Positions 1-64,000 of a stretch of DNA of 64,000 bases are shown in pieces (the stretch's first letter is position 1; every line of letters starts with the position of its first letter). Source of the stretch: an uncultured delta proteobacterium (GTDB lineage: Bacteria > Desulfobacterota > Binatia > Binatales > Binataceae). The notes under the pieces are model-generated. The model ran no database searches and was not told where the DNA came from. It saw only the letters and a list, made by a program, of their open reading frames with translations. The position numbers and the translations under genes were made by a program. Location of the stretch: contig CAVQEQ010000004.1 of NCBI GenBank assembly GCA_963711565.1, forward strand, positions 704,001-768,000, written 5' to 3'.

Positions 1-366
1 CTTCAAGGGCTCCAGGACGACTTCGTTGTCCGTATAGCCTTCGATCACAATCTGTTTTCCGGCAACACCTTGAAGAGTAGGAACGATCTTGTTCAGCTCT
101 CGTTTTCCGTTCTCACTTAGTTCCCAACCACCTTCCGGGAACAGAATTGCATTGACCATAGTCACCTGCAACCGATTCTGCAGCTGCTTGACTTCCACCT
201 GGTCGGCGCTCACTTCGGCCTGCAGATTCTGGTTGAGTTGCTTGTAGGTGTTGTCCATGTAGGTCAAGTGTTGTACCTGCTGGACTTCCTGGTTGTACTG
301 TTGCTGCGGCACACAGCCTGCCACGAGCAGTAGAGCCAGCAGTGCGACGAGTTTTCTGTCCCTCAT
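1..366 (-). CDS. OmpA/MotB-family lipoprotein (5' part; runs off window start)
   Basis: Manual translation from ATG at 366: MRDRKLVALLALLLVAGC (lipobox), coiled coil, then ILFPEGGWELS...IVIEGYTDN, typical of the OmpA/MotB C-terminal domain. Not in the ORF track because no stop lies in the window. Confidence 0.8.
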   Translation of the reverse strand, partial: MRDRKLVALLALLLVAGCVPQQQYNQEVQQVQHLTYMDNTYKQLNQNLQAEVSADQVEVKQLQNRLQVTMVNAILFPEGGWELSENGKRELNKIVPTLQGVAGKQIVIEGYTDNEVVLEPLK

Positions 367-466
367 TTGATCCTCGATTCAGAAAGTTGATAGCTTCTAA
401 TTATCGTCACGCGGTCCGGGCGACGCGCGGCCTATGATAGGCCGCCCGTCCAAGTTGCCAGTTGAG

Positions 467-2146
467 CTATTCGCCTTCGTGCTGCTTGATCGCTTCGTCG
501 ATCTTGGTCTTTATCGCCGACAGGTTGAAAGACGCGGGCGCTTGCATAGGAGGATAGTCGATCGCGGTCATCGCGAGCTTGCCCACGTATTGTTGCACCA
601 TCACGAAACGCCAGAATTCACGCGCATAGAAATCGTTCAAGTAGCCTCCACCCATATCGTTCGTGGTTTCACCCCGGACAGCCGGCGTGCGCTCGAACGG
701 GTCTTGCCGGAGGTTTACGATGGTAGGCATGTCGGTTGAAACCTTCTCGCCTGGCCAGCCGTATGGCTGCTGGTAGAACTGGTACTTGAAGTCATCGATG
801 CGGACGGCGCCCAGTTGTGCGCCGCCGAAATAGAAAATCTCGTGGCGTTTGGACGGCCCTGTGCCGTTCAGCAGAGCGAGCTGGTTGTAGCCGTCGAGGT
901 GATTCTTGTATTCACGATCGCCGAGGGTCACTCCCGTCAAGAGCTGCTTGGTAATGTCGGGATTGCCGGCAGCCGCAGCGAGCGTGGGCAGCCAATCGAG
1001 CCCGGAGAAGATGCCGTTCTCGACCGCGCCAGGCTTGACGTGTCCCGGCCAACGGACAATCGCAGGAACGCGGAAGCCACCCTCAAAAACAGTGCCCTTG
1101 GTGGCTCGGAAGGGCGTCATGCCGCCGTCCGGCCAGGTGAAGACTTCGGCACCGTTGTCGGTGGTGAAAATCACGATGGTATTGTCAGCCTCGCCGATGT
1201 CTTCGATATGCTTCAGGATCTCGCCGACGCTATCATCCATCTGCGCCATGCCGGCTTCTTCTACATTGTAGTTATCCTTTGCGTCCATGATGGCCTGGTA
1301 CTTCGGCGGCAGGTAGGTAAAGACGTGCATGCGGGTGGTGTTATGCCAGATGAAGAACGGCTTGCCGTCGCTCTTGGCCTTGTCCATGAAGCGGTTGGTG
1401 TTCTGGACTAGCACGTCGTCGAAAGTTTCCATGTCGTACTTGGCTTTGCGACCTTCCTGCCAGTTCTGCATGTCCTTCATATTGGGAAATGGGGCCAAAG
1501 GTCCCTCATCCACGATCTTCTGTTTGCCGACCTTGCCCCAGCGCGGCATAACGGTTGCGTCATCAGTCTCGGACGCCCAGCAGTGCGTTAGGTTGCGCGG
1601 TCCAGTCTTGTCTATCCATTCCTGCGGATAGTCGAACCAATACGGATCAGACATCGCGTCGAGGTGGTACAAGTAGCCGAAGAATTCGTCAAAGCCGTGT
1701 ACGCATGGCAGGTACTTGTTCAGATCTCCGAGATGGTTTTTCCCGAACTGGGCAGTTTCGTAGCCCTGCGCCTTTAGAACGGTGGCGAGTGTGACGGCTC
1801 GATCCGGCAATCCTACGTCCGCCCCGGCCTGCCCAACAGTCGTTAAGCCCGTCCTGATAGGCAGCTCGCCAGTAATGAAGTTGGCGCGCCCAGCCGTGCA
1901 GCTTGCTTCGGCGTAGTAATCGGTAAACATCATGCCCTGGGAGGCAAGCTTGTCGAGGTTAGGCGTCTTCCCCGACATGATTCCACGATGATAGGCCCCG
2001 ATGTTAAACCAACCAACGTCATCGCCCATGATGACTACGATGTTGGGTTTCTTGTCCTGAGCCCAGGCCGAGTGTGCAGCCGACAAGCCGACTATCGCGC
2101 CTACAATTAGTGCGGTCGCGAAATATTTAGTGTTGCAAACACGCAT
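467..2146 (-). CDS. Secreted arylsulfatase
   Basis: Signal peptide; KPNIVVIMGDDVG, SCTAGRA (Cys-type CxAxR formylglycine motif), GKNHLG, FTTDNG, KGTVFEGGFRVP. Confidence 0.95.
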   Translation of the reverse strand: MRVCNTKYFATALIVGAIVGLSAAHSAWAQDKKPNIVVIMGDDVGWFNIGAYHRGIMSGKTPNLDKLASQGMMFTDYYAEASCTAGRANFITGELPIRTGLTTVGQAGADVGLPDRAVTLATVLKAQGYETAQFGKNHLGDLNKYLPCVHGFDEFFGYLYHLDAMSDPYWFDYPQEWIDKTGPRNLTHCWASETDDATVMPRWGKVGKQKIVDEGPLAPFPNMKDMQNWQEGRKAKYDMETFDDVLVQNTNRFMDKAKSDGKPFFIWHNTTRMHVFTYLPPKYQAIMDAKDNYNVEEAGMAQMDDSVGEILKHIEDIGEADNTIVIFTTDNGAEVFTWPDGGMTPFRATKGTVFEGGFRVPAIVRWPGHVKPGAVENGIFSGLDWLPTLAAAAGNPDITKQLLTGVTLGDREYKNHLDGYNQLALLNGTGPSKRHEIFYFGGAQLGAVRIDDFKYQFYQQPYGWPGEKVSTDMPTIVNLRQDPFERTPAVRGETTNDMGGGYLNDFYAREFWRFVMVQQYVGKLAMTAIDYPPMQAPASFNLSAIKTKIDEAIKQHEGE

Positions 2147-2194
2147 AGAATGCTCCGTATGTTGTGGGCTCCCGGGGCCCTTTAAAGAACAATC

Positions 2195-2941
2195 CTAGCT
2201 CTGCGTTGCCTTTCCCTGCAGTTGCAGGATGCGATTTGGAATTTTCTGCGACCAGTAGTCCATCGCGTTCTGCGCGTCGCCCCATTGGAATGAAGCTGCG
2301 CTCTTGATACCCATGCCACCGGCGCGCTGATCGACTGCTTCGGCTAGCAGTTGGCCAGTGACGGAGTCAGTCAGCTTCATTTCGGCTTCGGCCGATCCTA
2401 CAAACGCGTAGCTGTCAGTCGCCATCGACTGAGCAAGGTTGAGCACGCGGGCTTGCGGAACAATTACCGAGATAGTGCGCAGGCCAGGAACCGCAGTCGT
2501 CGCGTCCATCAGCGCCACCCGCAAGGTCATCACGCCGGGACCCGGCTGATCGACAAGGGTGAAGCTCTTGGACAGGTTGGTCTGGAGTTGGTTGTAGAAG
2601 TATTCGGTCAGCGTAGCCTGGTCTGCTGCCGATACTTTCGAATCGGCGGCGGCCCAGAACTCAACCGGCATCAGCTGTATCTTGGTATAGCTGCTCCATT
2701 GAGCGTTTGGATTAATCCACGCTAGCGCGGCGCCACCCTCCGGGCCGGGCGCCAACCTCGACGCATCAGGACCGAGAAATCCCGTGACTGCACTGGGCAG
2801 CGGTCCCCCCGATTCCACTGCTTGTGCAGCCGCCGGCGCGCTCGCAACCGTCGTCGAGCATCCCGAGGTGAACAGCGCTGCAGCCAAACCTGCCGCGGCG
2901 AGGCCGGTTACCATCTTCTGTGCCAAATTTTTGGTGATCAT
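2195..2941 (-). CDS. DUF3313-family lipoprotein
   Basis: Lipobox-like FTSGC; GFLG...LAWINP...YTKIQL...EMKLTDSVTGQLLAEAVDQRAG pattern. Confidence 0.75.
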   Translation of the reverse strand: MITKNLAQKMVTGLAAAGLAAALFTSGCSTTVASAPAAAQAVESGGPLPSAVTGFLGPDASRLAPGPEGGAALAWINPNAQWSSYTKIQLMPVEFWAAADSKVSAADQATLTEYFYNQLQTNLSKSFTLVDQPGPGVMTLRVALMDATTAVPGLRTISVIVPQARVLNLAQSMATDSYAFVGSAEAEMKLTDSVTGQLLAEAVDQRAGGMGIKSAASFQWGDAQNAMDYWSQKIPNRILQLQGKATQS

Positions 2942-3005
2942 TCATTTCCTCCGTAATCTTGGCTCTTGCCAGTTCAATAAGTTTCCGAAACCAAAATCTC
3001 ACGCT

Positions 3006-4367
3006 CTATTGCTGTGCAGACTGGACATTCCAGCCCTTGTCACCCAGTTGCTGACGCGCGAGTGGCGTCATTCCGCCGGTGATCAAAAGAACTCGGTTCT
3101 GCATTCCCAGCAATTGGGGATCAGTCGCAAATCCCGCGATGCGCTGGGTCCATGACAGGTAATCGACTGGGGCCGGCAGTATAGTGGCTCCGTTCTGATC
3201 GTTTGCAACCAGCACTCCCGGAGCCTGAATCGCCGCGATAGGAGCTTGCCGCTGGCCCCATTGATTAAGCATGTGCAACGAAGTGACGAGAAACCGCGCC
3301 TGGTATTCGGTCATTACGTTGCCAATAGCGACAGCCGCCGCGTGACGCCCCGGGATGTGGCCGAGCGCCTCGAGCTCTTTGACCGCGTCAACTTGCACAC
3401 TCAGCGGAATCGCGGTGTTGGTGCTGAAGGTTACTATCTCTTCCTGCGATAGACCAAAACTCTTCAGCTTCTTTTGAACAAGGATGATGAGGTCTGCTCT
3501 CGGTGTCTGATAGACGAGGTCGTTGGTGACTGTGACGGCGGTGATAATTATTGAACCCGGCACTGCCATCATGGCCGCAGACACCGTCATGCGGGCTGAG
3601 AACATGACCCATGCAACGTGGTTCAGCTTCTTGGTGAGAATCGGATCGGAGCTGTACGGATCGACGTGCAGCTCATGCGCGAGCTGGCGACGCACCTGGT
3701 CATAGCCCAGTGCGGTGAGGGTAGCATTGCCGGCCTGACCGGCGGCTTTGCCGCTGCCAAAGGAATTCGCAGCCGACGAAGCTATTTGTCCGGCGCCGAG
3801 ACTTACTCGGCCAAACAAATCTCCAACTCCACCCGGCAGCCCGGTAACCGTATCCATCGGATGCATTACCATGTTCGCAGCGGCATTCACGGGACGTAAG
3901 GCGCTGCTGGCCAGTGCCTGGGCGAACACGCTGCTATTACTCATACCATCGAGCTGAACGATCGCCGGAATCTCGGATAGGCGTATCTTCAGCATATCGA
4001 GGCTTTCGACGTAGTAAGTACCGGCGTCGTCATGAAAGACACTCGGGTCGGCCACGATGGTGTATTGACCCATTGCGCCATTGGTGGGCGCCTGTGGTTG
4101 AACCGAAAATCCTTGCCCCGAGAGAGGAGTACCGGGCATCAAGTCGGCCACATTGACGATCGGCGGCTCTTCGTACTGTCCTCCGACGGCTATTTGCGGC
4201 GGTTGTACGCTCGCCATCGGCGGAGGCGGCGCCTGTCCGATCGGTGCCTGCACGGCTTGGTTGGGCGCAGGAGGAGTTGTCTGAGAGCAACTCACCAGCA
4301 AAAGTCCGGCGAGTAGAACAGATAGCAAGCTCGATGCGCCCTTCATACTTCTGTAGTTCAGATTCAT
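3006..4367 (-). CDS. Hypothetical lipoprotein
   Basis: 453 aa ORF with lipobox LLVSC and a Pro-rich linker, co-oriented with the DUF3313 and sulfatase genes. Confidence 0.75.
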   Translation of the reverse strand: MNLNYRSMKGASSLLSVLLAGLLLVSCSQTTPPAPNQAVQAPIGQAPPPPMASVQPPQIAVGGQYEEPPIVNVADLMPGTPLSGQGFSVQPQAPTNGAMGQYTIVADPSVFHDDAGTYYVESLDMLKIRLSEIPAIVQLDGMSNSSVFAQALASSALRPVNAAANMVMHPMDTVTGLPGGVGDLFGRVSLGAGQIASSAANSFGSGKAAGQAGNATLTALGYDQVRRQLAHELHVDPYSSDPILTKKLNHVAWVMFSARMTVSAAMMAVPGSIIITAVTVTNDLVYQTPRADLIILVQKKLKSFGLSQEEIVTFSTNTAIPLSVQVDAVKELEALGHIPGRHAAAVAIGNVMTEYQARFLVTSLHMLNQWGQRQAPIAAIQAPGVLVANDQNGATILPAPVDYLSWTQRIAGFATDPQLLGMQNRVLLITGGMTPLARQQLGDKGWNVQSAQQ

Positions 4368-4540
4368 TCTCTCCTCAGAGTGCTTCTTTTCACTGCCGCG
4401 TTTCTGAATCGGCGCGCTTGCAGTTCTACGCCAGCGGCTGTCGCCTCCGGTCTGTTTTGTAACCCACCGCCGCGAACGACGTATGACATTTCGGCTTTCA
4501 CTGGCTCGCCCAAGATTCGTCCATTTCTCCGGGGAGCGAT

Positions 4541-4558
4541 ATTGTACTTTGGTACAAT
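4541..4558. promoter_or_regulatory. Palindromic operator ATTGTAC-N4-GTACAAT (copy 1)
   Basis: Perfect 7-4-7 inverted repeat in a divergent intergenic region; 21 bp identical to 14301-14321. Confidence 0.7.
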
Positions 4559-4578
4559 AGCCGGGCGGAGCGCGTGCG

Positions 4579-5043
4579 ATGCACAGTGTTGTTGCAAAGA
4601 ACCGTGCGGCTGACGGGCGATCCGTTCACGCACGGAGGCGGTATCGTCAGTTGTGGAAAAAACCGGCGGCCACAGTGATTGTGGTAGATGATGACGCGTC
4701 CGTCCGCCGGGCGCTGCGAAGCCAATTGCAGATTATAGGATTCAACGTACTGGACTTTGAAAGCGCGGAAGAGTTCCTGGCGAGCGAAGTTCCAACTGAC
4801 GACGCATGTTTGTTGCTGGACGTTTACATGCCGGCGATGACGGGGATCGAACTATGCCGGAAATTAACGGAGTCAGGACGGCGCCTGCCGACTATTCTGA
4901 TCAGCGGCCGTGACGATCCGCAGACCAGGAAAATGATGCACGCGGCGAACCCGATCGCGAGCTTGCTCAAGCCGTTCGACGAAAAAACCCTTCTGCGGGC
5001 TATTAGGAAGGCGCTACCCAATCAGATGAAATTGCCGCATTAA
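4579..5043 (+). CDS. Stand-alone response regulator receiver protein
   Basis: VVDDD, LLDVYMP, ISG, LLKPF motifs; start codon uncertain. Confidence 0.85.
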   Translation: MHSVVAKNRAADGRSVHARRRYRQLWKKPAATVIVVDDDASVRRALRSQLQIIGFNVLDFESAEEFLASEVPTDDACLLLDVYMPAMTGIELCRKLTESGRRLPTILISGRDDPQTRKMMHAANPIASLLKPFDEKTLLRAIRKALPNQMKLPH

Positions 5044-5252
5044 GTGCCATCGGCGGCGCTATAGTGGCAAACAGTCCATTCATTAAATCCCGGTGAACCC
5101 CGATTTGCCGGTCTCCCTCAGCGATTTGCTCTCGCTTTCTTGTGAATCCATATTGTATGGTTTCGTGCCGAGAGGATCAGTTCCGCCGCCGCTAGAATTT
5201 CCCTATCCCGGTCCGGATCCCAGACAGGGCACGGTTTCCGCTTTTCGCGTAT

Positions 5253-6599
5253 ATGCAACGTCGAGCCACCAGTGCCACAATCGAGCCAAAGCGCGACAGA
5301 ACGGCGCGCGTCGGCCGCGAACGTCGGGAGGCTGCGCGCTTCGAATCACTTGTCGGCGAACTATCGGCGGCGATGGCCCGAGTGCCAGCCGAGGAAGTCG
5401 ATGTCGAAATCGAGCGATGGTTGGGGAAGATCTGCTTGGCCCTGGACCTGGACCGGAGCGCCGTCTACGAGCGCGATTCGCCGGACGATCCGGTACGTGC
5501 AACGCATACCTGGGTTAGACCGAATTTTCCCGCCTTTCCACGAAACTATGATCCGGAGAAGCTCCTTCAGCGAAGTACCCAGTTGGTCATGTCGGGAAAA
5601 ATGCTTGTGTTCGCACGTCCAAGTGAGATTCCAGCTGAAAACAGAGATACAAGGCGCTTTGTAGAGCGATACGGACCCAAGGCTTCCGCGGCGATCCCGA
5701 TGTGGGCCGGTGGCAAAGTCATCGGAGCGGCGACTTTCGGCAAGTTTCGATCAGCTCGGAAATGGCCGCTTGAGGTGCTCGATAACCTCGCGCTGGCGGC
5801 GCGACTGTTCGGAAGCGCGATCGAGCGCAAGCAAGCCGAGATTGCAATCGGGGCGGTTCGCAGTGAGCTCAGGTTCGCTTCGCGGCGCAATTTGATGAGC
5901 GAACTGGTCGCTTCGCTGTCGCATGAAATCAACCAGCCGCTGGGCGCGATTTTGAGCAACCTCGGCGGTCTCGCGCGCTTGCTTGCCCGGGGAAATCCGG
6001 AGCCCGCGATGGCTCTGGAAGCAGTCAACAACGCAGTTGAAGACACCAAGCGCACGGCTGAAATCGTCCGCCGAATCCGCTTCATGTTCAAGCGACACGT
6101 CGAGCACAAGACCGCGATTGGCATCGGCGGATTGATCGACGAAGTGGTTAAGTTGACTGCCGGCGAGGCTTCCGTCCGGAAGATCGCCGTGCAGGTCGAG
6201 ATCTCGCCCCCTGGTCAGCGGGTTACTGGCGACTCGATCCAGCTGCAGCAGTGCGTGTTAAATCTCGTGATGAACGCATTCGATGCGATCACAGAGGCCG
6301 GGCCTGCTCGACGCGACGTGGCAATCAAGGTGGCTCCGGAAAAGATCGGATGGGTCGGGGTGAGCATATGCGATAGCGGCACCGGAATTGCCCCTGCCGT
6401 CGCGAAACGTCTGTTCGAGCCGTTCGTTACGACCAAGAGCGAAGGAATGGGATTGGGCCTGCTCGTGACCCGATCGATAGTGGAGAGCCACGGCGGCAGA
6501 ATCTGGGCATCGCCGAATCCCGACCAGGGGACCACGTTTACGTTCACGCTCCCGGTCGCACAGACGAAACGAGCTGGTGCATCGAGACGCATCGGCTGA
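5253..6599 (+). CDS. GAF-domain sensor histidine kinase
   Basis: GAF-like N-terminus, H-box SLSHEINQPL, N-box NLVMNAFDA, DSGTG, FEPFVTTK, GMGLGL. Confidence 0.92.
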   Translation: MQRRATSATIEPKRDRTARVGRERREAARFESLVGELSAAMARVPAEEVDVEIERWLGKICLALDLDRSAVYERDSPDDPVRATHTWVRPNFPAFPRNYDPEKLLQRSTQLVMSGKMLVFARPSEIPAENRDTRRFVERYGPKASAAIPMWAGGKVIGAATFGKFRSARKWPLEVLDNLALAARLFGSAIERKQAEIAIGAVRSELRFASRRNLMSELVASLSHEINQPLGAILSNLGGLARLLARGNPEPAMALEAVNNAVEDTKRTAEIVRRIRFMFKRHVEHKTAIGIGGLIDEVVKLTAGEASVRKIAVQVEISPPGQRVTGDSIQLQQCVLNLVMNAFDAITEAGPARRDVAIKVAPEKIGWVGVSICDSGTGIAPAVAKRLFEPFVTTKSEGMGLGLLVTRSIVESHGGRIWASPNPDQGTTFTFTLPVAQTKRAGASRRIG

Positions 6600-6649
6600 A
6601 CGTATCGTACAGGGGGTCATCAACCCCGGTGTCTGTTTCGTTGAGGCGT

Positions 6650-7339
6650 TCAGTTGGAGTGAATCTGGAGGATCCCGGCCATTCGCACCAGGTCGGCCAG
6701 CGAGCTGGCGCGCATTTTGTTCATTACGCTTGCGCGATGCGCCTTCACGGTTCGTTCGGTTGTTCCCAGTTCAGCGGCGACTTGCTTGTTCAACAAGCCG
6801 GAGATTATCAGTGCGAAGACTTCGCGTTCGCGAGAGGTCAGGGAGCGTTGCAGCGCTTCAAGTTCGATGAGCTGCGACCGCTCGGCGCGCCGTTTGCGCG
6901 AAAGATCGGCGCCTCGGGCGATGGAACTCAGCAGGGCTTGATCGTCAACCGGCTTTTCGAGGAAATCCACTGCCCCTTTTCTCATTGCGTGCATCCCGAG
7001 AGACAGATCGCCGCGACCGGTGATGAAAACGATAGACGCGTACGGAATGGTGCGGTTGAGTTCCTCCTGAAGCTGGAGCCCGTTCATCTTCGGCAGATAA
7101 ACGTCCGCCACGACGCAATCGAATTCTTTTGCATCGGGAGCCTCGAGAAGTTCCTCGGCCGATGTGTAAGCGGTGACCTCAAAGCCAGCGGTGCTGAGTT
7201 GGAACGACAGGGCCTGCCGCGCGCTCTCGTCGTCCTCGATAATGGCGACCCTGATCTGTTTAGTGGTCGGATCGGTGATGTCCCCGACATCTTCCGATCT
7301 TCCAATTTGAGGTCCAACGCGAGTCCTGGCGATCGGCAC
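6650..7339 (-). CDS. FixJ/LuxR-family response regulator
   Basis: Receiver domain plus LTSREREV...GLLNKQVAAELGTTERTVKAHRASVMNKM HTH. Confidence 0.93.
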   Translation of the reverse strand: MPIARTRVGPQIGRSEDVGDITDPTTKQIRVAIIEDDESARQALSFQLSTAGFEVTAYTSAEELLEAPDAKEFDCVVADVYLPKMNGLQLQEELNRTIPYASIVFITGRGDLSLGMHAMRKGAVDFLEKPVDDQALLSSIARGADLSRKRRAERSQLIELEALQRSLTSREREVFALIISGLLNKQVAAELGTTERTVKAHRASVMNKMRASSLADLVRMAGILQIHSN

Positions 7340-7409
7340 TATTCTTCCTCCCCAAACACTTCCCGATGAGATCTGACGAATTAGTCCAAATCGTTGACGG
7401 AATCGAGCA

Positions 7410-7427
7410 ATTGGACTTTGGTCACAT
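7410..7427. promoter_or_regulatory. Degenerate copy of the palindromic operator
   Basis: ATTGGACTTTGGTCACAT matches ATTGTACTTTGGTACAAT at 14/18 positions, between the divergent regulator and cytochrome genes. Confidence 0.45.
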
Positions 7428-7480
7428 ATTAAATTCGATCACTGGCCACGGCCCAGAAGATTATTCTGAAGAGTTGAAGG

Positions 7481-9916
7481 TTGAGCAAGAAGAAAAAGCC
7501 TCGGAACAAGCGGTCAATCGCCGGGGCCACCGGAAAGATCGCGGCGCGAGCGCAACCTTCCGCAGCGTCACCAAGGTTTCGACTGCGGCCCTTGGCGTGG
7601 CTGCTGCCAATAGTCGCGCTGTCAATCGTCGCGGTCGTGTTCCTGACTCGGCGGACGCACGAATCCGTAAGCCCGGTCGCGACGATACCGCCCGTGATGC
7701 TCGATGCTAAATTCGTCGGTGCGGCCCAATGCGCGACCTGTCACGAGCAAGAGAATGCGCTCTGGCGCGGATCGCATCATCAACTGGCGATGCAACCGGC
7801 GGTGGATTCAACGGTCCTGGGCGACTTCAATCATGCGAGCTTCGATAACAACGGCGTCACGTCGAGCTTCTACCGTAGTGGCTCCAAGTTCATGGTACGT
7901 ACCGACGGCCCGGACGGCGCCCTTCATGACTACGAAATCGAGTACACGTTCGGCGTTTATCCGCTGCAACAATATCTCATCGCGATGCCGGGCGGACGCT
8001 TGCAGGCGCTGGGGATCGCCTGGGACACGAGGCCGCGCGAGAGCGGCGGCCGGCGGTGGTTCTCTCTGTATCCCGGACAGAAGATCACGCCGCGGGACTC
8101 CCGGCACTGGACCGGCATCGATCAGAACTGGAATTACATGTGCGCCGATTGCCATTCGACCAATCTGCGCAAGAACTACGACGCTCGCGCGCGCACGTTT
8201 TCCACTTCCTATTCGGAGATCGATGTGTCGTGCGAGGCTTGCCATGGTCCCGGGTCCAATCATGTATCGTGGGCGAAGAAGCAGGGCGATTGGCAGCAAC
8301 TTGACGCGACCGAGGGCCTGACGATCGCGCTTGATGAGCGCAATGGCGTGGCGTGGTCGATCGATCCCGCAGCCGGCAACGCGCGTCGAAGCTCGGCGCG
8401 TAAATCGGAGCGGGAAATTGAGATGTGCGCGCGATGTCATGCGCGACGCGGCGAGATTCACGAAGACTATGTGCATGGTCAGCCGGTGGGCGACGATTAT
8501 CGTGTCGCGCTGCTCGATGAAGATCACTATTTCCCCGACGGGCAGATAAAAGAGGAGGACTACGAGTACGGCTCCTTCAGCCAGAGCCGGATGTTCCATG
8601 CAGGCGTGACGTGCAGCGATTGCCACGAACCGCATAGTTCCAAGCTGCGCGGCACGGGAAATGCCTTGTGTTCACAATGTCATCTTGCAGCCAAGTACGA
8701 CTCGCAGCAGCATTACTTGCATCAGTCGGGAACTGCGGGCGCGCAGTGCGTCGATTGCCACATGCCGACGCGTACCTACATGGTCGTCAACGCGCGCCGC
8801 GATCACAGTATTCGCATCCCGCGTCCGGACCTTTCCGTGAGGCTCGGTACTCCCAACGCATGCACCAATTGCCACACCGACAAGTCGGCGAAGTGGGCGT
8901 TGGACCAGGTGAAGAAGTGGTACGGACATACGCCTGAGGGCTTCCAGCAATTTGCGGAAACGCTCAACGCCGGAACGGAGGGCGCACCCGGTTCGCAGCA
9001 AGCGCTCGAACAATTGGTCGCAGACACTGAGCAGCCGGCAATCGCGCGCGCGACCGCGCTATCCTTGCTCGCGGACTACGCTCCGTCGCCAACAGATGCG
9101 GCGGTTCGCGCCGGGGTTGGCGATGATTGGAGCTTGGTACGACGGGCTGCCGCTCATGCGCTTTCCAACAGCGAGCCGGCTGCCAGTGCGAACGTGCTGG
9201 CGCCTCTGCTCAGCGATCCGGTTCGTGCAGTGCGGATCGAAGCCGCGGAAGTGCTGGCAGGGTTGCCCGCGGAGAACCTACCCGCAGATGTTGCCGCCGC
9301 TTTCAGGCACGCCACTGATGAGTACATTGGCGCGCAGCAATTGAACGCGGATCGGCCCGAGGCGCATCTGAACTTGGGCCTGTTGTATGCTAAGCAGAAT
9401 CACTTCGACAAAGCTGAGCAGGAACTTAAGACCGCATTGTCGCTCGACCCGAGCTTTGCGCCGGGCGCCGTTAACCTGGCAGACCTATATCGGGCACAGA
9501 ACCGGGACAACGAGGGGGAACAGGTGCTGACAGACGCTTTGAGTCGGTCGCCGGACGACGCGTCGCTCGAGCATGCGCTGGGTCTGCTCATGGTGCGTCA
9601 GAAGCGTAATGCGCAAGCGCTTGATCTGCTGGGGGCAGCGGCGCGCGGTGCGCCGGACAATGCGCGCTACGCTTACGTCTATGCGGTCGCGCTGAACGAT
9701 GCGGGAAAGACGCACGCGGCAATCGAAACGCTGGAGAGCTCTATCAAGGCGCATCCCTATGACCGCGATTCACTTGCCGCGCTGGTGAACTTCCTGGAAG
9801 AGTCTGGCGATCCCGTCAAGGCGCTCACTTATGCGCAACGATTAGGTGAGCTTGAACCGGGAGACCCACAAGTTCTTCAGATGCTGAAAGAGCTACGAGA
9901 GCATTCACATGGCTGA
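7481..9916 (+). CDS. Membrane-anchored octaheme c-type cytochrome with HEAT/TPR repeats
   Basis: N-terminal TM helix; 8 CXXCH motifs (CATCH, CADCH, CEACH, CARCH, CSDCH, CSQCH, CVDCH, CTNCH); C-terminal helical repeats (AHLNLGLLY...ALSLDP). Confidence 0.9.
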   Translation: MSKKKKPRNKRSIAGATGKIAARAQPSAASPRFRLRPLAWLLPIVALSIVAVVFLTRRTHESVSPVATIPPVMLDAKFVGAAQCATCHEQENALWRGSHHQLAMQPAVDSTVLGDFNHASFDNNGVTSSFYRSGSKFMVRTDGPDGALHDYEIEYTFGVYPLQQYLIAMPGGRLQALGIAWDTRPRESGGRRWFSLYPGQKITPRDSRHWTGIDQNWNYMCADCHSTNLRKNYDARARTFSTSYSEIDVSCEACHGPGSNHVSWAKKQGDWQQLDATEGLTIALDERNGVAWSIDPAAGNARRSSARKSEREIEMCARCHARRGEIHEDYVHGQPVGDDYRVALLDEDHYFPDGQIKEEDYEYGSFSQSRMFHAGVTCSDCHEPHSSKLRGTGNALCSQCHLAAKYDSQQHYLHQSGTAGAQCVDCHMPTRTYMVVNARRDHSIRIPRPDLSVRLGTPNACTNCHTDKSAKWALDQVKKWYGHTPEGFQQFAETLNAGTEGAPGSQQALEQLVADTEQPAIARATALSLLADYAPSPTDAAVRAGVGDDWSLVRRAAAHALSNSEPAASANVLAPLLSDPVRAVRIEAAEVLAGLPAENLPADVAAAFRHATDEYIGAQQLNADRPEAHLNLGLLYAKQNHFDKAEQELKTALSLDPSFAPGAVNLADLYRAQNRDNEGEQVLTDALSRSPDDASLEHALGLLMVRQKRNAQALDLLGAAARGAPDNARYAYVYAVALNDAGKTHAAIETLESSIKAHPYDRDSLAALVNFLEESGDPVKALTYAQRLGELEPGDPQVLQMLKELREHSHG

Positions 9917-10985
9917 TAAGTCCGGCGATGGCGGGCGGCGAACCCCGGTCGAGCTGTGGGTTGGCGGGACAGCGGTTGTCTTACTGGGACTTTTGTGTCT
10001 GCTGGTCCTGCGTCCATTTATATCCGCGGCGCTATGGGCGGTAGTGCTATGTTTCACGACCTGGCCGCTGTTCCTCAGGCTCGAGATGCTACTCGGCGGA
10101 CGAAGGACGCTGTCGGCGCTAATCGCCACGGTATTGCTGACTGCAATCATAGTCGGACCGGTAGTAATACTCGGAGCTACACTCGCCGATAATGTGTCGG
10201 CGCTGATTGCGGCCAGTCAGAAGCTTATCGAGGAAGGTCCTCCTAGTCCGCCCGACTGGGTTGCCGGCATCCCACTGATTGGCAGTCATGTCGCCGCCTA
10301 CTGGAACTATCTAAACGAGGGCAGTTCCGTGAGGCTGCATGAGCTGGGCAGGCTGCTACCTGCGGCCAGGACGGTGGCTGTGTGGGGCGGCGGCGCGCTT
10401 GCCGAGGGAATCTTTCAGATAGGTCTGAGCATACTGATCGCGTTCTTTTTCTATCGCGACGGTCACGCCGCTGCGAATCAACTCCAGGAGGCGCTTCATC
10501 GGATAGCAGGGGAGAGAGGAGATCGTCTGCTCGAACTCGCGGGCGCGACGATTCGCGCGGTGGTTTACGGCGTTCTCGGGACGGCGCTCCTGCAGGGCGT
10601 GGTCGCGGCGATTGGCTTCGCTATTGCCGGAGTTCCTGGAGCTGTGTCCTTGGGATTCATTACGTTTGTGCTGTCCTTTCTGCCTGGCGGGCCGGCAATC
10701 GTCGCGGCGCCGGCCGCGTTCTGGTTGTATCGGCAAGGCTCGATTGGGTGGGCGGTCTTCATGATGGCATGGGGATTGATGGTCGCGATGCTGGATAACG
10801 TCGTGAAGCCGCTGCTTATCAGCCGCGGCGGATCGACACCTATGATACTTGTGATGCTGGGAGTGCTAGGTGGGGCTCTCGCCTTCGGCGTGATCGGGAT
10901 GTTCCTTGGACCGACGCTCGTGGCCTTGGGTTATAGCCTATTCGAGCAATGGGCCGTGTCCGCGGGTGGCGCGAGACAAACTTGA
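9909..10985 (+). CDS. AI-2E family (YdiK-like) membrane transporter
   Basis: Multi-TM; DNVVKPLLI, GVLGGALAFGVIGMFLGP motifs. Confidence 0.9.
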   Translation: MADKSGDGGRRTPVELWVGGTAVVLLGLLCLLVLRPFISAALWAVVLCFTTWPLFLRLEMLLGGRRTLSALIATVLLTAIIVGPVVILGATLADNVSALIAASQKLIEEGPPSPPDWVAGIPLIGSHVAAYWNYLNEGSSVRLHELGRLLPAARTVAVWGGGALAEGIFQIGLSILIAFFFYRDGHAAANQLQEALHRIAGERGDRLLELAGATIRAVVYGVLGTALLQGVVAAIGFAIAGVPGAVSLGFITFVLSFLPGGPAIVAAPAAFWLYRQGSIGWAVFMMAWGLMVAMLDNVVKPLLISRGGSTPMILVMLGVLGGALAFGVIGMFLGPTLVALGYSLFEQWAVSAGGARQT

Positions 10986-11005
10986 AAAAGGGCAGCGCTA
11001 TTCGA

Positions 11006-14000
11006 TTACGGCCCGGTTCCAGTCAGGCTGATGGTATGCGGGCTGATCGGATCGCTCGCGACGTTCACCATCATGCTTGCGCTCTCTGCCGAGCCGCCGC
11101 CCGTAGGTGTGAACTTTACCGCGATAGTACATGACGAATGCGCCGCCGCCATCGCGCCGCACGTGCCGCCCGCCAGTGTGAAGTCGTCCGAATTCGCGCC
11201 ACTGAAGCTCTCCGTCAACGGTAGTGAGAATCCCGACAGGTTGGTCACGGTAGCGTTCAATGTCTTTGAGGTTGTCTTCAGTGTCCCATACGCGAGTTTC
11301 GCCGGCGTGACGGTAGCCGGAATCGTCGCTCCGGTGCTGAGCGCGACTGCGTAAGGGCTGAGCGGATCGGGAGTGTCAGAGATCGACAGTGTCGCCGATT
11401 CTGTTCCTAGGGCGCCCGGCTTGAAGGTCACAACTATTGTGCACGCCTTGGCGGCGGCAAGGGTCGCAGCGCAGGTGCCGCCCGTGACCGAGAAGTCGGC
11501 GGCATTGGGTCCGCCTGAGGTTTCGCTCAGAGTCACCTGCTGGGTTCGATGGTTGGTCACGCTGAAGGAGCCGATCGGCTTAGCGTTGAACTTGACGCTT
11601 CCGAAGACCAGGCCGGTCTTCGATATGGTCAAACCTGCAATGCCGGTGCCGCTGAGCGTTGAGTGCTGCGGGCTGGTGGTGGCGTTGTCGAAGATCGTCA
11701 GAGTTGCGCTGTGCGCACCAAGCGCCGCGGGCGTGAACGCCACTCCCAGCGTGCAAGTGGTCTTGGGCGCGAGCGTGACTGGGAGCGCACCGCACGTTCC
11801 CGTGCCGCTTAGAGCGTATTCGGTCGAGTCTGATGATGTCGCGCTCGAGATGACCAGCGGATGGGTCGCGCCGGTATTATGCACCGTCAGATTCTTCGTT
11901 GAAGTCTGACCCACGGCGACATTGCCGAACGCGAGCGACGCCGTCACCGTCATCGCGGTGGTCGGAGTTGATGTCGGCGTGGCAGTTGCCGTAAGTGTCG
12001 GGGTCTGAGTTGCGGTAGCGGTGGCTGTACTCGTCCTGGTGGCAGTGGGTGTCGCGGTTCTGGTCGCAGTTGCTGTGGAAGTGCGGGTGGCGGTCGCCGT
12101 CAAAGTCGCGGTAGCTGTCGCGGTTGGAGTAGCTGTCCTGGTCGCGGTCGGAGTTGGCGAAGCCGATCCGCCGCCAAATGCTATCACGTTGGCCGAGTAT
12201 GCCGGGAAGCTGTATGAAAAATTTGACGATAGGGCGCCGATAGCACTCGTCGCGATGTCGGCTGAACCGACTCCTGTCTCCGCCGCGTTGTCTTGCGGGA
12301 TGCCGTAGGAATACAAAGTGCCGGCGCTGCCCAGCGACGCACCGCTGATAGAGATGTTGGCATTGAGTGCGTTGGTTGCGCTGTTATTCACGACCAGGAG
12401 CGTCAACCCGCCACCAGTCCGTTGGGCCGCGCACACGCTAAGGAACGGATAGTCACTGATAGCGCTGACGAGCTGGTCGCCGCCGCGGGCGAAGTGTTGC
12501 AACAATCTTTCGACGTAAAATGTCGGATAGGTATCAGCCGGGCCGGGAGGGTTGGCGCTGTCCACGACGCCGTAGTCGCCATACTGACGCCATCCGTAGA
12601 GAGTCGAGGAATTGTTATCGGTGGTTTCCTGGCCGTTGCGGAGGTCCCACCAGGTAACTGAATTGAACTCGGTATTCATTGCCGCGCAAATGCTGTCGGC
12701 GAGGAACAACCCATTTACCAGGCTGGTGGTCTGTTTGCCGGGGTCGGACGAGACCGAGTTGTTTTCGGTGTTATCCAGTTCGACACCGGCCGCCGCGGTC
12801 GTGCCGAGGTAGTCGTTCAACTGACTGCGAAGATCGGCGGCGTCGGTGCTCCAGGTCCCGTTGGAGAGCAGCAGCCCCTGATCGCTCTCGCCACCCGGCG
12901 ACTCCGGATAGCGATGGTAGATCAGGAAATCAGGAATCACGCCCAGGCTGTTCAGTGTGGCGAGCATCACTGGCGTCCAGCCGTTGTGAGTTACTCCGGT
13001 TACGGGATTGACCACAGGGTGGTTGCTATTGTTGGCATAGCTGTCCTCGCCGGGAACCGCAACAGCGCCGATCTTGATAGTAGGATCGACAGCCTTCATC
13101 TGCGTGTAGTACTGCTGGAAGCGCTGCGCATAGGTATAGGGATCGTGGGGCACAATGTTAGTGTCGGTCTCCCATGAGCCATATTCCTCGTTGCCGATTT
13201 CCCAGTACTTAAAGCCATAGTGATTCGTGACATTCGATTCCTGCACCCACGCGGCCGCCTCGGCCGGCGTGCCCGATCCATAGTCGGCAGTTACGAAGAC
13301 CTGTGCGCCAATCGCGGTGGCAACCTGCGCGAACTGGTCGAATGACGTAGCCCATGTCCAGGTGTTGCTGTCTGTAGTGTTGGTCGCCCAATGATAGTCG
13401 TCGGAGAGCGAACCGCCGGGGAAGCGCAGGGAACCCGCGCCCATCGCAGTTAGCAGATTAGTCGTCACGCTAGTATCGAGGAGCGAGTCCCACACGGCGG
13501 TGTTGACGCCGAAATGGCGCGCATCGACGACGCGCGCCGCGTCCGCCGCGTTCACGGTAACGTTGATCACGCTGGGCGGGGGTTGCGCGGTGATCGAGAT
13601 GGTATCCACGTAGAACGTCGGCTGCGTCGTGCCGCTGCGGTCCTGGATCCAGAATCCGTCCATGTCGGGCTGGTTCTGCACGCCCAGCGAGGACAGTGGA
13701 ATGCTGACCTGCTGCCAGGTGTTCGCCGCGAGGGCGGGCAGAGTCACGACAGTCTGAGCCGTGCCGTTGAGCGTTGCCTGTACTTGCAGCAACTGGCCGC
13801 CGGTCGTGCCGCCATTGATCCAGAAAACCAGATCTGCATAGACACTCGAATCGAAGGGCGTCTGATGCAGATAGAGCGCCTGATAAGGGCCCGCGCTGAC
13901 GCTGATCGAGTCGGTGCCGGACTGGACCGGCGTCGTGTTGCCGAGATTCACGGTCGCCCAGCTCCAGTTCTGCCAGCCGTTGACGAGAGCGTCGGTGTAT

Positions 14001-14113
14001 ACGGACTGGTTCGTTTGCGCCCGCGCCGGGGTGGACAGCGCGAGGCAGCAAAGCAGCGCCGTCAAAACCGGGAGCAGCGATCGCGCGCGCCGAAACATGA
14101 CAAACTGAGCCAT
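11006..14113 (-). CDS. Secreted clan-A glycoside hydrolase (GH51/GH79-like) with N-terminal CBM-like domain, Thr-rich linker and three Ig-like (ASH/choice-of-anchor D) domains
   Basis: Signal peptide; LRFPGGSLSD and WEIGNE motifs; TPTAT repeats; three FG..V...C.......C...V.F.P Ig-like units. Confidence 0.8.
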   Translation of the reverse strand: MAQFVMFRRARSLLPVLTALLCCLALSTPARAQTNQSVYTDALVNGWQNWSWATVNLGNTTPVQSGTDSISVSAGPYQALYLHQTPFDSSVYADLVFWINGGTTGGQLLQVQATLNGTAQTVVTLPALAANTWQQVSIPLSSLGVQNQPDMDGFWIQDRSGTTQPTFYVDTISITAQPPPSVINVTVNAADAARVVDARHFGVNTAVWDSLLDTSVTTNLLTAMGAGSLRFPGGSLSDDYHWATNTTDSNTWTWATSFDQFAQVATAIGAQVFVTADYGSGTPAEAAAWVQESNVTNHYGFKYWEIGNEEYGSWETDTNIVPHDPYTYAQRFQQYYTQMKAVDPTIKIGAVAVPGEDSYANNSNHPVVNPVTGVTHNGWTPVMLATLNSLGVIPDFLIYHRYPESPGGESDQGLLLSNGTWSTDAADLRSQLNDYLGTTAAAGVELDNTENNSVSSDPGKQTTSLVNGLFLADSICAAMNTEFNSVTWWDLRNGQETTDNNSSTLYGWRQYGDYGVVDSANPPGPADTYPTFYVERLLQHFARGGDQLVSAISDYPFLSVCAAQRTGGGLTLLVVNNSATNALNANISISGASLGSAGTLYSYGIPQDNAAETGVGSADIATSAIGALSSNFSYSFPAYSANVIAFGGGSASPTPTATRTATPTATATATLTATATRTSTATATRTATPTATRTSTATATATQTPTLTATATPTSTPTTAMTVTASLAFGNVAVGQTSTKNLTVHNTGATHPLVISSATSSDSTEYALSGTGTCGALPVTLAPKTTCTLGVAFTPAALGAHSATLTIFDNATTSPQHSTLSGTGIAGLTISKTGLVFGSVKFNAKPIGSFSVTNHRTQQVTLSETSGGPNAADFSVTGGTCAATLAAAKACTIVVTFKPGALGTESATLSISDTPDPLSPYAVALSTGATIPATVTPAKLAYGTLKTTSKTLNATVTNLSGFSLPLTESFSGANSDDFTLAGGTCGAMAAAHSSCTIAVKFTPTGGGSAESASMMVNVASDPISPHTISLTGTGP
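11945..12160 (-). repeat. Low-complexity Thr/Pro/Ala coding linker (TATATRT/TPTAT)
   Basis: Imperfect repeats inside the glycoside hydrolase ORF. Confidence 0.85.
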
Positions 14114-14300
14114 ATTATTACAATATGTATAATTGAAGGCCTGCTGCGAGCAAAGGGTCTCCTTCGTGTCTGCGGGGCACCCCGCCGAGCAGGTAGAAAA
14201 CCTGTTGCGGATCGCAAAAGCAGCGACGCGACGCTCTCACCTCTTCCTGACAGAGCATTACGTATAGCTGTTACTTTCGTCCGCTGTTCGCACGCGGGGC

Positions 14301-14318
14301 ATTGTACTTTGGTACAAT
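14301..14318. promoter_or_regulatory. Palindromic operator ATTGTAC-N4-GTACAAT (copy 2)
   Basis: Identical to 4541-4558, upstream of the DUF2092-pqi operon. Confidence 0.7.
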
Positions 14319-14426
14319 AGCTGCAAATTTTTCCCCAATGCAGAATCATTTGCATGCGGCACGATCCCGTGATCGCCGCTGGATGGACAGGAATGATCAA
14401 CGTTGACAGTCAATGGGAGGGCAAAC

Positions 14427-15233
14427 ATGAGCCTCAAATTTGTGGCCGCCGCTTGCGGAGCCGCGATGGGAATAGCGTTAGCCTTGAATGCAGCACTGGC
14501 CGCAGATCCGGCTTCATCGCCGACCCAGGTGGCGCCACCCGCGCAAGCCGCGGTCCCCAGCATTGACCCGCAGGCCGACGAACTTCTCAGCAAAACGTGT
14601 ACGGCGCTGGGTGCGGCCGACGCTTTGAGCTTTCACGCGGAGATCCTGTTCGACAAGGTGCTCCCCCACTCGGTGAAGGTTCAGTACGCCGCGGAAATGA
14701 ACTTCGCGCTCCAGCGTCCGGACGAACTGATGGTCGATTACCATAGCGACCTCGGCGGCAAACAACTTTGGTACCAGGGCGACACCTTGACGATCTTCGA
14801 CGAGCCGCACGAGATGTACGCGAGCATGAAGGTACCGTCCTCGATTGACGCGATGCTCGATCAGGTGGAGGCGACGGAGAACCTTACGCTTCCGCTGTCG
14901 AACCTGGCGTATAGCGATCCATGCCAAAGGATTCGCAAACAGATCGTCTTCGGAACGTACATAGGAGTGAATGACGTCAACGGCGTCGCCTGCGATCACG
15001 TCGCGTTTTCGTCGCGCAACATAGACCTTCAGCTTTGGCTCGATCGATCGGGAAAGCCAGTGCCGCGCAAAATCGTTATCAACTACCGGACCGAGCCGGG
15101 CGCGCCGGAATACATCGCGGTGCTTTCCGACTGGAAATTTCCGAAAAAAATCTCCGAGAGCCAATTCAACCCTCAACTTCCCAAAGATGCAAAACGCATC
15201 GAGTTTCTGAAGGTCAAGGGGTCACAGCCGTGA
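14427..15233 (+). CDS. DUF2092-family periplasmic protein
   Basis: GGGAGG RBS before ATG 14427; signal peptide; QRPD.L, CDHVAF, DLQLW, PRKIVI motifs. Confidence 0.8.
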   Translation: MSLKFVAAACGAAMGIALALNAALAADPASSPTQVAPPAQAAVPSIDPQADELLSKTCTALGAADALSFHAEILFDKVLPHSVKVQYAAEMNFALQRPDELMVDYHSDLGGKQLWYQGDTLTIFDEPHEMYASMKVPSSIDAMLDQVEATENLTLPLSNLAYSDPCQRIRKQIVFGTYIGVNDVNGVACDHVAFSSRNIDLQLWLDRSGKPVPRKIVINYRTEPGAPEYIAVLSDWKFPKKISESQFNPQLPKDAKRIEFLKVKGSQP

Positions 15234-15319
15234 AGAACACGATAGCTTTGTGCACGGCCGGCACGAAATGGCAGTCAGCATGATGGCAGCAAATTCCCAG
15301 GCGAAAACTCCGACCACTA

Positions 15320-15470
15320 CAGTACTTCTGTGGGTTTCTTGGCGGTGAGATCGACCAATGGACGCCGTATCTTTTTCGCAATACGACACAGGTGTTTCCC
15401 TGGATCGGCAAACCCGGCACTGCCTACGCCGACAATGAAATACATGCGCGACCTGAACGCTGCCGCACAG
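15320..15470 (+). pseudogene. Internal fragment of a second arylsulfatase
   Basis: Reads QYFCGFLGGEIDQWTPYLFRNTTQVFPWIGKPG then, in another frame, KYMRDLNAAA; resembles the YFYGF.GGE..QW.P.L..N segment of AtsA-type sulfatases; no start or catalytic motif. Confidence 0.6.
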
Positions 15471-15907
15471 CACCGCGGTGTCCCCGGCTCTCGTCATTGG
15501 ACGCTCTGCTGACCGCGACCGCGCTGATCGAAGCAGGAGCCGGCGTGGCGCTGCTGATTCTGCCTTCGAGAGCGGTGGAACTCCTGCTCGGCGCGCCGCT
15601 TGAGGCGCCTGACGCTTTCACAGTGGCGCGAGTCGGCGGTACGGCGCTGCTTACTCTCGGAGCGGCTGCCTGGCTTGCTCGCGGCGACACGCAAAGCCGC
15701 GCGGCGCGGGGATTGGTATCGGCGATGGTGATCTATAATCTCGGCGTAGCACTTATTCTGGGCGCTGCCGGTATCCGCTCGGAGCGGGTCGGCATTGTCC
15801 TGTGGCCGGCCGTCGTGCTGCATACTGCTATGACCATCTGGTGCATTATGAGCCTTCGGCATCCGAGCATCGCCGAGGATTCCGGGAACCTCCGTCAGCA
15901 GCTATAG
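15392..15907 (+). CDS. Small 4-TM hypothetical membrane protein (real coding part probably starts near 15500)
   Basis: Hydrophobic from LLTATALIEAGAGVALL onward; the N-terminus overlaps the sulfatase relic. Confidence 0.6.
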   Translation: MFPWIGKPGTAYADNEIHARPERCRTAPRCPRLSSLDALLTATALIEAGAGVALLILPSRAVELLLGAPLEAPDAFTVARVGGTALLTLGAAAWLARGDTQSRAARGLVSAMVIYNLGVALILGAAGIRSERVGIVLWPAVVLHTAMTIWCIMSLRHPSIAEDSGNLRQQL

Positions 15908-15913
15908 AGAACG

Positions 15914-16585
15914 ATGAGTTATAACCAACCGATCGGCGACACTTCGCTCATCGCCTGCCTGCACTGCGATCTGCTGCAACGCATTCCGGAGCTTGAGCCC
16001 GGCGCGTCGGCCCGTTGCCCGCGATGCGACAAGGAGCTGTGGCGCAATCGCGTGGACTCACTCAACCGGACGCTCGCACTGACGCTGGGAGCGGTATTGC
16101 TCTATGCGATCGCGAACTCCGTTCCGATGCTTGGCCTTACGATCGTGGGGCGCGACGCTTCGACCACGGTGATCGGCGGCGCTCAGCACTTGTGGGACAA
16201 CGACCAGAAGGTCGTCGGGGTGCTGGTGCTGTTCACCGCGGTCATCGCGCCCGCCCTGCAGATTGGCTTGATGCTGGCGATCGTGCTCGGGAGTATGCGC
16301 GCGCGGCCGCCGCGATGGGTAGGAACTCTGCTGCGCTATCACCCGACCACGAAAATCTGGAGCATGATCGAGGTCATGATGGTGGGCGTGCTGGTCGCCC
16401 TGGTCAAGATTGCGGACTACGCGACGGTGATTCCGGGAATGGCGCTGTTCGTGCTGTGGGTGCTGGTGTTCGTTCTGGCCGGGATGTCGGCCAGCTTCGA
16501 CTCTCGCGATGTGTGGGAACGGATCCAGTGGGCCGACGAAGAGCAGCACGACGCCGCCGGTGAGTTGGCGGAGGGAACGTCGTGA
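15914..16585 (+). CDS. pqiA: Paraquat-inducible protein A, first half-gene
   Basis: CLHCD...CPRC Zn-ribbon; WSMIEV...GVLVALVKI. Confidence 0.9.
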   Translation: MSYNQPIGDTSLIACLHCDLLQRIPELEPGASARCPRCDKELWRNRVDSLNRTLALTLGAVLLYAIANSVPMLGLTIVGRDASTTVIGGAQHLWDNDQKVVGVLVLFTAVIAPALQIGLMLAIVLGSMRARPPRWVGTLLRYHPTTKIWSMIEVMMVGVLVALVKIADYATVIPGMALFVLWVLVFVLAGMSASFDSRDVWERIQWADEEQHDAAGELAEGTS

Positions 16586-17238
16586 GCGCGGCCGGCATTA
16601 CCGCGATGCAGCAAGGCCTGCAGAGCTGCGAAGGCTGCGGCCTGCTCTCGCGCCCCGCGCCGGGCGAGGAAGAAGGACGCTGCCCGCGCTGCGACGAGCA
16701 CCTTGAATTTCGCAAGAAGGCCAGTTATCAGCGCACGTGGGCGTACCTTATCGCCGCTGCGATCTGTTACATCCCGGCCAACGTACTTCCCGTCTTGACG
16801 ACCACCACGGCCGCAGGAGCGGAGTCCGACACTATTCTGCAAGGCGTTGTTTTGTTGTGGTCGCCGACCGGATGGCCGCTCTCGATCATCGTGCTGGTCG
16901 CCAGCATCATGATCCCCAGCGCGAAGATCCTGGCGCTGGGCTACCTGCTGATCACGGCACAGCGCGGCTCCGTCGCGAACAACGATCAACGGATCCGGAT
17001 GTACAGGATGGTCGAGTTCATCGGGCGCTGGTCGATGGTCGATGTATTCGTCGATACCTTCACCGCGGCGCTGATCCAGCTCCAGCCGCTCATGTCGGTC
17101 GAGCCGGGGCCCGGCCTGATCTTCTTCGCGGCGGTGGTGGTATTTACGATGCTCGCGGTCGAGGCCTTCGATCCGCGGCTCATCTGGGACTCAGCAAGTC
17201 AGCAAGAGGCAGATTCGAAAGAGGTTGCTTATGCCTGA
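16582..17238 (+). CDS. pqiA: Paraquat-inducible protein A, second half-gene
   Basis: CEGC...CPRC; YIPANVLPV; IGRWSMVDVFV; FDPRLIWD. Confidence 0.92.
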   Translation: MSAAGITAMQQGLQSCEGCGLLSRPAPGEEEGRCPRCDEHLEFRKKASYQRTWAYLIAAAICYIPANVLPVLTTTTAAGAESDTILQGVVLLWSPTGWPLSIIVLVASIMIPSAKILALGYLLITAQRGSVANNDQRIRMYRMVEFIGRWSMVDVFVDTFTAALIQLQPLMSVEPGPGLIFFAAVVVFTMLAVEAFDPRLIWDSASQQEADSKEVAYA

Positions 17239-18820
17239 TCGCGATCCACCACGCTCCTCAGTTCCCGAGTCGAGGAACGTGCCCCGCAAGCGCACGCGAC
17301 TCTCACTCGTTTGGTTCATCCCGATTCTGGCGGCGATTGTCGGCGCATGGGTGGCAGTGACGCGGGTACTGAGTGAGGGCCCCAAGATTACAATCGTCAT
17401 GAGAACGGCGGAGGGACTGGAAGCCGGTAAGACCAAGATTCACTACAACGGCGTTGATATCGGCACGGTTTCGACTATCGAGTTGTCAGCGGATCATCAG
17501 AGAGTGATCCTGACCGCGCAGATGGCGCCAAAGACGGAAGCCTTTCTGGTCGATGATACAAAGTTCTGGGTCGTGAAGCCGCGGATTTCGGGCGCCAATG
17601 TGAGTGGGTTAGGTACGCTTATCTCCGGCTCCTACATAGGCATGGAGATAGGAACATCGAAGGAAGACCGGCGGGATTTTGTGGCACTCGAGACGCCGCC
17701 GGTCATAAGCGGTGACATCCCCGGACGCTTCTTCATCCTTAAAACGTCGGATCTCGGCTCGATCGACACGGGCACCCCCATATATTTCAGGCGGCTGCAG
17801 GTCGGGCAGGTGGCGTCCTACGCGCTCGACAATGACGGCAAGAACCTGACCGTCAAGGTGTTCGTGCGGGCGCCATACGATCAGTACGTCAATCCGAATA
17901 CGCGCTTCTGGCATGCGAGCGGGATTGACGTGTCGCTTTCGGCCAGCGGACTTACCGTGCAAACTCAGTCGGTGTTGTCGATCCTTATAGGTGGCATCGC
18001 GTTCGAGACCGCGGCGACTGCCTTGGTCTTACCACCGTCCGACGAGAATGCAGTCTTCACGCTGTACGGCAACCGGACCGAGGCCTTCAACCCACCCCCG
18101 CAGCATCCGCAGACCTACCAGCTAATATTCAAAGACTCGGTTCGTGGGCTCTCAACGGGGGCGCCCGTCGAGTTTCGTGGCATTCAGATCGGCGAGGTTA
18201 CTGATATCAGCGCGCAGATCGATCTCAAGACATTCGAATTCTCGGCGCCGGTGACTATTAGCCTGGACCCACGAAGACTCGGCGTCAAAATCCTTGATCT
18301 GGGTCCCGGCGTGAATCTGGAAACCATGCGCCGAAGCCTAATCGACGCTCTAGTCGCGCATGGAGTCCGGGCGCAGTTGAAGACCGGAAACCTGTTGACG
18401 GGATCGGTGTATGTGTCTCTCGACTTCTCCCCCGGCGCGCCTAGGGCAACGGTGGACTGGTCGCAAACACCCGTACAGTTGCCGACGATCTCGGGGCAGC
18501 TGGAGGCGACCGAGGCGACCGTCGAGGACATCATCAAGAAACTCGACAAGGTGAAATTCCAGGAGATCGGCGACGACCTGCGCAAGGCGATCAATCAGCT
18601 GGATAAGACTCTGGTTGATGCGCAAGGCACACTCGCCAGCGCGCAAGGCACGCTGGACAACACCAAAGATCTCACGGGACCCAATTCCATGCAGGTGCAG
18701 CAAATCAGCAGCACGTTGCAGGAGGTGAGCCGCGCGGCGCGGTCGTTGCGCGTGCTGGCAGACTATCTCGAGCGCCATCCTGAGGCGCTCATTCGTGGCA
18801 AGAAGGGAGAGGCGAAGTGA
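17231..18820 (+). CDS. pqiB: PqiB multi-MCE-domain protein
   Basis: AEGLEAGKT, three MCE repeats, YLERHPEALIRGK C-terminus. Confidence 0.95.
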   Translation: MPDRDPPRSSVPESRNVPRKRTRLSLVWFIPILAAIVGAWVAVTRVLSEGPKITIVMRTAEGLEAGKTKIHYNGVDIGTVSTIELSADHQRVILTAQMAPKTEAFLVDDTKFWVVKPRISGANVSGLGTLISGSYIGMEIGTSKEDRRDFVALETPPVISGDIPGRFFILKTSDLGSIDTGTPIYFRRLQVGQVASYALDNDGKNLTVKVFVRAPYDQYVNPNTRFWHASGIDVSLSASGLTVQTQSVLSILIGGIAFETAATALVLPPSDENAVFTLYGNRTEAFNPPPQHPQTYQLIFKDSVRGLSTGAPVEFRGIQIGEVTDISAQIDLKTFEFSAPVTISLDPRRLGVKILDLGPGVNLETMRRSLIDALVAHGVRAQLKTGNLLTGSVYVSLDFSPGAPRATVDWSQTPVQLPTISGQLEATEATVEDIIKKLDKVKFQEIGDDLRKAINQLDKTLVDAQGTLASAQGTLDNTKDLTGPNSMQVQQISSTLQEVSRAARSLRVLADYLERHPEALIRGKKGEAK

Positions 18821-19410
18821 TGGCACGGCGTATCGCGCAACTAATCTCGATCGCGTTGATTGCAATGGTTGCCGCGGGTTGCAGCACGGCGCCGTCGCGA
18901 TTCTACTCACTGACCTCCACCTCGACGGCGGACGGCACGCCCGCGACGCCGGCCAAGGTGATGGTTGGCCCGGTAACGATTCCCGCCGCAGTGGACCAGC
19001 CTGAGTTCGTGGTGCAGGTCGCGCCGAATCGCGTCGAGGTTGACGAGTTCAATCGATGGGTCGCGCCGTTGACAGACGGCATAGCGCGCGCTGTTGCCGG
19101 CGACCTAACCGTACTGCTCGGCACGCCGGACGTGGCCAGTTCGCAGTTGGCTAACTTCACTCCCGACTACAGGGTCACGATCGACGTCCAACGCTTCGAG
19201 ACGACCAAAGGCCAGGGAGTTACTGTCGAGGCGGTCTGGACAGTGCGCAAGAGCTCCGACGGCGCGACCCGCGCGGGACGTACGGTCGCCAGCGAGACAG
19301 CGCAGGGTCAGGGCTTTGACGCGCTCGCCGCCGCGCACAGCCAGGCAATAGCGAAGATGAGCGGCGATATCGCAGCCGCCATCCGGGCGGAAGCCGAGCA
19401 GAAATCGTAG
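18817..19410 (+). CDS. pqiC: PqiC lipoprotein
   Basis: Lipobox AAGC; RFYSL, VGPVTIP..VDQP, RWVAPL; follows pqiB. Confidence 0.9.
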   Translation: MMARRIAQLISIALIAMVAAGCSTAPSRFYSLTSTSTADGTPATPAKVMVGPVTIPAAVDQPEFVVQVAPNRVEVDEFNRWVAPLTDGIARAVAGDLTVLLGTPDVASSQLANFTPDYRVTIDVQRFETTKGQGVTVEAVWTVRKSSDGATRAGRTVASETAQGQGFDALAAAHSQAIAKMSGDIAAAIRAEAEQKS

Positions 19411-19468
19411 TGCTACAGACGACGAGCGAGAAATTCCACCTAGTGCGCGACACCGAGGTTTTTCGACG

Positions 19469-21055
19469 ATGAAGTTACTAGCCAGGCCTGAGGGACGATC
19501 GCTGCCGTTGATACTTGCGGCGGCTGTCCTCATATCCACGTCGCCGATGGTCACCGGATGCTCGCGCGGCGACGACCAACCTGCCGCTGCGCCATCGACG
19601 CAGGAACAGCCGAGCGTCGCCGCGACAGCTGTACCTGCTCCTCCTCCCCCAGCCGCGGCCGCTGAGCCCGGTCCTCCGCCTGGTGCGGCTACCCCGCAAC
19701 AGTTACAGGAGCTGGTATCACCGATAGCTCTATATCCTGATGTGCTGGTGGCGCAGATCCTCGCTGGATCCACCTATCCAACACAGGTGGTGGAGGCGGA
19801 TAGGTGGCTAAAACAGAATCCGAATCTGACTGGCGACCAGCTGGCCAACCAGGTGAACCAGCAGAACTGGGATCCAAGCATCAAGTCGCTCACGCAATTC
19901 CCGACCGTGCTGCAAACGATGAACGACAACCTCGCGTGGACCTCCAACCTGGGCGAGGCGTACTACAATCAGCCCGCCGACGTGATGAATGCTATCCAGG
20001 TTCTGCGCAACATGGCAGTGAATGCGGGAACGCTGAAGTCCACCGCGCAACAGCAAGTTGAAGTCCAGCCCGCTCCTCCTGCCGCGCAAGGCAGTACGCA
20101 GCCCTCGGTGCAGCAGACAGTTATCATCCAGCCGGCACAGCCGAATACGGTTTATGTCCCACAGTACAATCCGACTAGCGCCTATGGCGCTCCTGTCGCG
20201 GCGCCGCCGGGATACAGCGGCAGCGATTTGCTCCTCACAGGTGTCTTATCATTTGGCGCGGGGATTTTGCTCGGGTCACTGATCAACAACGGTCACAACG
20301 ATTGGAACTGCGGTTGGTATGGCGGTGGCGGCAGTACGGTCAAGTACAACAACAACGTTTACGTGACCAACAACAACGTGTACCCGGGACGATATCCCGG
20401 CGGCGGCGGGGGCTATCGACCGCCGGCGTACCGGCCGCCGAACGGCGGGTATCCGCCGCGACCAGCGCCATATCCGGGCAACAGGCCACCTTACAATGGT
20501 GGCGGCGGATACAATCGTCCGAACAATCCGGGAATCCCGGCGACGCGGCCGTACGACAAGAATACCGCGCGGCCGGCCAATCCCAATGTCACAACGCCAA
20601 ACTTCCCCAAGCCCAGCACACTGCCGAATAATCCCGTCGGGGCTAACCAGAACGGCAAGAACCCAGGAAAGAATCGACCCAATCCGCCGGCTAATCCCTC
20701 GTCAGGAACTCGGCCAGCAAATCCAGGTGCGGGAACGCTGCCAGCCAAGCCCGCCGCCGGGAATCGGCCCGCTACTGGCAAGCCCGCCAATCGCGCGGCG
20801 GACCCGGCTCGAGGCTTCGCGAAAGACAATAGCAGCATGGGCGGCCGCAATAGCGCCTTCGGTGGATATGAGCCCGGCGGAAATACGCGGGCATCAAGCG
20901 ATCGCGGACAAGCCAGCTTCAGGGGAAATCAAAAACCCGCTGGTGGTGGCGGCAAGGTTGGTGGTGGCGGAGGCGGCAATGCCAAACGCGGCGGCGGTGG
21001 CCATGGCGGCGGCGGTAATGGAGGAAATCGGGGCGGCAAGAAGAAGGGTAATTGA
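19469..21055 (+). CDS. DUF3300-family lipoprotein with Pro/Gly/Asn-rich tail
   Basis: LVSPIALYPDVLVAQIL..STYP, WDPSIKSL..FP, VYVPQYNP. Confidence 0.9.
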   Translation: MKLLARPEGRSLPLILAAAVLISTSPMVTGCSRGDDQPAAAPSTQEQPSVAATAVPAPPPPAAAAEPGPPPGAATPQQLQELVSPIALYPDVLVAQILAGSTYPTQVVEADRWLKQNPNLTGDQLANQVNQQNWDPSIKSLTQFPTVLQTMNDNLAWTSNLGEAYYNQPADVMNAIQVLRNMAVNAGTLKSTAQQQVEVQPAPPAAQGSTQPSVQQTVIIQPAQPNTVYVPQYNPTSAYGAPVAAPPGYSGSDLLLTGVLSFGAGILLGSLINNGHNDWNCGWYGGGGSTVKYNNNVYVTNNNVYPGRYPGGGGGYRPPAYRPPNGGYPPRPAPYPGNRPPYNGGGGYNRPNNPGIPATRPYDKNTARPANPNVTTPNFPKPSTLPNNPVGANQNGKNPGKNRPNPPANPSSGTRPANPGAGTLPAKPAAGNRPATGKPANRAADPARGFAKDNSSMGGRNSAFGGYEPGGNTRASSDRGQASFRGNQKPAGGGGKVGGGGGGNAKRGGGGHGGGGNGGNRGGKKKGN

Positions 21056-21064
21056 GGAATTCCT

Positions 21065-22096
21065 ATGATGCGCAATCAAATGATTAAGGAACACCTCAAC
21101 ATCAATTTACACCGCGCCGCGAACGCGACGGGAAAAACACTTATGTCGAATTTTCTTAACTATTCGCGGCTGAGAGTCGCGCTCGTGCTGTCATCGCTCC
21201 TTTTGATAGGATTGTTGGTCGCACCGTTCGCGTCGGCGGACGAACCCGCCTCGCAGCAAGCATTCCCATCGCCGGACGCCGCAGCTAAGGCCCTCGTCGT
21301 CGCCGACAGAGCGGACGATATGAAAGCCCTCGGCTCGATTCTCGGCCCGGACGCCGATCAGGTCCTTTCATCGGGAGATCCAGTTGCCGACAAGAACGCG
21401 CGTGACGACTTCGCGCGACGCTACGACGAAATGCATCGATTCGAGTACGACGATCAGGGTCGCGTGATCCTTTATATAGGCGCCGGCAACTGGCCGGTTC
21501 CGATTCGGCTCGTAAAGAAAGTGGACGGATGGGTGTTCGACACGGCTGCCGGCAAAGATGAGCTGCTATACAGGCGAATAGGTCGAAATGAGCTTTTCAC
21601 GATCAAGGTTCTCGAAAATTTGGCCGATGCCCAGACAGAGTACGCAAGCGACGCACACGATGGCGAGGGTCCCGGTCTCTACGCCCGGAAAATTCTGAGC
21701 GATATCGGTAAACAGAACGGGTTGTATTGGGAGACCGCTGAAGGGCAGCCCGAGAGTCCTATTGGACCTCTTGTCGCGAGCGCAACTGCGGCCGGCTATA
21801 GGAAAGGTACCGGTGGAAATCCTGTCCCGTTTCACGGGTACTACTACAAAGTACTGACAAAGCAGGGCAGGAATGCGCCGGACGGAGCAATGAACTACCT
21901 GGTCGATGGCAAAATGACCAAGGGCTTCGCATTCCTGGCTTATCCCGCCGAGTATCGCGCCTCGGGAGTTATGACACTCATGATCAACCAGGACGGTGTC
22001 ATAGTTCAAAAGGACCTGGGTGCCGACACTACTAAAATGGCGGACGCGATCGACGTATACAATCCCGACAAGACCTGGCAGGAAGTGGACGAGTAG
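21065..22096 (+). CDS. DUF2950-family protein
   Basis: RRIGRNE, GLYW, PFHGYYYKVL, AYPAEYRASGVMT; canonical partner of DUF3300. Confidence 0.9.
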   Translation: MMRNQMIKEHLNINLHRAANATGKTLMSNFLNYSRLRVALVLSSLLLIGLLVAPFASADEPASQQAFPSPDAAAKALVVADRADDMKALGSILGPDADQVLSSGDPVADKNARDDFARRYDEMHRFEYDDQGRVILYIGAGNWPVPIRLVKKVDGWVFDTAAGKDELLYRRIGRNELFTIKVLENLADAQTEYASDAHDGEGPGLYARKILSDIGKQNGLYWETAEGQPESPIGPLVASATAAGYRKGTGGNPVPFHGYYYKVLTKQGRNAPDGAMNYLVDGKMTKGFAFLAYPAEYRASGVMTLMINQDGVIVQKDLGADTTKMADAIDVYNPDKTWQEVDE

Positions 22097-22153
22097 ATTA
22101 TCATTGCCGGCGCATGCCGCGTGGGTGCAGTAACGATGGCGGGCGGAGATCAA

Positions 22154-22938
22154 ATGTCAGTCGAAGCCACTCTCATCGGACAACTGCGGGATGAAATCCA
22201 TCGTCGCCTCGCACCACATAGGCATACGGCGCTGCTCGCCGCGATTATCGCTGCGTTCATGGTTCGGCCATTGATCGGTGATTCCGGCGCTGGTCCTATC
22301 ATGTTCAGCAGCGCGATGTTGGTGCTGCTTCTGCTAGCCCTGTACAACATCGACGTTGATGAGTTGGTAGGCGACCGGGAAACTCTTATAGCCCAGAGGC
22401 GGAGGCGGAGCATCATCGCGTGGACGCTGGGTATTCCCGCGATCGTAGAACGATTTGTCGTCGTCTTCTCACCAAGCCACTCGATCTACCTGGCCGGCTC
22501 GATTCTGTGGATGCTGCTCTTCGCCTTCATCACGTGGAATGAATTGCGTGCCGTCCTGAGGCAGAAGGAGATTACGCGGGAAGTCATCAGCATGTCGATT
22601 TCGACCTACCTCCTGCTGGGTCTGACTTGTGGGCTGTTCTATATCCTACTTCACGATCTACAGCCCAATGCCTTCAGCTTCGGTTCCGGGCGCCTCTTTC
22701 CGAGCAACAGACTATCCCGGTTATGATCTATTTCAGCCTCACTACTCTATCGACTATCGGGTTTGGCGACATAACGCCGGTAACTCTACAAGCACGCTAC
22801 GCGGCGGTGGCGGAAGGTATAACCGGACAGTTCTACCTGGCGATTTTGGTCGCGCGGCTGGTGGGAATGCAGATGACCCAGTCGCCAACCCAGCACGCGG
22901 AACAAAAAGCATTCGAGGCCGGTACCGAACCAAAATGA
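22154..22938 (+). pseudogene. Potassium-channel-family (Ion_trans_2) membrane protein, frameshifted at ~22689
   Basis: N-part (ORF 22121-22726) and C-part with YFSLTTLSTIGFGDITP filter (ORF 22627-22938) join if one base is added at GGG 22688-22690. Confidence 0.8.
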
Positions 22939-22989
22939 GCTGCCGGGCGAGACGCTAAGCTACGGGCCGAGTTTTATGAGGAACTACTC

Positions 22990-23745
22990 GTGAGCCCAAT
23001 CGCTGTCGGTTGCATCGTGCTGGCATGCGTTTTCGGCGGCGCGCTGCTCGGAATGGCTCTTCAGACGATTCTGCCCGAGCACCACCTGAGCGTGGATTCC
23101 AGGGACGTAATCAAACTAGGGATGGGTCTGATCGCGACGATGTCGGCCCTGGTTCTTGCACTGCTGATTAGCTCGGCAAAGGGTTCCTACGACACACAGA
23201 GAAACGAACTCACTCAAGCCGCCGCCAACATCATCCTGATCGATCGCGTGCTAGCGCATTACGGACCCGAGAGCAAGGAAGCTCGCGATCTCCTCCAGCT
23301 ATCCGTCGCTGGGATGATCGATCGAATCTGGCCCAGCGATCCTGCGGCAAATGCGAAGTTGGGGCCGACCACGGCTGGCGGCGAACTGTTCTTCGACAAG
23401 ATCCAGGAACTTACCCCGCAGAACGACGTTCAGCGCGCGCTTCAGGCCGAAGCCGTGAGGATGAGCATCGACATCGGGCAGGCGCGCTTATTGTTGTTCG
23501 AGCAGAGCGGCCGTTCGATCCCGATGCCGTTTCTTGTGCTATTGATCTTCTGGGTGACTGTTATTTTTCTCAGCTTCGGACTTTTCGCCCCCCACAACGC
23601 AACCGTGATCGCGACTCTGTTCTTGTGTGCGCTATCGGTTTCAGGCGCTATCTTTTTGATAATGGAGTTGGACCGACCGTTCGGTGGGATGATTCAGATT
23701 TCGAGTGCTCCGCTGCGCTCCGCCATCGCCAGTATCGACAAGTAG
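22990..23745 (+). CDS. DUF4239/bestrophin-like membrane protein
   Basis: GLIATMSALVLALL.SSAK.SYD and IFLIMELDRPFGG.IQISS.P motifs. Confidence 0.7.
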   Translation: MSPIAVGCIVLACVFGGALLGMALQTILPEHHLSVDSRDVIKLGMGLIATMSALVLALLISSAKGSYDTQRNELTQAAANIILIDRVLAHYGPESKEARDLLQLSVAGMIDRIWPSDPAANAKLGPTTAGGELFFDKIQELTPQNDVQRALQAEAVRMSIDIGQARLLLFEQSGRSIPMPFLVLLIFWVTVIFLSFGLFAPHNATVIATLFLCALSVSGAIFLIMELDRPFGGMIQISSAPLRSAIASIDK

Positions 23746-23746
23746 C

Positions 23747-24177
23747 ATGAGCGCTGTACCACAAAACATCGCCGTAACCGGCAAGTGGCTACACTGCGAC
23801 TTCGTCGCAGCCCGGCCAGTATTCGTCTTCTTTCTGGTCGCCTTCGTGCTCCAGCTTTTGATCATCAAGCTGGCAGTCGCGGAATTCTCAATTCCGATAA
23901 CTGCGTTTTCCCAGGCCGTGGTCGGCGCCCTGCTGGCAGCCAAGGCGGTCCTGATACTTGACGAAACGCGGCTTGGACGGAGCCTCGAACGCTATCGCAA
24001 GATCGTCGCGCTTGGCGTCAAGACAATTCTCTACAGATTCGGCGCGCTGCTGCTCGGCTACCTCGAACGATTTCTTGAAGCGCTGCACTGGTTGGCAGCT
24101 TCGACGAAGCCGTCCGGGACATGATCGACAGGGCAAACTTGTATCGGTTCTCCGCCTGGGTACTGGGAGTAACTCTG
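23747..24177 (+). pseudogene. Degenerate membrane protein, frameshift at ~24090
   Basis: Hydrophobic ORF ...LERFLEALH continues in another frame as VGSFDEAVRDMIDRANLYRFSAWVLGVTL, then decays. Confidence 0.55.
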
Positions 24178-24590
24178 CGGCACGGCGCGCGAGGACCAAA
24201 AGGACGCCCACGGCAACGTCGTCGCGACTACACCCTTTTGGACGAGCGCTTCGGATTTGAAGGCGAAGCGATTCTATTTCCGCACTCACGAGAACAGTCA
24301 AATTCGCTCAGTCAACCTCATGAAAATGCCGGTGGACGCCAAAAGCATCGCCACCATTTCCATGAAGGGCAGCGAGGACATCAAATCTCTGAACCCCTGA
24401 AGGGCACCAACTCGCGTGTCGATGCTACGGCACAGTCCGCAACTGTCAATCCTGCCCGAGCGGACTTGAACCCGATTCGGTCCACTCGCGCCGCAGGTGT
24501 CAAGTGGCAAACGGGCTTTCATAAATGCGAGCTACAAGCTTATCATCTTCCGGAAGATTGCTCGGAATTTGAAATCGCTCGAGGCTTGAA

Positions 24591-27500
24591 ATGAATCCGT
24601 TTTCCGCCAGGAATCGAACTGATCGGGCAAGTGAGCCTGGGCGGCGCGCGAGTCGCCGCCGCAGCCTTTGGCTCGGCTTGATATTAGTTCTGATAGCACT
24701 ATCTCCTCTGTCCCTGAACCTGAAAGCGGCGTCACCTCCTCCCCCGTTGATTGGCTTCAGCCCGCAGGCCGGGACCTCCGTGCTGCCCGCCAACGAATTG
24801 GCGGCCTGCGCAAATCCCGGCTATACTTCGCTGAGCCAATGCATCGACAAACAGGACAAGGACAACGTAGTCATCGGAGAGGGTGCGAAAAAAGCTCTGT
24901 GCAAGACAAATGTCGTCGCCGATGAAGCGTCTTACGCTTTTGGGAAAATCACTATCGGCGCGGGCGGGTTGCTGCTGGTGCCTGATCAGACGGCGCAAAC
25001 TCCGGTCAGCATCACAACGACGGGAATCAACGTTGCCGGTACGCTGCAAATCGGTGATCCGGCCTGCCCTATCGGCACTACCAGTCCGGCTGACAAGGTA
25101 ACGATCACCTTCACCGGAGATAAGAAGACTTGCTCGGGTGGCTGTGACGGCAGCGTGAAGGGAATCGAGGTCGAGAAGAACGGCAGCTTGATAATGTACG
25201 GCCTCAAGGGTGCACCGAATCCATCTGTTAGCCCCGCCTCTCCAGGAGTGAGCTGGACCTATCTAACGGCGCCGGCCGGGCCGACTACCTACAATTCCAC
25301 AGCCGGCGTATTGAGCCCGGTTCCGAGTGAGGGCACCACCACGCTGCAACTGGCTAGCGATGTGACCGGTCCGAACGGCTGGAAGATGGGCGATTGGATC
25401 GCGGTGGCGACGACGAGTTTCAGTCCGTTTGAAACCGAGTTCGTGCAATTGGCCGGTAACCCGACGGTGGTCGTTGCGGGCGTCAGCAGCAGTGTGACGC
25501 TTATGCAGCCGCTGAAGTTCTATCACTTCGGCGGAACCGCTCCCAGCACGGGCTCCACCGGGAAATGTACCAAGAACCCAACCCTGCCTGACTCTTACTG
25601 CGACCCTTCGACGCAGAACTTCGGCGTCGATGAAAGAGCCGAAGTTGGACTAATCAGCCGCAATATCAAGTTAACGGCCGACACCGCCGCAACCGGGGAT
25701 AGCCGTCACTGGGGCGGCGAGTTGCGCTTTGTCATGGGGTACAAACAAGTCGCGCTGCAAGGTGTCGAGATCGAGAAGTTCGGCAAGGAACAGCTGGGAA
25801 GCTATCCAATCCACTTTCATATGGACGGCTCCCTGCCTGCGGATTCGGGGTCCGGCGGCACGCTGGTCAACGCGAACAGCATTCATCATAGCTACAACAA
25901 GTGCATCGCGATTCACGAGACGAATAATCTTGTTATTCAGAACAATGTATGCGCGCGCATAACTGGGAACATCTTCTACGAAGAGATCGGCGACGAGACT
26001 AATACCACCTTCACCGGCAACCTCGGGATGGGTGCGATGAGCAATTGGTTCAACGTCCATGAGACTGTAGATAGCACCCGGGACAATCTTATCTCGACGT
26101 ATTATTGGCCCGGCGATAACTTGCAGACAGTCACCAGCTTTAACCAGTTCAACATACGCGACACCGATAACCAGTTCTCGAAGGAGATCGCGGAGGGGCT
26201 TCCCCGGGTGCGTGGTAGCTGCGGGACCTTCGGCCCGCAAGGCAAAATTGACCTGAACCGGCCCTTCACCAAAGATCATACCTTCTGTGATCCCGACCAG
26301 GGCGAGGTGTATTTCGAACCTCCCAATGGTTTCTGGATCCTCAATCCCAGTACCAAGCTCATGAATAACTCAATTGCCGGTTGCCAGGATGTTGGTAAGG
26401 CCTACTGGTATGTGCCACCCAAGGATTCCTCCAGCACGGCGGCCAAGTTTATTCCGATCGGTATGCAGTATAGCGGTCCCGATCCGTCGAAGTTCGGACT
26501 GTTTCAGAATAATCGCGGACACGGCTGTTATTCAGGAGTGTACGGTGAAGATGATGGATTGGTCACCTCCGACCAGCTCTTTGGCTATCAGGACGGTGTC
26601 CACGACGCGTCACATCAGGCCGTGGTCGACGAGTTCGACGGCCTGACCCTGTCCCGCATCAAGGACCGCGGCGTCTGGCTGCGTCCGAGCTTTTTCGTGG
26701 TCAAGGACGCACGAGTTGCGACCAGCCGCGACGGCGTGTCGACGGTTACTTCGGGTGGCGTCGATGGCAATTATCCGGGCGTCTGGGGGATGCTCCTCGA
26801 CTCGGTAGTTGTTGGGATAAGCATGAATAACGTGGATCGATGGGGACCCTGCGGTTCTAAGGTGTTAGTCCCGGGGTTCCCCCAGAGCCGCGGCGGCGAT
26901 ATGGGTTGTATCGATCAGACGGTGCCGAAAAACGGAACGTCAAAGACCGGCGGAGAGTTCACCGATAGAGGTTATCCCACTCCCGATTGGCCAATGTTCG
27001 GCTTCATGATTTACGACGGTCCGCCACTCATAATCACGGACCGCTTCGTCAATTTCCGGGCCGCGCCGGGGTCAACGGCGACCACTGGTTTTACGGCGGC
27101 GAAACTTCTCACCACCGCCGACAATTGCATTTTGACTGGGTGCCCCAATCAAACACCCGCGGTCATGCCGTGGGGCTTCTACGGGATACCCGGCTGTCCC
27201 ACCAATCCATTGGGTTACTCGATCTACGAGGGTGACGCGGCCCTGGGCTGGTTCAACGTCAATCAGAGTTCTTATCCAGCCGCGACCACTACTGACAATT
27301 TGACATTCACCAACGTTGATTTGCGCCATCAGATCTACACCGCGCAAGTCAATCGAGGAGGCTTCACCGACGGCGACGAGAACACTACCATAGTCGACCT
27401 CGACGGTTCGCTTTCCGGAATCGTCGCGTTGGATCCGGACGGCAACCCACTTCCGACAATCTCGCTCAACAACCTTGGGATCAACGCGTCGAGTAATTCG

Positions 27501-28736
27501 GTAGATGAGTGTCTGGCAGCTGGCGCGGAAGACAGCCTGCTCGAGGGTCGGCCTACCAGCGGTATGGTTCCCAGCGCACTCGGTCAGCTCGAGTTTGAGC
27601 AGTTGTATCCGCCATCTCCACAGCCGATTGAAAATAATCCACTCAACGCGCTTGCACACAAGGAGCTGCTCACGTTCGCCAAGAACACGATCGATTTCAA
27701 TCTATTGACGAACGTCAACCATCACCAATCGATGCCCCTGACCAGCCGCAACGGGCTGGGTGATTGGGAACCAAAAGTCACCGACGGCTACGGCTACACC
27801 GTTACCGCAGGCAGCTTTGCTTACCCTAGTTCACCTTCCTGTAAGGTCGCGCCTCCGGACAAGGCTCCGGGAATTAGCAAGATCGTGGACCTGACCTTGA
27901 CCGACATAGTCAATGCCGAAAGCATCACAACCAAGAACCCTTTCTATGTGCAATTGGGTATTTGCTATACCGACAAGGACGGTAATCATCCTGATCCATC
28001 CGCGGTAAACGGCCCTTTGTTTTCGATTTCGAAAGGCTATCGTTCATATGGTGGCGGAAACGTGGTTCCAAATGACGATCTCAATGAATACTGGGGCGGC
28101 CCTCTAGCCTGCGACGGACTCGACAACTCGCTAGCCGTACAAAACGGGGATAAGCCGGAAGATACCAAGACCATGCCTTCGCAGTGTCCCTCAGCGTCGT
28201 CTACGGGCTCTCCGGTGTTCACCGGTTTTAATCCGGTCCAGAATTACGCGGACATGACTATGTCTACCCCCGGTATGCCAAGTACACCGAACGGACCTCC
28301 GATCCTCAACAATTACTACTATGACAAAGCCAACGGGTGGTTGTTCGTGTGGGTCGCGCAGACCGAGCCCAACGCCCAAGGGCCATCGCCGCTCGGGAAT
28401 TGCACGGGTAACAAAGCGACGGATCCGATCTATTGTCCGAGCCAAACCACCGGCGAGAGCTACTATGTCTGTCCTGCGGAGGGCTGTCCGTCTTATCGAA
28501 TTGTCTTGAACGATCCGAACTATAAACCCGGCATGTCCAGCTGCGGAGATCCTTATTCAGCGCAAGAAGGATATGAATGGCCGGCGGGCCCGATGAACCA
28601 GAACACTTTGGCTCTGGTTAACACCACAACGCCGTTGGTTCAGGCGCAGATGCAGGGGAAACAGGTCGGTACCAACTTCCCATTTCCCCACTATACGGCC
28701 GATCCCCCGCTGACGTGTCCCTTGACTACACCGTGA
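24591..28736 (+). CDS. Large secreted G8-domain/beta-helix protein, TMEM2/CEMIP-like
   Basis: Signal peptide; G8-like region (GTLQIG...ITFTG...KGIEV..GSL...G); DERAEVGLISRNIK; GKEQLGSYPIHFH; SIHHSYNKCIAIH; FMIYDGP. Confidence 0.75.
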   Translation: MNPFSARNRTDRASEPGRRASRRRSLWLGLILVLIALSPLSLNLKAASPPPPLIGFSPQAGTSVLPANELAACANPGYTSLSQCIDKQDKDNVVIGEGAKKALCKTNVVADEASYAFGKITIGAGGLLLVPDQTAQTPVSITTTGINVAGTLQIGDPACPIGTTSPADKVTITFTGDKKTCSGGCDGSVKGIEVEKNGSLIMYGLKGAPNPSVSPASPGVSWTYLTAPAGPTTYNSTAGVLSPVPSEGTTTLQLASDVTGPNGWKMGDWIAVATTSFSPFETEFVQLAGNPTVVVAGVSSSVTLMQPLKFYHFGGTAPSTGSTGKCTKNPTLPDSYCDPSTQNFGVDERAEVGLISRNIKLTADTAATGDSRHWGGELRFVMGYKQVALQGVEIEKFGKEQLGSYPIHFHMDGSLPADSGSGGTLVNANSIHHSYNKCIAIHETNNLVIQNNVCARITGNIFYEEIGDETNTTFTGNLGMGAMSNWFNVHETVDSTRDNLISTYYWPGDNLQTVTSFNQFNIRDTDNQFSKEIAEGLPRVRGSCGTFGPQGKIDLNRPFTKDHTFCDPDQGEVYFEPPNGFWILNPSTKLMNNSIAGCQDVGKAYWYVPPKDSSSTAAKFIPIGMQYSGPDPSKFGLFQNNRGHGCYSGVYGEDDGLVTSDQLFGYQDGVHDASHQAVVDEFDGLTLSRIKDRGVWLRPSFFVVKDARVATSRDGVSTVTSGGVDGNYPGVWGMLLDSVVVGISMNNVDRWGPCGSKVLVPGFPQSRGGDMGCIDQTVPKNGTSKTGGEFTDRGYPTPDWPMFGFMIYDGPPLIITDRFVNFRAAPGSTATTGFTAAKLLTTADNCILTGCPNQTPAVMPWGFYGIPGCPTNPLGYSIYEGDAALGWFNVNQSSYPAATTTDNLTFTNVDLRHQIYTAQVNRGGFTDGDENTTIVDLDGSLSGIVALDPDGNPLPTISLNNLGINASSNSVDECLAAGAEDSLLEGRPTSGMVPSALGQLEFEQLYPPSPQPIENNPLNALAHKELLTFAKNTIDFNLLTNVNHHQSMPLTSRNGLGDWEPKVTDGYGYTVTAGSFAYPSSPSCKVAPPDKAPGISKIVDLTLTDIVNAESITTKNPFYVQLGICYTDKDGNHPDPSAVNGPLFSISKGYRSYGGGNVVPNDDLNEYWGGPLACDGLDNSLAVQNGDKPEDTKTMPSQCPSASSTGSPVFTGFNPVQNYADMTMSTPGMPSTPNGPPILNNYYYDKANGWLFVWVAQTEPNAQGPSPLGNCTGNKATDPIYCPSQTTGESYYVCPAEGCPSYRIVLNDPNYKPGMSSCGDPYSAQEGYEWPAGPMNQNTLALVNTTTPLVQAQMQGKQVGTNFPFPHYTADPPLTCPLTTP

Positions 28737-28773
28737 GTCACGCTCAAAAGGTTATTAGCTAGTGGCGCATCAC

Positions 28774-28847
28774 TGAGTATAGTAAGTGCATACTCACTAC
28801 TAATTAGCGTAGCTAATTTGACACCTTTCAAACGAAGGGAGTAAGCT
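28774..28847 (+). promoter_or_regulatory. sigma70-like promoter with two upstream palindromes
   Basis: TTGACA (28818-23)-18 bp-TAAGCT (28842-47); inverted repeats TGAGTAT/ATACTCA (28774-96) and AATTAGC/GCTAATT (28802-18). Confidence 0.5.
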
Positions 28848-28982
28848 TTGATTCGTCGGAATCGTAAAACGAATCGAGCCCGACTTTGATCCAGCCCGAC
28901 CTGTGGCCCTTTTGCTCGCCTTTGACCACGCTCCGCTAGACCAACACAAATTGTAAGTCATCAAGGCTTGAGGGAGACCCCA

Positions 28983-29363
28983 ATGGGACGACCTCGTTTC
29001 CATCCAATGCGGAATGGTCTGGCCGCTATCGCTGTGGCTGGTGCGATGCTACTGAGCGTCGCCGCACCCGCCGCAGCTGCTCCATGGCAGCAAGCGTGGG
29101 GCGACTACGACAAACAACAGCAATGGCACGACGCAAGTTGGTGGCTGCAAAACCAGCATGAATGGGTCGTCTCGCATCATCCCGAATGGACTGACAACTA
29201 CGCCGCAACCCCCGGGCAAATTGGCGATTCTGACCGATTCCACGGACGGCACTATGGCGACGGCGGGACGGATCGTACAGACGCGGTAGCACTCGAGGCC
29301 GTGAAGAACGAGCGACTAAAGGCATCGACAAAAACTGAAGCATCAGTCAAGAACGCTTCGTGA
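28983..29363 (+). CDS. Small secreted Trp/His-rich hypothetical protein
   Basis: GGGAG RBS; signal peptide; WGDYDKQQQWHDASWW...HHPEW. Confidence 0.65.
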   Translation: MGRPRFHPMRNGLAAIAVAGAMLLSVAAPAAAAPWQQAWGDYDKQQQWHDASWWLQNQHEWVVSHHPEWTDNYAATPGQIGDSDRFHGRHYGDGGTDRTDAVALEAVKNERLKASTKTEASVKNAS

Positions 29364-29380
29364 ATTGTAAAGGAAAAGAT

Positions 29381-29728
29381 ATGAAAAGGATCAACTACGG
29401 AAAAATGGCAATGGCCTTTGGCGGAATCATGATCGCAACGCTTGCCGTGGGATGCTATGGCGGCGGGTCCGGATATTCCGGCGGATACGGCTACAACAGC
29501 AGCTATGCCAGCTATGGGAACTCCTATCCTTATAGCGGTTACTCCAGTCCACGAAACTATGGCAACTCATATACCACCGGCTATCAGAACGGAGTACGAG
29601 CTGATGCGAATCGCGACCACGGCGAAGATCGCGCGACCGGGCAGCGTGCCGTAGCTGTAAATCGCGATAGCGCGGTGGCACGAACTGAGACGACGCATTC
29701 CAACGTCGATCGCACTGAGAAAAACTAG
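29381..29728 (+). CDS. Gly/Tyr/Ser-rich hypothetical lipoprotein
   Basis: AAGGA RBS, lipobox LAVGC, low-complexity body. Confidence 0.65.
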   Translation: MKRINYGKMAMAFGGIMIATLAVGCYGGGSGYSGGYGYNSSYASYGNSYPYSGYSSPRNYGNSYTTGYQNGVRADANRDHGEDRATGQRAVAVNRDSAVARTETTHSNVDRTEKN

Positions 29729-30351
29729 CCGTCGGTGCTTGCCGCTATGAACTCAGCCACGAGCGCGATAGCCGCGCGAACGTTGTCGGCTTCGGTGCGG
29801 CCGCTGCGTGCGCGCGGCTTGAAGGAATGATCGCCATCTTCGATCCACTCGATCCGAATTGCGGGCGATAGTTTATAGCCGCCGACATCTTGCGGACTGC
29901 CGAAGCTGTCTCGCGTCCCCTGGACAATCAACGTCGGGGTCCGCAGCGTCTCCAGATGCTTCGTTCGCGTCTTCTCAGGTTTGCCCGCCGGATGAAACGG
30001 ATAGCCGAGGCAGACCACGCCGCGCACCGCTACGTCGTCAGCGACCATGCTCGCAATTCTGCCACCCATCGACTTGCCGCCGATCACGAGCGTGCTGCCG
30101 CCACCGGCCTCGCCGATCGCATCACGAAACGACTGCATCAACACGCTCGGCGGATCCGGTGCTCCCCCCTTGCCAGTCTCCCGCCGCCGCTGCATGTAAG
30201 GAAACTCAAATCGGATCACCCGTACGCCGGACGCTGCAACTCCTTCTGCGACACGCTGCATGAAAAGCGAATCCATCGGCGCGCCCGCGCCATGCACAAA
30301 CAAAAACGATTTCGTCGCCGCCTTTGGTCCATCGATAATCAGCGCCGCCAT
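29725..30351 (-). CDS. Alpha/beta hydrolase (KANL3/Tex30-like)
   Basis: HGAGAPMDS, GGKSMGGR nucleophile elbow, LGYPFHP, QGTRD, GDHSF. Confidence 0.9.
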   Translation of the reverse strand: MAALIIDGPKAATKSFLFVHGAGAPMDSLFMQRVAEGVAASGVRVIRFEFPYMQRRRETGKGGAPDPPSVLMQSFRDAIGEAGGGSTLVIGGKSMGGRIASMVADDVAVRGVVCLGYPFHPAGKPEKTRTKHLETLRTPTLIVQGTRDSFGSPQDVGGYKLSPAIRIEWIEDGDHSFKPRARSGRTEADNVRAAIALVAEFIAASTDG

Positions 30352-30454
30352 GACGTTGAATCATCGAACGCTCGCTGCATCCGCGCAACCAAATTCGACT
30401 TTTGTTTTTGGAGTGTGTTGCGAGAATGGAGTGTGCGGATGCTGCCTGCGACGA

Positions 30455-30541
30455 TGCCCTCAGGACTCGGTCGCGTCAATGCCGGAGAAGCAAATCGCCG
30501 AAGGCATCCGCCGCTTCGCCTCCGTCGTCAACTCACTCTGA
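30455..30541 (+). pseudogene. Possible C-terminal relic of a PLP-dependent aminotransferase/MocR gene
   Basis: Ends ASMPEKQIAEGIRRFASVVNSL*, resembling class I aminotransferase C-termini; no upstream body. Confidence 0.35.
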
Positions 30542-30547
30542 AAACTC

Positions 30548-30588
30548 GGAGTCCTATCGATCGTCTGGAGGATGACCGATAGGACTCC
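30548..30588. terminator. Long hairpin between convergent units
   Basis: GGAGTCCTATCG (30548-59) pairs with CGATAGGACTCC (30577-88), downstream of the DUF4410 gene. Confidence 0.6.
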
Positions 30589-30612
30589 ACCAAATGTCAC
30601 TCGGGCCGCGCC

Positions 30613-31335
30613 CTAGGATGACCATCCTTGTCGATTATAGTAGTTCACCATCTGCTCAACGATCTGGTCGGTCGTCTTGTCCACCAGGTAGCCGGTGGAC
30701 GACGTTATGTTCTTCACGCCTCCCGCGGCGATGTTCACACCGATGCTTGCAGCCGCGGCTGCTCCGCCCGCTGCTGCGCCTGCCGGCCCCGTGATTCCCG
30801 CTCCCGGCATGTAGCCGCTGTCAGCACTGGTGGCAAAGTCGATCAGCTCGCTTGAACCCTGGGGAGTCTTCTGAATGACCTGGACCACGGTATCGACCTT
30901 GGAAGCCCCCGCGCCGAGCCCGATGACCATCCGCCGAAGCCGGTTGCCTTCGCTGATGTCAGTGAATTGGCCATCCAGCACCAGGACGTTGTCGCCCGTA
31001 GGAGGAACTCCGCGCTGCAGGCACGTAGTAGTGATGCCCTTTTGCGTCAGGTTCGCTGCGACCCGGACGCAGATGTTCTGCGCCGTCTGGTGGGCTAGCT
31101 CGACCTGTTGGGCACTCTGGTCTTCGCCGGACATGTTTCTGTAGGCCACCTGGAAGATACTGGAGTTAAGTGAGACATCGGACGCATCGACCGCAAACGG
31201 ATAGACGACGACCGCAGTTGGCGGCGTTGCAGTGATGGGTGCTGTCGAACTTTGCTGCGTGACCTGCGCCCCCGCGCATCCGAATGCCGCGATAGCTAGT
31301 AGCACGTACGCTCGATTGAGAATTTGAGACCTCAT
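30613..31335 (-). CDS. DUF4410-family lipoprotein
   Basis: Lipobox AFGC; GQFTDISEGNRLRRMVIGLGAGAS; DSGYMPG. Confidence 0.8.
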   Translation of the reverse strand: MRSQILNRAYVLLAIAAFGCAGAQVTQQSSTAPITATPPTAVVVYPFAVDASDVSLNSSIFQVAYRNMSGEDQSAQQVELAHQTAQNICVRVAANLTQKGITTTCLQRGVPPTGDNVLVLDGQFTDISEGNRLRRMVIGLGAGASKVDTVVQVIQKTPQGSSELIDFATSADSGYMPGAGITGPAGAAAGGAAAAASIGVNIAAGGVKNITSSTGYLVDKTTDQIVEQMVNYYNRQGWSS

Positions 31336-31425
31336 AATACTCCTCTTCTTGGTTGGCTTAGCTTCTTTGCGGTTCTTTTCGAGTTCAATTTCGATCGCAT
31401 AGCGTCCATTAAACTAAAACTCAGC

Positions 31426-32294
31426 TTATAGTTGTAGCTGCGGCATCAGCACGTTTACCTGGAATCGTAAGCCGAATTGTTCGACTTGAGTGGTAAATTG
31501 TCGATAAGCCATCCATTCGCCGGAAAACGACGTATCGATTGAGTAACCCTTGTCGAATTTCCAGACTTTCCCAAACCCTGCACTAAGCGGTATTTGCGTC
31601 GAAGTCTTGTGCCGCCAGTTGATTGTCCAGGTCGAGTCGCTCGATTTCAAATACCAACCGCTGCCCACCTGATAGGACAGCATCGGTTGAATCTGAAGCG
31701 AACTTTGCGGCACCGAATGCGACGACGAGTACGCAAACGAGGTGTTCTGCTGAAACAGTCCCGCAATATTCAGCCCTGGAATTCGCTTATAGGAGAAAGC
31801 CCAGGCCGGCCCATCTGCCACGCTCCCCTGCCGGTGTACTGGCTGGTGGAGGTCGGGAATACGAAAGTTGGTCCGAATCCCCAGCGGAAAAGAGTCTCCT
31901 TTTCGTTCGGCCATGGCATCACGAACAGGTCGAGAAGTTGGAAGTCGTCGAGCGCTGTGGTCGTTGACGCGCCCTTGTTGCGAGGAACTGTGACGACTTG
32001 AATCGTCGGCCGGATAAGCTGCTCAAGCGGAGTGAACAACTCCGGCCTCACCGCTAGCAGTGGCCGAATCTGCAGCGTGTTCAACTGTGCATTCGTGCCG
32101 TACTGGGCGGGTGTGTAGATATCCTGGACCTTGAACTGCGTCAAAGCCCCCGTTGGATCATTTTCCTTAACGGCCAGCGATTCATCGTCGGTGCCGGCCG
32201 ATGTGGTCTGCTGTGCGAGACCCAGGGAACGACTCACCAGCAGGACGAAGATCACCGCAATAGATGAAACGATGCCGCGCACTTGATGGCTCAC
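31426..32294 (-). pseudogene. Outer-membrane beta-barrel/transporter-like protein, frameshifted at ~31811
   Basis: WGFGPTFVFPT...TGRGAWQMG (ORF 31770-32294) continues as PAWAFSY...IPLSAGFGKV...FGLRFQVNVLMP (ORF 31426-31914) if one base is added. Confidence 0.75.
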
Positions 32295-32390
32295 AGTCTG
32301 ATTGCTCGTCGATGCGTCTGCTAAATACCGGTAAATTTGATTCGGGTCTATATGCCCGAGCAGCCGGCGAGGGTGCGAATCGGACTGCGG

Positions 32391-33230
32391 CTAGCGAGCC
32401 GCTGAACGGCGCCGTTGTTGTTCATCGGCGATCCGCTGATAGAGCAGGGCGGCGCCTTCATAGATCGTAGCGCCGTCATCGGCTGCGCCGACGAACTCCG
32501 CGATCTGCCGCATCTCCGCGACCCAGCGGTACGCCTTCGGCCGCATCGCGGGCACAGCACGATCCAGTCGCGCGAGGAAACTCTGCTGACTGCGCGCAAG
32601 TTCGGTGCGTAACGCATCGGCGAGGCCCTCGCGTTCCGCAGCGCCCAGCATCGTCGCGCATAGAGCGGTGAAGCCCTTGGTCAGTCCGGCGTAGGAGAGT
32701 TTCAATCCAGACGCGGCGCCAACTGGTCCGTCGAGGATTGAAATGTCGAGACCGAAGCTGGCCAGGCGCGTCAGCAGATAAGCGTCGCGGCCTGATGCGT
32801 AAAAGCGCGGACCTTTTGCGGGATCCTGAGTGCCGGCGACCGGCGGTCCGCCGATGATGCCGGCGTCGATAAAGGTCGTTTCCTCGAGCAGTCCGTGAAT
32901 GCGGCGGCAGGTCGCGGGAGAGATCGCATTGCATTCGACAAAGACCGGCTTAGTTCGCGCGCGGCCGAACGGTCCGCGCAAACGCCCGGCGACTTCGACC
33001 GCGACGCCCGGCGGAACGATCGAAAGTACGAAGCTCGCGCCGCGCAGCATCGAATCGTCGTCATTGACGACTTCAAGCCCGGCGTTGCGAACGCGCGCGA
33101 CGCTCTCGGCGCTGCGGCCTGTGAGCGATGTCACCACACGCGCGCCGGCTTCACGAAGACGGCGTCCTACCGCGGCGCCCATCTCGCCTGCGCCGACGAT
33201 CGCAACTGTCACGGAGTCTCGATCGCTCAT
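32391..33230 (-). CDS. NAD(P)-dependent oxidoreductase (6PGD/HIBADH-like, DUF1932 C-terminus)
   Basis: Start MSDRDSVTVAIVGAGEMG after GGAG-like RBS; DAGIIGGPP; ASGLKLSYAGLTKG; KAYRWVAEM. Confidence 0.88.
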   Translation of the reverse strand: MSDRDSVTVAIVGAGEMGAAVGRRLREAGARVVTSLTGRSAESVARVRNAGLEVVNDDDSMLRGASFVLSIVPPGVAVEVAGRLRGPFGRARTKPVFVECNAISPATCRRIHGLLEETTFIDAGIIGGPPVAGTQDPAKGPRFYASGRDAYLLTRLASFGLDISILDGPVGAASGLKLSYAGLTKGFTALCATMLGAAEREGLADALRTELARSQQSFLARLDRAVPAMRPKAYRWVAEMRQIAEFVGAADDGATIYEGAALLYQRIADEQQRRRSAAR

Positions 33231-33265
33231 CGGAGCACCCCCTGCAAAAAATTGTGTGCGAAACT

Positions 33266-34405
33266 TCAGTAGCGGTTGAGGCGCGCCAGCCGATCGGCGT
33301 GGAAGTTCGAGTCGCCAAACAGTTCCTGGCATACGCGGACTCGCTTCATGAACAAGCCGATGTCGAATTCGTCGGTCATCCCGATGCCGCCATGCATCTG
33401 GACGCCCTCCTGCACGGCGAGCGTCGCACTGAGACCGGCACGGGCCTTTGCCACCGACACAATCGCACCGGCGCGGTCGTAGGCATCGTCGAGCGTCTGC
33501 AGCGCCTTGAGCACCGCCGCGCGCGTGACCTCGAGTTCGCAGTAAAGATGAGCCGCGCGATGCTGCAACGCCTGGAATTCGCCGATCGCCTTGCCGAATT
33601 GTTTCCGTTCTTTCAAGTAGGCGACCGTGCGGCTGAACGCTTCTTCGCTGGCGCCGACCATTTCGGATGCGACTGCGGCGCGGCCGGCGTTCAGTACGCC
33701 CTCGAGGATGTCCCAACCCGCATCGACCATGCCGAGCACGTTGTCGGCGCCGACATTCACGTCCTCGAACGTGATCCGCGCCGCATTGTGCGTATCGACC
33801 GCAGCGGTGCGCTCAGCGCGAACTCCCGGCGCCTTCGCATCGACAATGAACAGCGTGAGTCCGCTGGTATCGCCTGCTTTGCCCGCGGTGCGGGCGGCCA
33901 CGATCAGGAGATTCGCGACATGGCCATCGATCACGAAGGTCTTGGTGCCGCTCAACTTGAAACCGTTGCCGGCGCGTGCCGCGGGCATCGCGATGTTTCC
34001 AGGATGATGCTTTGCAGTCTCATCAACGGCCAACGTTGCGATCAGCTCCCCCGCCACAATTTTCGGTAGATAACCTTCCTTCTGCTTGTCCGTGCCGGCG
34101 CGCACGATCGCGGTCGCGGCGAGAACCGCGGTCGAAAGAAAAGGGGAGGGTGTGAGCGTGCGGCCCAGCTCCTCCATTACGACTCCCGCCTCGACGTAGC
34201 CGAGTTCCAGGCCGCCGTAGTCTTGAGGGATGAGAATTCCCGCCCAACCCATCTCGACGAAGTTCTTCCAGAGTGCGCGCGAGAAGCCGTCCGCATCGCG
34301 ATTGTCGCGCAGCGCGCGCAGATGCGCGATCGGCGCATTCTTTGCCAGGAAGCCGCGCGCGTTGTCGCGCAGCATCGTCTGTTCGTCGTTGAGAACTAGC
34401 GCCAT
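33266..34405 (-). CDS. Acyl-CoA dehydrogenase
   Basis: YLKERKQFGKAIGEFQALQHR; QMHGGIGMTDE. Confidence 0.93.
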   Translation of the reverse strand: MALVLNDEQTMLRDNARGFLAKNAPIAHLRALRDNRDADGFSRALWKNFVEMGWAGILIPQDYGGLELGYVEAGVVMEELGRTLTPSPFLSTAVLAATAIVRAGTDKQKEGYLPKIVAGELIATLAVDETAKHHPGNIAMPAARAGNGFKLSGTKTFVIDGHVANLLIVAARTAGKAGDTSGLTLFIVDAKAPGVRAERTAAVDTHNAARITFEDVNVGADNVLGMVDAGWDILEGVLNAGRAAVASEMVGASEEAFSRTVAYLKERKQFGKAIGEFQALQHRAAHLYCELEVTRAAVLKALQTLDDAYDRAGAIVSVAKARAGLSATLAVQEGVQMHGGIGMTDEFDIGLFMKRVRVCQELFGDSNFHADRLARLNRY

Positions 34406-34411
34406 CTGCGG

Positions 34412-35593
34412 CTACGCACCGGGCAGGCCCAGGATGCGCTTGGCGATGATGTTGAGCTGAACCTCGCTGGTGCCGCCCTCGATTGAATTGGCCTTCGAAC
34501 GCAGCCATGCGCGCGCGGTGCGTCCTTCGCGCGAGCGCTCGCCTTCCCATTCCAGCGCGTCGGTCCCTCCGGCCGACATCACCAATTCCATCCGGCGCTT
34601 GTTGAGCTCGGTACCGTAGTATTTCAGCAGCGACGACACGGCAGGATGAGCCTGCCCGGCCTTGGCCATGTCGCCGGCGCGATCCATCGTGAGGCGAAAG
34701 GCGAGCGCGTCGATCTCGAACGCCGCGATCTCCCCGCGCAGCACGGTGTCCGCGAGCATCCCGTTGTTGGTGCCGACGGTGTCAGTCGCAATCTGCCCTA
34801 GCGATCGGTTTTCCGACGTGCTGCCCATGCCGCCGATCATGTCGCGCTCATGAGTCAGCAGGTACTTCGCGATATCCCAGCCCTTGTTGAGCTTGCCTAC
34901 GAGGTTCGCCTTCGGCACCAACACGTCGTCGAAGAACGTCTGGCAGAACGGCGATGCTCCAGAGATCAATGTGATCGGCTTGGTCGAGACGCCCGCGCTC
35001 TCCATGTCGAACAGGATAAAGCTGATGCCTTCGTGCTTGGGTGTGTTCGGGTCGGTGCGAACGAGGCAGAAAATCCAGTCAGCGCGGTCGGCGTACGAAG
35101 TCCATATCTTTGAGCCGTTGACAAGGAACTGGTCGCCCTTGTCTTCCGCACGGGTTTGCAGCGACGCCAAGTCCGAACCCGATCCGGGCTCGGAGTAACC
35201 CTGGCACCATCGAATCTCGCCGCGAGCAATTTTCGGCAGATGCTCGCGCTTCTGCTCCTCGGAACCGTATTTCAGCAGCGCGGGGCCGAGCATCCAGATA
35301 CCAAAGCTCTGGACCGGCGCGCGACAACCTAGCGCGTTCATTTCCTGGCGCAGGATTTTGGCCTCGTCGCGAGTGAGTCCGCCGCCGCCGTACTCGCGCG
35401 GCCACTCCGGCACGGTCCAGCCTTTCTTTCCCATCCGCTCGAGCCACTGCCGCTGCGCGTCGGATTGAAATTTCCAACGCCGTCCGCCCCAGCAAGCGTC
35501 CTCTTCAGTCTGCGCCGGACGCCGCATCTCGTCCGGACAGTTCGCCTCGAGCCACGCGCGCGTTTCTTTGCGAAAAATTTCAAGATTTTCCAT
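34412..35593 (-). CDS. Acyl-CoA dehydrogenase
   Basis: WCQGYSEPGSGSDLASL; NGSKIWTS; SIEGGTSEVQ. Confidence 0.95.
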   Translation of the reverse strand: MENLEIFRKETRAWLEANCPDEMRRPAQTEEDACWGGRRWKFQSDAQRQWLERMGKKGWTVPEWPREYGGGGLTRDEAKILRQEMNALGCRAPVQSFGIWMLGPALLKYGSEEQKREHLPKIARGEIRWCQGYSEPGSGSDLASLQTRAEDKGDQFLVNGSKIWTSYADRADWIFCLVRTDPNTPKHEGISFILFDMESAGVSTKPITLISGASPFCQTFFDDVLVPKANLVGKLNKGWDIAKYLLTHERDMIGGMGSTSENRSLGQIATDTVGTNNGMLADTVLRGEIAAFEIDALAFRLTMDRAGDMAKAGQAHPAVSSLLKYYGTELNKRRMELVMSAGGTDALEWEGERSREGRTARAWLRSKANSIEGGTSEVQLNIIAKRILGLPGA

Positions 35594-35650
35594 AGCTACA
35601 TCAGGTGTTAGTAGGTCTGCCCGCGCGATTCAAGGTTAATAAGAGACGGC

Positions 35651-36544
35651 TCACTTCTTGTCCGGGGGCGGGCCGAAGCCGCCTGCTTCGAATTGATGTC
35701 CGTAGATGTCGCCCTCGAAATATTCCGACTGGTAAGTCGCCGCCCGCGCGCCCCATCCGTACTCGAACGACCAACCCGACGGATTGCGGAAGTAGAACGA
35801 GTACATGTGATCGTTCGAGTGCTTGCCGGGCGTGATAGTCACCGGGATTTTATTCTTGCGAACCAGGTCGTAGGTCATGCCTACGTCGTCGAGGTTATCG
35901 ACTTCGATCATCAGATGGTTGATGCGGCGGTCGTTCGGGATTCCAAAGGCCACCGTGTGGTCACGATCGTTGCAATGCATGAAGACGAGACCTGCCGCGC
36001 CCTTGCCGCGTCCGAACTTGTACTCGACGCCCCCACGCATCCCGAGGTGCTGATAGAAACGCTGCGCCGCGTCCACCTTGCTCTCGCGGATGATGCAATG
36101 ACCCAAGCCGCCGGTGCCGGTCTTGAAGCGACCATGCATCGCGCGGCCGGGATGGAAGGGTTTGCTGAACTGAGTGAACGGGCCGTGAAAAATTTCGATC
36201 GGATTGCCTTCGGGATCATCGAGCTTGAGGACTTCGAGTACGCGGCGCTCGTCGGCTTCCTCGACAGAGCCGACGCGGAATTTGATTCCCGCCTCAGCCA
36301 ACTGACGCTGCATCTGCGCGAACTCGTCGGCGCCCGCGACGCGGAAGCCGAGGTAGTTGAGGTCGTCGCTGCCGTCGGCATGCATCACGATCCGATGATG
36401 CAGGTAGTCCATCCGCAGGTAGCATCGATCCGACTCGCCTTCATCGGCCAGTTCGAAGCCGACTATGCTAGTCGCGAAATGTTTCCACGCATCGAGGTCT
36501 TTCACCCCGATTCCCATGTAGCCCAACTCTGTTACCTGGATCAT
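35651..36544 (-). CDS. Type I extradiol ring-cleavage dioxygenase (BphC/HsaC-like VOC)
   Basis: LGYMGIGV, LRMD..HHR, GLGH, FMHCNDRDH, INHLMIE, GKHSND..SFY..NPSGW..EYG. Confidence 0.92.
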   Translation of the reverse strand: MIQVTELGYMGIGVKDLDAWKHFATSIVGFELADEGESDRCYLRMDYLHHRIVMHADGSDDLNYLGFRVAGADEFAQMQRQLAEAGIKFRVGSVEEADERRVLEVLKLDDPEGNPIEIFHGPFTQFSKPFHPGRAMHGRFKTGTGGLGHCIIRESKVDAAQRFYQHLGMRGGVEYKFGRGKGAAGLVFMHCNDRDHTVAFGIPNDRRINHLMIEVDNLDDVGMTYDLVRKNKIPVTITPGKHSNDHMYSFYFRNPSGWSFEYGWGARAATYQSEYFEGDIYGHQFEAGGFGPPPDKK

Positions 36545-36563
36545 TTATATTTCCTCCGCGCGT

Positions 36564-37415
36564 TCATCGGGCGTCGGTGCGGACCCAATCGGAACCTAGA
36601 GCGACGCGCCGCACCGAATCGGTATCGGTCGGCTGATGACCAACTTTATGCATGGGCGCCGGTGCTTCTACAACCTTGTTCGACAGCCGCCCCAGCCCAC
36701 TGACTTCGACTTCGACCAGGTCGCCGACGTTCATCGGTCGCGAATTCTTCGGCGTGCCGGATAGTATGATATCGCCTGGCAGCAAAGTGATGAACCGCGA
36801 GAGGTCGGCGAGGATATAGTCAATCGGAAATATCATTTCCGAGATCGCTCCCTCCTGGACCATCTTACTATTGATGTAGGTACGCAAAGTGGATTTGCGA
36901 ATATCCACTCCACTGACTATTCCGGGACCGATCGGACAGAAGCCGTCCTGCCCCTTCACCCGCAGCATCGAGCCGGCGTCGGTGTCGCGATAGTCCTGGC
37001 AGCCGACATCGTTGGCGGGCGCGAAGCCGGCGATGTAATCCCAGGCATCTTCGCGGCTGATGTTGCGCATCGGCTTGCCGATAATCACGCCGACTTCGCC
37101 CTCGTAGTTGAGATACTTGTGTCCGGCCGGACGGCATAGCACGCCGCGATGCGAGTTCAGTGCGGTGACGGGCTTTTGGAAGTAGGTCGGAGTGTCGAGC
37201 ATCGGCGCTTTGAATTCGACGCGTCGCGAATCGTAGTTCAGGTGGATGCAGAGAATCTTGGTTGGGTCGCACGGCGGCAGGTACGTCGCATCCGCGTCGG
37301 CAAGATGCCTGCCGTCGCCCAGCAGAAGACGATCGCCGTCGGGGCGCACCCACTTCGGCTGTCCTTCGTGAAGGACTCGCCGCCACTCTTGTCTCGGCCC
37401 ATCAAGTACACTCAT
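36564..37415 (-). CDS. Fumarylacetoacetate hydrolase family protein (HpaG-like)
   Basis: KILCIHLNY, YEGE, ANDV, KGQDGFCPIGP, LLPGDIILSGTP. Confidence 0.92.
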   Translation of the reverse strand: MSVLDGPRQEWRRVLHEGQPKWVRPDGDRLLLGDGRHLADADATYLPPCDPTKILCIHLNYDSRRVEFKAPMLDTPTYFQKPVTALNSHRGVLCRPAGHKYLNYEGEVGVIIGKPMRNISREDAWDYIAGFAPANDVGCQDYRDTDAGSMLRVKGQDGFCPIGPGIVSGVDIRKSTLRTYINSKMVQEGAISEMIFPIDYILADLSRFITLLPGDIILSGTPKNSRPMNVGDLVEVEVSGLGRLSNKVVEAPAPMHKVGHQPTDTDSVRRVALGSDWVRTDAR

Positions 37416-37444
37416 TGGGTAATCCTCGATTAGTCAGTTGGGAA

Positions 37445-37484
37445 CCTAACCCCTAACCCCTTCCCGAGCGGGAAGGGGGACCGG
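37445..37484. repeat. REP-like extragenic palindrome
   Basis: CCTAACCCCTAA followed by CCCCTTCCC-GAGC-GGGAAGGGG hairpin (37457-37478) between co-oriented operon genes. Confidence 0.55.
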
Positions 37485-37504
37485 ACATTTAGCGAAGCTT
37501 TCAC

Positions 37505-38959
37505 TTAGGCGAAGGATCCTTTGAGCGTGGCGATGTTTTTGACGTCGCAGTAGAAGTCGAAACTCCAGTTGCCGCCTTCGCGGCCGATGCCGGAATCGCG
37601 GCTGCCACCGAAAGGGGCAGCGAGTTCGCGAACGAAGAAACAGTTCACCCATACCGTGCCGGCGGTGACGCGACTGGCGATTCTCATCGCGCGTTCTTCG
37701 TTCCTGCTGAAGACCATCGCCGCGAGTCCGTAATGAGTGCCGTTGGCGAGTTCGAGCAGCTCGTCCTCGTCGCGAAAGGTCTGCCACGTCAGCACGGGAC
37801 CGAATACTTCACGCTGCACGATCTCCATGTCCTGCCGCGCGCCCTCGAGGAGTGTCGGTTCGAAGTACAGTTTACCGGCGCTGGAACGCTTGCCGCCCCA
37901 GACCTGTTTGACGCCGGACTTGAGCGCCCGATCGACGAAGCCCTCGACCCGCTTGTAGTGTTCCGGCGTGATGAGCGGACCGACGCGAGTGCTCTTCTCG
38001 CGCGGATCGCCGACCGTCATGTGCGCGGCCGCGGCGCGAAATCTCTTTTGAAAATCGTCCGCGACCGAGGCGTCAACGAGGATGCGCGTGCCTGCAAGGC
38101 AGACCTGTCCCGCGTTGACGTACTGCCCCGCGGCGGTCTGCGCGGCCGCGTCGAGGTCGGCGTCGGCGCACACTATGTAAGGAGACTTGCCGCCGAGTTC
38201 GAAACTCACGGGCGTCAGCGAGCGCGCGGTGGACTGGCCGATCAGCTTCGCGGTGTCAGTCGAGCCGGTGAAACTCAGACGGTCGATATCGGGATGGGCC
38301 GCGAGCGCCGCGCCCGCTTCTTCGCCGATCCCCTGCACGACGTTGAGCACGCCGGCGGGGACGCCGGCCTCGGTGGCGAGGTCCGCCATCATCGAGCCCG
38401 TAAGCGGCGCCCATTCAGGCGGCTTGACGACCACGGTGTCGCCGGCGGCGAGCGCGGGACCGACTTTCCACGTCGTCAGCATGAAGGGGCTGTTCCACGG
38501 CGTGATAAGCGCCGCCACTCCGGCAGGATCGAAGCGCACGTGATTGATCACCTCAGGCGAATCGATTTGCTCGTGACCCAGTTTCAGCGCGCGGTCTGCG
38601 AAGAACTGGATGTTGAGGGAAGCGCGCGGAATCACGCGCGCGAGATTGACCGTCAGCAACGAGCCGTTGTCGGTAGTCTCGACGGCCGCGAGTTCCTTCG
38701 CATGATCGAGGATCGCCTGCGCGAACTTCTTCAGCACGCGATGGCGTCCGTCCGGTCCGAGCGCCGCCCATTTCGGAAATGCGCGCCGCGCCGCGCCCAC
38801 GGCAGCATCGACTTCGGCGGGCCCGCCGGCGCTCACGTCGGCGAGATGCTTGCCATCGATCGGCGAACAGTCTTGAAAGGTTTTCTTCGACGCGACCCGC
38901 TTGCCGTCGATGAAGTGTTCGGTCGATACGTCAACGCCGGCGACTTTCGTCGTGCTCAT
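37505..38959 (-). CDS. Aldehyde dehydrogenase (hydroxymuconic semialdehyde dehydrogenase-like)
   Basis: ITPWNSP, KPPEWAP, FTGST, ELGGKSP, GQVCLAGTR, EVFGP, SGIGREGG. Confidence 0.92.
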   Translation of the reverse strand: MSTTKVAGVDVSTEHFIDGKRVASKKTFQDCSPIDGKHLADVSAGGPAEVDAAVGAARRAFPKWAALGPDGRHRVLKKFAQAILDHAKELAAVETTDNGSLLTVNLARVIPRASLNIQFFADRALKLGHEQIDSPEVINHVRFDPAGVAALITPWNSPFMLTTWKVGPALAAGDTVVVKPPEWAPLTGSMMADLATEAGVPAGVLNVVQGIGEEAGAALAAHPDIDRLSFTGSTDTAKLIGQSTARSLTPVSFELGGKSPYIVCADADLDAAAQTAAGQYVNAGQVCLAGTRILVDASVADDFQKRFRAAAAHMTVGDPREKSTRVGPLITPEHYKRVEGFVDRALKSGVKQVWGGKRSSAGKLYFEPTLLEGARQDMEIVQREVFGPVLTWQTFRDEDELLELANGTHYGLAAMVFSRNEERAMRIASRVTAGTVWVNCFFVRELAAPFGGSRDSGIGREGGNWSFDFYCDVKNIATLKGSFA

Positions 38960-40461
38960 CTGCGAATCTCCTTGGGCAGGTTAATTTTCCGTCTTTCAAG
39001 ATCGGCTGCTAAGTCCGCCGCCTTTGGCTGCTCTCCAAGGATTCTATCCACCAGCCGCCCCGCGCGCCCCTTGGGCGCGAGCGCGTTCGCGAGCTGATAA
39101 TTTCGCGCACCCGATGCGAGGTAGAAGCGCTCGTACAACTCATTGCGGCTCGCCAGCGCGCTACCCACGAAATCCCAGGCCAGCCGGAAGATTCGCGCGC
39201 GCTCCTCGGACTTCATCTCGCCCGCGCCGCGCAGATACTTGTCGATATGCGGGCGCAGCTTCGGATCGGCGAGCTGCGCCTGCGTTGGGGCGGCGAGCAG
39301 ATTGTGCGATCCGATCAGCGTGATGATCTCATTGACCCGCGGGAACCAGGTCGGGAGCGCGGCGCGCAACGCCGCGAGTGGACCGCCGTTGGGGAACCAT
39401 ACGCCGTTGCCGTACTCGAACGCCTCGACCTCGGCGCTGTGAATCGCAGCACGCGCGAACTCGGCATAAGTCCAGATTTCGCCGAGCATCTGCCGGGTTG
39501 CCGGCGAGTAGTCGTTGATTGCTTCGGCCATCCGGCTCGCAAGGCCGTAGGCGAACTCGAGCTTGGTCTGCGCGCGAATCATCGTCTGCTGCATGATGTT
39601 CGGATACCAGCCGGTCGCCATCACGGTGTTGTAGGCGACGAGGTTGGCGTTGATAAAGACGCGATCGCGCGGGACCTCGACGTCGTCGAAAATCACGAAC
39701 GCGTCCTGCTCGTCGAAGCGGCCCGACAACGGATGGTCGAAGCGATTGGGCGCTGTCGCGCAACTGTCGCGGCAGAGGAACTTCAGCCCCGGCGTGTCGA
39801 TCGGCACACAGAACGACAGCGCGTAAGGGTCGGTGCCTTCGAGCAGCGGCACGGCAGGATAGACGGCGATCTCATCGGCGAACGGCGCCAGCGTCGCGAG
39901 TATTCTCGCGCCACGCACGACGATCCCGTGCGCAGTGTCGGCGACCTTGTGCAGCGCGACTTCGTTGCCGGGCTCGGGAACGTCGCCTTTGGCCTTGTCG
40001 ATGGTTGGATGAACGATGGTGTGGGTCAGCGAGAGGTCGTTGCGGGCGAGAGCCTTCTGATACGCGACCAGGTTCGCGGCGCCGCGCTCGTTGCCGTTGA
40101 TCGCCCACTCGTCGGCGCGCCCGGCGAAGCCCGCGAACGTGACATTCATATAGTCGGGCGTGCGGCCCATCAGGCCGACGGTGAATTCCGCGACTGCCTG
40201 CAGGCATGCGTGACGCCGCTCGAGGTCCGCCAGCGAGCGCGGGATCATGTGGCTCACGTTGATTGGCTCGCCGGTCTCGGGATCGGGCATCAGGCAGATG
40301 TCGCGCGCCTGATGCTGGAGGTCGAAAATCCGCGCGAGCGTATCGGCCGCTCCTGCGAATGCAGGATGCGACGCGATGTCGGTCACCTTGTCGTCGCCGA
40401 CCCAGAGTGCGCGCGGCCGGGAAAGTCCGGCGAGATACTCGCGCCCGCTGCGTGCTCCCAT
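38956..40461 (-). CDS. hpaB: 4-hydroxyphenylacetate 3-monooxygenase oxygenase-family protein
   Basis: GLMGRTPDYMN, GIVVRGARILATL, HPLSGRFDEQDA.VIFDDV.VP, LAWD....RNELYERFY. Confidence 0.88.
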   Translation of the reverse strand: MGARSGREYLAGLSRPRALWVGDDKVTDIASHPAFAGAADTLARIFDLQHQARDICLMPDPETGEPINVSHMIPRSLADLERRHACLQAVAEFTVGLMGRTPDYMNVTFAGFAGRADEWAINGNERGAANLVAYQKALARNDLSLTHTIVHPTIDKAKGDVPEPGNEVALHKVADTAHGIVVRGARILATLAPFADEIAVYPAVPLLEGTDPYALSFCVPIDTPGLKFLCRDSCATAPNRFDHPLSGRFDEQDAFVIFDDVEVPRDRVFINANLVAYNTVMATGWYPNIMQQTMIRAQTKLEFAYGLASRMAEAINDYSPATRQMLGEIWTYAEFARAAIHSAEVEAFEYGNGVWFPNGGPLAALRAALPTWFPRVNEIITLIGSHNLLAAPTQAQLADPKLRPHIDKYLRGAGEMKSEERARIFRLAWDFVGSALASRNELYERFYLASGARNYQLANALAPKGRAGRLVDRILGEQPKAADLAADLERRKINLPKEIRR

Positions 40462-41219
40462 CAGCGACCTCCTCGTCCGTTCAGCTTCGCGGAGATAGGA
40501 GATTCTCCAAGTCGCCCAAGCCCGCGAACCCGGTAAGGTATTTTGCTCGAGCGAGACTTCGGACGTAGGTTGCCCAATCCTTCGAGCTGCAATTTGAGCG
40601 CGGCCAGCAGCCCGTCGTCGCGCTGTTCGCTGCTAATGGGATCGCCGCCCAGCCATCGCTGCAACTGAAAAAAGTAGAGACCGAAGAGGCTGTTGGCGAG
40701 ATGGGTAGCGGGAACGTCCGGGCGCAATTCTCCGCGCTCCTTCGCATTCTCGATAAGGACCGCGATCCCGGCCAGTATCGTCGTCATCATTTCGGCCACG
40801 CCGTGGCGCCGGTCGGCGACGAACGGCAACTCGCGCACGAAGACGCGGGCCAGGCCGCGATCGCGCTCGTGCAGCGCGATCATCGCGCCGAAGAGGTGGA
40901 GAACCTGATCGAGCAGCGGACGCCGGGGCATCGTCGCGAACGCGTCGTTGACGACCCGGCCGATCTCCTCGCGGAAGATCAGGACGAGCAGGTCCTCCTT
41001 GGTGCCAGCGTAGAGGAACAGTGTGCCGGCGCCGATGTCCGCCGCCGCGGCGATTTCGCGCGTAGTGGTGGCCTCGAAGCCTTTGCGCCCGAACAGTTTC
41101 CGCGCGGCGCGTTTAATCCGCTCGAGCTTGTCGCGCTTGCCGCGTTCGACGCGGGTTGGAACAGCGTTCAACATCGTTTCCTGAAAATGAGCATGCTCAG
41201 GTTTGAGCGTGCTCGACAT
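40461..41219 (-). CDS. TetR-family regulator
   Basis: GFEATTTREIAAAADIGAGTLFLY...KEDLL; stop overlaps the hpaB start. Confidence 0.9.
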   Translation of the reverse strand: MSSTLKPEHAHFQETMLNAVPTRVERGKRDKLERIKRAARKLFGRKGFEATTTREIAAAADIGAGTLFLYAGTKEDLLVLIFREEIGRVVNDAFATMPRRPLLDQVLHLFGAMIALHERDRGLARVFVRELPFVADRRHGVAEMMTTILAGIAVLIENAKERGELRPDVPATHLANSLFGLYFFQLQRWLGGDPISSEQRDDGLLAALKLQLEGLGNLRPKSRSSKIPYRVRGLGRLGESPISAKLNGRGGR

Positions 41220-41327
41220 TTACTGAAAACCCGCGACGTTTGTCAAACGCCTTGCGCGACTTTCGGACTGGCACATTTGCGAAGCATGACCCTGATGGCT
41301 ACTCTGCATATCGATCGGAGGACAATC

Positions 41328-42083
41328 ATGGCTGGATTAGTGCTTCGCGAAGACCGGGACGGTCTCGCCACGCTTACGCTCAATCGCCCCGAGAAACTCA
41401 ACTCGCTCAACGTCGAGATCTTCGTCGAATTGCGCGAGCACGTCGATCAGATAGCGCGCGAAACCGAGCGCATCGGCCTGGTCGTCGTGCGCGGCGCGGG
41501 CAAGTGCTTCTCCGCCGGACACGATCTCGCCGACATCGCGAAGGGAGAGCGTCCGCCGAAGCCGCACTTTCAGTCCGAGACGATCGAGCTGCTCGCTGAT
41601 CTACCGCAGCCGGTCATCAGTGCAGTGCATGGACATTGCTACACAGGCGCGCTCGAGTTGGCGCTGGCGGGAGATCTGATCGTCGCGGCCGAGTCGGCGA
41701 AATTTGCCGATACGCATGCACGATGGGCGCTGACTCCAATCTGGGGGATGAGCCAGCGCTTGCCGCGGCGCGTCGGCCTCCCCAAGGCGCGCGAGATGAT
41801 GCTGACGTGCCGCACTTACTCGGGCGTCGAGGCGGCCGCGATGGGCCTTGCGAATATGTGCGTGCCTGACGATTCGTTCGACAAGGAACTGCACGCGCTG
41901 GCCGACACCATTCTCGCCAATTCGTGGTTCAGTCATCGCGCTAACAAGCGGCTGCTGATCGATACCGACGGATTGTCTCTGCGCCACGGCCTGTCGCACG
42001 AGGTGTACCGGAACTATGGCGTCGGTCCCGACATGCGCGAGCGTATCGCCGCGTTCAACAACAAGTCGGCGCGCCGTGCCTGA
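41328..42083 (+). CDS. Enoyl-CoA hydratase/isomerase
   Basis: GGAGG RBS; LTLNRPEKLN, FSAGHDL, PVISAVHG...G.LELAL. Confidence 0.92.
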   Translation: MAGLVLREDRDGLATLTLNRPEKLNSLNVEIFVELREHVDQIARETERIGLVVVRGAGKCFSAGHDLADIAKGERPPKPHFQSETIELLADLPQPVISAVHGHCYTGALELALAGDLIVAAESAKFADTHARWALTPIWGMSQRLPRRVGLPKAREMMLTCRTYSGVEAAAMGLANMCVPDDSFDKELHALADTILANSWFSHRANKRLLIDTDGLSLRHGLSHEVYRNYGVGPDMRERIAAFNNKSARRA

Positions 42084-43371
42084 GAGCGAAGCTGCGCCTG
42101 CGGTGGAGACCGGCCAGCACGGCCAGCTCCAACCGCCCGACGAAGATTCGAGCGAGCGCCGCGGAGCGTTTCGCGCGCTGCGCCATCGCAACTACCGCCT
42201 CTACTTCTTCGGCCAGCTCACCTCGCTCGCCGGCACCTGGATGCAGAGTGCCGCGCAGGCGTGGCTGGTGCTGAAGCTGACGAATTCCGCGACGATGCTC
42301 GGCGTCGTGTCGTTCGCGCAGTTCACGCCAATCCTGCTGGTCGGTTTGTTCGCCGGGGTTATCGTCGATCGCGTCGATCGCCGGCGCCTGATAATCACGA
42401 CTCAAATCCTGCTGATGCTGAGCGCGTTCGCACTGGCCGCGCTGACCTGGAGCGGCAAGGTGCGCGTGATACACGTGATCCTGCTCGCGGCCTTCAACGG
42501 CAGCGTCGGCTCGTTTGACATGCCCGGCCGCCAGTCGTTCGTGGTCGAGATGGTGGGTTACGACGATCTCGCCAACGCGATCGCGCTCAACTCGATGATG
42601 TTCAACAGCGCGCGCATGCTCGGTCCGGCCGCCGCGGGATTGCTGATCGCATGGCTGGGCATCGGCACATGTTTCTTTCTGAACGGCGTGAGCTTCCTCG
42701 CCGTCATCTGGAGTCTGATCCAGATGGACATCCCCGTCCGGGTAGTTACCGGCGGCGCGCGCATGCTTCATCAACTGCGCGAAGGCCTCGCCTACGTCTG
42801 GGGCCATCGTCCGCTGCTCTACCAGATGGTGCTGGCGGCGGTGACCAACGGCTTCGGCTATCAGTACCTGGTGCTGGTTCCGTTGTTCGCGAAGAACGTA
42901 CTGCACGGCGACGCGCGAACTTATGGCTTCCTGGCCGCGATCCAGGGACTCGGGTCGGTTGTGGGTGCGGTCACGCTGGCCTCGCGCGTCTCGACGCGGG
43001 GAATGAGGAACAATCTGCTCGCGGGTCTTTTCCTCTCCGCGGTGGGGATCTTCGTCTTCGGGATCTCGCGCTCATTTCCACTTTCGCTGGCCGCGCAGTT
43101 TGTGATCGGTGCGGGGCTGACCAACTTCCGAGCGAGCAACAATACGCTCGTGCAGATGTTCGTCACGGACGATTTACGCGGCCGGGTGATGAGCACTTAC
43201 CAGCTAGCGGCGGTCGGCTTGACGCCGATCGGCGCGCTCGAGGTCGGCTACACCGGCTCGCATTTGGGGCCGATGCAGGCGGTCGTCATATGCGGCGCGA
43301 TCATTCTAGTTTCCGGCATCGTGCTACTCACGACCCTCAAGTCGGTCGGCATGGACTCGGAACCTGAATAA
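42076..43371 (+). CDS. MFS transporter
   Basis: ALRHRNYRLYF.GQ..S..GTWMQ; GVIVDRVDRRR; LRGRVMS. Confidence 0.92.
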   Translation: MPESEAAPAVETGQHGQLQPPDEDSSERRGAFRALRHRNYRLYFFGQLTSLAGTWMQSAAQAWLVLKLTNSATMLGVVSFAQFTPILLVGLFAGVIVDRVDRRRLIITTQILLMLSAFALAALTWSGKVRVIHVILLAAFNGSVGSFDMPGRQSFVVEMVGYDDLANAIALNSMMFNSARMLGPAAAGLLIAWLGIGTCFFLNGVSFLAVIWSLIQMDIPVRVVTGGARMLHQLREGLAYVWGHRPLLYQMVLAAVTNGFGYQYLVLVPLFAKNVLHGDARTYGFLAAIQGLGSVVGAVTLASRVSTRGMRNNLLAGLFLSAVGIFVFGISRSFPLSLAAQFVIGAGLTNFRASNNTLVQMFVTDDLRGRVMSTYQLAAVGLTPIGALEVGYTGSHLGPMQAVVICGAIILVSGIVLLTTLKSVGMDSEPE

Positions 43372-43442
43372 TTTCCTCCTTGCCAGACCGACACTTCGCG
43401 TGTTCAATGCTCGCTAACCGTTCGAACTGAAGGAGCCTGCTT

Positions 43443-44033
43443 ATGAAGTCCTGGATCTCCAAAACCGCAATCGCGATCGCGATGCTCGCCGTGCTTCCCG
43501 CTCTCGCGCATGCCGATACCTGGCAAATCGATCCCGCGCACACCAACGTCGAGTTCACGGTGCGTCACATGATGATCTCGAACGTGAAGGGACAGTTCCA
43601 GAAGACGTCGGGAACGATCACCACTGGCAGCGACCCGGCCTCGGCACAAATCGATGCGACCATCGACGCGTCGTCGGTGGACACCCGCGTCGAGCGCCGC
43701 GATACGCATCTGAAGAGTCCCGACTTTCTCGACGTCGCCAAGTACCCGACGATTACGTTCAAATCCACCAAGGTCGAAGCCGCCGGGCCGAACAAATTCA
43801 AGGTGACAGGCGACCTGACGCTGCATGGCGTCACCAAGCCGGTCGTGCTCGACGTCGAGACATCCGGGGCGCCGATCAACATGATGGGCAAGATGCACGC
43901 GGGCGCATCGGCGACAACACAAATCAAGCGCAGCGATTTCGGGCTCACCTGGAACAAGGCGCTCGAAGCGGGCGGCGTGATGGTCGGCGACGAGGTCGCG
44001 ATCTCGATCAACGTCGAGGCGATCAAGAAGTAG
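43443..44033 (+). CDS. YceI-family periplasmic lipid-binding protein
   Basis: WQIDPAHT.V.F.VRH, RDTHLKSPDF, GDLTLHGVTK, RSDFG. Confidence 0.95.
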   Translation: MKSWISKTAIAIAMLAVLPALAHADTWQIDPAHTNVEFTVRHMMISNVKGQFQKTSGTITTGSDPASAQIDATIDASSVDTRVERRDTHLKSPDFLDVAKYPTITFKSTKVEAAGPNKFKVTGDLTLHGVTKPVVLDVETSGAPINMMGKMHAGASATTQIKRSDFGLTWNKALEAGGVMVGDEVAISINVEAIKK

Positions 44034-44039
44034 CGACGC

Positions 44040-44648
44040 GTGTTCTATCTGACGCTGCACGGCGAGACCGAATGGAATCGCGATCGCCGGTTCCAGGGAC
44101 AACTGGATTCGCCTCTCACCGAGCATGGTGTCGAACAAGCTCATCGAATGGGCGTCACGCTGCGCGAGCTGATCGGAGACGCGACGGGATACGTGATCGT
44201 CAGCAGTCCGCTCGGCCGCGCGCGCCGGACGGCGGAGATTATCCGCGAAGTCCTGGGGATTGAGCCGCGGCACATCGAGACCGACGCGCGTATTGCGGAA
44301 ATCAATCTCGGTTCATGGGCGGGACTGACGCGTGGAGAAGTCGAGGCGCGATGGCCGCGGCCGCTTGACGGAGCCGGACGGTTTGACTGGTATTTCAGGT
44401 CTCCCGACGGCGAGACGCTCGCCGACCTGACAGCGCGGGTGCGCCAATGGCTGTCCGACATCGCCGGACGCGATCGCATCATCGCAGTCTCGCACGGGGT
44501 GACCAGCCGTCTGTTGCGCGGCCTCTACGGCGGCCTAGAAACATCGGAAGCGCTGTCACTCGAGGTCTCGCGCAACGTCGTCTTCAGACTCCACGACAAA
44601 TGTGTGGACCGTGTCCCCTCCGACGAGAAGGCGCCTCCTAAGGTCTGA
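44040..44648 (+). CDS. Histidine phosphatase family protein
   Basis: HGETEWN...QGQLDSPL, SSPLGRA..TA, VSHG; canonical RHG appears as LHG. Confidence 0.85.
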   Translation: MFYLTLHGETEWNRDRRFQGQLDSPLTEHGVEQAHRMGVTLRELIGDATGYVIVSSPLGRARRTAEIIREVLGIEPRHIETDARIAEINLGSWAGLTRGEVEARWPRPLDGAGRFDWYFRSPDGETLADLTARVRQWLSDIAGRDRIIAVSHGVTSRLLRGLYGGLETSEALSLEVSRNVVFRLHDKCVDRVPSDEKAPPKV

Positions 44649-44739
44649 ATCCCGATCGACCCTGACCGGGTTGCATTTAGCTCTGCGCAGCGATACCGCT
44701 GAACCGAATTGACGTCTGTGACTTCGGGGGGGATCGGCC

Positions 44740-45480
44740 ATGAGTATGTCGCGGCGTTTCGCAGCGGAGTTGATCGGCACCTTCTGGCTGGTTTTCGGCG
44801 GATGCGGCAGCGCCGTGCTTGCGGCCGGCTTCCCGAAGACCGGAATCGGATTCCTGGGAGTGGCGTTTGCGTTCGGCCTGACACTGCTGACGATGGCGTT
44901 TACGATCGGATCGATTTCGGGATGCCATATCAATCCCGCGGTCACGATCGGATTGTGGGCCGGCAAGCGATTCCCGGGGCGCGAGGTCCCAACGTACATC
45001 GTCGCGCAAGTGATTGGAGCAATACTCGCGTCAACTGTGCTCTACGTAATCGCCAGCGGCGGTCCGGGCTTCGATCTAAGCGCCGGGTTCGCGTCCAACG
45101 GATACGGCGCGCATTCGCCGGGCGGCTACAGTCTTGGCGCGGCCTTCGTCGCCGAGTTCGTGCTGACCTTCATGTTCCTGATCGTAATCCTCGGCTCGAC
45201 CGATAAGCGTGTCGCCGCCGGCTTCGCGCCGATTCCGATCGGGCTCGTGCTGACGCTGATTCATCTGATCAGCATCCCGGTGGATAACACCTCCGTGAAT
45301 CCCGCGCGCAGCACCGGCCCGGCGCTCTTCGTGGGCGGATGGGCGATACAGCAGTTGTGGCTGTTCTGGGTCGCGCCGATAGCCGGCGCCGCAATCGGCG
45401 GCTTCTTCTACAACTGGCTCGGCGTCGAGCGAAAGACCGGCGAGCAGCTAGCCCGCGAAACCGCTCCGGCTACGGCTTGA
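44740..45480 (+). CDS. aqpZ: Aquaporin Z
   Basis: Two NPA motifs ([20 protein letters not shown]); LWLFWVAPI. Confidence 0.95.
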
Positions 45481-47851
45481 CGTTTCGATGATGCTCGATA
45501 GTGCGGGCGCCGAGGCGGGCGGGGGCAGTGTCTGAGCCTTGTACAACCACCACGCATCGTTTGGCGTCGGTGAGATCCTCGGGCGAGAGGCCCACTCTGT
45601 CGGCCAGGTTGGTTGCGACGATGACGAGGCCGCCGGGGGTTTGACGCGCTAGCTGCGCCGCGGTCGGCGCGCTCAGCACGTCGGTATGGAGCCGGCGGCC
45701 GAGCGCGCGGCCGGCGTCACGAATCAGTTCCAGCAGTTCGGCATCCTCCGCGTTCCCGTCCTCGGGCACCAGCACCGCGTGCAGGCCGGACTTCTTGCGC
45801 ATCGCCACTCGCAACGCCAGGTCGAGCGCCGCGCGCCCGTGCGTGCCTCGATCCACTACCGCAAACACACGATCGAGCGGACGGTCACCGCCATGAATCA
45901 CGACCGCCACGTGAACCGGCATCGCGCGCGCCTTGTCCAGGATTTCCCGGACTACGCCGCCCATGAAGTCGGACCGGAATACCGCGCGATGCGATCCCAG
46001 CAGCAGCCATCCGATTTGCGGCTCGTTGGCGAACGCCAGAATGTCCGCGGCCGGGTTGGTCGTCCACACGGCCTGCGGGGTGATGATGCTGCCGCGCGAC
46101 AGCGCGAGATCCAGCGCCGCCGACAACGCGGGAGAGCGGGGCGGAACACGCTGGTCGGCCTCGCGCAGTCCCGAGCGCACGCCGCCCGACGGAGTCTTTA
46201 CCAGTGCGAGCACGCGCGGCGGCGGCGCGTCGTGCGGCGTCGCCGCGAGTGCAAGCTCGACCAGCACGCCGACGCCTTCGGGATTCGAAACGGGCACGAG
46301 GATGGCGCTGTGCTCGGTGCCGACGAGGATCGGGCGCGGCGGCGGCTGTACGGGCCGCGGTGCAGGATGCGGTGCGCGAAGCGGCGCTTGCGGCGCTTGC
46401 GGCGCGACTGCAGGCTCGGGCGAGAAGGTGCCAAGCTCGGGCATCGGCTCAATCTCCGGAACTTGACGGCGCGTGATCAGATGCAGAATCGGCGTCGTCG
46501 CAAAAGTGGTGATCAGCGCCATGATCACCAGCATTGCGAACAGCGTCGGCGAGATGACGTTCATCTCGAGCCCGATATTCAGTACGATCAGTTCCATCAG
46601 GCCGCGCGTGTTCATCAGCACACCGAGCGCGGACGAGTCGCGCCAGTCGAGGCCGGTGATTCGCGCCGCGATCGCGCTGCCGCCGAACTTGCCGATCGAC
46701 GCGACCGCGATGATCAGCGCGCACATCATCCATTGCTCGTATCCATTGACCAGCCCGATTTGTGTGCGCAGGCCGGTGTACGCGAAGAACGCCGGCAGCA
46801 ACAACACGATCACGATGTCTTCGAGGCGGTCGGTCATCTCGCGCGCCATCCCGCTGTCGTGCGGAATCACGGCGCCGAGCGCGAACGCGCCGAACACGGC
46901 GTGGATGCCGATCAATTCGGTGGCTGACGCCGAGATCAGCAGCGCAATAAATACCGACGCCATCACGCCCTGCGTCAGCCGGCCGCGATTTCCGTAGAGC
47001 AGCGACAGGCGCACCATCACCGGCCGCACCACCACGATCATCAGCACAATAAACCCGAGCGCCATCGCGATCGTCGCGACCGCGCCCGACGCCTCCGCCC
47101 GCGCCACGCCAACCACGAAGGCCAGCATGCACCACGCGGTTACGTCGTCAACGGCGGCGCAGGTCAGCGCGATTGCACCCATGCGGGTCTTGTGAATCCC
47201 GCGATCGGTCAAGATTCTCGCGAGCACCGGAAACGCGGTCACCGACATCGAGACGCCCAGGAAAAGCGAGAAGCAGGTGAACGGTACGTCGCTGGTCGAA
47301 AGTTTTGGATAGAGGTAAAGCGCAATCACCGCGCCCAGCAAGAAGGGCAACACGATGCTGGCGTGGGAAATCGCGACGGTCGCGTGGCCGCGTTTGCGCA
47401 GCAGGGCGGGATCGAGTTCGAGCCCGACCAGGAACATATAAAGGATGACGCCGACCTGCGCGATGATGTTGAGATATGGACCCACCATCCCCGGAAAAAG
47501 ATATCCCTCCGCGGACGGCACCATGCGTCCAAGCAGCGAAGGACCGAGCACGATTCCTGCGAGAATTTCGCCGACGACCGGCGGTTGCTTGGCGCTGCGG
47601 AACACCCAGCCCATCGCGCGCGCGGTCGCGATAACAACCACCAGCGCAAGCAATACGTGCAGCAGATCGCCTTCGTTGGCGCGTGACGCGGGTGAGCCGA
47701 AGATGTTGCTCCCCTGCGGGGCAGGTGCGCCGAGCGTATCGCCGTACGTACGAATCCAGAGGTACAGCAGCACCAGCGCGCCGATCATCAATGCGTAAAC
47801 GGCGACGGCGCGTGAGCCGGCGGTGGTAATTCGCGGCTGACCTTCAGCCAT
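45470..47851 (-). CDS. CPA2 cation:proton antiporter with C-terminal USP-like region
   Basis: [46 protein letters not shown]; Pro-rich linker then ILVPVSNP. Confidence 0.9.
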
Positions 47852-48000
47852 TTGCCTACTCTACCAAACTGCGAACTTGATGCGCAGCGCGAGCAAGATC
47901 ATTATCCATTGCCGGACGTTCTCGAACATCGACAGCATAAGCGTAACACAACGAATCGGTCGCGGTCAGGCTGAACAGTTTATCCCCAAGCCTCGGACGT

Positions 48001-48558
48001 TTAGCGAGGATTGGCGGATGGCTTCGTTGCGCGCGCGGGTTTTCTTTTCGGCGCTTTGGCCTTGTCACGCGCCGCGTCCAAGTCTCCATTCGCCGAAGCG
48101 GAAGCGGCGGCAGCGCGCTCGCGGCGGTGGCGAATCGATGAGAGCGTGGCGGCGATCTCGACTGCCTGTCCGTCTGAGTGATCTCGATCCCAATAATTCA
48201 CGATGTCGCTCAAGGAGAGGATTCCGATCGGACGGCCGCGCGAATCGACGACGGGTATGCGGTGAATCTCATGGGTGCGCATCAGGCGATGCGCGGTGTC
48301 GAGGTCGTCGCCGCGCGCGCATGAAATCACCTTGGGCGACATCACGCGCTCGACGGGAATCGCCTCGAGGGGAATGCCTTGCGTGTATGCGGCCATGCAG
48401 ATGTCGCGGTCGGTGACGAATCCGGCGAGCTTGCCGTGAGCGTCGACGACCGGCGCGCATCCACAATCGTGATCCCACATTATGCGGGCGGCCGCATTCA
48501 ACGAATCCTGAATCCCGCAGGCGCGAACGTCACGCGTCATCAAGTCAGCGACTTTCAC
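48001..48558 (-). CDS. CBS-domain protein
   Basis: MKVADLMT; PVVD...GFVTDRDI; IHRIPVVD...GILSLSD. Confidence 0.9.
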   Translation of the reverse strand: MKVADLMTRDVRACGIQDSLNAAARIMWDHDCGCAPVVDAHGKLAGFVTDRDICMAAYTQGIPLEAIPVERVMSPKVISCARGDDLDTAHRLMRTHEIHRIPVVDSRGRPIGILSLSDIVNYWDRDHSDGQAVEIAATLSSIRHRRERAAAASASANGDLDAARDKAKAPKRKPARATKPSANPR

Positions 48559-48593
48559 TTATGTCACTCCTCGCAACAGCATCGGTCGGTGAA

Positions 48594-49061
48594 TTATTTC
48601 CAGGTCGAGAACGGCTTGATCGACAAGTTCGAATTGAAGTAGCGCGCGTCGCCGCTCACTTCGCGGTCGATCCAGTCGGGGAGATCGACCGGTTCCCGGG
48701 CGTCCTTGAGCTCGACTTCGGCGACCGCCAGTCCGTGATTGGCGCCGGTGAATTCGTCAACCTCCCAAGTGTGGCCCTTGAAGACGATCCGGTAGCGCAT
48801 CTTTTCGATCGGCGGATGCTCGCAGAGGTGGAGCATGATCTCATTGGCGTCGGTGAGCGGAATCTCGTACTCGTATTCGTCGCGCGTAATGTCGGCGGTG
48901 GCGCCTTTGATCGTCAGGTAGGCGTGGTCTCCGTAGGTGCGCACGCGGACGGAGGATTGTTTCGCGGTGCATAGATAGCCCTGGCGGATGATGAGGCCGG
49001 CGCCGAGGTCGCTCCATTTGCGGGGGTGCACCAGGAATTTACGTTCGATTTCCTTCGCCAT
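48594..49061 (-). CDS. CYTH-domain protein
   Basis: EIERKFLV, EYEYEIP, EKMRY, WEVDEF, AEVEL. Confidence 0.93.
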   Translation of the reverse strand: MAKEIERKFLVHPRKWSDLGAGLIIRQGYLCTAKQSSVRVRTYGDHAYLTIKGATADITRDEYEYEIPLTDANEIMLHLCEHPPIEKMRYRIVFKGHTWEVDEFTGANHGLAVAEVELKDAREPVDLPDWIDREVSGDARYFNSNLSIKPFSTWK

Positions 49062-49121
49062 GTTTTTTCACAGCTCCCCGCGGACTGTTCGCGCGCGCCG
49101 CGCTTCGCCCAGGCTTCGGGC

Positions 49122-49739
49122 TCAAGTCGCGGTCGCATCCGCGCGCGGCGTCATTCCGATCATCAGCTTCAGGTGACGAACATAGTTTATATTCGCGTGA
49201 GAGTTGAGGCCAAGTTTTGCGATCGCGCGAAGAACGGCGGCGGGGTCGTCCGATTCGAGCTCGACGGTTTCAGAAGTGGCGCCGCCGGCGATTCGAACTT
49301 CGGCAAACTCCGCCGTGTACCTGTCCGAGGTGAACTGGCAGCGCAGTTTTACAACCTCGACCAGTGCGAGGTCGCGATGGGGCCTCAGCAGATCACGGAT
49401 TAATTCGCCCTGAGTATACGACGGCTGCGCGATGTGCGGGGCAGGGACGCCGAGATGAGGGAACAACTGCTCGACGATCGTGCGCGAGTCGAGCGGGAAG
49501 GCGGACTTGAGCATGGGGCGCCATCGCTCGAGCCGGCCGACCTGCTCGGTGAGCAGCTTGATGTCCATCAACTCGGCGCGAATTTTGACGTTGGCGGCGT
49601 CGGTCGCGCGCGACAGGACGTAGGTCTCGGCGCTTTCGCGCTGCTCGGACGGCGGCGCTTGGGCGGTCAGCCGATCCCTAAAGGCGCCAAGGTGATTTCC
49701 CCAGGTGCGGAATTCAAATCTTCCCAGCGGATTGCTCAT
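49122..49739 (-). CDS. Hypothetical protein, possibly divergent CYTH fold
   Basis: N-terminal FEFRTW, NVKIR...DIK, K.R..F, VELES, NINY; upstream of the CYTH gene. Confidence 0.6.
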   Translation of the reverse strand: MSNPLGRFEFRTWGNHLGAFRDRLTAQAPPSEQRESAETYVLSRATDAANVKIRAELMDIKLLTEQVGRLERWRPMLKSAFPLDSRTIVEQLFPHLGVPAPHIAQPSYTQGELIRDLLRPHRDLALVEVVKLRCQFTSDRYTAEFAEVRIAGGATSETVELESDDPAAVLRAIAKLGLNSHANINYVRHLKLMIGMTPRADATAT

Positions 49740-49838
49740 CGTCGTGGCAGCGGCACCATATCGCTGCCGCACATCACGATAACATTTTCGCCGGGCGTGA
49801 GAAAAAATCAGGCTGCGCGATTGTCACTTTGCAGTTTT

Positions 49839-50372
49839 CTAGAAGCTCGCACCCTCCCGCATCCCAGCACCACGAGCCGACGAGCCAGCGTCGCTGCCAT
49901 TCGAGCGCTTGCGCGACGAGCGTCCGGCGCGTACGACCTGCCTGCGGCCAACCGAGCGCATCTGCTTGGTCGGCAGATCGTCAACGCTCAGCAATCCCAG
50001 GCGCGAGCGCAACGCGGCAGGCTCGATTCCGAGCACGTCGCATACGTACTCGAAGGAAAACGGACTATGGATTCCGGCTTCCGCGTGGAACCATCGCTGA
50101 ACCTCGTCGTATTGCTCACGGTCGCATCGCCGCGACGAGTTCACCGTCTTGACGTAGCACCGAACCGCGTCTTCGAGTACCGCGAAGACCAGCCGCGTCT
50201 CGCCGTCGAGCATCGAGCGCCGCCGGGTCAGATCGAAAAACTGAACCGGCACGAGAAAATCGGGCTCGAAGCGCGCGCTCAGCCACGGATCGGGGCCTGC
50301 GCATTCGTCGATTACCCTGGTCTGAGTCGAAGGTCCATATTGAAGAACCTGTTCTGAAGCTGATGCAGACAT
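49839..50372 (-). CDS. Conserved hypothetical protein
   Basis: AAGGAGG RBS before ATG 50372; GETRLVFAVLEDAVRC...WF...PFSFEYVCDVLGIEP..LR. Confidence 0.7.
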   Translation of the reverse strand: MSASASEQVLQYGPSTQTRVIDECAGPDPWLSARFEPDFLVPVQFFDLTRRRSMLDGETRLVFAVLEDAVRCYVKTVNSSRRCDREQYDEVQRWFHAEAGIHSPFSFEYVCDVLGIEPAALRSRLGLLSVDDLPTKQMRSVGRRQVVRAGRSSRKRSNGSDAGSSARGAGMREGASF

Positions 50373-50801
50373 TATTGGACCCTCCTTGAGCCGAATTGAG
50401 CACCTGCCAGCCAGCATGGTCTGTGCCAACGCGGTTTGAGCACAAAAGGGAGAAATCAGTGGGAGATCGGAGGTATCGCGATGCCGATGGCGGCTGATGC
50501 TGCTCAATTATGCGGCATCACTGCGATTGCCGGCTGTGCAATCTAGATCTCGCCGGAATCGTGCACAATCCTCAGAAAGGCTCTCGCGCCCGACGCCCGA
50601 TCCGGCTACACTGCCGCGGTTCGAGGAGCGCAAACTGTCGGCGAAGCAACCAGGTCGAAACAATTTCCGTATATGGAACTACTGGACTCGAACGGCGCGC
50701 GGAAAGAGTATTGAGTCCGCTCGATTTCGGCAGAAGTGGCGCGAGGCACGATCAATGCTGATATTAAAGACCGGGTCGAAGTGCGCGAACGGCGCTCACC
50801 T

Positions 50802-51473
50802 ATGAAAACTCGAACAAAAACAAAAACACAACCGACGAAGAATCGTAAAAGGCAGAAAACCAAGATGGAAGCCGCGGTGAACACCGGCGGACGGCGGATC
50901 GATGCGCTCAAGCGCATGCTCGCGAAAGAGCGCGCCGATACGCTCGCCCGGGTGAAGGAATTGATGAAGGAGCAGGCTCGCAACGGCGGACAGCCGCCGG
51001 CCGATGAAATGGACGTGGCGCGATCGCTGTCCGAAGTCGAGACGCATGCAGCGCTGTTCGACCGTGCGCAGGAACGCCTCAGCGCGATCGACGCGGCAAT
51101 CGCAAGGCTAGGCGCTGGAGTTTATGGAACGTGTGCGCGATGCGGCGATGAGATCCCGCTGGCGCGGCTCCAAGTAATTCCGTTCGCGCAGTTTTGCGTC
51201 GATTGTCAGAACGAAGCGAACACCGAAGCGCGCAGCGGTCAAAGCGGACTGGCGAAGCCGTTCGGCGGCCGATGGTCCGGGCCTGAAGAGCTCAGCAATC
51301 CCGATGACGTCGAAGAGCATGTCGAGCCTGTCCGCAACGCCGAGGACGACGTGCAAGTCGATAGCGCATTCGGGCCGGATGAGGACGAGCTGGAAGCGAC
51401 GGGAGTCGAGAAACGCCGTCGCGGACGGCCGCCGAAGGCAAAGAAGCCAGCGGTCCAGAAGAAAGCGCACTAG
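50802..51473 (+). CDS. DksA/TraR-family C4 zinc-finger protein with acidic region and AT-hook-like tail
   Basis: DEMDVA (DxxDxA), YGTCARCGDEIPLARL..IP.A..CVDCQ, C-terminal KRRRGRPPK. Confidence 0.88.
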   Translation: MKTRTKTKTQPTKNRKRQKTKMEAAVNTGGRRIDALKRMLAKERADTLARVKELMKEQARNGGQPPADEMDVARSLSEVETHAALFDRAQERLSAIDAAIARLGAGVYGTCARCGDEIPLARLQVIPFAQFCVDCQNEANTEARSGQSGLAKPFGGRWSGPEELSNPDDVEEHVEPVRNAEDDVQVDSAFGPDEDELEATGVEKRRRGRPPKAKKPAVQKKAH

Positions 51474-51560
51474 CGTCGCGCAATCCGATCGGCGTGAATC
51501 CGCACTTATCGATCGAATGCGAGGCCGCGCCGGGGAAGCTTGCGCAATTGGCGAGGAACT

Positions 51561-51579
51561 GATAATCATTCTCATTATC
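51561..51579. promoter_or_regulatory. Fur box
   Basis: GATAATCATTCTCATTATC matches the Fur consensus GATAATGATAATCATTATC at 16/19, directly upstream of bfd. Confidence 0.85.
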
Positions 51580-51596
51580 GGTCGAGGTTCCCGCTG

Positions 51597-51809
51597 ATGT
51601 ACCTATGTATCTGCAACGCTATTACTGACCGCCAGGCGCGGTCGCGTAGTAGTGCTTCGTGTTCGGTTGCCGCTTTCTACCGCGCGCTTGGCGTCAAGCC
51701 CAAGTGCGGCAAATGCGTGCCGCTCGTTCGCCAGATGCTCGACGCACACGACGACTCGCGCGATGCTCGCCAGGATGCCTGCCCGGATGCCTGCGGCGCC
51801 GAAAGTTAG
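51597..51809 (+). CDS. bfd: Bacterioferritin-associated ferredoxin
   Basis: MYLCICNAITD...CGKC; upstream of bfr. Confidence 0.9.
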   Translation: MYLCICNAITDRQARSRSSASCSVAAFYRALGVKPKCGKCVPLVRQMLDAHDDSRDARQDACPDACGAES

Positions 51810-51877
51810 GCGTTTCGCACAGACCGATTTGTCCTTACACTGCTACTATTCATAGCCGCTTGCGGGGAGAAGGTTCC

Positions 51878-52354
51878 GTGAAGGGTAACCCCAAGGTTCT
51901 TCAGTTTCTCAATACGGTGCTGCGCAACGAGCTGACCGCTATCAATCAGTATTTCCTGCACGCCAAGCAGCTCGAGCATTGGGGCGTCGGCAAGCTAGGC
52001 AAGTACGAGCGCGACGAATCGATCACCGAGATGAAGCATGCGGACAGGATTATCGAGCGAATCCTGTTTCTCGAGGGTCTTCCCAATCTTCAGGATTTGG
52101 ACCGGCTGCTGATCGGCGAGAACGTTAAGGAAGTGCTCGAGTGCGATCTGAAGCTGGAACTCAAGGCGCTGGGCGATTTTCGCGCGGCGGTTGCGCACGC
52201 GGAATCGGTGAAGGATTACGTGACGCGCGAACTGCTCGAGGAAATCATGCACGAAGAAGAGAAGAGCGTCGATTTCATCGAAGTCCAGTTCGATCTAATC
52301 AAGCAGATAGGAATCGAGAACTACATCCAGTTGCAATCGTCGAGCGCGAGCTGA
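51878..52354 (+). CDS. bfr: Bacterioferritin
   Basis: 158 aa from GTG; ELTAINQYFLH, EMKHAD, RILFLEGLPNLQ, IGIENY.Q. Confidence 0.96.
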   Translation: MKGNPKVLQFLNTVLRNELTAINQYFLHAKQLEHWGVGKLGKYERDESITEMKHADRIIERILFLEGLPNLQDLDRLLIGENVKEVLECDLKLELKALGDFRAAVAHAESVKDYVTRELLEEIMHEEEKSVDFIEVQFDLIKQIGIENYIQLQSSSAS

Positions 52355-52385
52355 GCGGGGTTCATCGCTCCGCAGGAGAGTGCGC

Positions 52386-53303
52386 ATGAGCGTTGAGGGT
52401 CGTAGCGCTGGGGTCGCCGGGAGTGGGGTCGTTATCACCGGGGCTTCCAGCGGAATCGGCAAGGCTTGTGCGCTCTACCTGGACAGCCGCGGGTGGCGGG
52501 TGTTTGCCGGAGTGCGCAAGGCGGCCGATGGTGAGGCGCTCGCCAAGGCCGCATCGCCGCGCCTCAGTCCGTTGATACTCAACGTCACCGACGCAAAGAC
52601 TGTTTCCGATGCCGCCACGCAGGTCGAGAAGGCCTTGGGTGACGTAGCGCTGATCGGGATCGTCAACAACGCAGGTATCGGGACCGGCGGTCCGGTCGAG
52701 TTTCTAGATCCATCTGAGCTACGCCGGCAGATGGACGTTAATCTGGTGGGACCGCTGACGGTTATCCAGGCTTTCATGCCGATGATCCGGCGCGGCCGCG
52801 GACGGATCGTTAATGTCTCGTCGGTCGGGGGCAAGGTGGCCACACCGTTCGTCGGTCCGTACTGTGCTTCGAAGTTCGCGCTCGAGGCGCTCTCCGATTC
52901 GTTGCGCGCTGAGCTCAAGCCGTGGGGAATCGAGGTCTCGCTGGTCGAACCCGGCGCCGTCAAAACCGCGATGTTCGAGAAGGCTCGTAGCACGGTTGAC
53001 GACGTTCTTGGCGTGCTTCCTGCCGAGGGTGCTCGCTACTACGGCAACGAGATCGAAGCGATGCGCGGTCTGATCGCGTCGCAGGAGCGCGTGGCGGTGT
53101 CGGCGGAGGCCGTGGCGCGAGTCGTCGAGCATGCGTTGATCGCGCGACGGCCACGCACGCGTTATTTGGTCGGCCGTGACGCGAAACTGATGGCATTTTT
53201 CCATTGGCAGCTCCCTGATCGGGCATTCGACAGGCTGTTGGCTACGACGATGCGGCGCCTGTCGCGCAGGGCGTCAATGGGGAAGGCTGAACCACTCGAT
53301 TGA
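52386..53303 (+). CDS. Short-chain dehydrogenase/reductase
   Basis: TGASSGIG, VNNAG, YCASK. Confidence 0.94.
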   Translation: MSVEGRSAGVAGSGVVITGASSGIGKACALYLDSRGWRVFAGVRKAADGEALAKAASPRLSPLILNVTDAKTVSDAATQVEKALGDVALIGIVNNAGIGTGGPVEFLDPSELRRQMDVNLVGPLTVIQAFMPMIRRGRGRIVNVSSVGGKVATPFVGPYCASKFALEALSDSLRAELKPWGIEVSLVEPGAVKTAMFEKARSTVDDVLGVLPAEGARYYGNEIEAMRGLIASQERVAVSAEAVARVVEHALIARRPRTRYLVGRDAKLMAFFHWQLPDRAFDRLLATTMRRLSRRASMGKAEPLD

Positions 53304-53529
53304 ATGTCGGAACTGATTCCGGAGTGGGGCGCTCCCGAAAGTGTCTCAATCCGGGACGGGGGACCGATCACTTGCGGAACACTCAATGGTTTCGCGCGAC
53401 CTTTCGATTCTGATTCCTAGCTATTCTCCGCTTTTCAGAATGACCGCGAATGCATCGGCGTCGGCATGGTGATTGCTCCGCTGTGAGATGCGGTAATGCG
53501 ATCGCCTGCGCTCGGGGGATCTCTTTCAG

Positions 53530-54333
53530 ATGTACTTGTTGCTGGTGGAAGACAACCCTACGGATCGGATGGTTATCGAGGCCCGGCTTCGGCACGCGTT
53601 TCCGAGCGCGCAGATCATGGCCGCTGACGATCCGATCGCGATGAACGAGCAGCTCAAGCGCGACGGCTGCGACATCGTCATCACTGACTATTGGCTGGGG
53701 TGGAGCGACGGTCTGTCGATCCTCCAGCGGGTGCGCGAGCGGTGGCCGCGGAGCCGGGTAATCATGCTCACGGGCAATGGCGGCGAAGAGGTGATGGCCG
53801 GTGCGTTCAAGCACGGGCTGTATCACTACCTGCTCAAGCCGGACGGGTTCGACGAGCTGGCGGCGGTCACTGGGGCCGCGATGGAGAGCAAGCGGCGCGA
53901 TGATTTCAACGAGCTGATGGCGATGATCGTCAACTCGATTCCTGACGGTGTTCACTGCGTGGACGCGGCCGGGACAATCACGGCGATTAACGCGGCGGCG
54001 CGCCGGATGTATGGGTACGCCGAGGCTGAGATTGTCGGGCGCAGCAGCGAGATCCTGCTGCCGGTCGGGCAGCGCGACGAAATCCGGCGGCTGCATGAGC
54101 GAGCGCTGGGCGGGGAAATCGTGCCTCGGTTCGCGATGCTGCAAATCCGCCGCGACGGCGCCGAAATACCGGTGTTGATGACGATACTGCCAATGCGTCA
54201 CGGCGGCGACGCAATAGCGAATGTGGCGTTTATTGCAACTGCCGTCGGCAAAGCTGCTCGCGAGGGCGGCATGGCAAGTGCGCGTGAGGAGTCGCATCCG
54301 CCGCGGCATGGATCGTCGTTAAGCGTCCACTAG
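53530..54333 (+). CDS. Receiver + PAS domain protein
   Basis: LLVEDN, ITDY, LTG, LLKP, then PAS (DAAGTI..INAAA..MYGY...EIVG). Confidence 0.85.
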   Translation: MYLLLVEDNPTDRMVIEARLRHAFPSAQIMAADDPIAMNEQLKRDGCDIVITDYWLGWSDGLSILQRVRERWPRSRVIMLTGNGGEEVMAGAFKHGLYHYLLKPDGFDELAAVTGAAMESKRRDDFNELMAMIVNSIPDGVHCVDAAGTITAINAAARRMYGYAEAEIVGRSSEILLPVGQRDEIRRLHERALGGEIVPRFAMLQIRRDGAEIPVLMTILPMRHGGDAIANVAFIATAVGKAAREGGMASAREESHPPRHGSSLSVH

Positions 54334-54460
54334 CCCGGTCGCGCGCGGCTGGGTCAAGGATGCGGAGTGGGCTCGCACGAGATCGCACGAATAACCGGAA
54401 GATGAACTAAAAGAGCGCCGCTACCTTGGAGCGCGCCGGAGGACTAAAGTAACCGGTCTG

Positions 54461-55879
54461 ATGGCGCACGAAATCGGCACGCACAAACTCACCGAGCACG
54501 GCGCGTTGAATCACGTGCCGATATATCGCAGCCGGCCGATAAGGATCGCGCTCTACTACGCCCTCGGCGGTCTCATCTGGGTCGCGGTCTCCGATCGGGT
54601 GCTATCGCTGATGCCGGCGCATTCGTACACCCTCAACCGGCTGATGTTCGTCGGCGTGAACGCGCTGCTGCTCTACCTGGTCGCCGCCCGCTACATGAAG
54701 ACGATTCGCATCTCGGTGGCGGCGCGGGAGGAAGCGCTGGTGCGTGCGCGCGGCTACTTCGAGTCCTCGGTCGAGGGAATTATCTCGGCGGACAGCAACG
54801 GGATGATTCGACAGCTCAATCCGCGCGGGCAGGAGATGTTCGGCTACCATGAAATGGAGCTGGTCGGTCAGCCGATAGAAGTGCTGGTGCCGCAACGTTT
54901 CCAGTATCGCCACGAGGCGCATCGCAGCGCTTTTTTTCTCACGCCAAAATCCCGCAAGATGGGCCGCGGGATGGAGATTGCGGGACGCCGCAAAGACGGC
55001 AGCGAATTTCCCGTCGAGATCAGCCTGAACGTCGTGCATACCCATCGCGGCAAGCTGGTGATCGCGTTCGTCACCGACATCACCGAGCGCCGCGCGATGG
55101 AGCGCGTAGCGCGGCGCAATGAAACGGTCGATGCACTGGCCGCGGTGGCGGCCGGAATCGCGCACGAATTGAACAATCCGCTGGCCGTGATGGCGTCGCG
55201 AATCGAGCTGATGCTGGCGGCGGATCAGGATCTCAGCGTGCAGACGCGCGACGATCTGCTGGTGCTGCAGAAGAACATCGAACGCGCCAGCCGGATCTCG
55301 CACAACATGCTGTCACTGGCGCGTCAGCGGCCGGGCGCGCGGCAAGCAGTGGACATGAACGCGGCGGTCGAAGAGGCGATCATGATAGTCGGCGCTGAGC
55401 CCAGGGGCGGCGTGTTGCGCTACGAAACGATCCTCGATCGGTCGCTGCCGCCGGTGATGGCGGAGCCGACGGGCGTCGAGCAGGTGCTGATCAACTTTAT
55501 TCTGAATGCGCGCGACGCGGGCGCGCACTTGATCCGAATCGAGACTGGGTGGGCGCCGGGACGCGCCGGTCACCTTAGCTTGTCGATCACGGATGACGGC
55601 GCGGGAATCGCGAGCGACGTGCTCGGCAAACTGTTTCAGCCGTTTTTCACGACCAAAGCGAAGGGGACAGGCTTGGGCCTGTGGCTGAGCCAGCGTATCG
55701 TGCAGGACCACGGCGGCAGTATCACGGTCGAATCGATCGTGGGCGAAGGCACCACATTCGCGATAACGTTGCCGACGATGGGCGAGTCGTCGTCGGACCG
55801 CGCGAAGCTTACTCCGCGCGGCGAATCGCCGGCGTCGTCGCAAATCGCCGCGGCGCGAAGCAATCAGTCGGGCCGCTAG
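54461..55879 (+). CDS. Membrane PAS sensor histidine kinase
   Basis: Two TM helices, PAS (GRRKDGSEFPVEISL), AHELNNPL, NARDA, FFTTK..GTGLGL. Confidence 0.93.
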   Translation: MAHEIGTHKLTEHGALNHVPIYRSRPIRIALYYALGGLIWVAVSDRVLSLMPAHSYTLNRLMFVGVNALLLYLVAARYMKTIRISVAAREEALVRARGYFESSVEGIISADSNGMIRQLNPRGQEMFGYHEMELVGQPIEVLVPQRFQYRHEAHRSAFFLTPKSRKMGRGMEIAGRRKDGSEFPVEISLNVVHTHRGKLVIAFVTDITERRAMERVARRNETVDALAAVAAGIAHELNNPLAVMASRIELMLAADQDLSVQTRDDLLVLQKNIERASRISHNMLSLARQRPGARQAVDMNAAVEEAIMIVGAEPRGGVLRYETILDRSLPPVMAEPTGVEQVLINFILNARDAGAHLIRIETGWAPGRAGHLSLSITDDGAGIASDVLGKLFQPFFTTKAKGTGLGLWLSQRIVQDHGGSITVESIVGEGTTFAITLPTMGESSSDRAKLTPRGESPASSQIAAARSNQSGR

Positions 55880-55894
55880 CGGGCTCGGGCGCCG

Positions 55895-56263
55895 ATGGCT
55901 GCGCAAGCAAAAATTCTGATCGTTGATGACGAGCGCGATCTCGTCGACGCGTACGTGCGGCTGCTCGAGCGCGCGGGCCATCGATGTCTCGCAGCATTCG
56001 ACGCAAACGAGGCGATCCAGCTAATCGACGCCGAGTCGCCTGACGTGGTGATTACTGACCTGAGCCTGCCCGACACCAGCGGCATCGAGATCATCCGTCA
56101 CGTGCGCGCGAAGTCGGCGTCCACGCCGATAATCGTGATGTCGGGCCACAACACGCCCGAACTAAACAACGCGGCGCACGCCGCCGGCGCGAACATCTCG
56201 CTCCTGAAGCCGGTCTCGATCGCCGAGTTGCAGCGGGTGATTGTCGAAGCGCTGGCGCGCTGA
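55895..56263 (+). CDS. Single-domain response regulator
   Basis: ILIVDDE, ITDLSLP, MSG, LLKP. Confidence 0.92.
   Translation: MAAQAKILIVDDERDLVDAYVRLLERAGHRCLAAFDANEAIQLIDAESPDVVITDLSLPDTSGIEIIRHVRAKSASTPIIVMSGHNTPELNNAAHAAGANISLLKPVSIAELQRVIVEALAR
56196..56222 (+). repeat. 27-bp direct repeat, copy 1 (att-like core inside the regulator gene)
   Basis: TCTCGCTCCTGAAGCCGGTCTCGATCG is identical at 56997-57023. Confidence 0.9.
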
Positions 56264-56413
56264 ATCGAGCCTGTCGCTGCACCATCTGCTCATCGATAAA
56301 ATCGGAAGCTGATCCTCCGCCTAGTCGCCAAGCCTAAGCTCTTGTGCGCGAAAGCCGTCCAGACCGGAGAAGCAGGTACGGTTTCACGGACGGCCACACA
56401 TCTTCGGAACGCC

Positions 56414-56471
56414 TTGATTGAGTTGCATAGAAATAATATATTAGATATATCCAAGGAGCTAATGGATATAT
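56414..56471 (+). promoter_or_regulatory. sigma70 promoter and inverted repeat over the RBS
   Basis: TTGATT (56414-19)-17 bp-TATATT (56437-42); ATATATCC (56445-52) and GGATATAT (56464-71) flank AAGGAG. Confidence 0.6.
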
Positions 56472-56949
56472 GGGATTTCAAATAGAAATCGACTTTGAAG
56501 TGAATCAGAGAATTTGGGCAGAAAGAAGGTCCGAGGAGGAGTCTGATAACGATGTAATCAGAAGGCTGTTGCGAATGTCGCCTAAAAATGGCGGCCGATC
56601 GCAGAAAGCGAGTGAATTCAGTTCCGAGAAAGGTGCTTGGGTATGGAAGGGAGTGACACTTCCTGCTCATACGCAACTGCGCATGGACTACCTAAGCCAG
56701 CGCTATCAAGGTGAGGTACGTGGAGATGGGAAATGGTGGATCAATGAGAGATTCTTCAGGACGCCCTCCGAAGCAGCAAAGAGCTTGGCGCGTACTCGCG
56801 AAGGGAAGGAACCAAGCCTTGATGGTTGGAAGTATTGGTACGTAAAGCGGCCATCAGACCGAGATTGGATTCTGGTGGATGAGTTCAGAAAAGGTCTCGG
56901 CAATGGCCGCCCACACAAGAAGCCATCTATGGAGGATCGGAGTATTTGA
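56470..56949 (+). CDS. Hypothetical protein, probable RAMA/DUF4357-like DNA-reading domain
   Basis: IEIDFEV...SDNDVIRRLL N-terminus; GVTLP..T.LR..Y...G...F.TPS.AA....SLDGW.YW C-terminus; visibly AT-richer than flanks. Confidence 0.6.
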   Translation: MGFQIEIDFEVNQRIWAERRSEEESDNDVIRRLLRMSPKNGGRSQKASEFSSEKGAWVWKGVTLPAHTQLRMDYLSQRYQGEVRGDGKWWINERFFRTPSEAAKSLARTREGKEPSLDGWKYWYVKRPSDRDWILVDEFRKGLGNGRPHKKPSMEDRSI

Positions 56950-56976
56950 TCGCTCAACAGAAACGTAGGTATCCCA

Positions 56977-57064
56977 GGGCGCGGGCGGCGCTGACCTCTC
57001 GCTCCTGAAGCCGGTCTCGATCGTCGCGCTGCAACGCGTAATCATCGAAGCCCTCGCACGCTGA
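56977..57064 (+). pseudogene. Displaced duplicate of the response regulator 3' end
   Basis: Encodes AGGADLSLLKPVSIVALQRVIIEALAR* versus AAGANISLLKPVSIAELQRVIVEALAR*. Confidence 0.85.
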
Positions 57065-57124
57065 ATTGCTGCGGCGCGGGCGGCAGTTTGCTCGGCGACA
57101 ATCGGAAGCTCATCGTTCAATTTC

Positions 57125-57688
57125 ATGGCACCGGGCGACCAAACTACCCGAGTTTTTCGCAATGTTACGATCGAGGGCAGGATCTACGACCTGTCGCACC
57201 TCGACCAGTTCACGTTCGAGTTCGTGGTGCCCGAAAAGGACGGAAGACCACGGCAAGCATATGGAATTGACGTCCTGTTCAGCTGGCACTGTTTTACCCG
57301 CGGAATAGCAGAAGGCGAACACCTCCCGGAGGCCTTGGCTTACAGTCGTGGCCGCGAGACTCGCCTGTTCGACGAGCGTCGCTATCGTTTCTCACGGCAA
57401 CTGCCGAGCATTATTAGAGGCATTGGCACGCGAAAATGCTTCCACTCCGGCAAAGGCAATTTCTTCACGGTCGAGCTTACAGACGAGGAAGGAAGCCGAA
57501 TCGACTATACTATCTTCTTCAAAGTTTCACGGACCGCAAAGCGAGGTGCGCTAACTCTCCGCGTAGAGAGTGCCTATGCCCGAGACAACAGAGTGCCGCT
57601 TGGGCGCTCGCGGCCGCCGCGGCCCATTCGCTTTTCGGTCATTGCGTACAACACCGCAACAGGTAAGCCAATCAAGGAGCCGAAATGA
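57125..57688 (+). CDS. Hypothetical protein, candidate RNase toxin or RNA-binding protein
   Basis: 187 aa ORF with YDLSHL, FSWHCFTR, RLFDERRY..S..LP, GNFFTVE, VESAY; no domain recognised with certainty. Confidence 0.75.
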   Translation: MAPGDQTTRVFRNVTIEGRIYDLSHLDQFTFEFVVPEKDGRPRQAYGIDVLFSWHCFTRGIAEGEHLPEALAYSRGRETRLFDERRYRFSRQLPSIIRGIGTRKCFHSGKGNFFTVELTDEEGSRIDYTIFFKVSRTAKRGALTLRVESAYARDNRVPLGRSRPPRPIRFSVIAYNTATGKPIKEPK

Positions 57689-57714
57689 AAAAGGCCCTTC
57701 GTAGAAGGACCTTT
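57688..57714 (-). terminator. Intrinsic terminator of the putative ncRNA
   Basis: Minus strand GGUCCUUC-UAC-GAAGGGCC-UUUUU; the C/A mismatch on plus (57695/57709) is a G-U pair on minus. Confidence 0.7.
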
Positions 57715-57813
57715 CTCTGAATTCCGCTGGGAACCTCTTGGCTATCACCACACTTGGGTGGAGACCGGAATACCGGCGGGCGAGCGCTTGCACCCAGCTT
57801 AGGCGCTCTTGAT
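57688..57813 (-). ncRNA. Putative ~125-nt structured ncRNA convergent with 57125-57688
   Basis: Bounded by a minus-strand sigma70 promoter and intrinsic terminator; several hairpins and a possible pseudoknot; no credible ORF. Confidence 0.6.
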
Positions 57814-57818
57814 CAGGG

Positions 57819-57847
57819 AATATAACAAATGCGCCTGTTTCAAACAA
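57819..57847 (-). promoter_or_regulatory. sigma70 promoter with extended -10
   Basis: TTGTTT (57847-42)-17 bp-TATATT (57824-19) preceded by TGn. Confidence 0.65.
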
Positions 57848-57859
57848 ACCCAAGTTGAG

Positions 57860-58984
57860 TTACAGCGTGCGTTTGAAGGAGACGCTGGCGAGGATCAGCA
57901 TCAGCAACATGAAGATCAGCAGGAATGCTATGTCGCCGCTTACGGCGGTGAAGTCGGCGCCTTTGAAGAGGATCTGTTTGATTGCGCTTACTGAGTGAGT
58001 TTCGGGATTGAAGCGGGCGAAAGTTCGCAGCCACGGCGGGAAGCTTTCGACCGGATAGATCGCGCCGCTCGGGAAGAACAGGATCACGTTCAGAAATCCC
58101 GAGAACGTTCCCACCAGGCGCGGATGGCCCGCGCGGCCGAGCATCGAGAACGTCATCGCGAGCAGGCCGGTCGCGCTGATGATGATTATCCCGATCAGCA
58201 TCAACAGCGCCGTCGGGCCGCCGAGGATTCGCCCGCGCGTGATCATCAGTCCCAGGAACAAGACCAGGATGCCGCCGATGCTGGTCACCGTCACGCCGCT
58301 GGCCAGGATGCCGCCGGCGATGTCCCAGCGCGAAAGCGGAGTCACCAGGTAGCATTCGGTGACGCCCATGAATTTATCCATCACCCAGTTGAACACGCCG
58401 GACATCAGCGAGCCCATGAAGATCGCCATCACGATGACGCCGGGGATAAGCGAGCGATCGTAGTCAACGTACGGGAACAGCCAACTCGGGCGCAGTGAGA
58501 TCTCGTTGAGCTTGGGCTCGCGCGCGGTCACGAAGGTGACTCTCACGGTTGCGGCGGCCGAGTCGAGCACGCTTTCAAGGGTTTCCGAACTGACGCTGTC
58601 GACGTTGTCGGTGAACAATCCGATCTGCGCGATGCGGCCCTCGGCAACGTCGTGGCTGAAGTCGGGCGGGATGACGACGACGCCCTTGTAGAGCCCGTCG
58701 CGGACTTCGTCAACTGCGTTGCCCGGGTCGCTCTCGAAGGTGAGGTCGACGGTCTTCGGTCCCGCCTGCAACGCGAGCAACTGTTCGACGATGCGGCGCG
58801 CATAGAGTCCGTGATCCTGCGAGACGACGACGACGGGCAGGTGCTTGAGCTGGCCCTGGAACGAGTTGCCGATGATCACAAGATAAACGATCGGCATCAG
58901 GATGACGGAGATGAGCGTGATGGGATTGCGCGTCAGCTTCTTCAAGTCGCGGCGCATGATGGCGAGGAATTTGAGCCCGAACAT
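57860..58984 (-). CDS. ABC-2 type permease
   Basis: Multi-TM; G..E..LVTP.SR; FPSGAIYPVESFP.WL. Confidence 0.92.
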   Translation of the reverse strand: MFGLKFLAIMRRDLKKLTRNPITLISVILMPIVYLVIIGNSFQGQLKHLPVVVVSQDHGLYARRIVEQLLALQAGPKTVDLTFESDPGNAVDEVRDGLYKGVVVIPPDFSHDVAEGRIAQIGLFTDNVDSVSSETLESVLDSAAATVRVTFVTAREPKLNEISLRPSWLFPYVDYDRSLIPGVIVMAIFMGSLMSGVFNWVMDKFMGVTECYLVTPLSRWDIAGGILASGVTVTSIGGILVLFLGLMITRGRILGGPTALLMLIGIIIISATGLLAMTFSMLGRAGHPRLVGTFSGFLNVILFFPSGAIYPVESFPPWLRTFARFNPETHSVSAIKQILFKGADFTAVSGDIAFLLIFMLLMLILASVSFKRTL

Positions 58985-58994
58985 CGCGTCCTCC

Positions 58995-60002
58995 TCAGCG
59001 CTGCTGCGGCATCCCGGCGCCGACGAACAGGCTGACCTTTTTGGCCGGCTCGTCGCGGAGCGTGCGCCCGGTGAAATGGATGAAGACGTCTTCGAGCGAG
59101 AGCTTCTGCACGGTGATCGAAGTCACGCGATCGCCGGCGTGTTCGATGGCCTCGAGGATTTTCGGAATCGCGTGCGCCCCGTCGTTGGACGAAAGTTGCA
59201 GGCGGTTTCCGCCGTCGAGATTCACCTCGCGCAGATAGGGCATCGGCTTCAGCATGTCGGCGATAGCGGCCGGATTTTTTTCGACCACGAGATCGATTCG
59301 GTCCGCGCCAGGCACCATCGATTTGAGTCCGATTGGCGTGTCGAGCGCGATTATCTTGCCGCCGTCGACGATTGCGATCCGATCGCAGAGCGACTCGGCC
59401 TCGTCCATGTAATGCGTGGTGAGCGAGATGGTGATCTCGCTTTCCTTGCGCAGAGTTTCGAGCAAATCCCACACGGCGCGGCGGCTTTGCGGGTCGAGTC
59501 CGATAGTCGGCTCGTCGAGGAACAGCACGTCGGGCGAATGAATCAGGCCGCGCGCGATTTCGAGCCGGCGGCGCATCCCGCCCGAGTACGTGGCGACGAG
59601 ATCGTTGGCGCGCTCGGTCAGCCCGACCATGTGCAACAGGCGATGACCGCGTTCGCGGCGCTCGCGGCGCGACAGGCCGAAGAACTCGCCGTAAATGTCG
59701 ACGTTCTCCCATCCGGTGAGATCGAGATCGGAGGTGAGCGCCTGCGGGATGACGCCGATATTCTCGCGTACCTGGCGCGGATGACGCGCGACGTCGAAGC
59801 CGGCGACGAACGCCTGGCCGCCGCTCGGCGTTATCAACGTCGTCAGCATCCGCACCACGGTCGTCTTGCCTGCGCCGTTGGGGCCGAGCAGCCCGAAGAC
59901 CTCGCCACGGCGGACCTCGAAGTTGACCTTGTCAACGGCGGTGAAAGTGCCGAACCGCTTAGTCAGGTCTTTGGTTTGTATTGCTGCTGAGTCGGGTTCC
60001 AT
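58995..60002 (-). CDS. ABC transporter ATP-binding protein (DrrA-like)
   Basis: GPNGAGKT, YSGGMRRRLE, FLDEPT.GLDP, TTHYMDEA. Confidence 0.95.
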   Translation of the reverse strand: MEPDSAAIQTKDLTKRFGTFTAVDKVNFEVRRGEVFGLLGPNGAGKTTVVRMLTTLITPSGGQAFVAGFDVARHPRQVRENIGVIPQALTSDLDLTGWENVDIYGEFFGLSRRERRERGHRLLHMVGLTERANDLVATYSGGMRRRLEIARGLIHSPDVLFLDEPTIGLDPQSRRAVWDLLETLRKESEITISLTTHYMDEAESLCDRIAIVDGGKIIALDTPIGLKSMVPGADRIDLVVEKNPAAIADMLKPMPYLREVNLDGGNRLQLSSNDGAHAIPKILEAIEHAGDRVTSITVQKLSLEDVFIHFTGRTLRDEPAKKVSLFVGAGMPQQR

Positions 60003-60846
60003 CGTTGCGCGGAAACGTGACTTCCGCGGTCATCCCGGGTTTGAGCTCGCCCTCGGCTTGCAGCACCTGGACCTTGACGTAGAACGTGCGAATGTCCTGG
60101 CGCCCGCGCCGCACGTCGCGCTCGGTCGCGAACTGGCCCTCCTGTCCGATTGCCATGATCCGGCCGGTGAAAATCTGCGGCGGATCGGTCGGCAGTTCGA
60201 CCTGCGCCGACTTGCCGATGTAGAGCGAGCCGAGGTCGGTCTCTTCGACGTCGACGCGCGCCCAGATTGTCGAGAGGTCGTCGACGGTCAGAATCGGCAC
60301 GCCCGGCGTCACCCATTCGCCGACTTCGAGCGCCTTGCTGACGATGACCCCATCGACCGGCGACTTGATCTCGGTGTCGACGATTTGGTCGGCGTAGAAC
60401 TTCGCGTTGGCCTGCCCGCTGAGCACGTCGGCCTCGTCCTGCTGTACGGCCGTGATGGAATCGTCGCGAGTCTTGGTGGCAATCACATTGGCTTTCGCCA
60501 GAGCCTCGTTGCGTACGAGGTCGCGCCGCGCTTGCGCCAGGTTGGCCTCCGAATGAGCGAGATCAGCCTGCGACTTGGCCAATTCGTTTCTGAGATCGAT
60601 GTCCTCGATCAGCGCAACCACCTGGCCTTTCTGGACGTGGTCGCCTTCGAGCAGATCGAGTTGCTTGATGCGGCCGCCGATGCGGCTGGTGATATTTACT
60701 TCGGGCGCTTCGATCATGCCGACGACCTTAATCGTCGAACGATCCTCTGGCGGCCATAAGTAGGTGCGTCCGAAAAAATAAAATCCGAAGATAATACCGG
60801 CCAGGATTCCCAGCCGAATTACCCGGCGAACCAGGGTTCGAATCAT
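59959..60846 (-). CDS. HlyD-family efflux membrane fusion protein
   Basis: N-terminal TM; GRIKQL...EGDHV.KGQ, IKSPVDG, LKPGMTAEV. Confidence 0.92.
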   Translation of the reverse strand: MIRTLVRRVIRLGILAGIIFGFYFFGRTYLWPPEDRSTIKVVGMIEAPEVNITSRIGGRIKQLDLLEGDHVQKGQVVALIEDIDLRNELAKSQADLAHSEANLAQARRDLVRNEALAKANVIATKTRDDSITAVQQDEADVLSGQANAKFYADQIVDTEIKSPVDGVIVSKALEVGEWVTPGVPILTVDDLSTIWARVDVEETDLGSLYIGKSAQVELPTDPPQIFTGRIMAIGQEGQFATERDVRRGRQDIRTFYVKVQVLQAEGELKPGMTAEVTFPRNDGTRLSSNTNQRPD

Positions 60847-61505
60847 TGCGGATGCACTACCTTAAGCGACTGCGACGGGTCCGCGCCGAGCGACCGGAGC
60901 ATCAGGTTGCCGAGATCGCGGCTGAGCTCGGAGACCGGGCGGCCGGCGCCGTAGTAGAGCAACAGCGAGCGAATCGCGCCCTGGATCGTGAACGTCGCGA
61001 GGCGCGGATCGACGCGCGTGAAAACTCCGGCGCGGATTCCTTCTTCGATTAGCGAGGCGAAAAAATTGAAGCCGCGTTCGCGCGATCCGTCGATAATCCG
61101 ATTGCGCGCATCGGACAGCCGCGGCTCCTCCATTGCGTAGAACTGAAGAAAATCTCGCCGCTGATCGAAGAATTCCACCATCACGCCGATCGAACGCCTC
61201 AGCCGCTCGACCACCGGCAGCTTGGGATCCGCGCTGGCCTGATAGGTGCGATAGGCGGTGTCGAGACCGTCGCTCAAAACGCCGAGGTAGAGCGCGTCCT
61301 TCGACGGGAAGTAGAGATAGAGCGTTCCTTTGGCGACCCGGGCGGCCTCGGCGACGCGGTCCATCGTGACGGCCTGGTAGGGCTCGTGCGCGAAGAGCTT
61401 GAGGGCGGCGGCGAGGATACGCTCGCGCTTGGCGGCCTGCTCGTCGTGGACGTGAAAGGGGCGACCATTGGAGATTACAGCCGAATTTGTGTTTGTTCTG
61501 TCCAT
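60843..61505 (-). CDS. TetR-family regulator
   Basis: RILAAALKLF...VTMDRVAEAARVAKGTLYLYFPSKDAL. Confidence 0.93.
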   Translation of the reverse strand: MDRTNTNSAVISNGRPFHVHDEQAAKRERILAAALKLFAHEPYQAVTMDRVAEAARVAKGTLYLYFPSKDALYLGVLSDGLDTAYRTYQASADPKLPVVERLRRSIGVMVEFFDQRRDFLQFYAMEEPRLSDARNRIIDGSRERGFNFFASLIEEGIRAGVFTRVDPRLATFTIQGAIRSLLLYYGAGRPVSELSRDLGNLMLRSLGADPSQSLKVVHPQ

Positions 61506-61507
61506 AA

Positions 61508-61552
61508 ACTGACCAGTCAGTCATATTTAGAGTGCGTGAGGTTGCGAGTCAA
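61508..61552 (-). promoter_or_regulatory. TetR operator and promoter of the efflux operon
   Basis: Palindrome ACTGAC-CA-GTCAGT (61508-21) just upstream of the start; TTGACT (61552-47)-17 bp-TAAATA (61529-24). Confidence 0.7.
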
Positions 61553-61582
61553 CCCAGTCAGGACGTCTGTCGCCGGAATTGG

Positions 61583-61611
61583 TTGCGCGTCCTGTCGGGC
61601 GTGCCTAGACT
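61583..61611 (+). promoter_or_regulatory. sigma70 promoter of the tRNA gene
   Basis: TTGCGC (61583-88)-17 bp-TAGACT (61606-11). Confidence 0.6.
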
Positions 61612-61638
61612 GCTGAACTTCGAAAGCTGGTCACGCAG

Positions 61639-61678
61639 GCGCCCGTAGCTCAACTGGATAGAGCATCAGACTTCGGAT
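61639..61678 (+). tRNA. tRNA-Arg(TCG), 5' half only (interrupted after the anticodon loop)
   Basis: GCGCCCG-TA-GCTC-AACTGGATA-GAGC-A-TCAGA-CTTCGGA-T; the expected continuation (CTGA, T-arm, CGGGCGC) is absent. Confidence 0.85.
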
Positions 61679-61820
61679 ACGACCCAGCCAGGTAACGCGT
61701 CGAGAAAAAGTCAGTCTCAGCAAGACGAAAGGCCCTTGTGCCAGAAGGGGTTCGCGCGTTGTCTTCGTTCGCGCAGATTCTCTCCGAGTCTCGTCGAATC
61801 GACCCGATTCTGGTCACAAA

Positions 61821-61906
61821 TGCCCAACTATTGCCCAACTGTTTTTTGGGCCGCTGGAGATCGGCAAACGTCCGATCCAACGCTCATGCCCAACTCCTGC
61901 CCAACT
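61821..61906 (+). repeat. Four TGCCCAACT direct repeats in two pairs
   Basis: 61821-29, 61832-40, 61887-95, 61898-906; 11-bp period within each pair. Confidence 0.85.
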
Positions 61907-61975
61907 CGCAATTAGATTTGCAGTCTCATCGAAGGATAGACGCTCATAAGGAATGATTTACGAGGAGGTACTGAG

Positions 61976-62296
61976 ATGTCCGACTATGCTGCCAAAGTTG
62001 CAACCCTTAAGTCTGAGCGGGCAAAGCTTGCTCAACGGCAATCGGAGCTCGCCGCCCAGCGCCGTGAGGAAATCGGCCGACTCGCCGAGAGACTCGGCAC
62101 ACTCGAAATCGATGACGACGTGCTTGCCGGCATGTTCCTCGAATTGAAATCCGCAAAGGAGGGAGATGGCTCGCGTCTCAAGCAATTGCGAGACGTGGGC
62201 TGCCGGTTTCGTTCTCCCAAGCCTGAGCGCGCTAAGCGACACCCCGCGGATGCTGCGGCGCACGCGAACGGCACTGATTCGAATCGAAGCGTGTAG
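61976..62296 (+). CDS. traC: TraC-like conjugal transfer accessory protein
   Basis: GAGGAGG RBS; coiled coil, EEIGRLA...G.LEIDD..L.G.F; position before traD and traG. Confidence 0.55.
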   Translation: MSDYAAKVATLKSERAKLAQRQSELAAQRREEIGRLAERLGTLEIDDDVLAGMFLELKSAKEGDGSRLKQLRDVGCRFRSPKPERAKRHPADAAAHANGTDSNRSV

Positions 62297-62303
62297 GGCA
62301 CGT

Positions 62304-62507
62304 ATGAGTCACGAAGAACGCAAACTCGAGACGCGACGAAAGATTGCGATGGGAGGCCTCGTCATCAAAGCGGGGCTCGACCACGAGGAACCTGCAGTGC
62401 TGCTCGGCATGCTCATGTCGGCGGCCCGCGTCCTGTCGAGCGCTAACGCGGATGAGCACCGCAAGCGATGGCGAGAGCACGGTGACTCGGCCTTCAAAAG
62501 AGTGTGA
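62304..62507 (+). CDS. traD: Conjugal transfer protein TraD (Ti-type)
   Basis: RKLETRRKIAMGGLVIKAGL..EEPAVLLGML...W...G..AF. Confidence 0.85.
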   Translation: MSHEERKLETRRKIAMGGLVIKAGLDHEEPAVLLGMLMSAARVLSSANADEHRKRWREHGDSAFKRV

Positions 62508-62510
62508 ATC

Positions 62511-64000
62511 ATGCAACATCCGATAGTCATGGTTGCGACGCTGGCGCTTGTGCTGGGCCTGCTCTGCGTGACGGAAGTTCGCGAGAGCTGGGTCGGGTGG
62601 TTCGCTCGCGGCGTGTTCTGGTTCGGGATCACGATCCTGAGCCGCGACTACGCGAACGTCTGTGTAATGCGTCTCACCGCGAGCACAGCGTCCCCGTATT
62701 GGCGCTTCGTCATCGCACGCTCGTCTGTGACCGCAGAGGCTGTTGCCCCAGCGCTTCTGCTTCTCGGCACAATCGCGCTGCTTGAGGCCCGTGTCGTTGG
62801 GCGAGGGACCGTCTTTCTCGGCGCCGGCGCGACGCTCTGCTCGGGCATGCTGACGGGATGGCATGAAGTCTCACGCCTCGTGGGCTACTACCCCGCTTAT
62901 CCGGTTTCAACACTTGTCGGCTCAATGGATCCTTATGCGCAGGGTGGTTTCTATCTAGCGTTTTTCTCGGCCTTTCTCGCGATTAAAAAGGCCCGCAGGG
63001 CACCGGAAACCCGGTCTACGTGGCAGCGGTCGCCGTCCAGCCTTCACGGCACCAGCGACTGGATGCCGATGAGCACTGCGCGGCGGATGTTCCAAACTGG
63101 CGGCATCATTGTCGGCGAGGCGTACAGGCCGGATCGTGACCCGAAGCTTGGAGGCCAGGCTCCGTTGCTTCGCTACGATGGCAAGGTCGGCTCCGGGCAC
63201 TGTCTCGTCTTCGCCGGTTCGGGCGGCTACAAAACCACCGGGGTCGGAGTTCCGTGTGCGTTAGAGTGGAGCAGTGCTCTCGTTTACCTCGATCCTTCCG
63301 CAGAAGTCTTTCCGATCGTTCGCGCGTCGCGCGACGCGTTGGGCCATCGCGTGGTTTCTCTGAATCCGGAGGAAGGGCGCGGCGGATTCAACGTTCTCGA
63401 TTGGATCGATACCTCCGCGGATCGAAGCTTGATGGATATCCAGGCCGTGGTTGCATGGCTCGCAGGCGAGCAGCCTGCGGAACGCTATGACGACTACTTC
63501 AAACACGCGGCGCGAGCGCTGCTCGGGTGTCTTCTCGCGGATATCCTGTTTGCTCCTGGATTGCTTCCGGAAGAGAAGACGCTGACGCTTCTTCGCAAGC
63601 GGGTTGCGCTCCCGATCCCGGAGCTTCGGCAGCTTCTCGACGACATCTACGCCAAGGGCGATTCGTACGGCTTCGGTTTTCCGGCCCAGCTCGCTGGTAA
63701 TCTCAAAGACATCACCGAAAAGCAGTTTTCCGGGTTTTATGGCGAGGCCGGAAACCTCACTGCATGGCTCGCGGTGCCTTCACTGGCGCGATTGGTTTGC
63801 GGGTCATCTTTCCAGACGCGAGACATTCTGTCGGGCAGACTCGACGTGTTCATCAACGTTCCGCTCAAAGTCTTGCAGAGCAATCCGCAGGTCTGCCGCC
63901 TGATCCTTGGCGCGTTGCTGAATGCCGCGTACGAAGCACGAGGGGACCTGGGTGGGCGGATTCTGTTCGTGCTCGATGAGGTTGCGCGCCTCGGCTATAT
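62511..64000 (+). CDS. traG: Type IV coupling protein TraG/VirD4 (Ti-type; runs off window end)
   Basis: Manual translation: TM N-terminus, LHGTSDW, GGIIVGEAYR, Walker A FAGSGGYKTT, YLDPS, Walker B ILFVLDEVARLGY. Confidence 0.9.
   Translation, partial: MQHPIVMVATLALVLGLLCVTEVRESWVGWFARGVFWFGITILSRDYANVCVMRLTASTASPYWRFVIARSSVTAEAVAPALLLLGTIALLEARVVGRGTVFLGAGATLCSGMLTGWHEVSRLVGYYPAYPVSTLVGSMDPYAQGGFYLAFFSAFLAIKKARRAPETRSTWQRSPSSLHGTSDWMPMSTARRMFQTGGIIVGEAYRPDRDPKLGGQAPLLRYDGKVGSGHCLVFAGSGGYKTTGVGVPCALEWSSALVYLDPSAEVFPIVRASRDALGHRVVSLNPEEGRGGFNVLDWIDTSADRSLMDIQAVVAWLAGEQPAERYDDYFKHAARALLGCLLADILFAPGLLPEEKTLTLLRKRVALPIPELRQLLDDIYAKGDSYGFGFPAQLAGNLKDITEKQFSGFYGEAGNLTAWLAVPSLARLVCGSSFQTRDILSGRLDVFINVPLKVLQSNPQVCRLILGALLNAAYEARGDLGGRILFVLDEVARLGY

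Follow-up and report, generated by a model that had tools for sequence, protein, structure and literature searches.

A YjaZ-family gene and a convergent SroH-like RNA form a mobile cassette and candidate toxin-antitoxin pair with a single-copy RNA predicted to be pseudoknotted

To our knowledge, RNA antitoxins that act on a protein are few, comprising the repeat RNAs of type III systems and AvcI. The defining features of type III systems include an antitoxin-terminator-toxin operon order (PMC5086642, in part). Like ToxIN, CptIN and TenpIN, the cassette described here combines a protein with a pseudoknotted ncRNA and is plasmid-borne, its pseudoknot being deduced from covariation. Their antitoxins are tandem repeats, whereas a single RNA unit is present here (no tandem array was found within 56900-58000), and their operon order is matched by the Vibrio relatives and not by the convergent locus in the window, i.e. 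the whole 64,000-nucleotide stretch analysed. The RNA of the YjaZ cassette usually has its own convergent promoter, and its pseudoknot spans two nested hairpins, whereas that of type III systems is a compact H-type. No Pfam or PDB sequence link was detected between the window protein and ToxN-type toxins, and no ToxN-type chain was among the matches listed for it by VIA; its core is predicted to be RelE-like, as are its best fold matches. A type III-like system had been proposed in a first-pass annotation made from the letters of the DNA. This interpretation agrees with the layout of the Vibrio relatives and disagrees with that of the window itself, which is convergent and repeat-free. The cassette likely works like a type III system, yet in the window it has neither the repeats nor the operon order of one.

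AvcID likewise pairs an RNA antitoxin (AvcI) with a toxin unrelated to ToxN; unlike here, this toxin is a dCMP deaminase (PMC10511110, in part), and neither 'pseudoknot' nor 'repeat' was found as a term in that paper. The best structural neighbours of the protein core are type II toxins of the RelE/ParE superfamily (BrnT, RelE, YoeB, HigB). The antitoxins of that superfamily are proteins, whereas the YjaZ-family gene is not accompanied by a conserved protein partner in the plasmid loci, and the window protein is about twice the superfamily length, with added basic hairpins and a tail. A type I system with an antisense RNA was considered and rejected, given the terminator-only overlap, the lack of special pairing with the start region and the same-strand layout in Vibrio.

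Table 1. Features of the cassette and its left border in the window.
Feature	Positions	Strand	Remarks
Repeat copy of response-regulator 3' end, likely left cassette border	56980..57066	+	82% over 87 nt to 56179-56265
YjaZ/HtrC-family gene, likely toxin	57125..57688	+	187 aa, basic, pI about 10
Intrinsic terminator over the gene's stop codon, probably bidirectional	57686..57716	-	also in relatives
Predicted ncRNA of ~125 nt, SroH-like plan, likely antitoxin	57686..57812	-	5' end inferred from promoter
Purine-rich linker CCAAGAGG and pseudoknot 3' strand (57731-57726)	57726..57743	-	alignments, hand parsing
P2, CCGG 57776-73 / 57768-65; P3, CCAC 57761-58 / GUGG 57751-48	57748..57777	-	P3 loop CCAAG conserved
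P1, GAGCGC 57808-03 / GCGCUC 57787-82, 15-nt loop	57782..57808	-	loop carries pseudoknot 5' strand (57798-57793)
Predicted RNA promoter, TTGTTT (57847-42), 17 nt, TG-n-TATATT (57827-19)	57817..57847	-	sequence

The open reading frame and all components of the minus-strand unit described in the first-pass annotation were recovered at the same positions (Table 1). On the minus strand, the loop sequence GCUGGG (57798-93) is complementary to CCCAGC (57731-26). Folding of the whole unit gave z=-2.38, with 5 of 200 shuffles equally good. The terminator favours the minus strand, as had been claimed (-20.3 kcal/mol vs -11.7 on the plus strand), and the overlap of RNA and mRNA is indeed confined to it, touching the stop codon only. 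The unit had also been described as free of open reading frames, which needs qualification: a 100-codon TTG-started frame (57551-57853, minus strand) crosses the RNA, and indels of 1-2 nt break this frame in relatives. The -35 element of the predicted promoter agrees at only 3 of 6 positions and the site is absent from the consensus-scan list. Sites of the form TTG..-16/18-..A...T (at least 8/12) were located 90-240 nt beyond the stop codon in 31 of 50 loci, mostly as TTGAC(A/T), a count made without background control. No Rfam family reached its gathering score in the window, and 57500-58000 gave chance-level matches only. In metatranscriptomes (small shares of three runs), a contig covered 57708-57892 at a depth of 2.5; it extends 45 nt beyond the promoter and is unstranded, and is thus uninformative on a separate transcript.

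By sequence comparison, the 187-aa reading frame is a distant member of the YjaZ/HtrC family. It had been called an orphan, which is refuted by whole-length similarity to the NCBIfam model NF007263 (YjaZ; E=1.8e-12, with 47.6 bits and hence short of the equivalog cut-off of 324 bits), by a BLASTP match to E. coli YjaZ (28% identity over 172 aa, E=6e-19) and by PF27200, which is YjaZ in Atlas naming and is annotated (precomputed) on 97 of 97 homologues, one of them 98% identical. The protein matched 840 clusters (50% identity) at E<=0.001, its nearest named relatives being Candidatus Binataceae, and gave no significant match in Pfam, PADLOC, PHROGs and PDB sequence searches. H55, R80, R86, Y128 and S149-A150 were near-invariant in a 127-row alignment, with Y151 also listed as conserved. 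E. coli YjaZ departs from the family at the conserved residues H25, S90 and P94.

Confident AlphaFold models were used for structural comparison (pLDDT 87 and 94). When the core (residues 43-157) was submitted to VIA, BrnT was the best match (Z 5.8, rmsd 3.2, 74 of 77 residues aligned) and the top 12 rows were all RelE/ParE-superfamily toxins; these toxins also ranked first for the whole protein (Z 4.2). Since VIA Z values below 8 may reflect merely a common arrangement, the likeness to RelE and BrnT is treated as a lead. Foldseek searches of the PDB with both models (whole, core) returned no match at E<=0.001. A RelE/BrnT-like core formed by residues 43-157 is thus no more than suggested, and the BECR/RelE-like fold anticipated from the letters is hinted at by the VIA result for the core and left unsupported by Foldseek at this threshold. 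Taken together with the conserved His, Arg and Tyr residues, the weak fold match points to a possible nuclease activity.

A match to the covariance models R1 or R2 was found immediately 3' of the gene, in the opposite orientation, in 24 of 24 scorable metagenome loci, that is, those with a stop codon and enough DNA (of the 27 loci, 2 stop short of the stop codon and 1 has the terminator alone; 15 of the 24 belonged to the training set of R1 and a further 5 to that of R2, 20 in all). The held-out matches of R1 include the plasmid loci L036 (66 bits) and L035 (44 bits). The covarying structure whose presence downstream of homologues was to be checked was found in three alignments: A5 (17 rows), with 92.8% of cells paired and both partners substituted in 8 of 23 pairs; A7 (7 rows), with 94% and 16 of 29; and A12 (7 rows, SroH clade), with 97% and 5 of 19. 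In each set the number of doubly changed cells was equalled by 0 of 500 shuffles, and pairing dropped to 16-51% when the structures were slid as a control. P1 was paired in 98% of cells in A5 (double changes at 3 of 6 pairs) and in 95% in A7 (6 of 9), whereas the pseudoknot helix alone contributed 2, 2 and 1 doubly changed pairs in A5, A7 and A12. Pair counts are given per set only; MAFFT misplaces P1 in the mixed alignments A4, A9 and A11.

Among 33 hand-parsed RNAs, the pseudoknot core took many matched forms, including GCUGGG/CCCAGC, CGGAC/GUCCG, UGGAC/GUCCA, CAGGG/CCCUG, CCCGA/UCGGG, GGGCG/CGCCC and GUUGC/GCAAC. Tested singly against shuffles, the pairing reached P<=0.05 in 0 of the 33 loci. 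Collectively, cognate strands paired at -8.5 vs -7.5 kcal/mol for non-cognate strands (permutation P=0.0007), repeat tests yielding P=0.0003 and, after reduction to 24 de-duplicated rows, P=0.006; in this set P1 was placed by hand, the sequences are related, and the set omits L043, L049, L052 and metagenome loci that are near duplicates. An automatic anchor recovered at least 4 pseudoknot pairs in only 8 of the 33 loci, often choosing the wrong segment, and the output of an unguided search was noisy. The pseudoknot of the first-pass annotation is therefore backed by conservation and covariation and not by the window locus alone (P=0.085). On the evidence of covariation rather than of probing, the RNA keeps a predicted P1-P2-P3 fold that is closed by a loop-to-3' pseudoknot.

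As they spread among genomes and plasmids, gene and RNA stay together. In 141 family genomes, 6 of 6 R1 matches were each convergent with, and abutted, one of the 6 close protein matches, with one R1 match per genome copy; no R1 match without the gene was found in these genomes, and 3 distant protein matches, including the paralogue L006 of the window's own genome, carried their own variant RNA as judged by eye. The earlier expectation that the protein is associated with a conserved structured RNA, present once and driven by its own promoter, was thus borne out by both the metagenome loci and the genome matches. This co-occurrence is in part physical linkage on one insertion. Within a sample of 301 genomes from the phylum, only the genome of the window contained the protein, and NF007263 failed to detect it there. 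Plasmid records matched the window protein in 282 cases and YjaZ in 577, of which 373 were from Klebsiella, and 5-kb ColE1-type plasmids were among the carriers. Of 24 plasmid loci, picked for spread and with the most distant ones parsed by eye, 20 had an RNA with such a plan in convergent orientation (4 clear R1/R2 matches, a weak match in L044, 4 SroH-clade matches and the rest by eye), 3 had an upstream RNA, and L049 was without clear assignment. In the three upstream cases (Vibrio L054, L040 and L059), an SroH-like RNA on the same strand is followed by a terminator, the RBS and the start codon; the SroH-clade model R3 detected L054 when held out (E=1.5e-15), and further Vibrio plasmids show the same layout. 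This same-strand upstream position indicates that the RNA tracks the protein and not a position. Frameshifted genes were found beside intact RNAs in L082 and L040 and in two more loci of raw metagenome contigs, where they may be errors; an intact gene clearly lacking the RNA was not seen among the loci examined. Viral contigs contained 3 loci, 2 of them partial weak matches, and phage records gave 1 weak match, so that the cassette appears to be mainly a plasmid and island element.

Both parts have counterparts in E. coli, yjaZ (htrC) and sroH, which had been missed in the first reading of the sequence. In strain K-12, sroH (b4691, RF00372) is encoded on the strand opposite to yjaZ (htrC, b3989) and ends 1 nt beyond the stop codon of that gene. 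SroH has the same plan as the window RNA, with P1, a loop-to-3' pseudoknot, two hairpins and a terminator, and differs in an additional hairpin within the P1 loop and another ahead of the terminator. The core of SroH, CAGA/UCUG, is replaced by CGGA/UCCG in Vibrio L059, a form that is also found in the window-like loci L035 and L036. None of the covariance models RF00372, R1, R2 and R3 crossed between window-type RNA and SroH in either direction; RF00372, in which the terminator is the sole structure shown, matches the E. coli, Serratia and Leclercia loci and misses the window RNA. Position, plan and protein homology, rather than model scores, suggest that the window RNA and SroH share descent. 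Among 5426 E. coli genomes, yjaZ was found in 3738, the sroH core in 3740 and a yjaZ-sroH junction covered to at least 80% in 3430, which marks a patchy islet; these figures are totals rather than a per-genome cross, and both genes sit on the one islet. Two sampled O157:H7 rows had a shortened yjaZ. According to the available portions of the respective sources, the function first assigned to yjaZ was retracted (PMC11551758), the function of SroH, which occurs in full-length and processed forms, is called unknown and its deletion mutant is viable and described only as envelope-stress sensitive (PMC5389530 citing Hobbs 2010), pairing of SroH with kbl was confirmed by EMSA (PMC6172242), the distribution of sroH is patchy (PMC3318445), and htrC is present on ColE1 amplicons (PMC5864857). 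No proposal of the yjaZ/sroH pair as a toxin-antitoxin system was found in the literature searched, which lay mostly outside subscription journals and excluded supplements.

The first-pass annotation had placed the cassette in an accessory hotspot typical of defence genes, and the surroundings agree with this. In 40 genus genomes, a response-regulator gene and an ABC permease gene adjoin, often 13-30 nt apart. Gene and RNA were present in 3 of the 40, always as a pair, and the match ended at the RNA 5' end. When 20 stretches were inspected (19 at the hotspot, mostly larger gaps; 16 proteins scanned), a PIN-domain toxin of the VapC kind was found in 6, with VapB confirmed in the one PIN stretch scanned for it, and the other cargo comprised a methyltransferase/Eco57I-like gene in 1, an AAA_15 ATPase in 1 and the YjaZ-RNA cassette in 2. 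Restriction genes are among the plasmid neighbours. A further gene (56470-56949, plus strand; GC 0.50) encodes a 159-aa protein whose N-terminus is SeqA/antitoxin-like and which also has a RAMA-like domain (E=8e-8, below cut-off); preceded by its own promoter-like site (56414-56442) and located between both copies of the regulator 3' end, it appears to be a second cassette stacked in the hotspot. A TetR-like gene is followed by two small genes (61976-62507, plus strand) that encode TraC-like and TraD domains and may mark the edge of a conjugative element.

The reading towards which we lean, if by a little, is that a RelE-fold toxin is paired with a single-copy pseudoknot RNA antitoxin that acts in trans, the toxin being released when RNA synthesis stops. 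Gene and RNA would then constitute a mobile two-part cassette that moves between genomes and plasmids. Its YjaZ-family protein, judging from the structural models, is likely a toxic ribonuclease or translation poison, and the separately transcribed single-copy RNA likely binds this protein and keeps it inactive. The RNA would target the protein in trans rather than the mRNA, as suggested by its varying position (mostly downstream and convergent, in Vibrio plasmids ahead of the gene in the same orientation) and by an mRNA overlap at the terminator only. By analogy with type III systems, a halt in RNA synthesis, when a plasmid is lost or a phage shuts down host transcription, would let the RNA decay first and free the toxin, and the freed toxin could cause plasmid addiction or abortive infection. 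In this scheme, the yjaZ-sroH pair of E. coli would count as a chromosomally encoded case. Several findings count against this reading, chief among them that the sroH deletion is reportedly viable, which loss of a strict antitoxin should preclude except where yjaZ is hardly expressed or is attenuated, its differences at H25, S90 and P94 being a possible cause; in addition, the protein has no PADLOC match, the VIA Z values lie under 8, Foldseek was blank at E<=0.001, no covariance model links the window RNA with SroH, and the pseudoknot is significant only collectively. We regard as evenly poised the wider proposition that YjaZ-SroH is a widespread, overlooked RNA-antitoxin family, in which a RelE-fold toxin and a single-copy pseudoknot RNA on either side of its gene stabilise hundreds of plasmids or abort phage infection, and which explains the orphan gene and sRNA of E. 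coli. If true, the pairing of a RelE-fold toxin and a pseudoknot antitoxin that lacks repeats would constitute a new family, carried on hundreds of plasmids, and the long-unexplained yjaZ and SroH of E. coli would gain a role, a question that is testable in K-12. The toxin reading aside, Rfam lacks both the conserved RNA fold and its association with the YjaZ family.

Four other explanations were weighed. The protein may be the non-toxic partner in a ribonucleoprotein, binding, maturing or stabilising an RNA that, free or in complex, regulates other targets, e.g. by base pairing with mRNAs. Such a role would suit the viable deletion with its stress phenotype, the processed forms of SroH (PMC5389530, in part) and the EMSA-confirmed pairing with kbl (PMC6172242, in part). 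It fits poorly with conserved features that are structural, the pseudoknot sequences being swapped without a fixed seed, and with the RelE-like fold and with carriers that are tiny plasmids and toxin-rich hotspots, and we consider it unlikely. The viable deletion would also be accounted for by a phage-triggered defence enzyme that is harmless alone and uses the RNA as a sensor, cofactor or activator, a role in keeping with the methyltransferase/Eco57I-like and AAA_15 ATPase cargo of the hotspot and the restriction genes near plasmid copies. The broken genes with intact RNAs and the lack of a clear intact gene without RNA are better explained by an inhibitor, and the Vibrio layout would give an excess of RNA over protein, like type III operons; a defence enzyme of this kind therefore seems improbable.

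Regulation solely in cis, by an antisense, a transcription-interference unit or a structured terminator region, would make sense of the convergent layout, the terminator common to both units in most loci and possible read-through from the upstream ABC operon. We give it very little credence: the two transcripts overlap at the terminator only, pairing of the RNA with the start region of the gene is unremarkable (equalled by 32 of 200 shuffles), RNAs flank the gene on either side in L046, and the flip to an upstream same-strand position in Vibrio makes an antisense or terminator role untenable. The RNA fold could instead serve mobility of the cassette, as a recombination end, ribozyme or guide, with the protein mobilising it. 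The sharp cassette borders, the match of relatives that ends at the RNA 5' end and the duplicated gene end flanking the insert all accord with this idea, which is nevertheless scarcely credible given that VIA listed no recombinase or transposase fold and Rfam gave no ribozyme match.

Variants of the cassette were also recorded. The window's own genome contains a distant second YjaZ-family paralogue (L006, G000:C4:1137519-1138250), whose convergent RNA has a near-consensus promoter, three internal hairpins and a GGGCG/CGCCC core, with close variants in L099 and L100. A Xanthomonas oryzae plasmid (L046) carries two different family RNAs, one upstream (2298-2389, plus strand) with its own terminator and the other convergent. 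The YjaZ-family gene of L035, L047, L042, L048, L052 and L083 lies directly 3' of an HTH gene, a VbhA-like antitoxin operon or a gene for an unknown protein, and an added protein regulator may exist in these lineages. In L010, L011 and L012, the RNA is extended by an additional hairpin that follows the promoter and precedes P1, much as SroH is by its 5' leader. The motif CCAAG occurs twice in the window RNA, in the P3 loop (57757-57753) and in the linker (57741-57737, both minus strand), and is kept in the near group; it does not occur on the sense strand of the reading frame and is a candidate recognition or cleavage motif.
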